64,000 nt of DNA from Rhizodiscina lignyota (taxonomy: Eukaryota), in assembly GCA_010015805.1 (NCBI GenBank), contig ML978124.1, forward strand, positions 1,798,001 to 1,862,000, in the 5' to 3' direction. The notes below the pieces were generated by a model, which saw only the letters and a program-made list of their open reading frames with translations, had not been told where the DNA came from and did no database searches. A program made the position numbers and the translations under genes. This document shows positions 1 to 64,000 of the stretch, in pieces; position 1 is the stretch's first letter, and each line of letters begins with the position of its first letter.

Positions 1-1138
1 GCGACGGATGGCTGGCACGTCACCTGTCAACCTTGATGCTCTTACGCGCCGCTAGTTTCACTATCAGTTGCTATCAGTTGCTGCAGAAAGGGTGCTTGAA
101 CGACCTGATGCATATCGCTCTCTTCAAATCTCCATTCTGAGCGGTTCTCTGACATCATAGTGGGGAAATCGTCCCAATCGTTCCCGTCCTGACACGCGGC
201 TGGCAGATGTGGAGCGATCACCCAAAGCCTCAGAAGCCGACAAGGCATGCGACTTGCGTTGCACTATTGCATACCACGCATCTGTCAGAGCTAAAGGCCA
301 TAGAAAACCGTTTTATTGTATCCAATGGACACCATAAGCTTTGACCGAAGCGAAACTCCCGAGCCGTCCTGCAGCCCCTCCATCCACACTCGGACACGAC
401 GAAAATGCATGAATCTTCACCATGGAACCTCCATGACTTCGAATGGCAATCATATGCAGCTTGCCAAACCCTGGGGTGTCACTTCTTCCGATTTTGATCT
501 CTGATCTTTAACATCCCAGGTTCAAATCTGCGATCTCTTTCTGGCATTCGATCTCACTCCAGACCGTGAGGCCCAAGCTCATAAGCGTGGTAGTTATCTG
601 GTCCTCAATTGTACAACCACGGGAGATCAATGGCTCGCCTACACTCTCACAAGTATCCGAGTGCGAGCCAATCACTAGGAACAGGTGAGGCAAGTATGCA
701 TCTCACTAGCGCTTCGTTCCTAAATCTGGATCATACATGGTCACCGGGCATGCCGCCGTCGCCTATCTCTCACAACCTTTTTTTTTCCGTCTATACTTTT
801 ATTTTACAACTTGAGGTGTGCGATTTTCGACTTCTTCCACACCAATAAACCACCGAACCTTCTTGCTCGCTCTGAGCCTCACTCCCAGACCTGGCCTGCC
901 CACGTTCACCACTTGAGGACTGCACCCCTCTTAACTACCTACGTGCCGTACCAGCCAAGTCTCCTTCTATTCGCCAGACTAAAGAGCTTTAATAGAGGAA
1001 AGTTTTACAAGGCTCTCCTCCTCCAAGCTCGAGAAGTTGGATTCCCACATATCAAACGACTCAACCCTTAAGGGTTCGCCGTCTCCCACACGTTCGGCCC
1101 CCGGTACGCAGTATCTAAATTCTCAACCACGGGCAGCG

Positions 1139-2982
1139 ATGTCAGGCGAGTCGTCTGTACCCGGAGCAACTGGTAAGATATCCGCTCCCCAACTTCAGCT
1201 TCAGAGACATGCTGACACGCTGGAAGCACACCGAGCATCCGTCTCCGAGCCGGAAGCGACGCCGCGGCCTCCACCTGACGCTTCAAGGTCTGGCAGAGAA
1301 TCCGCACAAGCAGGAGGTGTAATCGGCCCGCTCGGCTACAATGGCGAAGACACGGAAGAGAGGGAGCGCCATCTACGATTCGGTCCGCCGCCCGACGATT
1401 GGAGAAGTTATTGGGATCGAAAACGTCATGAACGCGATTGGTATCCCGAATATGACGGCCCACAGAGGTATCCTGGAGACTACTACGATCGCCCACGCTC
1501 ATCTGGTATATACAGAAGTGGTAGCATGAGGGAGCGAGGCCCGCATGTCGTATACAGACCTGGAAGGTATTCTGATGGGCCTGGAAGGTATTCTGATGGG
1601 CCTGGAAGATATTCTGATGGGCCTGGAAGGTATTCTTATGGACCTGGGGATAGGGAAAGCTTTGATCGCTATCGGGAACGCCGTAGCGTGCCCCCACCTA
1701 AGGTGCCAAAGGAGGATGCGGAAGAATTCTATGATAGCGAGGAGGATTATACATACAGCAGGAGAGGTGGAGATGGAGGTGTTAGAGGAGGCGGCCGCGG
1801 CCCACCTCCGACAGAAGGGTCTTCTGAAGAGCCCATGAGGTATGTCTTGAGACGGCTAATCACATGAAATGGTTGATTGAAGTTGACGTTTTGGACAGGT
1901 TGCCCTGGATCGGCTGGTTGAATGTTGTTGCTAAAGGCCGTAAGTCATTTCCCAACGAATACCAGCCGCACTGTACTTAATAGTCGCTTTAGACTTCATA
2001 GCAACATTAGGCGAATTTATAGGCACGACAATGTTCCTCCTCTTCGCCTTCGCTGGGACTCAAGTCGCAAATATCGGCGCGCGATCGAATGACAACACAA
2101 CAACCGGAGGCTCAACTGGATTCAGCCCGGTGGTACTTCTGTATATCTCGCTCTCATTCGGCTTCTCACTCATGGTCAACGTGTGGATCTTCTTCCGAAT
2201 CAGTGGAGGGCTGTTCAACCCTGCTGTGAGTGGCCCTGCCAATATCCGGCATGTCAGGCAAAAATGTCGATGCTGACAGGCTCAGGTTACGCTCGGGATG
2301 GTCCTTACAAAGGCCATCAGCGTTCCAAGAGCGATACTTCTCACCATAGCGCAGATCGCCGGGGCGATATTTGCTTCGTTTCTCGTTGATGTGCTGTTTC
2401 CGACAAAGTTTAATGTCAAAACGACGTTGTCTTCCGAAACCTCGATCGTACGTGGTGTCTTCATCGAAGGGATCCTAACGGCCGAGCTTGTGTTTGCGAT
2501 TTTCATGTCAGTACAACTCCAACCACTGGGAAACGTTGCAAGCTGATGTAGCTATCCAAGGTTAGCGAAAGAGAAACATAAAGCCACCTTCATAGCGCCC
2601 GTAGGCATCGGTCTGGCGCTTTTCATCGCTGAACTGGTGGGCGTCTTTTACACTGGAGGCAGCTTGAATCCCGCAAGGAGCTTCGGGCCGTGTGTCGTTA
2701 CCGGCTCGTTCGATCAAGAACATTGGATATATTGTATGTGTCCCTTCTCGTATTCTGTGCTCATCTTCTCAAGAAGTGCGGTGCTCACCGTTCATTGCAG
2801 GGGTAGGACCAGCCGGCGGCTCGGTGGCGGCTGTTCTATTCTACAGGTTCATTAAGATTCTGGAGTACGAAATGGCTAATCCAGGCCAGGATGAAGAGGA
2901 TCCGGAAGAAGCAGGACGAGTGGCACGGGAAATGCGGGAGGAGAAGATCAGAGCCTCTGCCAGACAGCAGAGCGAAGTATGA
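1139..2982 (+). CDS. Classical fungal aquaporin (MIP family) with long disordered N-terminus; 6 exons
   Basis: GT-AG introns at 1840-1898, 1940-1992, 2226-2285, 2507-2560 and 2734-2800 join into one frame: LPWIGW..HFIATLGEFIGTTMFL..SGGLFNPAV..LAKEKHKATF..GGSLNPARSFGP..HWIYWVGP..LEYEMANPGQD. Both NPA motifs are present. First in-frame ATG is 1139 (the track ORF starts at TTG 1037). Confidence 0.95.
1559..1647 (+). repeat. Coding 21-bp tandem repeat (~4 copies, GPGRYSD)
   Basis: (cctggaaggtattctgatggg)n in aquaporin exon 1 translates as RPGRYSDGPGRYSDGPGRYSDGPGRYSYGPG. Confidence 0.95.
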
Positions 2983-3254
2983 GTTCACCGGCCCTGGAAA
3001 GTGTTGGAATGCAACTTTACGAACGCATCGGATGGTAGAGTGCAGGTCATTCTGCAGTGACTGCCGCTGCTCGAGGAATTCGCCCGGTTATGGTTGGTTT
3101 CGCATAGTGCATGTTTAAGGGCGCAAACTCACTAATAGAACGTACATACAATCCGGGCGATGTGATAAGGCGTTAGCTAGTGCTATGAGCTTGTCTCGAA
3201 ACAACATATGACACGATATAGGACATAAAGTACAGGTTAAGTCTATTGTGTCCG

Positions 3255-6102
3255 CTATAGGCCTTGATCCGCAGGGCGGGTGTTTGTCTTGATCCAAGCT
3301 CGAAGACTGTCCGCGTGTTTCTTTGCTGCAACGGTGTCAGGATGTTCCTCTCCCAGAACCTTGCGCGCAAGCCAAAAAGCCTTCCGGCTCATCTCTTCTG
3401 CCTCTTGATATCGCTCCTGCACATGCATCAAGCTGGCTAGATTTCTCCTCACCGTTATTGCATGCGGATGTTCCTCCCCAAGGATCTTGATGTAGAAATC
3501 AAGAACTTCTCGCAATTCCGACTCGGCGTCGTCGTAATGACCTTGCAGTTGCAAAATGCCGGCAATGTGCATCTGAGTGCGCAGCGTGGTGGGATGGAGG
3601 CGGCCAAGTGCACGTACACGGCCAGTAAAGGCTTCGGTATGTGCTTCCCAAGCGTCTTCCAGCTTCTTCTGTTGCTGCAATACCGTCCCCAGGTTGCTAA
3701 CAGCAGAGAATATTGACGCGTCGGAGGGATCCAAATGTTCCTTCCGCCACTTCAAGACGCGTCGGAAGGTTTCTTCGGCTTCTTCATATTTCCTCTGCTT
3801 TTGCAGTGTCCCTCCCAGATTTATGAGAGTGGTCATGAGTTGCTTCTCAGCTTTGCCGACATTCGTTTCGTAAGCGCTGACAGCTTGTCGGAGGATCTTC
3901 TCAGACAAGTCATATTCGCCTTGGTTCCTATATATAAATCCGAGATTGTTCAAGCTTGCCAGCGTGTCAGGGTGGCTGGGCCCAAGGAGCTTTTCTCGTT
4001 GCTCAAGAACTTGAAAGGCCAACTCCTTAGCTTCTTTGTAGCGTCCAAGCATACGCAAAACGGCTGCCTGGTCACTCAGTGCCCTAAGACGGCTTTCTGG
4101 GCGTTGCTCAGAAGATGCCAAAATCTCAGCAGCAAGTGTGGCATAAGGCAACGCTGACCCTGGTCTTCCTTGTTCTCTCAGGGTGAAACTAACACTCATG
4201 GCCAGACTTCCCATCGATGTGGAGTGATTCGGACTCTGTCGTAGCAACGGTTCGTTCACAAGGTGTTGCGCGTGCGGCAGTAACGAGGCATCCAACAAGA
4301 GTTGACCTTCGTTATCGGTCGTGTGCGGAGGTAAGTGAGTTTTGAGCGTGTCCACGGCAATGTCGAAGTAGCGTTGCTGCTGACCAGTGGCTCGCAACAA
4401 ACTTCGAACGGCTAATCGTACAAGCGGATGCATGATGTAGGTCTCATTTGCGGTATCGGCACGAACGACGAATGTCGACTTGAGAAGGCCTAGTGCTTTC
4501 GATGTCTCGAATTGATCAGCGGCCCTTGGCAACAAGCGTGTCGAAATGGCGCAGTCTTCGAAGCAGCTCATAACTTTGAGAGTATGCATCGCGAATGGAT
4601 CTTCCTTCGATATGCGCTTGAACAATATCCAAAACCTCTTGATGCATGCTGTCCCTTTCTGTTCATGGCCCGCAGACGTTATATCTTGCTGCAAGAGTCT
4701 GCACCGACAATCTTCATTCTCTTCAAAGCATCTCAGATATCTCTCTATGTCCATATCGCTGTTCGCTATGAAGGATGCGGCTTGCTCGATCGCAGCAGGA
4801 AAGTAGGATAGAGCCTGGACAAGTTTTGAAGCAGCTTCGTCGGTGGAATGACTATCACCAGATCGTGTTCTGATCAGGCGTTCTGCATCCGCACGATCGA
4901 GGCCATTCAATTGGACAATGTTCTGGGCTGACACAATCTCCCGAGCAAGCCTCTGGTCTGTGGTAGTCACTATAATTGCACCACGGCCTGTCCTAGGAAG
5001 TAGATCCGTGAGAGGGACCTTATCTGGGTCGGAGATGGTGTTGTTCAGCCCGTCGACGAATAGGACCCAAGGGTCCGCAAGGTCCTGTAGCCATTGCTTG
5101 ACGTGCTCACAACTTGTTATCTCGGAAGTCGGAGCATTCTCGATTGATGCCTGACTTGCGATCTGTCTGTATTCGTCCTCAAACGCCGGTCGCGTCTTGT
5201 AATTGATACAGAAAACCTGAATCGCATATCCCTGAATCCGCAGTCGGTTTACCTGTTTCGAAGCGACATGAGATTTCCTGAAGGTAGTCAGATTCAATAT
5301 TGAGTCTCGTCGTACGAGAGCAAGGCGACTTGAGCGACTTTTGTAAGAACTTGACATACCCAGACCCGGGAAGCCCAACAAAGGCAATCCGCTGAATCTC
5401 TTGATCTTTCTGCGTGGAAAATACGTCAAACGACTCAATTTTCGAAGAAAGGCTTGATGGATTCGTTTCGGCCGCTGTTATGGAGGATGCACAACTCAAG
5501 CTGCTTGCTGTGGTCTGTTGAGGGAGGTCTGACGTGGCCATAGACCCGTCCTTTCCAAGTACCTTTGCAATTCTTAGCTGCCAGTTCCATGTGCCAAAGT
5601 TTGGAGACATAAAGAGACTTACAACAGTGCCTTTGAGCTCAATATTTCCCAGCGTAGAGCGCAATGCCTTGACGTCTGAGCCGATGATGGCAACAACAGC
5701 GAATGTGAGACTGCTCTCACACTGCCTGATCAGCTTGAGGTGCTTTTTGACTTGCTTTACAACGCGATCCCACGCGAGAATCAATTTTGCTCTGGACAAG
5801 GAGCGTCGTGTCCGACTACTATTCGTGGATCGGAAACCATCGATGCACTTCATCAACTCCTGACTGTGCTCGCTGCAGTTTCCGAGGAGTCCCAGAATGA
5901 ATTTATTTTCGGCATATTGGCCCTCGAGAGCGCTAACCTGGGCGCCAATGTCGGACGCCCTGGTATATATTCCATCCAGAGCCGAGAACCCGTCGCGAAT
6001 CAATTCAGCCTTCCCGGAGAGCCACTTGACAGCCTTGATGCTGTAGCCCGTCAGTTGAGAAACGGCGGCAACGAGGCCGATCAGGGCGATCGCTTCGGCC
6101 AT
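3255..6102 (-). CDS. Fungal NLR-like STAND protein: HeLo-like/SesA-type N-terminus + NB-ARC-type NTPase + TPR repeats; 3 exons
   Basis: Introns 5622-5563 (60 nt, in frame) and 5359-5278 join track ORFs 5179..6102 and 3255..5438. The second intron splits Walker A, restoring GLPGSGKS. Also present: Walker B-like WVLFVDG, AIIVTTTD, YFPAAIEQAASFI, MHPLV and ~42-aa TPR units (HPDTLASLNNLG, HPTTLRTQMHIA, HPHAITVRRNLA). The N-terminus MAEAIALIGLVAAVSQL is typical of fungal STAND N-terminal helical domains. Confidence 0.9.
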
Positions 6103-6743
6103 GGCATCGGGCCGTGCCGCCTCCAGGGGCAGCGAGCGGGAGGCCTGAAGGAAGAGGAGGAGGTCGTACAGACCTCATTTTCCGGTGAAATAGAGAGGGC
6201 CTTATAACCACGCTGCCACAAGGCTATCAGAAAGACTTTGGATGCAAGCCTCTCCGGTCAAGAGAGCTCGGTGAGCGGGGAATGCAAGACGCTATCCAAT
6301 GTTGTTGCGTCGCGAACCATCAGCTCCTGCAATGCCAACTGTGTGGCAAGCCTCATGTCGCTTGGGGTTAAGGAGGTGTTCAGGAGCGAGGCAGGCTGCA
6401 TGATGAGGCATCAAGGCATTGACGTGTCTGCACAGCCTTCCTCCTCCAATGCTCCAATAATGGGTTATCAGAGGGGAAGCTACCTGAACTCGCGGCTCTG
6501 CGCGCTGAAGTTTTCAGAGGGCAATTTACAACGCGGCGATAGATTTAGCTAAAACAACAAAATTTGCCATGACATTGTACATGCATCTAAGTCTACATCG
6601 TGGGGTAGGACATCTAGATTTAGAGAGGAAATTCCACCCGACCGAACCCAACATATTCAGCAAAATATCAAAGCAATATTCTTCTGCTCCTGTTAAAACA
6701 ATTGAAATCACATGCCACATACTCAGACAATAACAGCAATATT

Positions 6744-7891
6744 TCATAGGTCCTCCCCTTCGTCACTCGTAATCGGGTCTGGCGCGTCTGGCGCCAGAGC
6801 CATAAAAGAAACAGGTGGTGCTGGACAGAAAGGATCCAAGTTTGACCAGGTAAACCGGCCAACTTCTGTTGAAAGGAAACTAGACAAAAGAAAATCGGTG
6901 CCAGGGAACCGGCAAACTTCTGATAGGAAACCCAAGGATGAGCCTCGCGACGATAAGGAAAACGGATGGGCGCATTGCCCGGAGATATGCAAGCGAGGTA
7001 GACACTCTTGCTCCCCAGGATGCGTGGGTACGCGTTCAATCCGTTGCGCCATCTGTGTGCAACCGTCGCTCTCTATGGAGTGCAGCCCCGGGTCGAGATC
7101 TGCATCCACCGTAGAGAGAACGTTGGCAGAGCTCTTCGAGCCCGAAGTAGAGATCTCTTCTGTTGATGGATGGCACAACGCGGATCGAAGTGTAGTGCTT
7201 TTAAGCACTCGAACCGATGCGATAGTCTCGAGTTGCTTTTGCAACTCTTCAAGCGTCGACAGAGTCTTGTCGAAACGATTAAGTCGAGTCGGGCCGATGT
7301 CTGGTACGGTGGCAGTTGGGCTACCCATGCGCCGCAAAGCCATGAATGCCATCCCTACGAGAAGTTAGCGAGAGTGTGAAAGACAAAGAGAATGCATTTC
7401 AGACTATGTAGGAGCCCGGGGGTAAAGCCATGAGAGTACAGCGACGGCACAGCGTGAGTGGGTAACGTGTACGCGTCTATGACTCCTCCATTTCTAGTTC
7501 CATCTTTGCCATTTGTGTCGTCCGTTTCGATACGAAGAGGAGCTGGAGAGAAGTGCCGTGCGTTCTTTAGCCGTCCAGGAGAGCCATGAGGATTGCTCCT
7601 GTTGGCCTCAAAGGGATTGTCTGGCTCAAAGTCAATCACGGTCTTCACGGTCGCGACTGCTCCGCCTTCGGCAGGGAACGATGAGAGCGAGATGAGATTC
7701 TGTATTGACCCCGTTGAAGGAAGGGCTTCGGGAATGTCAAAGGATAAGAGATCCGAACGGAAACTCAGGTTTGACAATGGTATGCGGTGTAATCGCGACT
7801 TTGGAGAGGGATTTGAAGCATTTTGCCTGGTCGGGCAGAAACGCAAAAAAGTGCCAGTCATGGCTGAGGGGAAACAAGACAAGAAAGCCAT
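6744..7891 (-). CDS. Possible orphan two-exon gene (hypothetical)
   Basis: ORFs 7355..7909 and 6744..7352 abut. A strong branch/acceptor (gctaacttctcgtag) precedes the second, and a weak gtctga donor ~50 nt upstream would join them in frame. No recognisable domain. Confidence 0.3.
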
Positions 7892-8355
7892 TATTTTTGT
7901 TGAGTGCAACTCTGAACGAAGCTCTCAATGAAATCAGAACAGGGCGTAGGAAGATGTTGTAGTATTGCGAGCATCCGTTGTTAGAGTTGGGCAGCAGTTG
8001 GAGAGACGGAGGAGGGGAGCGTAGATCAGGCTTTTATATGTCTGAATGCCAAGCATCGCTTCGCTCGCTGATGACTGGATCATGGATGGCTGCCTTACCC
8101 AGGCGGCAGACAGACCTCCTTCTACTCAACCCAAGTGCATCCGTACATGTGACTGGTTGGTGCACTCTATACGTGGCGCTTTTTTGGCACGTTTCGGCAG
8201 AGTGATTCCACCTGGACGCTGTCCACGATCATTCAAGAGGCCATGGAATCTGTCCTCCAGGTTTACCATCTAGTCCGAGGCATTTTGCCATCTTTCCACA
8301 ACTGACGTCCTTCCTCGGTTGCATTGCAGAGCCGCTTGGTGCATCCAGATCCAAA

Positions 8356-9667
8356 ATGGACCCTCAGTGGCAATGGGACGAGGGCAGGCAGATGCATTGT
8401 TACTATGTTCCTGAAGAAGATGCATTCCATTACCAGGATGGAAATGTAATCCCCAACGACCAGCCTCTACATGCACAGCCTAGGACAGGCCGAAATGCTC
8501 CCCAAAGAGGGTATGAATATGTGCTATCGCACATATCATTGTACAAGTATAATTCTAATCCGATTTTGACAGATCCCACCCTAAGGGCTCGAATCGGAGC
8601 ACTATGGGTTCCCCATATCAGAGCGCTCCGTCACCCTTTCTGATGGATCCTCAAAGCACGTTTCAGAGCGACCTGAGTTCCGTGTATGAGCCGGCTTCAT
8701 CATCATTTCCGGTGGATGCTCAAGGCATGTTTCAAAGCGACTCTTATTACGCAGTTAATACTTCTCCGATGCCACGTCTCAGAAACCGTCCAAGCATGCA
8801 TCAGGGCGCTATCGGTCCCCCATTTGAGAGTCCTCCTGAGCCGTACCGCCTGAGTACTAGTAGTCGCGGACTATCAACTTCAGCCCAACCATCTCATCTT
8901 GACCCTAGTAAGTCAACAGCCCTGTAATAACAAAAAGCAATCACTCAAGGCTCTTAGGATTCGAAGTCAAGAATAAACCGCGAAAATACTTCAAGAAAGG
9001 CAGAGTCTTTAGAACATACTGGGCAGAACCTGGTGTTGATGGCCACACTGACAGAGCGACATTCAATGAACCAAAGTTCGGCGAGCCAGTTGCTGCCAAA
9101 ATCCGGTGGTTTCTTGTTGTTGAAGCGCACCACGGCCATTGCCTCTGCGTTCCGATAACAAGGCACGGCGGTAAAGCCACATTGAAGTCAGGGGTCAATC
9201 CACGCAATTACACTGCCCTGGTCCCACAAGGCCAGAAGCCTGCTTACCTGGAAGGGGAAGAGCATTTTAATAGACCATTGCACATCATTGTCGAGAGCGA
9301 TGACGAAATTGACATCGCTTCCAGGGTCGATTTCAGCAAGATTCTTACTGTGGAGTACAACATCAAGGTCGCCACGGTTGGCCGGATCGTGCCAGACGAC
9401 ATGAAATATGTTAAGACTTTGCTCAGGAGAATTGCGCTTAAAGACACAAACGACTCGGACGATTCTGGGAGTGGGGGGGAGGGTGCGGACGATGACCCAG
9501 GTGAAGATGAAGAGAATGGCAAAATTCAGACCTCCTCAACAATGTCGAGTTTTGGTCTACAACGTCCCGGTTCCAGTCCTATGCAACGCTATTTGAACGA
9601 ACCCCCAGGCATAACTGAGAGTCTCTTGGCCCAAGAAGAGCAAGGCAACCAAAGAAAGAGGAGATGA
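8356..9667 (+). CDS. DUF6590-type fungal protein with PemK/MazF-like motifs; 3 exons
   Basis: Introns 8511-8572 and 8908-8957 give MDPQWQWDEGRQMHCYY..[P/S-rich]..RFEVKNKPRKYFKKGRVFRTYWAEP..AKIRWFLVVEAHHGHCLCVPITRHGGKATLKSGV..SRVDFSKILTVEYNIKVATVGRI. This matches my recollection of the DUF6590 pattern. Confidence 0.8.
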
Positions 9668-11368
9668 ATATCCGGCGACGCAACCCTTTGAGCGAAGAGA
9701 ACAAGTTATCACAGGCCGGTGTCTGATCAAGTCACGAGGCACATCTGTGGAAGAAGAACAAAACGAACCCATTCCAACACCGGAGGCAACATCAACCAAT
9801 GCACTTCAATCGGATACCGCCATCCCATTCAGGAGTACAACCACATCGCCACTTCTCGGACCTTGCTCCTGTCTCACGCGTCCAGCCTTCTCCGCTCCAG
9901 CGCAACTAGGCCTTGAAACCATCTGTTTGCTACTACTGTTCACCTTCTTCCTTTGACATGCTGATATGTTCAGCGCCGCTAAAGGACGTATTCAGCGAAT
10001 TTGCAAGTATGTGCTCCCGTGACAGCTTCCCGACCCCGGGGCCAGTGTATCGTAAAGCTCGATCTAACTGACACAACATGCAGCTCCGCAAACATAAGAT
10101 ACCCTTTCCTACGAACGCAGTCCACATCGCCGAGATCGACGGTGGATATGAACAGCCACGACGACGTCGAATACGTCCAACGGCCCCGTTACGAGTTTAT
10201 TGTTACCCACATACGAAATTGGAATCATTTTGAATGTTTTCGTGGGTGGAATGGCACACACCGCTGGGGATACTCCAAGACGTGGTCGTGGAGAACTCTG
10301 CTATGGCTTCTCAATACCGCGACACCTTTATTTCATATTTCATCTCGTGAGATTACTGCTCGGCTTTTGCAATTTGTATTAGCTCTCTCCGTATTAGAAT
10401 AATTTGCACCAATGCTGCCTCTTTGTTGGTCACGTTGAATGGAACCATCTCCTCTCAACTGTACCTCACGCATGACAGCTGCGACGGAGCGACGGCTTGC
10501 CTTCACTATGCCGACTGTACTATCATTTGTGATAGCTATAACAGCGCTATCAATCCCAAACGTCGCAACTCCATGTGCTGTCCCTTGGTCTTGGCTGTGT
10601 GGTATGTACGGGTAGTCAATCAAATGCAGCATTGTCACCCTGCGTAGCAAAGCACAATCACGGCATACACAAACAAGCATATCCTTTGAACTCATCGATT
10701 CTCGCATATAAGGAGGTAGTTACGAACCAGAGCAGAGGAGCAGAGCAAGGGAGCAGCGATCGTGCTTCAGATTCCGGCCATAAAAACAAAGCTACACTAA
10801 AGCCACCGAAAACATCACCAAAAAAGGGACTGGAGGTTACTAGCTCGCCGCAAACGCCCGCACTAGAAGCAAATTCCACCATAAAAACCATTCTTTTCAC
10901 GAGAAAGCAAAACGGCCCGTCATTAAACGCCGCGTCCCCCATCCGCCGCGTTGCGTTGCGTTGAAGCGACGGACCCGATGCGCAGCCCACCAGACTCCGA
11001 ACCCACAGGCTCTGCACGCGTTCGGGGAGCTTTGAGAAAACGGGAAAATTTAATTCAGGATGTGAAGGACATATGTGAAGCAAGTGGGTGAGAAGGTCCA
11101 AAGAAAAAGACAGGAGAAGCAGAAAGGTGTGATTTGGGGTATAAGCAGAAAATGAGAAAATCCTGGCCGTGATGGAAAAAGCTGAAAGGGAAATTGGTGA
11201 CGAGTTTCCGAGTCTTTTGTTCAACTCCCCATCGCAACGCCGTGAGATCCAATATTAACTCCGTAAACGCGGCGCATGCGAGTTGTTTGTCACTCTACGC
11301 GTCTCCTCATTGAGAACGCCATCGCCATTTCGTTTCTGACTCCAAGCTTAGTTGAGGATGCCAGAAGA

Positions 11369-13763
11369 TCAAACGTCTCCACCAGCCTCAACACCGTCCG
11401 GCGCACCGAAGTTCATGTTGTCGAAGGTGAACGCGCCGCTCGTGTCGTCCGTGTGGAGGAACGAGTCGAAATCGAAGTTCTCGAGTACGTCGCCAGAGTC
11501 GAAGTTTGCGAGATCTAAGTTGCCGAAGGTCTGTGATAGATTAGCCAAGCCTTTCGCAAGGGAATAGGTAGAATATCTTACATCTCCACCGATATCTCCG
11601 AATGGCGCTGTGGAATTCGGATCCAGACCGCCAGCAGGTGGTGCTGGTTGCGCCGGAGCGGCTGCAGGCTGTTGCACACCTGGGACGGCAGCGCCAGGTA
11701 TGCCGGGAGCGCCGTTCTTCTGGGGCCCGAAACTTGATGGGTGCATCGGAGTAATCGGAGTCGAAGGAGTCGGAGTGGGAGGCTCTGCTTCCGAAGCGGG
11801 TGTGGCACCTGTGTTGCCTTGATTCTTGGCCTTGTTTGCAGCCTTCTGCATCGGCTGTTAGCTCTCCGAATTTCACACATGCAGCGAAAGAATAGGTCAG
11901 GCTTACCTTAGGTGGCTGCTTATCCTTCTTCGCACCCTTGTTCGGAATGTTCTTGTTGCCTTGATTGGGCGTCGGTGGCGCCGCATTCTGCTGACTTGGG
12001 CTCGACGGATTCGTCCTGCCTTGTTCACCACCAGTTGGTGGTGCTGGAGGAGGACCCATATTGGTCGGTTGGCGTGGTGTGCCAATCGGCGGCTGCTGGC
12101 CAGGCTGCTGGCCTTGTTGTCCTGGTTGCTGTGCGTTCTGCATGACACCACCCTGCGGGAACATCTGTCCGTTCTGCATTGCCCGTCGCTGGAATTCGTT
12201 CATCTGTTGAGCGTTGATAGGCATTCCTGGCGCTCTGGGATGAGAGCTGGGTGCAGGTGGCTGCATTCCCGGAACGCCCATCGGATAGAATTGATTGATA
12301 CCCTGCGGATTCATGTTTGGATCGAAGTTCGGTGTAGGTGAACCGCGATTTCCTTGTAGGTTCGGATCGGCAGGCGAGTTAGGATTCGGCAGGTTACCTG
12401 GGCCCATCTTGGGCGTACCCCGTTTAGCCATCTCGGCAGGGTTAGGTGACGGACCGCCGGCTCTACTTCCAGATGGCGACATGGTGGGCGCGAACTGTTG
12501 AGGAGGAATACCTGGGCCGGATCCTGCTGGGTGACTCATGCTGTCTTGCTCTTGCCTGGCCATTAACAGTCGCTTTTTGTTTTGTTGCTCCAGAAGCATG
12601 AGTTGCATCTGATAATCTTGCAAGGCGTGATTGCCTCCGTCAGGGTTGCCTTGGGTCGCCATTGGCGAGGCTTGGCCACCTTGTTGAATTGCCTGCAACA
12701 CATCAGCTGCTGGATCAGAGGGCGCTTCACTGAAACTTCGTACCTCAAACTGCTGTTTCTGGTCTAGCAACTGTGGTGGTAGGCCGTTCTGCAGCATCAA
12801 CGGAGGTCCATTGGGTCCCTGCATGCTACCCGGCTGGCCTGGCATACCCTGGCCGCGGCCAGCGGGACCCATTTGACCATTAAAGTTCCCCTCCATACGC
12901 TGCCTCTTAGGCGATGGTGCATTGTTGTCGCCGCTACCGGGAGACTGTGACCGCTGTTCGCCCATGTTCATACTACCATCACGCTGCATGTTGTTCATCT
13001 TGGCTTGTTGCATCATTCGGTTCTGTATCATTTGTTGCTGAGGATTCCTATATGCTTGTTAGCAGCCGAGTCCTTCGCCTCTCGAGGAGCACTGGACACC
13101 TACATTTGACCTCTGCCCATCATGACCTTTGCCATTTCAGTCGGCATCCCGTTCTGTGTCTGCTGCGCACGATTGAACATCATTTGTTGCACCCTCGGAT
13201 CAGTGCCGGCTTGCAGCATTCGGTTCTGTTGATCTTGGCGCATTCGCTGCTGGTTCTGAGACACTCGTGAGTTTCATGGTCAAACAATTTGTGCTGGCAT
13301 GGTCGCATACCTGATTTGTCTGAATGTACTGATTCATAACCTGTCCGCCCTTTTGGCGCTGGCCATCATACAGATCCCAGAATTGACTCCACCAATCCAT
13401 CAGGAAACATCCATCGTTCGGGCCAAATTTTGAGTCGGGGAGGTCTGCGGGCTTCTTGAAGTCTTTGCTGTCTGTGTCCATGGCATCACCGACGCCGTTG
13501 ACGTCTCTCCCGCTAGGACTCGGTTTCCCGTCCGCGAACGACAACGGCATGTTGTCACTGGTCTTGGCGGCCTTATGCATGGCTCGAGCGACATCCCATT
13601 GCTCCTGGCGGATAAAGTAGTCGTATATGTAGGTATTGAGCATGTCGAGTCGGACACGGTTCTGATTAATGGCGCCACGCGCCATGGCATTCGCGGCCTG
13701 CGCACCGCCGCCAACGGGTCCACCTGCGCCAGCCATCCCGGCCATATTCATCTGTTGGTTCAT
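11369..13763 (-). CDS. SOM1: Som1/SomA (Flo8-like) LisH/LUFS transcriptional regulator of the cAMP-PKA pathway; multi-exon
   Basis: LNTYIYDYF (LisH/LUFS), FLMDWWSQFWDLY, ALQDYQMQLMLLEQQNKKRLLMARQEQD, a Q/P/G-rich body and C-terminal DVLENFDFDSFLH. Start ATG is 13763 (the track start at 13772 is TTG). Confidence 0.92.
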
Positions 13764-14902
13764 GTTGTCCAAGTGTGTTCACGGAGCCAGATCTGCAAAG
13801 TGTGGAGGTAGGATGGGGTGGGACGCCTCGTCACGTCAATGGCTGATCGACCGAGTCGGCGCAACAAGAGATCGCGAGCGGGCGACTGTGGAGTGTGCGA
13901 GAGGTGCGAAAGTCGGATAAGATGGCGCGGGAGAATTATCAGCGCAATGGAGAGGAGCCAAATTCGTCTCAACAAGTTGTGCGAGCAGCGGTGCCGGGAG
14001 GTGAGGCGAAAGCTTTCCCTGATCGACCGAGCTGCTGCAGGTGCAGGTAGCAGTCGCCGTAAATTCGGCGGCTTCGGCAGCGGCCAGCTATGCAGTATCG
14101 ACGCGGTCCGAAGTTGACTGGAGGAGGTTCGGTGGTGTGATGGCGGATGGCGGGATGGGATGAAGTGAAGGGTATCAGGAGGGCGATGGCGAGGACGAGA
14201 AAACCTTCGCCCAATCGCTGCGCCCGGAGGAGGGGTTGGAGCAGGCGTGTGTGAGACTGAGCTCCCACGGCCGCGCTGGGGACGATGGAGCAGAGCACGC
14301 TCGCCGAGCTCGAGGCAAGAAGGGCGCGAAAAAGGCGTGAGGGTTGTCGCTCGCCGAAAAGGTGCAGCGCGCCGATTACTATGCGTGGTGGATGTGGGTG
14401 CAGTTGGGCGTCGCTGCCGGAAAGCTCTGATGGCTGGAGTCGGGCCTTGGCAATCACGTGCGCGTCTAGGTTGCATCCGTTCGCACACCACACCACTTCA
14501 CTGACACGACCGGCCAGGCACAGCGCTGAGTCCACTCGCTTCACTCAGCAGTCCACGTCAATTGTCAGCACTGCTGTTGCCGGTAGGGAGTGTTAAATGG
14601 CGCATATAATGACCCTTATCTCCTGGTGCGGCCAGACGCGCCCGCAGCGAATAGACGCGGCCCATCCGCACTGGAAAGGGGGCACTGCTCACATAATGAG
14701 CGGAGAGGGGCGGAAAGTTGCCCCAACTGGTGTCATCGTCACTTTGTTTTTGGCGCAGAGTCTATCTCCTCGCAAAGCACGCCCCAAACTCCCTCGCTAT
14801 GCAATAATAGATAGAAGTCCTATGCCTCGTCTCTTTGGCATCTCAAACGCTCCGGGCCTGAGTGGCTGGAGCAGGCCGTCACGAGATGGTTCAGCACGTC
14901 AT

Positions 14903-15837
14903 TCATTCATCGTCTGGCGGCATCTCGTCCTCGATATATCGAATTAACGATACTCGAAGCTCCGTCGAGTCATTGCCTCTTAGCACATCGCTCGTGAAGT
15001 GCGCTTCGACCTGCATCGATACCTGTAGACAAAATCACGTTAGCGTCGTTGCATGTGGACGGTGCCGCTCCTCCAAGCAATCTTACCATTTCTAAAGCCC
15101 CTCGCAATACGCCGCAGAGTATATTCGAATACCACAGCTCATCCTGGGCCCGACCATCGTCCGGTAATTCCACAAAGTCCGCCAGCGGGTTCTCTTCGAA
15201 TATCAACGAAAACTGCTTCCCATCGCTCGTCCAGTTTGTGATTGTCGGCGTGATATTGAGGAAGATCTTGAAGCCAACCTGCTCTTACCAATTAGCTCTT
15301 GAACCATTGTGTGCAACTACGCCAGCCCAGCGGGTGATCCAAGCTGTGTCTCCATCAGGGTACAGCGTCCACTGACGTGCAACCGTGTATCCCCGCATAG
15401 ACAGCCGAAGGCGCGTACCTTTGCGATCATCTCTCCCGTCTCTCTGAAGTCCTTGCAGCTGCTCACGCTGCTCTTGGCCAGAAAGTCCTCAATGAGCCTC
15501 ATTCCGATATTGTAGCCCATCTTGTCCAACTGCCTGTTCACCTCGGTATAGTCGTAGTCGTAGTCTTTGCACAGCTGCGCGACCATAGTACCGTAGGTGA
15601 GGGTGACAAGCTCAGCGTTTACTTTATCGATGCGCGTCCTGGGGTTTGAGAGTCAGATGGAGGGCAATATATCGACGGTGCTGAGATAGCGACTCATGTG
15701 GTTTGGGATCCTAGAAAGCTGATATATAAATCGATGACTTACTTCCACACTCTGTAACCTGTTAGCACGGCTCTCAATATCAAGTCGCATGCAGGCACTT
15801 ACTCTTCGCCCAACCGGGCTGCTTTCGTTGATGCCAT
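14903..15837 (-). CDS. BET3: TRAPP complex subunit Bet3; 5 exons including a 9-nt micro-exon
   Basis: [111 protein letters not shown]. Confidence 0.95.
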
Positions 15838-16137
15838 GTTTTTTCGGCAGCCTCCTGCTCACCAGAGAGCTGGTGGACACAGGAAATATTTGATAGTATC
15901 GCCCTATATGTCTAGGAGCAGTACCATGTTCGAGTTGTCGCGTGTAGTCGAAATTACAGATACTTGGGCTGCAGCACAGCTTAGCTTCCATGCGGCATGG
16001 CTGCCAAGCCATGACAGAACTGCATACCCATGCAGCTTTTCTCCGCCAAAATTCTTCGACCAGCCCACGATCTTCACGCTCACGATCCCAACCTCGACTC
16101 ACGCGTCAAGACAGCTACGATCAAGCGACACCCCACA

Positions 16138-17555
16138 ATGTCTGCAGAGAAGCGACCAGCAGCCGATTCGTTTGGCACGAACCAACTCGTCAAGCGCCAG
16201 AAGAGCGATGCGAATATCAACAGCAACAGTGTCGCCGTAGTCAATGGGAGCGCGCAAAATGGAGCGCTCATACAATCGGTACGTGGCCTTCTTCAATATG
16301 CAAAGAGACTTGGGGAGCGTGAGGACGCTAAATAAATCTGGGATAAGGCGTTGCAGTAGCAATTGAGATGGACTGGTGCGGCTGATAATGGTGGGCGATA
16401 CAGGTACACAGGACCAGCGGCCTGCAGGCTCCTATCATGGAATTGGCCGGTGAGATTCTACATACTGGCGCTGTGGCAAGGCAGATATACTGAGAAAATT
16501 GGTACAGGACACCAAGGCGAAGTTTTCGCGGTGCGCTTCGACTCCTCCGGACAACACATAGCTTCTGGCTCCATGGACCGCTCGATCCTTCTCTGGCGCA
16601 CATACGGCCAATGCGAGAACTACGGCGAGTTGACTGGCCACAAGCAAGCAATTCTGGACTTGCAATGGTCACGCGACACGCGTGTGCTCTTCAGCGCGTC
16701 GGCGGACATGACGATGGCGAGTTGGGACTTGGAGACGGGCCAAAGGATACGAAGGCACATAGGACACGAAGAGGTGATCAACTCCATGGCGGTGAGCAAG
16801 AGAGGTGTGGAGTTCATGATAACCGGCAGTGATGATGGTTTCATCGGGGTACGTTAATTTACGTGGCACTTCTCGTCAACTTCAATCCAGTTTGAAACGG
16901 TTTGGGAACAGTATAACTGACACGTTTCATTGGCAACAGATCTGGGATCCGCGGCAGAAAGAAGCGGTGGATTTCATCGAAACGTCCTTCCCAGTCACGG
17001 CAGTGGCAGTCTCGGAAAATGGCAACGAGATGTACTCTGGTGCAATCGACAATGACATCAAAGTGTGGGATTTGCGGAAGAAGTCGGTCGCTTACAGTCT
17101 CATCGGACACAACGACACCGTCACCTCGCTCGACGTCTCTCCTGACTCGCAGTACCTTCTCTCCAACTCACACGATTCGACTGTTCGCACTTGGGACATT
17201 CGGCCTTTCGCGCCAACTGATAGGAGTGTGCGAACATACGATGGCGCGCCAACAGGGATCGAGAAGAATCTGCTAAAGGCGAGTTGGGATCCTTCTGGAA
17301 AGAGGATCGTGGCTGGAAGTGGTGATAGGAGCGTTGTGATTTGGGAGACGAGCACGGGAAAGTTGCTCTACAAGCTTCCGGGCCACAAAGGTGCGGTGAA
17401 CGACGTCCGGTTCTCGCCATCAGGAGAGCCGATCGGTAAGTTTTCCACTCCGCTTCCAGATGCTTGTCAGGGTGGGATGCTAATATCACGTCTCTGATAT
17501 AGTTGTTTCGGGGAGCTCTGATAGGACGATTATGCTCGGCGAACTGGGGAAGTGA
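16138..17555 (+). CDS. U5 snRNP 40-kDa WD40 protein (SNRNP40/Spf38/Cwf17-like); 5 exons
   Basis: RTSGLQAPIMELAGHQGEVFAVRFD..SGSMDRSILLW..GHKQAILDLQWS..VRTWDIRPFAP..EKNLLKASWD..LLYKLPGHKGAVNDVRF..SGSSDRTIMLGELGK*. Divergent from BET3 across ~300 bp. Confidence 0.9.
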
Positions 17556-18997
17556 AGGAACAGCAGTCTCAAAATCAAGCTCATTTGAGCCGCATGCGGA
17601 AGTCAACGGCGAACTTAGCTCAGACGTTATAGTTTCGCCCGGGCCACTGGGTTCAAATCGGCCACACTTCGGACTCTGCGGATAAGATGAAGCCGTTGTT
17701 GTCGCAGAGAGTGGTGGACAGGGCCCGCCGGAAAGGACAGCGTATGAGACGCCGCATTGATAAACGGTGCTGCAGCAATCCTTCCTGTTGGGCGGTCATA
17801 CCAAACAAATCTCTGGATATTGAGATTGTCGTGCGCGGGTTTGATCGCGTCGAGGGGTGGGAGATTGGACGAAATTAATATGTAGCTCAGCAATTGAGAC
17901 GAAAGTGCCGTGCAACGCCCGAAGTGCGCAACGTTCTCGATCACACACTGACCATCCACTGCGCCAGCACCGCGCAAGATGCAACTGACAAGGCTGTCTG
18001 CGGGAGCGCAGGGCAGGCCATTTCCCAATTGTTGTTGTTCGTGCAGCAAAATAAATGCTCTGTTGGCCGGCTCGCGGCGCTCATTGGCCGTGCGCTTTTT
18101 TGAGACAAGTCTGAAACAGCGTCTGGCTCTCGCTTCACCTCCCACCGCGCCCGCGCTTGACCTCCTTCAGAGCAGCAGCAATCAATTCGAGCAGGCCGTC
18201 CAACTCAATGCGCAACATGCGGCGTCGAAAGAGAAGAGTAAGGCTGTTTCCATCCACCTGTCGCCAGTCCTGGCCGCGGAAGCGCATGCTGCAGACGCAC
18301 CTCCCTGCCGCACATCTGTGACTTGGCCCTGTACACCATTCCATCTCTCTCCTTTCCTTGGATTGTTTTCCTTTTGCCTTCTTAGTTGCACTTTCTATTT
18401 CATTGGCACTCTGGTCTTCTGCTCTCATCGCTTTCCGTGTCTTGTGTCGTACCAGCGAGAGTAATTTCGTTGGTCGACCTCCCTTCTCCTCTCTGTGTAA
18501 CCTCATAACCCTCCACCTGGACCCTGGTAATTGTAAGATAGTCAGATTGAGAAGGAAAGGGCCCCTTTGATCAAATCAGTCTCGTTCCTGCAGAACGCTC
18601 GTTCATGAGCCAGCCAGTCGTTTCTTTTGTTCCACCATCAGGACGTTCACGAAAGCTCCCACGCAAGGGATCCACAGAGCCATCACCACGTCGTACAACA
18701 GTTGAGGATACTCGTATGCCTATCAATCCCACCAGCTTCTGGAGACAAAGACGGCACGGCTGCATGGCAGCCTTGTGAGAACCAACTTCATTGGACACGT
18801 TCCTGCTTTCACCTTTCCCAATCGATCCGACAACAAAAGCCCCACCACGGCCGACAACACGACCTGCAGCACGCGTTCATATACAACGCGGACTTCCTTC
18901 TCCTGGCAATCTTGGACGCGTTGAGCTCTCGTCCATCCGCTAGCTTACAAGGCCAACTCTGCGCTCTCTCCGTAAGAGCAGTGCAAGCAGCGGCACC

Positions 18998-20437
18998 ATG
19001 TCTCTTCCAACAGCTCAGCCATCACCAGACGAACCTCCTCGCTCGAGGCTGTCCGCAATGCAATCTAATGTGCGCGCTTTTCTGCGAAATCCAGTCGCCA
19101 GCTCGGTGTATTCGCGATCACCGATTGCCTCTGCGGGGCCGACACCTATGGTTCCGCAAATGCCTCAACTGGCATTCCTGAGACGACAGAGCACACCCAC
19201 GGACGAGGAACATGAAGCAGTCCTGCATCCGACGATTTCAGCAGAGACACGGAGAAGTTCAATGTCTTCTCAGTCGCGCAGCCCAGTAAACAATGGGCGC
19301 ATCGACTACTCACCTGTGAACCGCATCTCACTCTGGCATGAGCAGGAACAGCCGGTCACAGTTGCTCTTGGAGTTCCGGATCGGCACGACTCGCCAAGGT
19401 TACCAAGGCATTATGGTGACGAAGAGGAAGAGACAGTGATGGGACGACATCCTGCGGACGTGCCACTGGATCCGGAAACGGAAGAGCTGGCGAACATGAT
19501 GCGCCGGAAGAGGAGAAAGAGGACGAGATGTAGAAGATGCAAGCGAGGCGCATGGTATAAGAAAAAGCATGGGAGGGAGAGTCTTTGGAGAGGAAGCAAG
19601 ACGAGGGGGAAGTGCTTCTGCGCTCTCATCAGCGGCATCTTCCTTGTCATATTACTAGCGATCTGTGAGTTGCTCCACCTGGACGCGGTGACGGAATCGC
19701 ACTTGAAACTCGTAAGAGGGAAACGCTGACGAAGAATGTCAAACAGACCTCTCACTTGCCCTCACCCAGTCAAACCTCGGTTCGGAACTTCATGTCCTCT
19801 TCATCCTCGCCATTATCGCAACCACCATCTTCTTCGCTCATTCCCTAATCCGGCTTTTCATGATCGCAATGAGGGGACCTGACGCTAATCGGCCCCGGCA
19901 CCACAATCGCATCCCGAGCATGGTTGGCCCTGAAGGCTTCCAGCCGGACGAACCGATTCGAGTTCACGTTGTAGGAGACGATGATATTGTTGAGATTGAA
20001 GCGAGAGACGAGGAAGAAGACGCAGGCCACGTGGAAGGTGACAGAGACGCAGAGGATGGGAAAATGAAGGTGCCGCCACCAGCATACGGACTTTGGAGGA
20101 GTAGTGTAGTACGTCTATGGTCTCACTGTCCGGATCAAGCAATCTGCTAACTTATGAGCAGCGCATACAACCCAACCTCCTCCACTGGGCACGCGTGAAT
20201 AATAATGTCCCGTCTGTCCCGTCTGTCCCATCTTCATCGAGTTCCTCAATGGCACCAAGCGTACGAAACAGTCCTGAGATGTCGCAACGAGAAAACACGA
20301 GGGAAGGGCCGCGGCCACCGAGCTATGCCAGTGACGATGGCGTCGACTACGTCGTGAGCGCACAGCCACGCAGCACAGTGTTCATGCCGAATATGCGACC
20401 GCCGAGCCAGCTGCATCCAGCGTTGAGAGATATGTGA
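18998..20437 (+). CDS. Hypothetical two-TM membrane protein with PPxY motifs; 3 exons
   Basis: Introns 19665-19746 and 20109-20161. Hydrophobic segments ISGIFLVILLAIYLSLAL and LHVLFILAIIATTIFFAHSL are followed by GPEGFQPDEPIRVH, KVPPPAYGLWRSSVRIQPNLLHW and RPPSYASDDGVDYV. Confidence 0.8.
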
Positions 20438-21027
20438 CCTCTCCAAGAGTAATGACTTGATACGCAAATGTTTTGTGTCTTAACATAGTTGGCGGAGACA
20501 TGAGCGCAATACCCAGTGGTTGTTGGGTAGTTGCTGAACATTTTTGAAAAAGGAGCTGTCTCCATGTGATCTTCAAAACATATTTTCTTCATCTGCATTA
20601 GCGATATAATGGCGTTCAATATCCATCGATTTCTGTTGTATATTTCTCATCACTACAAGAAGCTGGCATTCAGCAGTATTCATACTGCGTACTGCACCTT
20701 ATTTATTCTCGCGCCGAGCGTATGAGAAACCTTCATCGCCATCCACCATCATACCACCGCTACTCCACTAAGGTTCTTCAGACAGCGTTGATACTTGCAT
20801 AGCTAGGTGCAACCGAAGCCGCCGAACTTACAGCGACTACCCCTTTGCTCCTGGAGCAGCTTCGTTGATCTGGGAATACTTTCACCTCGCCTTACTTCCT
20901 AGCATCGCCGTTCACACAAGTGGTTGAGACCTCTTCAATATTAGGACTCTGAGCAAGATAAATGAGCTAAAATTCAAACGTAAAAGAGAGCATAGAGCTT
21001 GTCGTTGTCAAAAAATACGTCTACGGT

Positions 21028-22683
21028 CTAAGCCGACATTCCCACCACATCTCTCAACTCCTGGAAACCTTCATCCATCACCCCAGCCTTGTCACCGAAC
21101 TTTCTCTGATATCCCCATCTCAATCCAACTTTTGCCCGCGCAAGTCTCCTCGTTCTGAAGCCTTTCTCGTAGATATCCTCGAATTCATTGTCTTCCCCTT
21201 CGTCTTCCACATCGACATCAACTGCCTTCTCCTTGCCTTTACCCTTTCCTTTGGCTTTGGCTTTGGCTTTCTTCTTGCCCGCCTTGGCAGTCTCCTTCTT
21301 CTTCTTCTCTTCCAGATCGTCCTCTTTTCCAATCTCGTCGACGTTAACACCCCACCAGCCTCCCTGTCGATACACCATCAGCGCATCTCCAACCGCGACT
21401 CTCACGAGCGCGCTCTTCCCATACTCCTCTTGCATCTTCTTCTCGTCCATGCCATTGTATGGATCATACTCCGTCGTAAACAGCGGATTCGTCGCCCTCA
21501 TCATGGCATTGTTCATCACCACATACCCCACATCGTCAAACAGCTCGTCCTTCGGGTTGAGCGGGAAATGATACAGGCTGTGCGGATTGATCCGCATGAC
21601 GAGTGACAAATGGCCCGCCTTCACAACGATCTCCCTCAAGCTCACGAGCTGCTCAGCTACGAGCTCTCGGTCTGGATACGCCGGGTCCATGGCGAGAATG
21701 GGACGAAGCAGATACCACAGCCCCTTGGTGACCTCATCAACCCTCTCCCCGAACAGCACAGGAAGCCCGTTCTTCTGATTGCTCCCGTACTCCTCAAACG
21801 GATCATCGCACATCCCCTGCACGAGGTGCGCGCGATCCATCTGCCTCGCGAAGCCGTCGAGATGCCGATTCCCCCACATAGCATCAAGACACTCCCTCTC
21901 CATACCCACGGTTCCTCCAAACACAAGGTCGTGGAAGACGTGCTCCTTCAGCATGCGCCAGACGATGCCCGCAACGAGCATCACCCGCCACTCGGGCGAG
22001 TCGACGAACAGCTCCTTCCAGCCCGCCTCGCCACCCGGTCCGCCGACGGCGACGATGCCCGCGACCTTCACCAGCTCTTCGGACATCGCGCCCTTCAGGC
22101 GAAGCCATTTGTCCTGCTCTACCGCCGCGCGCTCTTTGGCGTCCTCCTCGCCGCCGCCGACATCGAAGCCGAAGTGCGCCTGCACGAACGCCCACAGCGC
22201 CTTCCAGAGGGCGTTGTGGTCGCGGCGCACGTAGCCGTCGTTCATGATGTAGCTTCCGTGCGTGCGCTTGTCGCTCTCGACGACGACGTCGTCTTCGTCG
22301 TCGGACGCGGTGGGCGCGATTTCCTTTCGCCTGTTGCGCCGCTCGCGCCATTCCTTCAGCTTGTCGTCGTCTTCGGGCTGGGCTGCTGCCGGAGCGGGGT
22401 TTGCGGAGCCCGTGTCGATATGTGGAGACGCTGGGGACGCGCTGGGGATGGGTGACGTCCTTTCGCTGTGATGGAAGGAATGCATGCGGTTGGAGGCGGG
22501 CTTAGTTGCTGTCCGAGGGACGTGTGGTGAACCTGCGCTGACATATGGAGAAGCTGCGGATGCGCTGGGAGTGCCTGGGGTCGGTGATTGAATCTTGGTA
22601 TTGCTACCGCTGGGATGGAGGGCGTTCTCGCGCTTGGGGTCGCGCTTGTTTCGGGCAGGCTGTCGCCTTTTCTTTTGAGGCAT
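21028..22683 (-). CDS. Hypothetical protein, single exon
   Basis: Long uninterrupted ORF with strongly GC-ending codons in its middle. Likely start MPQKKRRQ at 22683. Globular-looking core (GGPGGEAGWKELF..LVAGIVWRMLKEHVFHDLVFGG) and K/E-rich tail. Confidence 0.8.
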   Translation of the reverse strand: MPQKKRRQPARNKRDPKRENALHPSGSNTKIQSPTPGTPSASAASPYVSAGSPHVPRTATKPASNRMHSFHHSERTSPIPSASPASPHIDTGSANPAPAAAQPEDDDKLKEWRERRNRRKEIAPTASDDEDDVVVESDKRTHGSYIMNDGYVRRDHNALWKALWAFVQAHFGFDVGGGEEDAKERAAVEQDKWLRLKGAMSEELVKVAGIVAVGGPGGEAGWKELFVDSPEWRVMLVAGIVWRMLKEHVFHDLVFGGTVGMERECLDAMWGNRHLDGFARQMDRAHLVQGMCDDPFEEYGSNQKNGLPVLFGERVDEVTKGLWYLLRPILAMDPAYPDRELVAEQLVSLREIVVKAGHLSLVMRINPHSLYHFPLNPKDELFDDVGYVVMNNAMMRATNPLFTTEYDPYNGMDEKKMQEEYGKSALVRVAVGDALMVYRQGGWWGVNVDEIGKEDDLEEKKKKETAKAGKKKAKAKAKGKGKGKEKAVDVDVEDEGEDNEFEDIYEKGFRTRRLARAKVGLRWGYQRKFGDKAGVMDEGFQELRDVVGMSA

Positions 22684-23474
22684 TATGGTGAGAGATTCTG
22701 GTTGTGAGCTGTAGAATGGACTGTGGACGCCGAGAAATGGCAGGCCTCGTCTCTCCAGAATTTGATTGAAAACTTCAAGAAGGAAATTAGAGAAAGGATA
22801 AGGAAGGGTCAGACGGCTCATTCCCTCTCTTTGAGTCTGAGAGCGCTTGTGGAGTCGTTGTCCATAGTCCGTGTTCGGCCGTCTGTACCCTGGATGGGAC
22901 AAAGCCATCTTTTCGTTTGCGATAGACAAACATATTGTACGATTGCGGAAGAGATGAACAAAGCCATCGTCTTGATTCCGTTGAGAAGAAAGCTATCGGC
23001 AAAATGAAATGAAGTTAAGAGATATTGATTGCCTGATGCAATGGACTGTTCTGAAGAATGATTGTGTAACGACTTTCCTCCCGTCATCTCCTCAAGGCAA
23101 CGATCATGCACTATATCAGGATCACTAAGCCATTCTTAGAGGCTTGACGTGAAGTCTGCTGTCATTATGATGTAAGTTCAGCAGATCTACCTTGAGATTG
23201 CTAGAGCCTGAATATTCTAACGTGCCCGTAAGTTCCTCATGAACGTTGTAGTCCCATGCCCTCGGCGTGTGCCGTAAACACCTCTCGAAACGATAAGAAA
23301 CATTCGGCTGCCATAAGGGTTGACTTGAGACCAAAGAAGATCTACTCTCTGCTCAAGCTCCTCCCGTTGATGGGATAATCCGGAGGAAGCGTTGGGTTTA
23401 AGAGGCGGTCGGTGATGCTGGGCTTCGACCGAGTGCAGATGGAGCTAACTCGATATGGCTGACCTTAGGGCGGT

Positions 23475-23751
23475 GTGGTGGTAAGGTACTCCGGCCAACA
23501 TCAGATGGCTCTGAACGTGGTGAGTAGATGGAACACAAGTATCGCAGGTACTCTTGTAGCCATTCCACCACGGCTAAGTTTGGCTTTCTGTATCGTGTGG
23601 TCTGCCATTGCGGTTAGGACGTATCACGCCGATGCCAATACAAGTGTGCAGACAGGATTTACGATTGCTAGTTACTGCTGGAGCCATTCTCGTTGCATTG
23701 GCCGCTTTTCTGGACACGCAGAGTGCAAAGATCAATGTCGGCCGGCCATGA
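23475..23751 (+). pseudogene. Frameshifted 3' remnant of a fungal membrane-anchored hypothetical gene
   Basis: MALNVVSRWNTSIAGTLVAIPPRLSLAFCIVWSAIAV..SVQTGFTIASY continues only in a shifted frame as AGAILVALAAFLDT. In-frame stops lie just upstream of 23475. Confidence 0.55.
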
Positions 23752-24028
23752 AATGTATCCTGTCCAGCGCTCGTGGGATGAGCATAGAAATCAGTGACCT
23801 CAAGGATGATGAGATGAGACTCGGGGAAGTTTGACGATGAGAGTGTTCCTGAATAGGCGAACACAAAGTGCAACCAGAATCATTCATTGAATTCGTTGCC
23901 TGCTGTCCGAAACTTCCACGCTTATTCAAGTCCGACAAGCTTCTATCTCTACGATCTATTTGATGCAGCCCATTCCGGACGCGTCATCTTGAGTAGACGA
24001 TCTCGCCCCATCACCGTAACTCACTCCT

Positions 24029-24673
24029 TCACCAATCATGATATCCCACCAGCAGCTCCAAAGAGCTCCAAGAAAGCTCGTCCTTCTCATTCCCGAATGC
24101 GGCTTCAGGCGTTGACACCGACCGCAGTCCGTGCCCCGCCTGAGAGATAGTCGAAGGAGCATACGGAACAGGGTGATCTGCTGCGCGCCTGGTGGAAACC
24201 GGCATGTACTGAGAGTACCAGGCAGGGCGCTTGAGCTGCTTCATCTCGGGGGCTGGCGCCGGCGCCGGCCCAGCTACCGGCAGATGCGAGGCGTCGATCT
24301 CAGTGTGCGCTGGAGCCTCATCGGCGCCTCTAGCAGGGGCACACTCTAGCGCAGCTGCAACGCTCGGCATTGTATGACATTGGTTCGGAGCAGTTTGTGC
24401 TTGGGGGGTGATCGGTCGTTGTGGCACTGCCGGAGTTGTCAGTGCCGTTGATCCTTGTCTCTGTGCTGTCCTCTGATCTGGCGTGGTTGACGTGGCGTTG
24501 GTGGAGTCTGCAGGTTGTAACGAGGCTGCGATATGATCGTGGTGATTCTGCAGGTTGGAGGTCGCAGTGGGTGGGTCGTCTTGTTCTCGAGTCGCAGGGA
24601 GAGTGAGCTGGTCGGTGGGTATGGCGGTGTATTCGGCACCGTGGGCGTCATAGGCTTCAAAGTCGAAGGGCAT
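24029..24673 (-). CDS. Hypothetical P/T/A-rich ORF, possibly a decayed gene
   Basis: ORF from MPFDFEAYDA (ATG 24673 in good caacATG context). Low complexity, no domain recognised. Confidence 0.4.
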   Translation of the reverse strand: MPFDFEAYDAHGAEYTAIPTDQLTLPATREQDDPPTATSNLQNHHDHIAASLQPADSTNATSTTPDQRTAQRQGSTALTTPAVPQRPITPQAQTAPNQCHTMPSVAAALECAPARGADEAPAHTEIDASHLPVAGPAPAPAPEMKQLKRPAWYSQYMPVSTRRAADHPVPYAPSTISQAGHGLRSVSTPEAAFGNEKDELSWSSLELLVGYHDW

Positions 24674-26118
24674 GTTGCTTTGAATGAAGAGACTCGAATG
24701 CGATGAATAATGAAACAATATTGCAATTATGAAGCGTCAGGAGCGGGCGAGAGAGGTGATGAAATAGATTCGATACTTAATTTGAATGCTTATGAGAAGA
24801 GTTGGCTTCCTCGAGCTAAATAGTTCCTTATTATGAACGATCATGTTGACACAGTCTATTCAGATGGACTACTCGAAAAGCCACAATAGTGGCATGGAGT
24901 TGAGACGTCTTAGAAGTCTTCGAAGTCGTGCTGTCGGTTGGCAGGGAAATGGAGTAAGTTGGAAGACTGCCTGGTCAGCGTCAGAAGACCCATCGATGGC
25001 TGTACACGCAAGAACATGAACAGTTTCCAGAGTGCGGAGGCTTGAGTGTGATAGTGACATATGCAAGTCAGTCGAACTGTGGCGTCGCGGGGATGACAGG
25101 TTTGCATTCGTTGAACTGGTCAGTGCAAGGATACTTCTAGAAACTTTTAGCTGGTGGCTTGATTTTAGAGGTGCGTGCAGGACTCACAGTGGCAGAGCTC
25201 TTGACGGCGATGAACATAGTTGTTTTGCGGACAGACGGGCTGCAGTTGATGGAGTTTCAGTAACCGCCGAGGCAGAGTTCACGGTGGGAGTGAACCCCGA
25301 CTCCAGATGTGGGCACGCCTCAAAGGGTCCGAACCAGATAGTCGGTATGCGAAGAGTTCGAAGTGTGTATCGCATCAGTCGGATCTCCAAGAATAGAGCG
25401 CAAAGCATAAACTTTTCCAGTCTTTAACTAATTTTCACGTTACGCTGAAGAGGGTATTCAACAGCGAGAGACAAAAAGCATGAGTACAAGACGATGACGC
25501 GAAAACGCCAGTCGCAGGCATATAAGCCGCCCTGATGAACGCCTCAGCAGAGCAGCTCTAAGGCTGTTGCTCATGAATCGGGACTGCCAACGTCGTATGA
25601 CAGCGGCCAGTCATTCTAAATGCGTCGCCCTAAAATATAACAACGCTGAGCCTTCTCTTTAGCTAGCGCCGGTGCGAACAAAATAGGAGTTTCTGTTGTA
25701 CAAGTATACCCGGTAATAAAACCTCGGAGCCCATGCGACGAGAGGGAAGTTAGCAGCGAGGGAGAAGTGAAGGGAACGAAATGCAAGTTCATGGTGAACG
25801 CCCAAAGCCCAATAACCGACGCTAATGCTTTGCAATGACAAGTGGACACACGAGACAGTGAATGAAGCGCCGATGCTAGTGTGAGTCTGCGTGTACTTGA
25901 CTTGTTGTCGTGATGTGATGAAGTGATGCCCTCTGATGCGATATATGGTTACAGTGATCGCAGCCGTGACAGGAGGCCGTAAACATTCTCGTTAAGATGG
26001 TCCCGAAATGCGACAAGGATAGCGACGCCGACGCGGGGATGAGTGACGATATGCGCGGAAGATATGTGTGGATGAGATGGGATGGCAGCCGTAGACGATG
26101 TCGAGATGGTGTCGCAAA

Positions 26119-26742
26119 CTATTTTGACGACCGGCCTTTGCCCTTCTTTCCCTTCGCAGCACCGGTCGATGTGATCTTGCTAGTGTTCATGAGTTCTCCG
26201 ATGTACCTATAAATGAGTTAGTAAGACTGCAACTAATACGACTGTAGCGAATAGGTCAAGACATACGACTGTAGAAAACGGTTTCCTCCTTCCAACTTCT
26301 CGTGCTCACTCTTCACCGTCTCAACTCTTTCGACAACCTCCAACAAGCTCTTCTGCAACTGTTTCGCCTGTTCAACCAGCCTCTGTCGCGCCTCCTTGCC
26401 CATCTGCTCAATCTCCTCGCTCGTTCGTCGCGGCGACATTGTCCTCGCGTCATTCTCATCGTACTCCTCCTCTTCCAACTCGACATACGGTGACTCGCGT
26501 GGTATTATGATGGTGCCAGACGACTTCCTCGACCCCATCTTCGGCCGCGACAATCGTGCGTTGTTAGGATGGGAGTCTTCCTCGCTGGCGCTCCCGGACG
26601 ATGATTCCGAGGAGTGGTGTAATTCGTCTGGTGACATTGCAGGAACTGGCGAGCCGTTGCTGTGATGAGGGTCTACCACGGTTGGTAGGGCGGATGTAGG
26701 CTCGGAGGAGCTGTTCATAGCCTCTTCGTGCATCGAAGCCAT
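26119..26742 (-). CDS. Short coiled-coil protein (SCOC/Slo1/UNC-69 family, DUF2205); 2 exons
   Basis: Intron 26266-26207. DARTMSPRRTSEEIEQMGKEAR..LQKSLLEVVERVETVKSEHEKLEGGNRFLQS|YIGELMNTSKIT..GKGRSSK*. Confidence 0.85.
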
Positions 26743-29700
26743 GGCTCGTCGGGTGGTCGAGTCGGCGCCAGTGCGTCGTGAGAGTCCAGTCGCGAGTGGT
26801 GTTTTGGAATGTGAGGTGGAGACAGGCGACCTGTTTGACCCAGTCTCACGCGTGGAAGGGACTGGACGATATCGATGCCACCTAGAGATATCTCCCAGAC
26901 GCAGTCTCACGAAGACGAGATGCAAGCCTCCAGTGGCGGGGAGATAGGTGGTGCAGGAGGGTAGGTGTAGGTAGACGGGGCGCCGCTCGTGTAGCAAGTG
27001 TCCTGCTCTCTATCACGCTAGAAGGTGGATTAGACCCTTAACGAAGCGGCCACATTCGGTGTGTCGCGCCCGATGGAGGTGGGTTGCTGGCTGCACTTGC
27101 AGCGCGAGACTCCTTCCGAAGTAGCGTGCCGCGCTAGGGACGAGAGACCCGCTGGCTATATGCGAAGGTGGTGATGCTCGGATGGAGGCTCTTGTGCCGA
27201 GAGTGCTTTGGGGGGTGGCAGATTGCGATGGACTCGGTGGTGTGCAGTGCAAGAGAAGAGAGGTTGATAGCGCGCGGGAGTGCAGGTCGCAGGCAGTAGG
27301 TAGGTAGACTAGTAGAGGGTGGTCACTGGTGAGTGGGAGGAGGCGGGCTTTTTTCGAGCAGTGCGCATGGCGACGATCTTCGCGTGAGGGCTTGAGCAGG
27401 GCCTGAGCATTTGGGGGGCCCTTGCTGCTGGTGACCTCAAAGGCTCAGGGACTGCCCGCCGTATGGTGCGATGACGATTATTGCCGCAACGGGCACCGGC
27501 GCTGCCCCACAGCGTGCGACTGTGGCCTGCTCGGACGTCATCCAATCTCCGCAGAGGTTCAGGATTCACGAGGGCAGCACGTCAGAAAAGTCCTACCCGG
27601 CCGCGGAGGCAAGGTGTGGCACGCTCCTGCGTGGCATGCAAGATGCGTGGTGGTGGGATCTGAACGCGCTGGACCCTTCTTTCGACCGTCTACTCGACTT
27701 ACTCCTACCCTCATCTCGCCCTCTCGTATTCCGCCGCTTATTACGGAGCAGACACGATGGAACGGCAAAGGGGTCGCTCGCAGCGCCTGCGGCAACAGCA
27801 GCATCAGCGCGACGATGTCATGGGCAGGCCTGTGCTCCTTTGCCCGTTAGAGCTTCGAAAAGCAGCGGATCAGGCAGAAAGTCAGCGTCTGTCCTGCGCA
27901 CGACTCGCCAGTGCTCTGCGGCTCTGATGGGGGCAGCGCTGGGAAAGTGGTGCGATGTGCGGGCTGATCAGTCGTATTTTTGCCTCTCCTGAGCAACGCT
28001 TGCTACGCTTGAAGCAGGCCACCACCAACGATCATCGCTTGCTTAGCGGCTCCTGGAGGCGTGGCGCCGTGGTTGGACGGCTATGACGAAGTTGCGTCGG
28101 GGGTCAGCGACGATCGTCGCCTCAAAGCCACGCCGTCGGCGGCGGAGAGGCTTGTGGGATCCGAATGCACGCCAGGCATGCCACCGCGCAATGAAACCCG
28201 GCACTGACAGAGGCTCTTACGCACCTCACCCACCGCTGGGACTGCCGCGAGCCTGCGAATGCTGCGAATCGTCTGCCCGCGACTCAAGCGCCACTACCTC
28301 CGCCAAGAGAGTCCGCTGCTCACGGCGCCTTTAAACTGATCGTCGTCCTCGTGCCGGCTCACCGACGGCCAGTGCGAAATGCCAAACGACGCTTGAGCCT
28401 TTCAGAGCCGCTCTCTCACCAGCTCCGACTCTGGTTCGTGCCCGATGCAAGCTGTTCCTCGTCGCCTGTTACGCGAACAAGCGGCTCCAGTTTCACGCAC
28501 CAACAGCGCCAGTGGTAGATGCGCGTGGGGACAAGGCATCGTGACAACCCAAGATATGAAGCACGCCCATCACCATAACCGCCCCTGCAGAGCAGAGACA
28601 TTCCAGCACGTCCAGCTGGAATTGCTGTGGAGATCATCATCACCGCGATTCTGCCGGCGAACAGGCAGGTCTTCTTGAGTGCTTCCGAAGCTTCACTTTC
28701 TACTTCCAGCGCACTTTTCTTCATTCAGCCTCCTCTGAGACAGATCTGCATCTCCATGGTGGAGCTCAACGTGGACTCTTCGACGGAAACTGAAATAGTG
28801 ACGCGTGCCAGGCGCGAACCAAGGCACTCCAACCACGTTATGTCCGCCCTCGCATGTCACTGGTACATAGGACTCGACGAGCACGCCAATCTTCCCTTCC
28901 AACAGGCAGCATTCCCGCACACTTGCCCTCGGAGCCCTCCAGACAGTCAAGTATTTCACCAAGCGCTAGGACGCCCGTCGACCATCCTTCCTTACCTTAG
29001 CCACACTATTTGCCCACCATATCCCAACTCGAGCAACTCACGGGACCATCCACTGTACAGTAGTTCCATCTGCACGCGACCTCACGCTCCTCACCGCCCG
29101 GAGGAGGACCAATGTTTGTGCTACAGAGCCCTCAGTAATACCACGAATCGGATCCTCCGCATCTGAAGTCTTGACCGTTGCATAATCAGGGTCCGAAAAG
29201 GCTACACACGCTCATAGGCTTCGTACACTAAGTTCAGCGGGTTCAGTAAGTTTAGACTTCACGAGAGCACTCGACGAGGCAGCAGATCTCAGGGTCTCTG
29301 CTCCTCCAACCTTTCCAACAAGCAGCTTTGGCTTTGGGGGCTGGAGAACGTCGCGTGGGAGAAAAACCTGGCGGGACGCGAGATCCGCGCCCAATTTGCT
29401 TGTTTCCAACCTGTCACGCTGACCCCGAAACTTGGAGATGGCGGGGAAGATCTCACAGTCTTACTTTCGCTGCCTTTCTCAGCCGCCTTCAATGCCTTGT
29501 GTCACCACATTCCACTGATCCCATCATGTACGGAGGAAGCGTTGCGAATTCCCAAATATGAAGAGAACACTCCATATGATCATACCTATCACTATTTTGC
29601 CGTGTCTCCCGGCTTATCTGCATTGCAACGGAGAACTCTACTCTAGATACCTTTTTTCATGCCCGAATAACATGACTTCGGAGTGGATTCCGTGAGAGCC

Positions 29701-30517
29701 GCTACATAAGCATAATCCACATTACTCGGAGTATCGAAGTCGGTAGGTACCTGCATGTACCAAGACATGTACTTGTCAGGTGATGTCGAGTATGTCGAGT
29801 CGTCGACCGCGTCCTCCGATCTCGCTATACGCGTTGTCCATCTTGAGACTAAGGGCCACCTACATTAGGAGCCGAATGCCAATTCAGAGTAACTCCGTCC
29901 GAGACGACTCCACGAAACTTGGAAGTGGCGCCACTTCACATCACGAGTCCCCTAAGCAGCCGTGCACGTTGTTGAATACCAGTATGTGGAATGATTGCAT
30001 TTTTGGTTCTTTTCTGGTTTGCTTGTGTGCTAGTGTTTACTTTCGACTAAGAGGCAAGAAGAGCTTCTTGTCATCGGCCGAGAATCACGAGAACAGCATT
30101 GGAGCGCCTGTGATCTGCCTAAAAGGAAACAAGGGGTGTCTAAAATCGCTATCGGGGGGATTTGGTGCTCGGCAAACGAAAACAGCATGAAACATCAGGT
30201 GAAAGTAGAGAGGGGGTGATAGCAGAGGCACATTGGATGGGTCAGGTGATGAGGTACGGGAAAAGAATCAAAAAGGGGGCCCTGATGCTCGGGGGGAGTG
30301 TCCTTCGCGCCAGAATCCCACCTTCCGATAATATCCCAAGGACTTTTCAGATAAGCAACGTCGTTTATTTCTTTCCGCTTTCTCTGAGAAATTGGATGGC
30401 CCGCTCCAAAAAAAGAGATTTAAGTCGATGCCAAACCGACATCCCCACAAATCCAGCTAAGCTCCTTTGCCCCTAATGCACGGATTTGGGAAACGACAGC
30501 TAAACTTGACAGGAAGT

Positions 30518-31539
30518 CTACTCTGCAGCAGGCTTGGGCTCCTCAGCAGGTGGTGCGGCACTCTCGTCGGCCTTTGGCTCAGGAGCAGCCTCCTGAGCGG
30601 GCTCGGTCTCAGACGAGGTCCAGAGGGTCTGTCCAAGAGAAGTGAGTACCGATTCATGAAAAGTGGCTTCACCATAACGAACCAAGTTATCACGGAGCAG
30701 CTGCATGATCAGGGTGGAGTCCTTGTAGGACTCCTCGCTCAGGGTGTCAAGCTCTGCAGAAAAGGAGAAAAGTATCAGTGACTGTTCCCCATTGGTGAAT
30801 TCATATCCAATCACATACCAGCGATGGCATCGTCGAACGCCTGCTTGGCAAGATGGCAAGCCTGATCCGGAGCGTTGAGGATCTCGTAGTAGAAGACGGA
30901 GAAGTTGAGAGCGAGACCAAGGCGAATGGGGTGAGTCGGGGCAAGATCGGTCTGAGCGACCTCGGTGGCGGCCTTGTAGGCGTCGAGGGACTTGTCGGCA
31001 GAAGACTTGCGCTCATCACCAAGGGCGAACTCGGCGAGGTAGCGGTGGTAGTCGCCCTTCCTGTGACGCAAGACGTATTAGAGCATGCAGATTGTTAGGA
31101 CGCGCAAACGTATACGAACATCTTGTGGTAGAAGACCTTGGATTCACCACTCTGCGCAGAGGGGATCAGGTGCTTGTCCAGAACCTCGAGGATGTCCTTG
31201 CAGATGTTTGCGAGCTCGGCCTCGATCTTTGCGCGGTAGTCCTTGATCAACTTGACCTGGCCCTCGTTGCCCTTCGACTCCTCCTTCTGCTCGATCGAGG
31301 TGACGATTCTCCAGGACGCACGACGAGCACCGATGACGTTCTTGTACGCGACAGAAAGGAGGTTGCGCTCTTCTACGGTGAGCTCCTGGTCGGCAGAGGC
31401 GACGGCCTTCATGTTCTCCACCATCTCTGGACGCGTGTTAGCGGCTTGCATGCTTCACTTGGAAATGGCGTGACATACCCTCATAGCGCTCGGCCTGCTC
31501 GGCGAGCTTCGCCAGATAGACAGAATCTTCGTAACCCAT
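30518..31539 (-). CDS. 14-3-3 protein (ArtA/Bmh-type); 5 coding exons
   Basis: [86 protein letters not shown]..|[29 protein letters not shown]. Confidence 0.98.
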
Positions 31540-32793
31540 CTTGAAGAAAAGCTAGATGCTCCACAGGTCAGTTGCTGTGTTATTGAGGTCAACAAGGAAA
31601 GTGCGGTGAGGGAAACACAGTGTTGAGCCGCCGCGCCTTAAATCCGAGTGGTGCCGTGTGAATTGGTTGAAAAATTGAGGATTGTGCAAAAGCGCGATTT
31701 CAAGCGCGGATCTGAGGCTGCTGGTCGAGAATGCCCCAAGCGCAAGCTGTCAGAAGCTTTGGAACACTGGATGACGTGTGGTGGAGCAGGGCGTGCGTGC
31801 GTAGGTAGGGTTTGTTGACCCGCGCACACAGCACCCAAGCACGCCGGCAGTCGCCTGCCCAGTTGGATACTCCGCAAGGTCTTCTGATTGTGCAGGTATA
31901 GAGGATATCGGCGCGTCGGAAGGGGCGGCGGCTCAGGTCGAGGTGTTTGAAGAGACTGGAGTGCGCCGCGATGACGAAAGAAGGGGTACTTACAGAGATC
32001 GCAACGGCTTAAGGAGTGACCCTAGGCGGACGACGGAGTGTGATTGGAGAAGAAGGAAATGGCAGATGCAGCGACCGCTTTGGCTTGGGAGTTGTTTTGG
32101 CTTGAGGAGTGGAGGTTGCAGTGTTGAAAGAAGTTGTTGTGGTCTCAGTTCGAGGAAATCAGAGAAAGGGTCATGCCAAGAGTCGTTCGAACCGCACCCG
32201 CTCAATCACCTGCGCTTTGGAAGCAACACAGCAAGCCCTGCCCTGGCAACACGCTTTTCGTTGTGCCTTCCGGGCGAGAAGCAGAGATAAGGTCCGCGGA
32301 AGCAGCTCACGCATCAAATCTGCATTCTGTTGCGCACGCCATCTACATTCTACGTCTGCCCTTCTATGTAGTCGTAGTATCGCGGCTGGCTATGACGCCT
32401 GCGCGAATTCCTAAACAAGCTAGACGAGCCCAAGCAAAGTTGGATTTTTGATATCGAACCCGGGCGGGCGCAGAGAGCACTCTCGCGGTGCGCATTACTG
32501 CTGCCTGCCCGCTGCATACGTCTGCCTAGACTCTTCACGTGGGCCTCAGCCTCATCTGCGAACGTTGAGCTGAGTGGAGTGAAGTTGCGTGGTGCCGTCG
32601 ATTGGAAGATCCTGCCCGATCACGTGGCAGGCATCATGCCAAGCCGTCCCGATGGAGCTCGCAGCTTCCTGGCCCGATTGTCACGCCAGGACCCGACGTC
32701 TAGCGAGTTCTCGACCGCAACCTCCGCCCTTTAAGTACGTCTGCATTACCGACAGCTGCTCGCTTTGCAGCTTCACATATCCAAACAATCCCA

Positions 32794-33297
32794 ATGGCAT
32801 CCCTTCGAATCACACGCGCCTTCCGGCCCCTTACTGCACTGAGCTCCCGCCGCCTGCTGTCCACAACTCCACGGGTAATGGCCGCAGGTGATACTGGCTC
32901 CGGTTCATCAAGACCAATGGGTGATCGCTCTGGGTAAGTTTGAGGAGTCTAGCAGGCTTGTTCGCCGTTCAGAATACGTATTTACACCCGGCCGCAGTGA
33001 TGCGTTCACGAAGCGGGAAAAGGGCGCCGAAGATTACTACGTCAAGCAGCACGAAAAGGAGAAGTAAGTTCCACAGTTTGTTCATCTCTCGATTCCATAT
33101 GATAATGAGTAAATTGCTAACATGACTTCAAACTCCAGGCTGCTGGCAGTCCGGGCGAAGATCGCAGAGGCTCAAAAGCATCTGAAAGATCTTGAGAAGC
33201 ATGTGTACGTCCGATTCGACCCTCTATCCTCGAAACAGCACGCTTATAATGGAACAGTGACGAAATCTCGAAGGAGCAGGGTGGCGAGCAGCATTAA
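32794..33297 (+). CDS. INH1: Mitochondrial F1Fo-ATPase inhibitor (IF1/Inh1/Stf1 family); 4 exons; not recovered by the ORF track
   Basis: Introns 32934-32997, 33064-33138 and 33205-33257 give MASLRITRAFRPLTALSSRRLLSTTPRVMAAGDTGS..GDAFTKREKGAEDYYVKQHEKEKLLAVRAKIAEAQKHLKDLEKHVDEISKEQGGEQH*. Confidence 0.92.
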
Positions 33298-33623
33298 GCG
33301 TTCAAGGCATTATATATCAATGGTGGTGTAGGCTAGGTGAGGAAGACATGTTGGAGCAGCTGGACGAGTGCAGACAAGTCTTCTCAGTTTTTCAATTCAC
33401 TACTGCGTGGAAGAAGAAAGCTGATTGCATCTCATCTTAAAAAAAACAATTCGGTATATATATTAAGCATTCAGGTTGAATTGATCTGACTATCACCGAT
33501 TCACCTCTTGTCCCTCGAAGCGTGCCACCTCAAAGCTTCCTTATTACATCCAAAATTCACCGAGAAGGCCAATTGGTGTACAATTGACAGCCTTATCTCT
33601 TCATACGTCGGAGGTGTTGAATT

Positions 33624-33899
33624 TCAACATTGGCAGGCGACAAAGGTGTCGCAGTTCGGACTGATACATTCCTGTCAGTATCGTTGCTTCTCCTCACCAA
33701 CACATACTCGTGAGACTAACCATTGGAGCCGATTGCCGCACGAATCGAGACAACCGTTTTCGGCATAACATTGCTGACACTGGTTCTGATTGCATTGGCG
33801 AGGGATCAAAACGTTTAGCGCTTCGACGGGCGTTGCCGGTGCGGCGCTCGCGGAAAGCAAGATGGAGAAGAGGACGAATGCTGCTGCGGAGAAGCGCAT
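33624..33899 (-). CDS. Small secreted cysteine-rich peptide (71-aa precursor, 9 Cys); 2 exons
   Basis: Signal peptide MRFSAAAFVLFSILLSASA and a pro-region ending in IPR. Intron 33720-33661 (gttagt..ctgac..cag, 60 nt) gives QCNQNQCQQCYAENGCLDSCGNRLQCPNCDTFVACQC*. Confidence 0.8.
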
Positions 33900-34459
33900 A
33901 TTGAAGTTTCGCGAGTAAATTTTCAGATTTCAGAGGGAAATGTAGTGGGTGCCCGCATTGCAGACTCCTCCTTGACCTCACTTAGCTCACATTTATGTAG
34001 TAAACTGTCCGCACTGCGCCCACTTAATGCGCGATTTGACAACCATATTCTTACGATAGCAAACAATCTGATTCCGACAAGATGCCAAGACATGCTGTAC
34101 CCCGTCTTCTGTATGTCGTGGAAGTGGGTGTTTTCTGTCCCTTGCGCGACGCACGTGGGCCCTCGTGGTCGACATGTACAAGACTGAAGAAGGATCTGAC
34201 ATTGCCTACAGGCATGTGGTGGAAACAATAGAAGAGAGATTTAATAAGTCGAACTAATGCCGGAGCACACATTCAATTGGTTCCGGATCCTCCATGCCCT
34301 CAAGTGGAACTCGCATCGATGGACACTATTGATTGCTTCAAAAACCTGGCCCTCAGTCACACGACATAGAATCTATCGAACGTTCGGTTGCATCTGCGTT
34401 GTCGTGGTCCCCCGCATGACGTAGAGTTTACCACATACCCGGTTATCTGCGTAGACGGG

Positions 34460-36420
34460 TCGAGTATAGCGATACTATCCACGATATCCAACGCAGCTCA
34501 GTTATCGTCGCACTGAGCACAACTCAAGACTGGCCATGTCATCGATCCCGCCTCTTTGAGGAAGAATTTCCTCTAATTGAACCACGATGAAGCCATAGTT
34601 TGACCAATCGGATATCCCTCTTTCTGCGCAGGTACACGAATGATCGGGCATTAGTTGCAAGCTCGACTAAGGTTAAACACCTGAAACCGGACTGCACCTA
34701 AGCATCTATTAAACGCTAATCGGAATCTCTAAGGTCCGAAAGCACAGGTCATCGAATACCTATTATACGCTGATCGGAGCCCCTTGAACCTGGAGCCACA
34801 TAACCATCGAGTATCTATTGTACGTTAAGTGGAACCTTCGAAGGCCCAAGTCTCACAATGATCTGGCATCGGTTCTGCTCTCTTTGGAGTCTCTCAAGGT
34901 CAAAGTCTCAGAGTCCCTAAGCATCGATAGTGTGCCAAGTCGATTTAGTTATACTTAAAGCCGCGTAGCCGTCGAGCATTGATTACATATTAATACCAGT
35001 TCCTTCTAGTCAAAGTACCATAGCTTCAGAGCTTTAATAGCGGTTTGAGTACATTCAGAAGGTCCAAAAGTCACATACCTGTCAAGCGAGGATCGCGCGC
35101 CGTTCGGAATCCTTTAAACTTAAAAGTCTCATAGCTTCCGGGCATCCATACTGCAATATTAAGTTCGCCATTTCTTCGTCTCAAGCTCTGTTTGATGACA
35201 TCTTACAGATGATTACGCACGAACTTGCTAGTCGCCGCCAGTGTCAACAGCGCCTTTAAGGCGTCTCCCTCGGGCTCTAGCTCGCCACCTTCTGGGAGTC
35301 TCACGGAATTATCGGTCGCAAGACCTCTCTGGATCCACTGCCAGAGAGTGGAACGCAGTCTGCCAGATACTCGCGAGGAGTGTCTACTTCTAGCGCGACT
35401 AGTAAGCCCTCCCTTACCAGCTCGGTCGGAAGCGAATAGGGGTGGAATTGCTACGATGCAGTCGCTTGGCCACTCCGTATAAAGTCATCAATGTACTCAG
35501 TCGAGCCAAAAGGCGTACGGTTAGTGAGCATCGATTGAACACTAACCGGAATCTCCTGAACTCAGAGTTTGGTGGCTCTTGAGCGGCGATTAGCTTGCAA
35601 AGTCAATCTAACCACACCTAAAGTCGTACTGTTGCCGAGCATCGATTGTATATCAATCGGAATCTCTTAAACTTAAGGCTCTACGATAGTTGAGCTTGCG
35701 TTATGCCATGGCTTGCTGTTACTTAGTCAACCCCTACCGATTCTCGAGCATGAGCTGCGTGCCAAGTAGAATACCCACGCCGGTGAGTACGCTGAAATTC
35801 CAATATCAATGGTAAGGTGGGCAGAATGTAGAAAGGCAAGAGCTTAAGGTTATCCAGCTTCAAGTCAGCTGTTGCGGGAAGCTCTTCAAGGCTGAAGATA
35901 CGAGCTTTCGAGCGTTGATGCTACGTCGAATTGCATCTCTACTCCTGAAGTACGTGAAGTCCTTGCAGCATCTGGAAGAGAATTTGGTCCGTCTGTGCCT
36001 GCAAGATCTGCCGTGATGTTCTCTTATACTATGTCAATGGACAACAGACAATCGTACTGCGGTCTCAGTTTCTTGTTCACCGCCTAGCATTTGTAGTTCT
36101 TACATAATTCGAGCAGTGTTTGAGTGCAAAGGTTGCACAGCCGTCGAGCTTTGCGTTCGTTGCCCTCGGAATCTCTTCAACCCTGAACATATAAGCAATC
36201 CAGCATTGATGCTACGCCGAATAGCATTTCTATTCTCGCAAGTACACTAGAATCGCAGCTTCCAAGGTGAGGATAGCGATATATCTGAAAGCCAAAGTCT
36301 CATGGCTGTTGAGCATTGGGTCTGCTTCCGGCAGACTCTCAACTAGCTAAAATACACGACAGTTCTAGCAGCAATACTGTGTCAAATAGAATCTCCACTT
36401 CTGCGAGTATATTGAAAGTG
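34460..36420. repeat. Degenerate non-coding tandem array of ~55-bp units (at least 24 alignable units)
   Basis: Unit starts at 34644, 34698, 34752, 34807, 34862, 34917, 34972, 35027, 35082, 35138; then 35524, 35579, 35635, 35690, 35744, 35799, 35853, 35908, 35964; then 36144, 36199, 36254, 36309, 36364 (spacing 54-56). By-eye consensus: TCGAGCATCGATTGnACGYYAATCGGAATCTCTTRAACYYAAAGTCTCATAGCYR. Confidence 0.85.
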
Positions 36421-36742
36421 AAATTCTGGCCTTCCGATCCCGTCCCCTTGCAGACGTTCGGCCACATCTCTTCGAATGGGACGCCTGATCCTCCGGCACA
36501 TGAGCTCTGTAAAGGAAGCCCTGGCGATAGTACCACGGTGTCATAAGAACGATGAGTTCGGCGACCTCGTGGCGATGGGTGTTTGCATTATATCACAGGG
36601 ATTTCAAAGGGTTCACGGCACAGACAGAAAATGGCTCATTGTTTGCTTGACGTTCACATATCATTGAAATTTCCTATCTATAGGAAAGAAGAAGGCCACC
36701 CCCACCAATCCCCGCCCTCCACCACCATCACCACACCCAGAT

Positions 36743-38029
36743 TCATCGCCCATCGGCGATGAGAATCGCCACCGCCTTCCGAACGTTGGGACACTCCACC
36801 CCGCATCCAGCCGTCTGCATCTCCCCCAGGACCTGCCTCGCGATACTGACCGCCTCTCGCCTCGCTATGGGAGGGCCGTTCTCGGTGTGGATAATGAGAT
36901 GGACCCCAGCGATGCTGAGGGCGATCACGTATGCGATGGTGGCAGGCCAGATCCACTCCTTGTGGTACGTGGCCGGAGCGTTAAGCTCGACACCCCACAG
37001 GAGGTACTGGAGAGAGAAGCAGAGGCTGTACACGGTGAGGAGTGCCCAGTATCTGCGCATCCACCCCCGGACGGTGGTGGTGTCGTGCTTCATCACGACG
37101 CGCTCAAGGCGAGCGAGACCAAAGCAACCGGCGGTGATGCAGAGCGAGATGCCAATGTACATGGCGGAGAATGACGTCGCCGAGCTCCAGGCAATGTCGT
37201 ACCTATGGAGCCCGAGGCGGCCAGGGATCGAGACCTGCATGAAGAAATCGGCGTCTATGAAGTTGCCGGTTGCGATCAGTGCCTCGATCCCTGGATACCT
37301 CGGATCGCATGGGAGCCCGACGACGCAGCGCGTGTTTGTGATGCTGAAGAGGATGTCCACGAACACTACCCAGGCAATGACGAAAGGGATGCCGAAAAGG
37401 AGATTCATCACCCAGCTGCAGGTATAGAAGTTCTCGCGCTTCGCGCGGACGTGGATGAAGTAGGAGGCGATGTAGCAAGCCAGGAGGTTCATGCCGAGAG
37501 GGAGGAGGGCGGCCTTGAGGAGTTGGGACTTCCACTCCTTGGAGGCGTGGGCGACGAACGGTCCGAAAATGGCCAGGAAGATCATGCAGACCATGAGGGC
37601 GAAACTGCCAGCGATGTCACGGAAAGAGCTACACAAAGTCTAATAGACTGTGTTAATAATCCTCGTGCAAGAAGTCGACAAGACTCACCAGAAGCGTTCT
37701 GTCAGCCTACGATCAAGTGTGTGATGCGTATGGCACCAGTTTAGTGTGCCGGAACTCATGTACACTGCCACGATGTCTCGGTTGTTGGCCACTGGTTGCA
37801 TGTTCTGAATGTATACCGGCAAGTCCGGAGCATCCGTTGGCACGGGGACCGAGGGAGTGTTTCGATCGTAGAGCGTCTCGGTGGTAGGCATCACATCCAT
37901 CTCGATCGTCTCGTTGGCAGTAGACGGCCCGGCTCTTTCGAGATCGGTGTTGGGGGAGAACGTGGTCATCTCGATCGCCTCGTGGCCAGTAGAAGGACCC
38001 GCCCTTTCGGGGCCGGTGTTGGCGGACAT
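36743..38029 (-). CDS. Orphan multi-pass membrane protein (~408 aa, ~7 hydrophobic segments); 2 exons
   Basis: Intron 37688-37629 joins ORFs 37685..38029 and 36743..37636 in frame (RFC|SFRDIAG). The N-terminus carries a 23-aa duplication (NTGPERAGPSTGHEAIEM / NTDLERAGPSTANETIEM). Confidence 0.8.
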
Positions 38030-38225
38030 GATGTTACGATGCGCGCTACTGTAGCGTGTTGAAGTAAAAGGGTATCTGGAGCTTGGTATAGCTGCTGCTG
38101 GTAGAAGGCGCGAAGGCTTGTGGGGTCGATAACGGGAGCACGAAGAAGCGCGTGTTGTTGCGAGATGGACCTTGGACGTGGTTGAAAGAGTTGAAAGAGA
38201 TACGAACGGAGAGGTGGGAGGGGCG

Positions 38226-38234
38226 CTTATATAG
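38226..38234 (-). promoter_or_regulatory. TATA-box candidate for the orphan membrane-protein gene
   Basis: ctatataag on the minus strand ~200 nt upstream of ATG 38029, followed by a pyrimidine-rich stretch. Confidence 0.45.
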
Positions 38235-38472
38235 TGCGAGATTGGTGGTCTAATTTCCTGGAGCGCGTGGCTTCCCGATTTAATCCGCTGTGTTACGAAG
38301 CTGAAATGAGGTCTTCACCACGTCGCCAAGGCAACAATATCCAACAGCGTTTGACATGTGATCCGAGCAGCGGTGAGAATGAGAGTAGTCGATTCAGAGA
38401 TTTGATCGACCGTTCCATTCATATCGGGGACACAGAAGTTTAAGACTTCGAATGCTCTCCATCCTGCTTGTC

Positions 38473-40159
38473 CTATTGGTTGACTGCTGAAGCATTTCCG
38501 GCCTCGGTGTCCGCGCCAGCCTGGGGAGCAGTCTCTTTTGCCTCATGATCTTCCTCCTTACTAGCTCCAGTGGTATCTTTCTCTCCCCCTTCCTCAGCTA
38601 CTGCCTCTGACTCTTGCTGAGGCGCCTCCTTCATCTCCACATCACTTCTCTGTTCAGCAGACCCATCTCCACTGCCCTCCCCATGGGGGAGACTTCTGCC
38701 CACAGCCTTCTCCATATCCAGGCCACCGGTCGGACTCGTGCCCAATCTCTCCTGTCCTGGACCAACATCCTCGGCGCTTATCTCCTCTGGTCCCCTCGCG
38801 TGTGGAACTTCGTCCTTAGCCTCACCCTCGCCATGCTCATCTTCTAATGCGACGTCCGCATTCTCTTCCGAACCTGACGAGTCTCCTCCACTCGCAGCGC
38901 CTGCTCCTCGAATTCCGGAGCCACGTGTGGGATTTCGCGTGGCAACACTGACAGGTACGACTCCCGCTTCCTGCTCCAATCTCAGCAACTCGCCCTGCGT
39001 GACGGCGCCTGCCTCACGCAAACTCTCTTCAGCAGATGTCGTGGATCTTGTGCCAGTTGGAGATGAACTCGGTGAATCAGACGGGCTGGCATTGCTGGCC
39101 GCCGCTGCACCAGATGTTGGACTCGTAGTCATCGTGGAAAGCATACCATTAACCACAGAGACCGTCTCGATGCGACCGACGCCATTTGGGCCCTCTACCA
39201 TCTCCGTCTCCTCTGACTTGAGCTCGTTCTGTGTTTGCGACTGTTGTTGTCCTTGTCCTTGATTCTGCTGCTGCGGCTGTGTAGGCGATACTCCATCCTC
39301 ATGCATCCTGTCTGATTTCAGCCACGGTATAGGTGTGAGCAAGGCACCTCCGAGGCTCTCATCGCTTCCCAAACTATTCGTAGATGGCGCGCTCGGCGCA
39401 TTTGTTGCACCATTGAGGAGGCCGCCAGGTCCAGAAGGCGGTAGTACGGCTTGCGGTAGAGGAAAGATGTTTGCGCTGCTAGACACACAGACGACGCGGT
39501 CAACCGCGCGAAGGTAGGATGGCAGATGGCGGTAATGCTCTCTGGGGCGAAGTATCAACTCAGCAAGGCGCTGAATTGTATGTGGAGGATTCTTGGAGAA
39601 GGATTTTGTAAGTGTTGCTTTGATGAGTTCATAAAGGTCCATGAGAGGAGAAGGTACCGTGGACGGAGAATCAAGCATTTCAGTGTCCTGCTGGGTATTT
39701 GGTTGGGTGGGTTCCGCTGCGGCTTGGGAGGCAGAAGTTGAGGCGGAAAAGGAAGGCACAGGTGGTCGCGGAGGGGCATTCTCCTTATTTGTTGACGTAG
39801 ATGACTGACTAGAAGGCTCTGCCAATGGTGGTGGTGGAGGATCTGGCGCGGGTATTGTTGGAATTGGGAACTCGTTCTTTATGATCTGAAGCATTATAAG
39901 TTATATCGCTGCCTGGGTACGTGCTCGGAGCTACCCACATGTTCGAGGCGTGAGAGGATCGTCTCCAAGGCCTCTGGCCAGTTCTCTCTGTGTTCTCGAT
40001 CAGCAATTGAACGCGTCTATGAAGCCAGAAAAATACTTACGATAGTATGGAATCTCCATGCGTGGCTGATTCTAGCAACTCCTCGCCTGTGGATGGACTA
40101 TTTATCAGACAGGAACCAATATGACGAAGCTAGAGTATAATCTCACCTGTAGTCGCCAT
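38473..40159 (-). CDS. Protein phosphatase 4 regulatory subunit R2 (PPP4R2/Psy4-like); 4 exons
   Basis: Short 5' exons MATT|GEELLESATHGDSILS|ENWPEALETILSRLEH|IIKNEFP. Core FSKNPPHTIQRLAELILRPREHYRHLPSYLRAVDRVVCVSS and an acidic tail. Confidence 0.88.
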
Positions 40160-40508
40160 GGTGTTGTTGAGAAGTGATGATGTCGCGTGTAAAGATCTCT
40201 TTTACATGTAGTGCTGGTGGGCGTACGCGCCAAGGGTTGGTCCTTAGTGGAGAATTTGTATAGCACCCAGAGACTAGACTTCCGCTACCTTCCTGGCTCC
40301 CTCGGCTCTTGCCCCTCAGCACGCCGAAGATGGCTGCAGATGCTCGGAGCTCGTAAATTATAGAGGTCAAGCTTGATATGTATAATTTGCTTCCTATCCT
40401 TCCAATTGTGACTTTTTGCTCTATGACTGAGTTTTGAGAAGTTTCATATCGTTCCTTTTCGATCATCTCGTGTGAATTCTTCGGGCTCAAGCCCATTCTC
40501 ACCCCATA

Positions 40509-41666
40509 ATGCGTGGCATCCAAATTACACAGTATGTCAAGGTATGCCGAAAATCGCCGCCAACGATCTTTCCACGATGTTATTCTGTTTTACCATTGAG
40601 GCTTGAGGTTGACAATATGTACGCAGGGCCCTGAAGAGCTCAAAATCAGCAACCTCCCCGACCCCGTCCCAAAACCGAACGAATATCTCGTCCGAATTCA
40701 CGCCACCGCCTGCAACTTCTTTGACCTCCTCCAAATCCGTGGCATATACCAACATCAACCTAAGATTCCATGGATATCAGGGTCAGAGTTCTCCGGCGTA
40801 GTCGTTAATGCGCCGACTTCGTTACCCGGAGGCAAGAAGCCGAAATACAAGAAGGGTGATAGAGTATTTGGCGCGGCTCAGGGCGGATATGCAACATTAA
40901 TATGTATAGGAGAAGAGAGATTGAGGCCAATACCGGATGGATGGGATTTCTTTGACGCTGCTGGCTTGTTCGTTACCATGCCAACAAGCTATGCTGGACT
41001 AGTGACAAGGGCAGGTATTAAGAGTGGTAGGGAATTCATCTTGTTCTAAACGAGCTCGTAAACTAACAGCAGGGTGCAGGCGACTATGTATTAGTCCATG
41101 CTGCTGCTGGTGGAGTCGGTCTTGCAGCTGTTCAGATCGCCAAAGCTTTCGGTGCAACTGTTATCGCAACCGCTGGAAACAAGCACAAACTCGAGGTCGC
41201 CAAATCATTTGGCGCTGACTATGGAGTCGACTATCGCGCGAACGACTGGACGGATCAAGTTAAGGCAATTACGCCGAATAAACGTGGTGTCGACATCGTT
41301 TACGACCCAGTGGGTCTGATATCTCAGTCAATGAAGTGCATCGCATGGAACGGCCGGTTACTTGTCATTGGTTTTGCAGGCGGAGAGCTTGAGAAAATGG
41401 GGACGAACAGAATATTGCTCAAAAATGTATCAGTGGTGGGCTTGCACTGGGGGGCGTATTCCATACATGAGCCGGAGACGATAGAGGAAGTTTGGGATGG
41501 TATCTTCAAGTTGGTAGCCGAAGGGAAGATAAGAGGAACAAACTTTACGGATGAGGAATTTGTCGGTCTGGAGAGAGTGCCAGCTGCCCTGAAGGCGCTT
41601 GGTGAGCGTGGAACATGGGGAAAGGTAGTAGTGAAGGTGCCCCAAGAAGGTGCGAGTAAGATATAA
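40509..41666 (+). CDS. Zinc-independent MDR oxidoreductase (zeta-crystallin/quinone oxidoreductase-like); 3 exons
   Basis: MRGIQITQYVK|GPEELK..NFFDLLQIRGIYQHQP..GSEFSGVV..VLVHAAAGGVGLAAVQIAK..GVDIVYDPVG..WNGRLLVIGFAGG..TWGKVVV. Confidence 0.92.
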
Positions 41667-42208
41667 ATATCGTATGCTGGCGTGTCTTTGCGTATTTGTC
41701 ACTTCAGCGCAGTCAATATAAAGCAATACTCGAGTCACCAAGTTTGTCACCGTGTGCTGTCTACACAGTGAAGAAGCAAACGTAGAACTGAAGAGAACTT
41801 CTAGATTCAGTGAGACTAAACTTTGGAGCATTTCAGTACAATTGGAATTATTTCTGAAAATTTGGGAAATGATTTAGAAAATCTTGAACAATACTAAGCA
41901 GTTTTGATATTCCTACTCGATCTTTGACTAAAGAAAGCCCTCGTGCGAGTGATTGGAGAGCTGAAAGTTTCGGCCCAGTTTTTACCAATCCAAACGGAAT
42001 CTCCTCTTTGAGAACTCCGCTCCACATCTCCTCTCCTCCCAGAGAGGGAGAAACTCTGGGGCTGGGCGCTACGAACTGTATTTATATCATTCAACTCTCT
42101 CCGAATTCTTATCTTGAGTGCTTTCTTTCAATTTCGCTGTGTGATCCTTACCGTTTGTTTTTAGCCCGCGTCTCGTCGAACTTATTTCCAGCATTCGGTG
42201 AATCGAGC

Positions 42209-43815
42209 ATGCTCGCAACGCTTTATAAGAGATCACGCCCTATATCGAATTCCGGAGTAATAGCTTTGACACGCAGAATGGCAGCTACATCAACTCAGAA
42301 GAGAGTAGGGGACATCTCAGACGCGTTTGTGTCTCTCTCGGGCCAAGGGTTCATGCCTCTTCCAGCGCGATATGGAGAGCTTAAAGGGAGATTAATCAGA
42401 GGACGAGAAGACGATATCAGAGCATCATGGGATCGATTACTACACTACCTTCAGAAAGAGATTCCTATCATCGAACAACACGGCTCTAATGTCATTCCAG
42501 AGATTGATTTCGAGGATATTGACAAGCCGTCGGAGCAATTCAAGGAGGAATTGAAGAAGAGAGGCGTGGCCGTCGTCCGAGGAGTCGTGCCAGAAGAACA
42601 AGCTCTACAGTGGAAAGAGGATATCCAGGAGTATGTCAGAAAGAACCCGCAAACCAGAGCATTCCCTGCGAACAATCCTCAGGTCTTCGAGCTATATTGG
42701 TCACCTTCTCAGCTCGCTGCTCGAGCTAATGAGAACCTTCTGCGTACACAGAAACTCTTAATGTCGTTCTGGCACTCTAAGAATCCTGCCGCACCCCTTT
42801 CAACCGCCCATCCGACAGCATACGCTGACCGACTTCGCATCCGCCTTCCTGGTGACGCTCAGTTCGCCCTCGGCCCGCATGTTGATGGCGGCAGTGTCGA
42901 GCGGTGGGAAGAAGGCGGGTACGGCCTCGGAGGCGTTTATAACTCCATCTGGGAAGGGCGGTGGGAAGATTTCGACCCGTGGGAGGCGAGCTGTCGCCTT
43001 CCCGTGAAGAGTGATCTGTATCAGGGCGTCGGCGCTTGCAGTATGTTTCGTATGTTCCAAGGCTGGTTGAGCATGAGTGAGACTGGGCCGGGCGAAGGAA
43101 CACTGCTCGTGAATCCGCTGTTCAAGGCGGCGACAGCGTACTACATGCTCAGGCCATTCTTCGAGCCAAAGAGGACGCCTGATGTAGCGGGAATGTCGTT
43201 CTTGGACAGAGACAACTGGAAAATGGAAGACTCAGTTACGACTTTTGTTCAAGGAGCAACTCCTGGCCACGGGCAAGAGCTCTCAGAGCTTCTACATCCG
43301 CATCTGCGACTGGAAGAGACAATGGTACATGTGCCGAAGGTGCGCCCAGGTGATTACGTGGCGTGGCATTGCGATAGTAAGTTTTCATGATCGTGTGAGA
43401 ATCTAGTGACTTGCTGCCTAACGTTGCTCCAGCCATACATGCGGTCGACAAAGTCCACAATGGTGGCGGCGACTCCAGTGTCATGTACATTCCGGCATGC
43501 CCACTGACCGAGGACAATGCTAATTTCCTAGCACGTCAAAGGGCGGCGTTCATTCAAGGTTAGTAATTTCGAGAAGTGGCTCCCGCAATTGCTCTAATAG
43601 TGGTTTCAGGAATACCATGTCCCGACTTTGGGGGCGGAGAGGGCGAGAGCAATCACATTGGCCGATGGGGGCCAGGCGACGTTGCTAAGATCGCAAGCCC
43701 GGATGGACTTCGAGCTTTTGGTCTGCAAGAATGGGACAGCAGCGAATCGGATCTGACTCCTGGACAGCGTGAGGTCATGGACCGAGCGAATAAAGCGCTA
43801 GGATTTTATGCTTGA
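42209..43815 (+). CDS. DUF1479 (Gig2/YbiU-like) putative Fe(II) oxygenase; 3 exons
   Basis: GDISDAFVSLSG, YWSPSQLAARA, YADRLRIRLPGDAQFALGPHVDGGSVERWE, FRMFQGWLSMS, PGDYVAWHCD|.IHAVD, SSVMYIPACPLT. Confidence 0.9.
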
Positions 43816-44179
43816 TTATTGCTATTTCGTGGAAACATTGAAGCAACTGTGCCGTACACTACATATTTAGTCAGTAATTAGGCAGATGTACTTCTCCTGA
43901 ATTTCGATGGTAGGAGACGTCCTATTCTCACCCCAGAATGGCAACCATCTCCGGCTAAACGTCGATCTCCCTTGTCTCCCCTGACGCCAAAAAGCCCCTG
44001 AACGCCACCCTGGGCCTGTCCAAGATGTGGCGCTTCCAAAATCTGTTTCGTGAAACACTTGTCAACTCCATGTTCTAACCTAGTATGGCAGAAAGATTAT
44101 CAAATCATCATGATGTGCATTTCTCCGCATAAACGTTTGCGCCACAGCGAATCTCGCTCTCTGCGGAACGCAGGTTCCA

Positions 44180-45940
44180 TCACCTTGGCACGGATACACC
44201 GCCATTGCCGACGAGTTGATCACGCAGTGTCATGCTGTCCGTCCTGACGCCGGCCCAGTGGAATGGAACCTTGTCAGTTGTCTGCCGTTGCAAATCCCGG
44301 TGCGCATCCCCAAACTTCTCGCTTAACGATCTGTTGGACTTGTCGGTCTGAATGCGCCTCATGATTTGATCCGCTCCCCACGTCGGCCTACTGAGGCTTG
44401 CTTGCACGGTTGCAATGTCTCTGAACATTGTCGAGAGCCGTGTCTCGATATCTTTGACTTCTCCCAGCATGACTCTCGTTTGTGGGCGGAGCATACCCAT
44501 CACCAGAATGGAGAGCTTCGCATCGAAGAAGTCTTGATTCTGAAAGTCTTGGATTAGATATGCCCGAACTTCTTTCCTCAACACTACGGAAGCCTTTGCA
44601 TCCGTGATTGGCGCTGCCGTGATGATGGCTTGATGCCAATCCTCAAGGAGCTCCGTGGGTAGCTCAAGCGCTTTCTGCGGCAGGAAGGATACCCATCCAC
44701 AATACGTCCCAGATAATCGTAATAGGATGTCCTCCGAGATACCGGATAGATTTGCTGTGGGCATGCCCAGCTCTGTTCGACTCCGTCCTGACCCCCTTAC
44801 CACTTGGGCAGAAAATTGCATTGGGAAGGGGGTCTCGGGTCCAGAATCCTTCCCGATGGCAGTTGCATGATCGAGCTCTTGCTGGAATTGAGCTGTGATT
44901 TCCTCGATATTACGCTGTTGAGCTTCTTCATAAGCTTCGTTAGCACTATCCATCCTATCTTGAACGGAGCCGTATGCGGTCGATGCCGCGACTGAAGTCA
45001 ATCCACTTGGCTGCCACGGTATAATGGACTGCACTCTTTGTGCTGCTACGCCGGCCAACGGTGCAACTGCGTTCGAAGCTGCTTGCCGGGCGGCGAATTG
45101 TCCGATCTTCATAGCCATCTCTAGGGGCAGCGTAGATAACGAAGCACCACGAATTGATCCCATGGAGGCAGAGGTCGATACCAATCTGAAGATGGGGCTG
45201 GGACACAGCGTCTTCTTGCCCCTTTCCCCTGTGCATAGCAGGATGCGGAAATAGCCATCATCTGCAGAGCAGGGTATACGCAAAATGTTTGTCTCGAGCG
45301 GCCGGTGGTGCCTCACGGCCTTGGGCGCTTTGCGGAGGAACTTTTCAATGTCACGTTGCCAGGCCCGCTCATCGTTTCTGGGTAAGTCTTCTGGCCTGCC
45401 CGTTACCGTGGGCGTGACGTTGATCCAAGCGCTCTTAACACCAAACATAGAGGCGCCGATCTTGAGACCCGTGTTTCCGGAGAAGCCTCTTTTCTGCAGC
45501 CAGAATTGACGATCGTCCGGAAGCGCGCGGTCTCCGAAAACGGTGATGGCGACATTGGTGTTGAAGCCTTTGTAGTACACAAGTCCATGGGAATGGCGAA
45601 GGATTGAGCAATGTTTCGTTGCCTCATATGGATGTGAGATCAGTCCGCCTGCAAAGTGTCTCACATCTTCAAAAGCTGTCTTGAATTTCGAATGTCTGTC
45701 GTTTGCGCCGTCTTCCGGCACGACACCCACGATCTCATCGCCTGGCCAAAGCGTCGAAGTAGAAGTAGATGTCGGGCTGGCAACTATAGAGGCCGGACTG
45801 GACACCAAGAGCGGTTCGGGCGTTGCATCGCTAGTAGTCTCCAGACTGAGGTCCCGCAGTTCCCTTTGTGGAGCTTCTTGCTTCTTTTCCTGCGTTTGCT
45901 GTGCACCAGGCACGGGCTTCCTCCTAAGGACTGCCGCCAT
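44180..45940 (-). CDS. Fungal protein with C-terminal riboflavin-kinase-like domain and long N-terminal region; single exon
   Basis: Start MAAVLRRKPVP at 45940. Flavokinase motifs VVRGSGRSRTELGMPTANL, GTYCGW, DFFDAKLSILVMGMLRP and DI. Confidence 0.85.
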   Translation of the reverse strand: MAAVLRRKPVPGAQQTQEKKQEAPQRELRDLSLETTSDATPEPLLVSSPASIVASPTSTSTSTLWPGDEIVGVVPEDGANDRHSKFKTAFEDVRHFAGGLISHPYEATKHCSILRHSHGLVYYKGFNTNVAITVFGDRALPDDRQFWLQKRGFSGNTGLKIGASMFGVKSAWINVTPTVTGRPEDLPRNDERAWQRDIEKFLRKAPKAVRHHRPLETNILRIPCSADDGYFRILLCTGERGKKTLCPSPIFRLVSTSASMGSIRGASLSTLPLEMAMKIGQFAARQAASNAVAPLAGVAAQRVQSIIPWQPSGLTSVAASTAYGSVQDRMDSANEAYEEAQQRNIEEITAQFQQELDHATAIGKDSGPETPFPMQFSAQVVRGSGRSRTELGMPTANLSGISEDILLRLSGTYCGWVSFLPQKALELPTELLEDWHQAIITAAPITDAKASVVLRKEVRAYLIQDFQNQDFFDAKLSILVMGMLRPQTRVMLGEVKDIETRLSTMFRDIATVQASLSRPTWGADQIMRRIQTDKSNRSLSEKFGDAHRDLQRQTTDKVPFHWAGVRTDSMTLRDQLVGNGGVSVPR

Positions 45941-46408
45941 CTCCCCGCCACAACTCTTTTCGCGCTGTTCAGTCCTTTCAAATTCCGCTAAGAATGACGT
46001 GAAACCGGCAAGACTAGGTGTCCCAATGGCGGCCGCCTCTAAGCGGGGAGCCTCATATCGGGTTACATGGTTGATGGGTGTCAGGGCGGTACCTAAAAGT
46101 GAGGTTCCTACCCTTGGTTGTGGAGATGATGTGCGTTTCAAAACAGAGTACGAGTTACATACACCCATCACATCTCCGAGCAACGCTGCCGCTTTGGCAT
46201 TTTCTTGAATCAGTAGCCAGTTGCTAAGAAAAGCAAAGGTAGGTCTCTAGGCTTCTAGGCAATTAATCGGGCCTAATATAAGCACCTCTGTTCTTCCCAA
46301 GAATGATCTCCAAACACTTCCGTTTCTTCTTTGCTTGATTCTGATTCGTAGAGCCTAAGCTCGTCCATTCTCTTTACATTCATTCGTTCCTTGAGAAGAT
46401 CAGACAAG

Positions 46409-47682
46409 ATGCATGCATCGTCACTTTCGTTACTTGCCCTGGTGGCAGCCGTAAATGCCCATACTGCCTCTTTTAACAAGGGCATGTACTGCTTGAATGG
46501 CAATGACACGGCCAATCCAAACCTAAACTCCAACGAGCCTGTGAATCCCCTTTGGAACCTCACCAAGACCGACTGGTGGTGGCAGCATGACAGAGGCTGC
46601 GATAAGGTGCCACCTGCTGCTGGCGAATATCTCGAGATCCCAGCCGGCGGAAACTTTACCGTTGAGATGGCTCATAACCAAGCTTTCACAACTCTCTCCT
46701 ACGGTGGCAGCAAGGTTACCGAATGGCCAGATGGTGGACAGCACCCCGAGGACTGGCACGGCACTGGGGGTGGTGAGGACTGCATCCAGGACGACGGCGC
46801 GATGCACACGCAGAACCAGACCGCCGCCGCCGGAACCGCCTTTGCCATCAGTTACAACTCTAACTTGGAGGACGTGACCATTGACAACTTGGTGGTCTTC
46901 ACCGTCCTCGAGCAGTAAGTGTATCCTTAACGCATTCTCGAGTTCATCTATAATTAATATGCTATAGCACTCCATGGCACCGCATCGCTACTTATCAAGT
47001 CCCCAAGAACATGCCAGCCTGCCCGGCTGATGGCTGCCACTGTGCGTGGCTTTGGCTCCCACGCGGATGCGGCCAGCCCAACATGTATATGCAAGGCCAC
47101 AAGTGCATGGTTACGGGCGCTACGTCAACCGTGCCCATCTCTACTCCGGCCAAGCCTCCAGTCTACTGCGGCGACGACGAGACCAAATGCGTCACGGGCT
47201 CCAAGCAGATGGCCGCCTGGAACCAGCTCGACGGCAACAACGTCACGCCGCCACCTGGAATTTCGCCCTGCTACGATGCCACTATGGGCTACAAGACTGG
47301 CCCTCAGGACGATATCTTCGCAGAAGGTGCTGGTTCATCTAGCGCCGCGCCTTCTTCCAGCTCTGCTGCCGCTTCCTCCAGCTCCGCCGCCCCTAGCACC
47401 TCCGCACTTCCTAGCAAGGCCGTGTCCCAGGCAAGCGCGCCCAGTTCCTCATCGAAAGCAGCCTCAACCCTCTCCACCATTGTACGGTCTTCGACGCTGG
47501 CCGCCCACTCTTCCTCCACTCCAACCGTCACTGCAGCTGGTGCGCCCACCACTTCTGCCTCTCCAACGACCTCTTCCGCAGCTTCTGCATCCGCTACCAC
47601 ATCATCGAAGGTCTCGTACAGCGAGTTCGAGAAATGGATCGAGTACATGTACCACACGTGGCTGAAGAGCAAGGGCAACTAA
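46409..47682 (+). CDS. AA14-family lytic polysaccharide monooxygenase with S/T/A-rich tail; 2 exons
   Basis: Signal peptide ending AVNA followed directly by His1 ([11 protein letters not shown]). Then [50 protein letters not shown] and [26 protein letters not shown]. Confidence 0.88.
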
Positions 47683-48093
47683 GTCCATTTCTCACATGTA
47701 GTATTTCGGCATGGCGTGGGGATAGCATTGAGGAATTAAAAGTCTGGGTGATTCACGGCAGTTGTTCACAATTCGCTTCTTGTATACATATTGCACAGTT
47801 ATTATATACGCGGTGACCTTGCAGTGCTTACAGCTCATCAGCATTCTTTGAAAAGAGGGCATTGCCTCGTTTTCATTTTTTGACTACTTCAGTATCGTAC
47901 ATACACATGCTGATCCAGATGGATCAAACGTCGCATCAGATCTCCAGACAACTTCACGTTGTCCCAAGTTCAACCCTCTCAAGTAACCAAAAGCCTCATT
48001 CCTGGCGCAGCGTCGATTTACATGCGAAAGAAAGTGAACCAGACACCGCGCGCCAGAGTTTGGAACACCTCGATGGTGTCCCCGTTTCGACCC

Positions 48094-51000
48094 TCAAGCA
48101 ACCACGAATCTCACGCCCAGGAGCACACTGTCCTCCTTGAACTCACTCGGTCTCTCACCCCTAACCTGCCTCAACACACTCACACCCCTCACACCCGAGA
48201 CGTCCTTGGCCACGCCCGGCATATCCTTAGCTGACACTGCACCACTGACACTCTTAACATCATCCGTTGTATCAGTCATCACGCTCTCGGCCCTCCTTCT
48301 CTTCGCACCAGATCCTGTCGCAGCATTGCCTTCAACACCCGCACTGGTACCAGTGCTCCTTGTCTTCACACCAGGTTTTGTCGCAGCATCGCCCTCAGCA
48401 CCCGCACGGCCAGTGCTTGCAATGCTCATCCACGGACCCGGCTTCGCGTAGCTAACAACGGAATCCTGGCTCGTTCCCGGAATCTCGAATTCCTCCTCCA
48501 AGACCTCTTCCAGCCTTCGCGGGACCTTTGCATAGCCGGTTGAGCGCCTGTTGGGTGCAGGTGGAACGCCCCTCTCACGTGATGGGAAGGCCTTGGCGAT
48601 GTCCTCAACGTTGAACGTACCGGAAGAGCGCGTAGTGTTCCTTCTCCTCGGCTTCTTAGGTGTGGGATCAGGCTCGGGGGCCTCAGGGTTGTACGCCGAC
48701 GACGAGAACGAGTTGTGATCCGTTGTTAGCGGAGAGGTGGACAGTGCAGCAGTGGCTGAGCTGGATGCTACCGTCACTTCACGTCCGAGGTTCGGCTTTG
48801 GACCTGCGAGGCCCTGTGACAGTGATTGAAATGCCTCATCTCCTGAGCCCGGGGGCCTCGTCTTAGCTTGGACTGGACTCGAAGAAGAGAGAGAAGTCAC
48901 TGGTTTCGATAGATTTCTCTCAAACGCAACCTGGTCCCCGATCTGGACGACAATACGGTCGATCGGCCGCGGCGGCTGGGCCATGCGATCATTCTTGTCC
49001 TTCGCTGGTGAAGATACATTCGGAGTCGGCATTGATGCAGGAGCGCTTATGCTGGGCGGGACCATACCCAGACGGCGATTCGCGAGAGGGATGTCTGGTT
49101 CGGAACTCTGCGCTTGCGCTGGTGACGAAGTCGCCGCGGCAGCCAAGGATCCTTTCTGGATTTTTTTCGACTTTGATGGGCGACGAGGAAACGTGCTATT
49201 GGTCGGTGAACTATTGAGACCAGTCGCAGATTGGCTTCGCTTCAATGGTGTCATGCTTCCAACAGCAAGCATGGGCAGCATGTGAGCGCTCGACTCTGGC
49301 CTACCGCTCTGCATTGGATTATCTTGTCCATAGCTCTGAGAGTAGGGATTTGGAGGGATCCCCATAGCCACGTTGTCATATTGTGTAACTCCGTATTGGT
49401 TGGCTTGTCCAGCAGTGCTTGGAGCAACCATCGGAGGTGAATATGCCGGTCCAAGCATCGAGGGAGACGGCATCGGCTGCTGTGCATGAAACTGTTGCAT
49501 TTGACCAGGTATCAGGGGATCGATATTGTAGCCGCCATCGTTAGCAAATCGACTGGGTGCGAAGCCCTCGAATTGGCGCGCGAAACGATTCTGTTGCATT
49601 TCAAGAATACCTTCAAGAAGCACATGTGAACGAGAACCCCCATGAGAATTGGGGTAGTGGTCAGCAATACCACTTTCGGAATTACTCATGTTCGATGCCG
49701 CAGACATTTGCTGGTTTATCTGCGAAAAGGCATTTGTCGGAGTCTGAAAGTGCGAGTGCATTCCTTGGAAATCGTAGCTGCTTTGGCTAATCATGCCCCC
49801 GTAAGTGGTATCTGGCAGGTGTGGCATCCCATGAAAAGGATTGACTGTGGGAGGCGCAATCTCACCTGATGCGCCTTGTGGGCCAGGAATGGCGTAATGC
49901 GGGCTCAGTAGTTCGTCTGGGTCTGGAGGCGCTGAATACCTCTGGATCTCTGCATTCTGTTCACCGTCATACTGTGGCAGAGATGTGGGAGGTCCCGAGG
50001 AACGAGGTTTGTCCATCCTCGTCACGGGCTCAGGCGTCCGTAGAAGTACCGTACCTGTGTTGCGCCACTCTTCTATCACAGACTTACTATCAACCATCTT
50101 GTCAGGCGATGTCACACGCGCTCCAATTGGACCCATCCTTTCTCCGCTACCAAGTGATATGATCACGTCGACAACCCCAAGTTTCAATCCTCCTGGCTTC
50201 TGGAGATTCTTCACATCGTTTGGAGCAGTGAATTTCGCAAGATGTTCGAGATATTCTGCCGTTGGTGGGCGACTTCCAGACTGGTCATGACGACGAGAAT
50301 CTGACTCGTTCAATAGCGCCTCACTTATTTGGCCCCAATGGTCCTCCGCCGTGGGCTTTCCACGTTTCCGTCCACGCAGGGAGCCATCAGTATTCTGGCC
50401 CGGCGGCACAAGTATCCACGGCTTTTCGATCACACGATGGCACCGCGTACCGGAGAGGATGACAGTTACAGCTCGGGGATCTCGACGGGGTGAACGTTTT
50501 GCGGGTATGAAAGAAGATCCAGCAAAGATACCGTTAAGGAAAATCTCGATTTTGATGTCCTGTGGGTCATCCGACCGAAGAAAGGACTTCACGCCCAGAT
50601 TAACGAGCACTGATAGAGCCTGAGGAAGAGCCTGTGGCTCTGGAATGACCGATGCTCGTGCAGAATTGGTCGATATCTGTCTGAGGAGATGTGGTAATGG
50701 TGTTCGGGGATCGGTTGGCGGTGCAGTGGTGGCACTGCCCATTCGCTTCTTACCTTCCGCCTTTGGGGTAACGGTCGAGAAGGGTTTTGGAGCTTGGTCG
50801 ACAGGACCATCCTTTTGGACCAAGGACTGGGATCCTTTCTGAACTGTTGTGCCCGCCTCTCCGCTCTCCTTTTGTTCTTCCTGGGAAGCATTGGAAGCCG
50901 GCGAAGCTTGTAAAGAGCGTGCGTCTGGCGCCGCCTTTGTCACACCATGCGCTGTGACAATTGGCGCTTGGAAAAGGTCCAAGCCAGCACGCACTAGGAG

Positions 51001-51222
51001 AAACGGAACCTCGTCATATTCTCCTAAGAAGCGGACACGTCCAGCATCTCCTTTGATGGCAACCTCTTGCAGTTTCTGGCCACCTTCGAGCTCAGTCTGT
51101 GAGTGTGCGACATTTTCGTTCTGTTTGGCCGACTGCCTGTACTCGACGGTTTGATGAGTTGTCTTGTCAAGAGAAGACACCAGCAGCGAGACTTTGGTAT
51201 CAGATGCGTAATATGTCGGCAT
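48094..51222 (-). CDS. Large hypothetical protein, single exon, mostly low complexity
   Basis: ORF of more than 1000 codons, likely starting MPTY at 51222. Ordered-looking blocks DIKIEIFLNG, SGTRCHRVIEKPWILVP and GVVDVIISLG, and C-terminal RQVRGERPSEFKEDSVLLGVRFVV. Confidence 0.85.
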   Translation of the reverse strand: MPTYYASDTKVSLLVSSLDKTTHQTVEYRQSAKQNENVAHSQTELEGGQKLQEVAIKGDAGRVRFLGEYDEVPFLLVRAGLDLFQAPIVTAHGVTKAAPDARSLQASPASNASQEEQKESGEAGTTVQKGSQSLVQKDGPVDQAPKPFSTVTPKAEGKKRMGSATTAPPTDPRTPLPHLLRQISTNSARASVIPEPQALPQALSVLVNLGVKSFLRSDDPQDIKIEIFLNGIFAGSSFIPAKRSPRRDPRAVTVILSGTRCHRVIEKPWILVPPGQNTDGSLRGRKRGKPTAEDHWGQISEALLNESDSRRHDQSGSRPPTAEYLEHLAKFTAPNDVKNLQKPGGLKLGVVDVIISLGSGERMGPIGARVTSPDKMVDSKSVIEEWRNTGTVLLRTPEPVTRMDKPRSSGPPTSLPQYDGEQNAEIQRYSAPPDPDELLSPHYAIPGPQGASGEIAPPTVNPFHGMPHLPDTTYGGMISQSSYDFQGMHSHFQTPTNAFSQINQQMSAASNMSNSESGIADHYPNSHGGSRSHVLLEGILEMQQNRFARQFEGFAPSRFANDGGYNIDPLIPGQMQQFHAQQPMPSPSMLGPAYSPPMVAPSTAGQANQYGVTQYDNVAMGIPPNPYSQSYGQDNPMQSGRPESSAHMLPMLAVGSMTPLKRSQSATGLNSSPTNSTFPRRPSKSKKIQKGSLAAAATSSPAQAQSSEPDIPLANRRLGMVPPSISAPASMPTPNVSSPAKDKNDRMAQPPRPIDRIVVQIGDQVAFERNLSKPVTSLSSSSPVQAKTRPPGSGDEAFQSLSQGLAGPKPNLGREVTVASSSATAALSTSPLTTDHNSFSSSAYNPEAPEPDPTPKKPRRRNTTRSSGTFNVEDIAKAFPSRERGVPPAPNRRSTGYAKVPRRLEEVLEEEFEIPGTSQDSVVSYAKPGPWMSIASTGRAGAEGDAATKPGVKTRSTGTSAGVEGNAATGSGAKRRRAESVMTDTTDDVKSVSGAVSAKDMPGVAKDVSGVRGVSVLRQVRGERPSEFKEDSVLLGVRFVVA

Positions 51223-51760
51223 GGCGACTAATGAGCTTGCGCTCCGGTCGCGCTTGGGGAAAAAGAAACGCTTGGTGTTGCTGGCAGTTGTTGAGCAAGT
51301 GAAGAGTATGCGTAACGATAGTTTCTTGTGCACGATGCCTGTGAAGGCGCTCTAGCATAGAAACTTGAACAGAACTTGAAGGAGAATGAATCGTTCGAGC
51401 GCGTTACGTGTGCGGCAGAACGAAAGTTTTGTTGAGGCAAGATGTTTATTTTGAAAACACCACGCGGTGTGTGCGCGTCTTAGATTGCGCCTGTGCCTGT
51501 GACGTCGGGTCGCGGCTTCCTCATCTTCGCTCCTCCCTCTCTGCTGAGCGCCACTAGTAACCTCCTAACACCCAACTCCGCATATCGGCGGCCTCACACG
51601 ATGCCGGGGAGCACATAAGCCTTCAAGTGAAGAATGCTTGCACCCAGTACCAATCATGTATTGGCCGGCTTGTAGCATGTGAGTTAGGAGTAGCTCCCTT
51701 AACTCGCTACTATTCGGCATCATCTCTAGACGTCGGAGCAATTTCTCTTCACTCTTTTGC

Positions 51761-52721
51761 TCACGGGTCAGATATTATCCCAATTGGCGTCCCACCGAGC
51801 GTATCTCCTAGCTCGACAACGGTTCTGTCGTACACCTTTGCGACGTGCATATCCCAATCGCCCTGAGGTTCTCGCACGCCAGAAGCATTCCCTTCGTCCA
51901 TCGAGTCTTCCGTAAGGTCGTTCGTATTCCGGTTCATAAGCTCGTTTTCCATGTCTGAACTCATGTTGAAGTCATCGGGATCGTCCTCAGTTTCTGTTCC
52001 GGTCATGTCTTCCTCATCAATATCATCTTCATCTGCGTCGGCTTTGCTCATGGCCTCCACCACACAAATGCGAGTTCGGTCAACTAAGCTTTTGATTCTG
52101 ACCTTCTCTGTCCCATTGACAGTTCTGTTTCCAAACCCAGGCAATGGCTCACCCGTCTCAACGTTTCGGCCTTGTAAGAGCGAGGCAAATGCTAAGTCGA
52201 GCTTTGACAGCAAGCGGAATGTGGCTTTCGGTGACGGAGGAAGATCGGGCAGGAAGTTGGCTGCGAGGAGAGCAAGATTAAGAAGATATGGTATTTGAAC
52301 TGACGCTGTCAAAGAATTAGCATGCGGTTGTGCAGATGCTACAAGTGCTATCCGTACGCGTGCCAGATATCCATACAACGTCTATCAAGCTCTCGATATC
52401 ATTTGCAGCTTCCTTAAAATTCTTATACCCAACAACGTTCCTCTCATCCACATCTGCACCGATGACATTGGCACGATTGGCTTCTCTGCGCCTCACACTT
52501 TCTTCCGCCACTTCACGCTTTGCGAACCGCCGTTGGATACGCAATATGCCTTGGTCCACATATCTTATTAGCGAAGACTCTTTCGGACCTCCCGGTCGAA
52601 GCGGTTGGGCTCGAGCTCGCGGCAGCACTCCAATAGCGGAGGACGATGCATGGGAAGACGGCGGCGGCGAAAGAAGACTCGCTGGCAGGAAGCCACCTGC
52701 AGCGGCTGGAGAATCAGCCAT
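51761..52721 (-). CDS. Tfb6-like protein (TFIIH-associated); 2 exons
   Basis: Intron 52357-52306. PLRPGGPKESSLIRYVDQGILRIQRRFAKR, GYKNFKE..DVVWISGT|PSVQIPYLL, LLSKLDLAFASLL, TEKVRIKSLVDRTR, VYDRTVVELG. Confidence 0.75.
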
Positions 52722-53534
52722 CCTCGCGGTTCTGGGCAATTAAGCCTCAACCCGAGGCAAAACTAATTCGGAATAAACATGTCATTGAGCACGATAGAGA
52801 CGGCAACCATAAAGTCCTGCGCGAGCGGAACCGCGGTATTGCCGTCGCGTTGGAGTGACGTTGACGTGACTTGGCACTAACTCAGCTGCAGTCCACCGTA
52901 TTCAGGCCAGCGTCATACAGTCAGCGGAGTCCAAGTTACAGTCAGATCTCGAAAATGATCCTAGCGGATATCAACATTGCTTGTTTAGGATTTCTCAAAG
53001 CTTCAAGAGTACTTGGATGCGTCGTCCCTGAAGAAATTCACCACTGAGCAGCCCTACCGCACAAGTCGCATGACTCGGATCAGCTCTTCCCTTCTGCCCG
53101 CATTATCAGACGCGGCTGATCCCCCGCACAAAGCTTCCCCACCACAACATTGCCCAGAGGCTATCGTATAGGCTCGGGTCCCGTAGGAATTCTGTCGCCG
53201 CGGTACAGATGTATATGAATTTGCGTACACAGCTTAAGCTCCTGTGGACCGCATGCCCCGTAACCCCATAACGGCTCAATTCCGCATGCGAAAAAGCCCT
53301 CAACTGGAGTTATGGGGATGACGGTTCCTCCGTACGGCAACCAGCAGTTGTTCCACCTAATGCGGAAGGGGCGATTTGTAGATGTACCCCTCATTATGTG
53401 GAAGCTCGGTACTTATAAGGATGAAGGCTCCTTCCGGCTCATTGTGTTTGCTTCACATTGTGGTTCTCTCTCTCGTGACCTTCTTCGAGTTCTCGTAGCT
53501 CAGTCTGCTCCTGTGTTCATATTGTGTGTTCATT

Positions 53535-54903
53535 ATGGCTGAGGTACCGAAGAAGTGTAAGGCGGCTATTGTGGTCAACGAGGGACCAGACTTTAAGGTC
53601 GAGGTCATAGATGACTTTGACGTGCCTGAGATAGGTTTGTAATCGTCTATCCTCACTTTCAATTATAATGGTTTTCTTCAGATCCTCTACACTTTGTATA
53701 TTGCAATTGTCGTCTATATCACTAACCGAGCTTCTGCATAGGACCCAATGATCTGCTCCTGAAGCTCAACGCCACCGGTCTGTGCATGTCAGACGTGCAC
53801 TTCATGATGAACGACTGGAACGTGCCGCCCATGTCTACTTTCGGTGTGCGCTGCGCTGGTCACGAGGGCGCAGGCGTGGTCGCCAAAATCGGCGAGAATG
53901 TTCAGGGCTGGGACATTGGCGATCGTGCGGGACTTAAGCCGATTTATGATGTATGCGGTCAATGCGAGCAATGCTATAATGGAAAGGAGAACTACTGTCC
54001 CAAGGGTATCTACACTGGACTGGCAGCAAACGGTACGTGCACGTTCCGGAATCCACTGGGTCGAGAGGGAGTGGCCCTTAAGAGGATTTAAAAGCTGATC
54101 TTCGAGTTCTCAGGAACCTACCAACAATACGTCGTCTCTCCGGCCAAGTACACATCGCGAATTCCCGATGGTGTGAGCGACTATGTATGGATCCAGTAGT
54201 GTATAGCATACCATTCATTGAGCTAATTGAATGCCAGGTTGCCGGACCCATCATGTGCTCCGCGTCCACAATGCACAGAGCATTAATAGATTCGGGATTG
54301 AAGCCAAGCAACTACTGTGTCTTCCCAGGAGGTGGTGGTGGCGTTGGCATCCAAGGCGTACAATTGGCCAAGGCAATGGGTATTCGGGCAATCGTCATTG
54401 ACACCGGCGAGGACAAGCGCAAATTGGCAGCAGAATGCGGTGCCGAGACATTCATTGACTTCAAGGAGGAGTCTGACGTCCCTGCCGCAGTCAAGAAAGC
54501 CGCTGGCGGCATCGGCGCTCATGGCGTCATCGTCACTGGCTACCAGGCGTACAAGGACGCAGTCAAGTATATCGGAGACCGTGTCGGTGGCACGGTCATT
54601 TGCGTCGCTCTCCGTAAGTACTCTCGTATCGAAATCGCGAGATGAACGCTGACAATATCAGCTCCTAAGGGATACATCACCCTCGGTGCAGAACCATCGC
54701 AATTTGCATTCAGGAACCTCAAGATCACCGGTTCGCTCGTTGGTACGATGCAAGACACTGTGGCATGTCTCGAGTATGCCCAGCGCGGACTGCTAAAACA
54801 GATCTGCGAGGTCAGAGGTATGAGTAAGTTTGCAGAAAGCGTGGAACAATTAAAGGATGGCAAGGTTGCGGGAAGAATAGTCATCGACTTTAACCAGGAC
54901 TAG
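53535..54903 (+). CDS. Zinc-dependent alcohol dehydrogenase; 5 exons
   Basis: GLCMSD, GHEGAG, structural zinc site CGQCEQC..C, PIMCSAST, GGGGGVG and terminal GKVAGRIVIDFNQD*. Confidence 0.95.
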
Positions 54904-56141
54904 GGAGACGTGTCCAACCATTGAAGAAAAGCGACGCAGCGATTTTGAGGAGAAAAGGACGCCCTTTTTTCATTTCTCTGCGCATGTTGTATTAGCGCCT
55001 TTTTCGAAGAAATGAAATGCGGTGTTGAGCCGAGGACTGAATTTTGTGGCGACGAACACAAATCACGCGAGATGAAATTGTCTAGACTGCGGTTTGCGAA
55101 GTAGCAAGCTGCAGATGGCGTCGCTTGGTGATAACGTCGTATGATCGTATCTTGCGCTCCGGATCCGCCTCCCGTTCGGACAAGGCCGAGCAAGCCAGAA
55201 GTGATACTTCGTGAGATATTGCCCGGAAATAGATGCAGGCATCCAGCGATGAAAGCCCCCATCGGCCCCTGCGTCGCGCAGAGACGGTGCTACGCTCATA
55301 TCACCCATGAGCGTGGGTTGACGTCGACGTGGACCTGCGTCGAAAGGGGAGGGATTGCCAGCGGAATGGATCCAAGGTGTCGTAACAAAAGAAAGGCACC
55401 GAGCTCGCAGGCTATCGCAATAGCGGGAGCTGCGGCGCGGCTGGCTAGGTTGATTCCTCCTGCAAAGCGCAAAACGCAAACGGAGCTGGAACGAGCATGG
55501 ATCGAGCCGACTCGCTCCTCGTCGCGCTTAGGGATTACTGGAATGATTGGCAAAATGCTTACAAGCCACGAAACGGCGCAAGCGAGGAGCAGGTGGGCAG
55601 AAGAACATGAGAATAAGACTGCCACCGAACATTTCGACGGTGAATAAGTGTGATGTAGAAGTAGGAAGAGAGCGCGACGGGCGAAAGGCGAAGGTTCGAC
55701 TGCGGGCACGTGAAATGTATTGTGAGGCGTCACGGAAGAAGTGGACGTGCGCAACCAACAAGAATACCTAAGCCAGGCACATAACACTGAGCGGAAATCA
55801 GCTAAAGAGAGCGCCGTGCCAACAAAATGCCTATCCACCGATCAAAGCCAGGCACTCTTCCCATCCACCACACTCTGTCTCCCCACACGCCGTCAAACTT
55901 AAACATACTCCCCTTCATCCTCGCCGCCTCAGTACAAGAGAATCAACCACTCTCCTTGCCTCCAAATGCAGGGCTCAGCAACGCACGAGACGTAGCAAAG
56001 ACCTCCTGCCCACACTGCGACCGAACAAAGGCCTCCACGGCCCTCGCACCTCAACGCCGCCTTCTACGCATCGCTCCCCATACACTTCCCGAATAACCTC
56101 ACTCGACCGAAATCAGCCATCTACACTTCAACGACAAAAAA

Positions 56142-57069
56142 ATGTCGGCCAAAAAATCAAAGGTCGTCACCCTGAGGATCTCGCCCGAGCGTCTCCTGCA
56201 ATTCCCTCACGAGCCGAAACCCGTCGAGACGAAAACACCACGCTCCAAATCGACCACATCGTCAACCTCAACACCCTCCGCTACCCCCGCTGTCGAGCCC
56301 ACGCCCTCCTTAATGCCGTCCGAGTCGGCCGATACTCCTGCACCGGACGCTGCAACTACGGTGAACGGCTCATTAGCCGTGCCTCCACCACAGCCAGCGA
56401 GACGGAAGGGTATTCCAGGTCCTAAGCCGGGCAGCAAGAGGAACATCCAGCATACCCTCGACGGAGTGCCGAAACCTCGAGGAAAGCCCGGCCCAAAGAA
56501 GAAGCCTCGCCCGTAAGTAGTGTTTGCATATCACTGAGCCTCCACAGCCTGAACAAACTGTTTTGGATGTATTCACGCTTCTATTCCGTCTTCAATTCGC
56601 CTTCTCGCCCCTTACACTCTATATACTACCTGTCAGACACCGAACATATTCTAATACTTCTCCCAGGGGCGACTTAGTGAACGGCGAACCCTTCTCCGGC
56701 CCAGCTCCCGTCGCTCCCGCGAAGCTCAACCCGAAGGCCAACCAAGGTGCCATCAATGCCAACCTCCGTGCCCTTGACCGAACGGGCAAGCCGTGCCGCA
56801 AGTGGGAGCGCAAAGGCTTCGCGGTCAAGTCCTTCACCGGCATTATGTGGGCCGCGCCGAGCTGGAAGGCGCCGCCGAGTACACGTGCAGAGTTGAACGG
56901 CGATGTCAAGAGCGACGAGAGCAGCAGTGGCCTGGGTGATGGCATGAAGCCGAACGTCGACAGCAGTGCAGTGCCCAGCGAAGGCAGCAAGAGTGATATG
57001 AACGGCGATACGACGATGATAGACGTTGCCAGCTCACCAGCACGCCTCGTCGATACACCTGTGGCTTAA
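56142..57069 (+). CDS. INO80 complex subunit Ies4-like (DUF1711); 2 exons
   Basis: KVVTLRISPERL, PGPKPGSKR, KPRGKPGPKKKPR, PKANQGAINANLRALDRTGKPCRKW..KSFTGIMWAAPSW. Confidence 0.85.
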
Positions 57070-58143
57070 GCTCGGTTCATTATCGAATACTGGTAAGGAC
57101 ACCCCCATAATACTGCCTTTGGACGAAACAACTGTCTAGCATTACTTGCTCCTCACTTTGCTTCCCTATTGATCCCCTCTCCCCAATATCGTATGCTGTT
57201 CACGGATATAGACTAATCTCTGTCTTAGAAGCACTACTACTCCCAATCATATTCACTTAATGTCAACTCTATGGTTAAGAGAAATTCTCGAAAGGGAACG
57301 AAAAAGAAGCGTTTACCATTCATCTGGTGTGAAGCATCCCAAGACGTTATCACTTGTCGGAGAACTCAGACACCATACACCATTTTATCCCGCGTCTGGT
57401 CGAGATTCTTCAGTCTTCTTCATGTTTTCAGGACGAGGGGCTTATTAGCGGGCGTCCAGGAAAATGTAGACTATAGGGGACACATTAGTTTTGTTTTCTC
57501 ATAATCACAGGAAGGGCAATGGTATCGGGGGAAGGGGACTACCTCATATCTGAACGGCATTGCATGGGATAGGCGTTTTGTTCGGCTAGGTACTGGGACG
57601 CGTGACACCTTAACTGACGAAGCTCACGTGGCACTTGTATTACAGCTTCTGCAAATGAGCATAACATCAAACTTGGAACGCAAGTGACTTTTGATATTGG
57701 AATTAGAAACGTAACTAGCCATGTTTTGACGATTAATCATTTCGCGGCTAGTTGATCGATGACAGAGGAAGTACCTCTACCCTGCTTTCCACCTCCCCGC
57801 CACTCTTCTCCACATCCGGCATCACGTCAATCCACGAGCTCTGTTTTCGCCTGCCACCTTCCCATCTACCCCGAAACGGTCTATCGCAACCTCCCAGGGT
57901 GTACGAGATGAAGGGTTTCGATCAGGGAGTGAAGTCCAGTGTCCCGAATCATCGCTGATCTGGCGAGCATCGGTGCATATCAACGACACTTCACTCTGCG
58001 GCAACAAACCCACCCACGGCCGCAACAAGCCTCGACCTCTTACCCTGCTTCCCCACAAGCCGGATCACATAGTTCGAACAAACTCCACTCTTACAAACTC
58101 CTGAACTAGCTCCCTCTTCATTGGCGGGCACGTTCCCGCGGCG

Positions 58144-60624
58144 ATGTCCTACAACTCAAACCAACCCTCGGGCTCTGGTCCTGGCTTCCGCCGCACTTCC
58201 TACGCGTCTGTTGCAGCAGGCACCGCAGGCCCAACCTCATCATCTACCTTTCAGCAGCACGGTCGCTCCGTCTCTCACACAATGAACCCCTCGGCGACCG
58301 GTTCCTCTTATCCGCCTCCGAGTCACCTCTCACGACAACCTTCACGTGGTATGGGCATGGATATGGATCACAACGCAACATCTTCATCTTGGGGAGGCCG
58401 GAACAGTATGCCTGGCTATTCGAGTTCGTTCAGTTACGGCACAAGCATGGGCAACAGTGGTCCGCTTGGTGGATTAGGCGTTCCAGAGCTGCAGATACCG
58501 CCGTTCTTCGTGCCTTCGTACCTGAAAGGTTCGCGATATGCAGAGAAGCTGGAAGAGGCGCACAAGGCGCGTGTGGCAGCAATACGAGACCCTCCTCGCA
58601 ATCGGTCCCCACATTCCTCGACTCCAGGCTCCCTATCAACAAGCGCGTCGTCCGCAAATATACATAAGATGGTTCCGAGCCATCGCGGAATGACGCACGA
58701 CATCATCGAGCGGGCACCTCCGCTCTTTGTTGAGGAACCACCACCGCCTCTTCCGACACGATGGAGCGACATCGATAAGCACAAGGGAGCAGATGTGCGA
58801 GGAGATGGCTTGGAGGTTGCGTTTGCAGGCGCAGGTGTCAAGACGCCGCACAACGGGAACAATGAGGAGGCAAGCGCGGTGAGGGCGGATTCACCCATGC
58901 CAAGGCAGGCGGGCATATATTACTTTGAGTGTCAAGTCCTGTCAAAGAATAAGGATGTGTACGTGAACATTCCCTGTAGCTTCGTGTGCGCTGCAATCAT
59001 ATGCAGGATCGAAAATTGCTGTGATGGGGCTTAGAAAAGCTAACAAGTTTTCAGGTGGATCGGCATTGGCTTCTGCGGCCCAAAGACACCTCTCGAACGA
59101 CTACCTGGCTGGGAGCAAGAGTCCTGGGCATTGCATGGTGACGATGGACACATCTTTAGCAGCCATTCGACGGGCAAGATTTACGGAAACAATACCAACT
59201 TGAGGTACGGGGCTCTCGATGTCATCGGATGTGGAGTCAATTTCAGGACCGGGCAAGCGTTCTTCACCAAGAACGGAATTCACTTAGGCACAGCGTTCAA
59301 TAACATCAGGAGCGAGAGGTTGTTCCCATGCGTGGGCATGAAGAGGCCAGGAGAGATGGTCCGAGCAAATTTCGGACAGACTCCGTTTGTTTTCGATATC
59401 GATTCGTTGGTTCAGGTGAGGGCTTTCTACCCCCTTCACACATACTAGGTTATATGCTGACATACTGTAGCGAGAGAGGTTGGCTATCGAAGAAGAAGTT
59501 CGCAAGACGAGCGTATCGACAATAAGTCCTGCTCCGATGAGCGAAAATTCACTCATCCAGAAGCTAGTTGCACAATACCTGGCAATGGATGGATATGTTG
59601 AGACAGCACGTGCGTTTGCGGCTGAAGTACGTACGGAGTCAAAGGCGCTGTCAAATGGTGGCGTGCCAAGTCCACCCATTGCAGACTTGGAGCCAGAGGA
59701 AGATCAGCATGCAGTCAATAGGCAACGTAAGTTTACTTCCCTTCTCCCCGTTTACGAACACCAGCAGTTACTAAAATACAGCAGGTATAAGAGCAGCCAT
59801 CTTGCAGGGTGACATTGACCATGCGCTCAAACTCATGGAGCACAAGTACCCTTCCGTGCTCAAAGAGAACGAGAACATCGATTTCAAGCTCAAGTGTCGA
59901 AAATACGTCGAGATGATTCGCAAGCTAGACGAAGCGCGTCACAGACAGTACGAGCCACCGTCCCCATCAATATCAATTAAGAAGTCAGGAGCAGGCGTGA
60001 TTGGAACGCAAGAGTCCAATGGCCTCTCCTCCAGCGTCGTGGATGAATTCAGCGACGTTTTCGGCGTGGGACACCAAATGGAGCTTGATGATCAGTTGCA
60101 GCTCAGCGTTGAGCAGAGCACGTCGAATTCGAACCGCTTCGCATCTTCTGCGATCAATGGCGCCGAACGCATGGACATGGACAGCCGACCAATGACCTCG
60201 AATGGAAATGTGGACGACTCCACAGAGTCCAAGACATATGCAGAGCTATTGCAGGATATGCTCAAGTACGGACAAGAGCTGAATCAGGAATTCAAGGACG
60301 ATCCGAGACGTGAGGTCAAGAAGGCGCTCGAGGAGACATTTGCTCTCATCGCCTACGCGGAGCCGCATGCTGGACCTCTGGCAGGTCTTTTGGACGAGTC
60401 AGGCAGGGTTCCGGTGGCAGAGGAGTTGAATGGCGCAATCTTAGGTATGTCTTCCCTCTTTGGATACCAGATAAACATGCTAAAGTACTTTAGTATCGCT
60501 GGGCAAAGCATCGAGCTCCGGTCTTGAACGGCTGGTACAACAGACTGAGGTTCTTGTCGAAGAGCTAAGCGGGGATGGAGGCGTAGGGGCGTTCGTCAAT
60601 GTCGGAGGTGGCTATCTGCGGTAG
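58144..60624 (+). CDS. RanBPM/RanBP10 (Gid1/Vid30-like) SPRY-LisH-CTLH-CRA protein; 5 exons
   Basis: AVRADSPMP..IYYFEC, LPGWEQESWALHGDDG, DVIGCGVNF..FFTKNG (SPRY); LVAQYLAMDGYVETARAF (LisH); GDIDHAL..FKLKCRKYVEMI (CTLH); FALIAY..RVPVAEELNGAIL (CRA). Confidence 0.93.
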
Positions 60625-61918
60625 TCATTGTGGCCTCATGTTTCACTCTACTCAACTTGCTCTCATAGTTCATCGATTTGCATTTTTGGAGCGCTCGTGG
60701 CGTTGCAGAGGAGCAGCAAGAGCCGAGGATCAATCATCGATCAATGTCATTGGCTCTGAATAACTCTCACGAGGGAAAGACTGGACCTTTTCATTTTATG
60801 TTTCTCTGACTTTGGCAATCGCACAGCACGGCAGTTGGATGCTCCCCTTGCATGGAGCGAATGGGATCCGAGGAAGATTCCTTCTGAGTTGCAGCTTGTC
60901 TTCACTTTGAGGCAAAGGATAACGAGGCAGAGAAGATGATCGGCATACTGTATATAGCCTGCCTCGCCCCGCCTGTTGAAATCAATCATCGCCCAAGCTT
61001 GAAGCCAGCTCCTGCATACCGCCTCCGAGTCTTGGTGCATATCAACCCGGCTTCATGCTGGCTGTCGGCCGAGAGATCTGTGATCTGGAGCTCCATCAGG
61101 GTCCATGTTCCTCAGGAAATAGTTGAACGGAAAAACATCCGAGCAACGAGTCATGGCCAGTTGGCCTTTCGCTACAAGGCAGGTGAGAGCATACTGTATG
61201 CTCTAGACCGTGGCAAACAGGGATAGAAAACTTCGCTGCTCAAATTCTGTGTCTATCAAGGAGAATGTTCAATCTTGAGATTCGGTGTTTTGAAGGTGCG
61301 AGACAGTTCTGGGCACCCTCCAGGGTGCTCAGTCATCACCCATCACAGGGGTAGCTGCGGGGAGCTCCTATGTCAGGCCATCGTACCACCACCCGACATG
61401 GCCGCTGGGCATTTTCACGAGCTCTTCAGGTGAATGAGTCGTGGCGACCCTATCAATTGCAGAAATCATGCCACGGCCTTTACTCGTCTTTCAATCGCTC
61501 CACGGGCCGGTCGTGCAGATTCCCATATCAGGTCTAGGTCACCCCATAGCCACCCCTCTTTACGTCACGCCGTTCCCAGTATCACAGGCCGTTGCCGTTC
61601 TCGCTCCAGAGCTAGAGCTTGAACGGAGCTCCTTCCGCCAGCTCCCGTGCATAAGAGCTTCAAATTTCTCTGAACCCCTTGCTTTCTTCAAGTTCAAGCC
61701 TCAGTTCCTACTCAATCGCATCCAGCACACCAATTGAAGCTGCAAGACCTTGGGAACGCGCCAGTCTTGCATTTTCAAGACCAGAGAGAGCATAATTGAG
61801 CTCAACGATACGTTTCGAAGCCCAAGTCCCAAGAACAGCCAGCTTTGAGATTCGCTCTCTAGGCCTAACAGAGAGAATATCGATCCTCCAGAGCTATTGA
61901 AGCTGTGGTGCATCTCTC

Positions 61919-64000
61919 ATGGACTCGCTTCCTGTTCGCACGGGCGGCTCCCCCGGGTCGGAAGTCGCCAGCATTACCGCCTATGGACCTGCGCGCTCCA
62001 CGGTCACCGATAAGCCTCTCAGCCAAGATGAGATCAAAAAGTACACGCAGTACTTCTACACGACGCTGTACTTGTGCCTCGGCATGATCTATCTCAAAGA
62101 GAACCCCTTGCTTCGCGAGCCGCTCGAGACGAAGCATATCAAAACTCGTCTGCTCGGCCACTGGGGCAGTGATGCAGGCCAGAGCTTCACGTATATCCAC
62201 TTCAATCGACTGATCAAGAAGTACGATCTCGATGCGATCTTTGTGTCCGGCCCGGGACATGGAGCACCCGCGGTACTGAGCAATGCGTACTTGGAGGGTA
62301 CGTATAGCGAGGTGTACCCGAATATGGGCGAGGACGAGGAAGGTTTGAGGAGGTTCTTCCGCCAATTCTCGTTCCCGGGTGGCATTGGAAGCCATGCGAC
62401 GCCTGAGACTCCAGGATCCCTGCACGAGGGAGGTGAGCTCGGATACAGTGTCTCTCACGCGTTCGGTACGGTCTTCGACCATCCCGATTTGATCACACTC
62501 ACCATGGTCGGTGACGGCGAGTCCGAAACTGGTCCATTGGCTACTGCATGGCACGGCACCAAGTTCCTCAACCCTATCACTGACGGCGCGGTTTTGCCAG
62601 TGCTCCACTTGAATGGATACAAGATAAACAACCCTACCGTATTAGCACGTATAACCAAGGAAGAGCTAGAAAGCCTGTTTATTGGATACGGATGGGAACC
62701 ATACTTCGTTGAGGGTAGTGAGGTGGAGAGCATGCATCAAGCTATGGCTGGAACATTGGAGCAGTGCGTCGTCAAGATAAAGGAGTACCAGAAACAAGCA
62801 AGAGATAGTGGCAAGGCATTCAGGCCAAGATGGCCAATGATTGTGCTGAGAACACCAAAGGGATGGACAGCGCCCAGGAAGCTTGACGGCAAGTATCTCG
62901 AGGGATTCTGGAGGGCACATCAGGTCCCGATTACGGATGTCCACACAAACCCCGACCACCTTAAGATCCTCGAGAGCTGGATGAAGAGTTATGGCACAGA
63001 CAAGACTCTTGACAAGAGCGGCAAGCTCATTCCCGAGCTCCGAGCCCTTGCCCCCGATGGAAACCGACGAATGAGCGCGAACCCGATTACGAACGGCGGT
63101 TCTGTGCTGAAGAAGCTGCATGTACCTGACTTCAGAGACTATGCTATCCCGGTCACCAAGGGTGGGACGCTGGAGTATGCCAGCATGCAGAACTTCGCCA
63201 AGTTCCTGAGGGATATCGTTGGGAATAATATGAGCAACTTCCGTGTCTTCGGGCCCGACGAGACGCAGAGCAACAAGCTCGACACGATATACGAGGCTGG
63301 CAAGAAGATCTGGTTCGGAGAGTACTTCGAGGAGGATGCTGATGGCGGCAACCTGGCGTTCGATGGCCGAGTTATGGAGATGCTGAGCGAGCATACTGTT
63401 GAAGGGTGGCTGGAGGGCTACGTCCTCAGTGGACGACATGGAATGCTCAACTCATACGAGCCATTCATCCACATCATCGACAGCATGGTGAACCAACATC
63501 TGAAATGGTCGGTTATCCCTTCTCCTTCCCGTGCGGAGATACACTCAGCATTGTTTCCCAATTGTTCGCATCTTTACTAACGTGGACTATATGAATAGGC
63601 TTGAGAAGTGCATCGAGGTCGAATGGCGCCAAAAAATTGCATCACTCAACATCCTACTTACAGCGACCGTATGGCGCCAAGATCATAATGGATTTACACA
63701 TCAGGACCCAGGATTCTTGGACGTTATCTGCAACAAGAGTCCAGAGGTGACAAGAATCTACCTGCCTCCGGACGGCAATTCTCTGCTGAGCGTTATGGAC
63801 CACTGCTTCCGCAGCAAGAACTACGTCAACGTGATTGTCGCCGATAAGCAGAACCACTTGCAGTATATGGATATGGATCAAGCCATCGCGCACTGCACCA
63901 AAGGCGTGGGTATCTGGGACTGGGCGTCCAGCGACGACGATTTAGAACCAGACGTCGTTATGGCGTCCTGCGGCGACATGGCAACCCAAGAAGCACTTGC
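61919..64000 (+). CDS. Xylulose-5-phosphate/fructose-6-phosphate phosphoketolase (XFP/XpkA); 3' end beyond the window
   Basis: [42 protein letters not shown], ThDP motif [49 protein letters not shown]. One intron at ~63.5 kb. Confidence 0.97.

What the first reader, a model, noticed from the sequence alone, without database searches (positions are those of the whole stretch)
34460..36420. Hidden ~2 kb array of highly diverged 55-bp units with strictly conserved period
Seen: this is the most ORF-poor part of the window, and it is built from at least 24 alignable units spaced 54-56 nt apart (mostly exactly 55). Examples: 35524 gtgagcatcgattgaacactaaccggaatctcctgaactcagag, 35635 ccgagcatcgattgtatatcaatcggaatctcttaaacttaagg, 34698 ctaagcatctattaaacgctaatcggaatctctaaggtccgaaag. 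Short anchors (TCGAGCAT, GGAATCTC, AAAGTC) persist while the bases between them vary. Register also holds across the unalignable gap 35193-35523 (35138 + 7x55 = 35523). The period is not a multiple of 3 and stops are frequent in the frames I translated, so it is not a simple protein repeat. Inference: length conservation despite heavy sequence divergence is unusual for a neutral minisatellite. It could be a phased protein-binding or chromatin array, a repeat-structured ncRNA locus, or the relic of an element's internal repeats.
Basis: partly seen in the sequence, partly recalled or inferred. Interest (0 to 1): 0.75.

Follow-up and report, generated by a model that had tools for sequence, protein, structure and literature searches.

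The report
Transposon-born 55-bp repeat array in fungus
The hidden 55-base repeat is real, but it is one of dozens of worn arrays scattered through this fungus's genome that most likely grew inside a small non-coding jumping element, so it is probably old mobile-DNA debris, with a small chance that the host has since put the evenly spaced motif to use.

Summary
The 55-bp period is real (lag-55 z 8.6, shuffles at most 4.2; 21 units, 44% alike). It is not unique: a phased-motif search gave 51 matches against 3 for the control, and about 43 homologous arrays on 15 of 33 contigs were traced. They share a short core and lie between genes, 12 of 24 classifiable ones between converging genes. They belong with an abundant ~235-bp inverted-repeat, MITE-like element whose consensus is 15 + 4 x 55 bp. 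One intact copy has an exact 55-bp insertion, and two arrays sit between the element's two halves. The window's array has lost recognisable ends; its link rests on profile matches (p 0.006). Length conservation is near the element's own indel rate (1-2% against 2%). No hairpin covariation, codon phase or splice pattern was found. Unexplained: the core decays more slowly than the rest of the unit. The scan earlier noted a 55-bp array and a ~232-bp MITE elsewhere in this genome, separately. Verdict: new member of a known kind.

The parts
34624..35172 (+). Array block 1: ten contiguous 55-bp units (spacings 54-56), core motif GAGCAT on the + strand
35173..35503 (.). Unalignable 331-bp gap (6 x 55 + 1); keeps the register, but its slots score like background
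35504..35942 (+). Array block 2: seven units by the window profile plus one at 35779 by the family profile
35943..36123 (.). Second gap; register shifts by 16 bases across it
36124..36398 (+). Array block 3: four units plus a weak one at 36234; 36168-36235 is 79% identical to 35877-35944, a later local duplication out of register
34569..34623 (+). Possible further, very worn leading unit
   Evidence: about 2 bits with the family profile; first link of the chain
61084..61336 (+). Stand-alone relic of the ~235-bp inverted-repeat element in the same window (not attached to the array)
   Evidence: E 5e-25; this copy was also among those the model was built from
41822..41918 (+). Fragment of the same element
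   Evidence: E 0.008
33675..33899 (-). Left neighbour (context): first exon of a probable small secreted cysteine-rich protein; the array lies 725 bp upstream of it
   Evidence: read from the translation; no Pfam family
36743..38029 (-). Right neighbour (context): orphan membrane-type protein P0001; the array lies 345 bp downstream of its stop

Best explanation
The array is an old internal expansion of a non-autonomous, inverted-repeat (MITE-like) DNA transposon family whose body is itself built of 55-bp units. The common short form is 15 + 4 x 55 = 235 bp between 27-bp terminal inverted repeats. Slippage or unequal exchange added units in steps of 55, about 110 or about 165 bp and gave long forms of up to about 25 units. 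Transposition, with local hopping, scattered short and long forms; insertions survived mostly in gaps behind gene ends; the long forms then decayed and many, this one included, lost recognisable ends. Shown: the family, the element's ends and 55-bp register, arrays inside element halves, and profile homology of the window's unit. Inferred: slippage or unequal exchange, mobilisation in trans by an unidentified transposase, purging from promoters, and that the shared core was once a repeated protein-binding site of the element.
For: Family: 51 matches against 3 for the control pattern; 19 of 29 other loci passed a leave-one-locus-out chain test (scores 33-218, null at most 17.6); a second pattern gave 24 against 0 and five new loci, all five arrays; in 769 kb a motif-free scan gave 30 peaks at period 55 and 0-2 at each of nine other periods. 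Element: consensus of 28 copies is 235 bp, ends 26 of 27 complementary (read), and tiles as 15 + 4 x 55; the family unit fits it three times in 55-bp register (19.0 bits, 1000 shuffles at most 16.0); copy L108:618-908 keeps both ends and has a clean 55-bp insertion, and L136 spans about 55 bp more than the model. Arrays inside elements: L154 and L156 have the 5' half before and the 3' half after a 6-7-unit array (E 9e-21 and 3e-8; 3e-17 and 3e-8); 6 of 37 arrays have element sequence within 300 bp, all in the array's orientation. Window link: the window-only profile tiles on the element at the same phase as arrays with no element beside them (p 0.006 and 0.001) and scores 7 of 9 element-associated arrays above block shuffles (p 0.005-0.03). 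Indel ratio 1-2% against 2.1% in element copies. Precedents: PMC3879986 (abstract), PMC4079207 and PMC8268682 (passages).
Against: The element model finds no head or tail at the window's array, and 31 of 37 arrays have none within 300 bp at E below 0.01. A plain gapped alignment of the window consensus to the element consensus is not significant (p 0.6). Only 4 of 10 other single arrays or subsets of 9 or more units tile significantly on their own (L026, L062, L070, L076; L026 at another phase). The head runs into the units in exact register in L104 and L066 (read) but not in L154, L156 or L113. No target-site duplication was established and no transposase partner was found. Core columns are not better kept among element copies (0.50 against 0.49, p 0.35), yet they are in arrays.
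Confidence: 0.72

Rival explanations
1. Element-derived, but since recruited (or always kept) by the host: the arrays are phased docking platforms for a DNA-binding protein, one site every 55 bp, in gaps behind gene ends, acting in termination, insulation, cohesin or condensin loading, or replication initiation.
For: Per-column identity: core 0.53 within and 0.49 between arrays, variable columns 0.36 and 0.27 (32 arrays). With the search-anchored units left out, the core is better kept in 16 of 17 arrays, for each of the four bases, and column conservation correlates between arrays (mean rho 0.115, 2000 rotations at most 0.06). It holds in pairs picked as close on non-core columns (0.68 against 0.55, 35 pairs). 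12 of 24 arrays are between converging genes against 17% of random positions (p 2e-4), 1 of 24 between diverging genes against 27%. No family array was seen at period 54 or 56. Exact-55 share 0.75 is above the 0.60 simulated at a 4% indel ratio.
Against: Arrays were found with the window's best-kept columns, so core conservation is partly ascertained; the one long array recovered without the motif (C7, 23 units) has a changed core (family score -22 to +5 bits per unit). Element copies show the same placement trend (4 converging, 4 tandem, 0 diverging, 8 unclassified, 1 in a coding frame; partly the same loci). Unit number (2-25), orientation and neighbours vary freely; arrays cluster and 0 were found in 160 kb of unselected sequence. 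Gene calls behind the context test are rough hexamer predictions; 12 of 36 arrays could not be classed.
Confidence: 0.13
2. An independent dispersed minisatellite (spread by extrachromosomal circles or gene conversion) that is older than the element; the MITE arose later by capturing four units between inverted repeats. The window's array would then never have been inside an element.
For: Arrays are more diverged (42% within, 34% between) than element copies (52%); most arrays have no element ends; no other shared flanks were found among the first 20 arrays (best E 5e-4 over 37 bp). Stand-alone and element-bound forms of one repeat coexist in oyster (PMC8268682, passages).
Against: Arrays bracketed by both element halves, exact 55-bp gains in intact copies and tandem runs of about 105-175 bp of element interior (L071, L149, L150) show that expansion inside the element happens and suffices.
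Confidence: 0.11
3. A transcribed or coding feature: structured RNA units, an intron plus micro-exon cassette, or a decayed 165-nt protein repeat.
For: The family consensus has a loose dyad across columns 20-55; one window unit reads like an intron (sequence, 35524-35565); lag 165 is the second peak.
Against: No covariation, no consensus fold, no Rfam match; GT is in at most 48% of units at any column on either strand; matches at lags 55-165 show no codon phase; 22-36 stops per frame; no strand bias to neighbouring genes (hand tally).
Confidence: 0.04

Closest known systems
Tandem-repeat-containing MITEs, such as DTC84 of the clam Donax trunculus (PMC3879986, abstract read)
   Same: Non-autonomous element with inverted-repeat flanks around a variable number of internal core repeats; each repeat has a palindrome; repeat variants differ by position.
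   Different: Here the unit is 55 bp, the units fill the whole element, arrays reach about 25 units against up to five, divergence is far deeper, no microsatellite segment or target-site duplication was shown, and the host is a fungus.
Tetris foldback element and its TIR-220 arrays in Drosophila virilis (PMC4079207, passages read)
   Same: Internal tandem repeats of an inverted-repeat element that also expand into kb-size satellite-like arrays.
   Different: Tetris repeats lie in both arms, are about 94% alike in long arrays, have 8-10-bp target-site duplications and accumulate in heterochromatin. Here all units face one way, are about 42% alike and lie between genes.
Helitron/Helentron central repeats: oyster dispersed satellites and DINE-1/HINE (PMC8268682, PMC4067079, passages read)
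   Same: Short arrays scattered through gene-rich DNA, found both with element ends (often on one side only) and stand-alone; no target-site duplication.
   Different: This element's inverted repeats are 27 bp and appear terminal, not 12-15-bp subterminal with a separate 3' stem-loop and T-rich target; those Helentron marks were not tested here.
Fungal MITEs such as mimp of Fusarium oxysporum (name taken from the scan's notes and recalled; no paper on it read here)
   Same: Short non-coding inverted-repeat elements of about 200-250 bp, abundant between genes.
   Different: No internal 55-bp unit structure is known to me for mimp (recalled); superfamily and partner of this element are unassigned.

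Membership tests
MITE / non-autonomous TIR DNA transposon (the ~235-bp element) | Terminal inverted repeats | tested here: met
   Consensus ends 26 of 27 complementary (read); 12 of 28 copies keep at least 13 of 19 bases at both ends
MITE / non-autonomous TIR DNA transposon (the ~235-bp element) | Short, uniform, non-coding | tested here: met
   10 of 12 two-ended copies are 231-248 bp, the others 217 and 288; 1 of 17 copies overlapped a predicted coding frame; no transposase search was run on it
MITE / non-autonomous TIR DNA transposon (the ~235-bp element) | High copy number, dispersed | tested here: met
   6 hits at 5 loci in 160 kb of unselected sequence, roughly 1000 if extrapolated; 26 matches on 14 contigs to one query, a lower bound
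MITE / non-autonomous TIR DNA transposon (the ~235-bp element) | Target-site duplication | tested here: inconclusive
   12 copies: flank identity 0.42 at 5 bp and 0.36 at 6 bp (p 0.04 each, uncorrected over nine lengths); the palindromic end CTCGAG blurs the boundary
MITE / non-autonomous TIR DNA transposon (the ~235-bp element) | Autonomous partner with the same ends; empty orthologous sites | not testable with these tools
   Genome not available as a file, no relatives held
This element family (the window's array as a member) | Unit homologous to the element's interior | tested here: met
   Profile tiling p 0.006 at the family phase; 7 of 9 element-associated arrays scored by the window-only profile; a gapped consensus alignment was not significant (p 0.6)
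This element family (the window's array as a member) | Element ends flank the window's array | tested here: not met
   No head or tail hit in the flanks or gaps; short end-like matches at 34180 and 36269 (10.5 and 13.3 bits, window 99.99th percentile 9.8) have no matching partner. The array is therefore filed as a derived, end-less relic, not as an intact element
Minisatellite / dispersed satellite | Head-to-tail units of 7-100 bp (size class as in PMC4522978, passages) | tested here: met
Minisatellite / dispersed satellite | Units more alike within than between arrays | tested here: met
   42% against 34% over 20 arrays; dimer structure in L113 (74% at lag 2, 45% at lag 1)
Helentron-associated elements (HINE, DINE-1) | Subterminal inverted repeats, 3' stem-loop, T-rich target | not tested
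   Flanks printed are not T-rich by eye; no formal test
Structured non-coding RNA | Conserved pairing with compensatory changes | tested here: not met
Structured non-coding RNA | Transcription | not testable with these tools
   no RNA holder listed
RIP-degraded repeat | Excess C-to-T transitions, TpA enrichment, CpA loss | tested here: not met
   145 units: TpA/ApT 0.79, (CpA+TpG)/(ApC+GpT) 1.26, transitions/transversions 0.76, GC 47%; the index thresholds are recalled

The most novel reading that the evidence does not exclude
A fungal transposon seeded dozens of phased arrays that the host now keeps as docking platforms, one 13-bp site every 55 bp, in gaps between converging genes, where they could define replication origins, cohesin or condensin stations or transcription barriers. 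I know of no sequence-defined element of this kind in filamentous ascomycetes (recalled; the listing of search showed none). The slower decay of the core in 16 of 17 arrays, the single period across about 43 arrays and the convergent placement fit this.
Probability: 0.13. Interest if true: 0.75.

Novelty: new member of a known kind. Interest (0 to 1): 0.33.

Why it matters
On the likely reading this is a clear fungal case of a transposon that makes and scatters minisatellites, a link documented mainly in animals in the papers I saw; six searches (listings only, open-licence library) showed no title or abstract on such a family in fungi. It also shows a layer of old repeats that Tandem Repeats Finder and BLAST miss, and it probably joins two separate notes of this scan. 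If the host uses the phased core, the arrays would give a testable, sequence-defined chromosome element in filamentous fungi.

Tried and rejected
Single-locus minisatellite (my first reading, after searches found only this place): overturned by phased patterns. BLAST of the array or of three units finds no other copy because units are too diverged. The 63-bp match right of the array leads to a coding exon on C24 with no 55-bp period in 30 kb. Intron plus micro-exon, protein repeat and hairpin RNA: rejected. RIP as the cause of divergence: no signature. Inverted array pairs as the two arms of a large transposon (L066, L068): the frames between them have no Pfam family and do not read like a transposase; not pursued. 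Period-54 hits (28 matches) are mostly a few repeats that read as in-frame protein repeats; of four followed up none gave a family chain of 24 bits at that place. Period-56 hits (5): three followed up, none an array. Ten of 29 loci failed the chain test; one of them (C7) proved to be an array with a changed core. Consensus-type patterns found nothing in metagenome contigs (2 scans) or viral contigs; exact matching makes these weak. No RNA holder listed. A literature search on replication origins in filamentous fungi listed nothing relevant; one search gave satellite precedents. Papers: PMC3879986 abstract and outline; PMC4079207, PMC8268682, PMC4067079, PMC4522978 and PMC7082219 passages only; no supplements opened, and repeat libraries in supplements could already hold this element.

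Full report
Setting. The window is G000:C4:1798001-1862000 of a 33.4-Mb, 33-contig assembly. The gene right of the array matches a protein that a source labels Rhizodiscina lignyota, a Dothideomycete of the family Rhizodiscinaceae (PMC7082219, passages). The array fills the gap between the stop of that orphan gene (36743, minus strand) and the start of a probable small secreted protein gene (33899, minus strand; read).

Autocorrelation peaks at lags 55, 165 and 110 (z 8.6, 6.1, 5.5; highest z in 300 shuffles 4.2). Twenty-one units lie between 34624 and 36398, align without gaps and are 44% alike on average; 11 of 16 adjacent spacings are 55. Three more weak units appear with the family profile. 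The register survives the first gap to within one base, though the gap itself scores as background, and shifts by 16 at the second.

It is one of many. BLAST and consensus patterns first found only this place. A pattern asking for the five best-kept bases four times at exact 55-bp spacing, with up to three mismatches, gave 51 matches against 3 for the reversed control. Of the 29 other loci, 19 passed a leave-one-locus-out chain test (null at most 17.6). A second pattern gave 24 against 0 and five new loci, all arrays. Flank scans added more, to 37 arrays with 267 units; a 23-unit array with a changed core and five beside or near element copies bring the count to about 43 on 15 contigs, a lower bound. 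A motif-free scan of 769 kb, enriched for these loci, gave 30 peaks at period 55 (27 on known arrays) and 0-2 at each of nine other periods. At period 56 the pattern gave 5 matches; at 54 it gave 28, mostly in a few repeats that read as in-frame protein repeats. None was found in 160 kb of unselected sequence, while several lie within a few kb of other arrays, so they cluster. None of 36 overlaps a predicted coding frame; of 24 that could be classed, 12 lie between converging genes, 11 between tandem genes and 1 between diverging genes, against 17%, 56% and 27% of random positions (rough gene calls). Orientation to the nearest gene end is about even (13 to 11, hand tally), which points to a DNA-level feature.

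Anatomy of the unit. All arrays but one share a core, TCGAGCATCGATT in consensus (columns 21-33), and a weaker block near the unit's end; the rest is array-specific. Identity is 42% within and 34% between arrays. The consensus has a loose dyad, but arms do not covary; there is no fold, Rfam match, codon phase or splice pattern and no RIP signature.

Where the units come from. An all-against-all comparison of fetched DNA showed that some arrays share a 5' flank. The flank is the first half of an abundant element: 235 bp in consensus from 28 copies, with 27-bp inverted ends that begin and end in CTCGAG, at 5 loci in 160 kb of unselected sequence. Its consensus divides into 15 bp plus four 55-bp units, and the family unit fits it three times in register (19.0 bits; 1000 shuffles at most 16.0). 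One copy with both ends carries an exact 55-bp insertion; other loci hold tandem runs of about 105-175 bp of the interior. Three loci picked up by the unit part of a query all carry element sequence in the same orientation: two have the 5' half before and the 3' half after a 6-7-unit array, one has the 3' half. Six of 37 earlier arrays have element sequence within 300 bp, all co-oriented. For the window itself, the unit profile tiles on the element at the family's phase (p 0.006) and scores 7 of 9 element-associated arrays above shuffles.

Results against this. The window's array has no recognisable element end, nor do 31 of 37 arrays. A gapped consensus alignment of window unit and element is not significant (p 0.6). 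The head joins the units in exact register in two of five cases. A target-site duplication is not established, and no transposase partner could be sought.

Is the fixed length odd? Leaving out search-anchored intervals, 129 of 173 spacings are 55 (75%), with shortening commoner than lengthening (36 to 8). Simulated decay gives 80% at an indel-to-substitution ratio of 1%, 70% at 2% and 60% at 4%. Near-full-length element copies give 2.1% (biased low by that choice); a second repeat family gives about 6% (47 gap openings in 800 mismatches over 22 non-independent pairs, hand tally). The period is thus kept about as well as, or a few times better than, neutral DNA here; common descent from a 55-bp unit explains why all arrays share it.

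What stays unexplained. With anchored units removed, the core is better kept than the rest in 16 of 17 arrays, at every unit distance and in close pairs, but not among element copies (p 0.35). Part of this is ascertainment, since arrays were sought with the window's best columns and the motif-free C7 array has another core. The rest may reflect an old binding site kept while long elements were still mobile (inference) or host use today (the novel case, about 0.13).

Known kinds. Elements with internal tandem repeats that vary in number and grow into satellite-like arrays are described for the clam MITE DTC84 (PMC3879986, abstract), Drosophila Tetris (PMC4079207, passages) and oyster Helitrons, where element-bound and stand-alone arrays coexist (PMC8268682, passages). 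The element here meets the MITE marks of inverted ends, size and copy number; the duplication of the target site is open. The window's array works like such an internal expansion and is filed as an end-less relic, not an intact element. Six searches listed no fungal case by title or abstract.

Earlier notes. The scan had recorded a 55-bp array (e1-7566109) and a ~232-bp MITE (e1-7578723) elsewhere in this genome. The first sent me looking for other arrays. Their places are not given and look-ups by sequence found nothing, so that they are these families is likely but untested.

Verdict: real, a new member of a known kind, most likely transposon debris; interest 0.33.

Noticed in passing
window 36443-36504: 63 bp, 90% identical to part of a coding exon of an orphan gene at G000:C24:123556-123618; looks like a captured gene fragment just right of the array.
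   Followed up: partly
window 33675-33899 (-): Probable small secreted cysteine-rich protein with a signal-peptide-like start and no Pfam family.
   Followed up: no
window 36743-38029 (-): 408-aa orphan membrane-type protein with a 69-bp tandem duplication near its start; only itself found among 1731 candidates.
   Followed up: partly
L078:3567-4826 (G000:C7, about 1833.7-1834.9 kb): 23-unit 55-bp array with a changed core and a tail block one base closer to the core, yet still period 55; its units resemble the element's second unit.
   Followed up: partly
L113:95-424, L154, L156: A younger-looking subfamily; in L113 two unit types alternate (74% identity at two units' distance, 45% at one), so expansion went on in 110-bp steps.
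   Followed up: partly
L071:324-1262, L149, L150, L155: Tandem runs of about 105-175 bp of the element's interior.
   Followed up: no
L112:4854-5065, L129:4164-4375, L098, L066:7116-7300, L085, L031, L123: A second dispersed non-coding family of about 200-220 bp, 8 copies seen at 69-80% identity, not matched by the element model.
   Followed up: no
L027, L070, L106; L026, L105: Three ubiquitin C-terminal hydrolase genes and two peptidase S28 genes end next to arrays; noticed after the fact and may be chance.
   Followed up: no
L113:2260-2960 (G000:C24, about 203.8-204.4 kb) and L114: 54-bp repeats that read as in-frame protein repeats carry a motif like the family core; the C24 one lies about 2 kb from a 55-bp array. 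Probably picked by the search pattern, but a coding derivative is not excluded.
   Followed up: partly
L066:923-4130, L068:1521-4165: Oppositely oriented arrays bracket about 2 kb, in L066 an orphan 399-codon frame and a cluster of element copies.
   Followed up: partly
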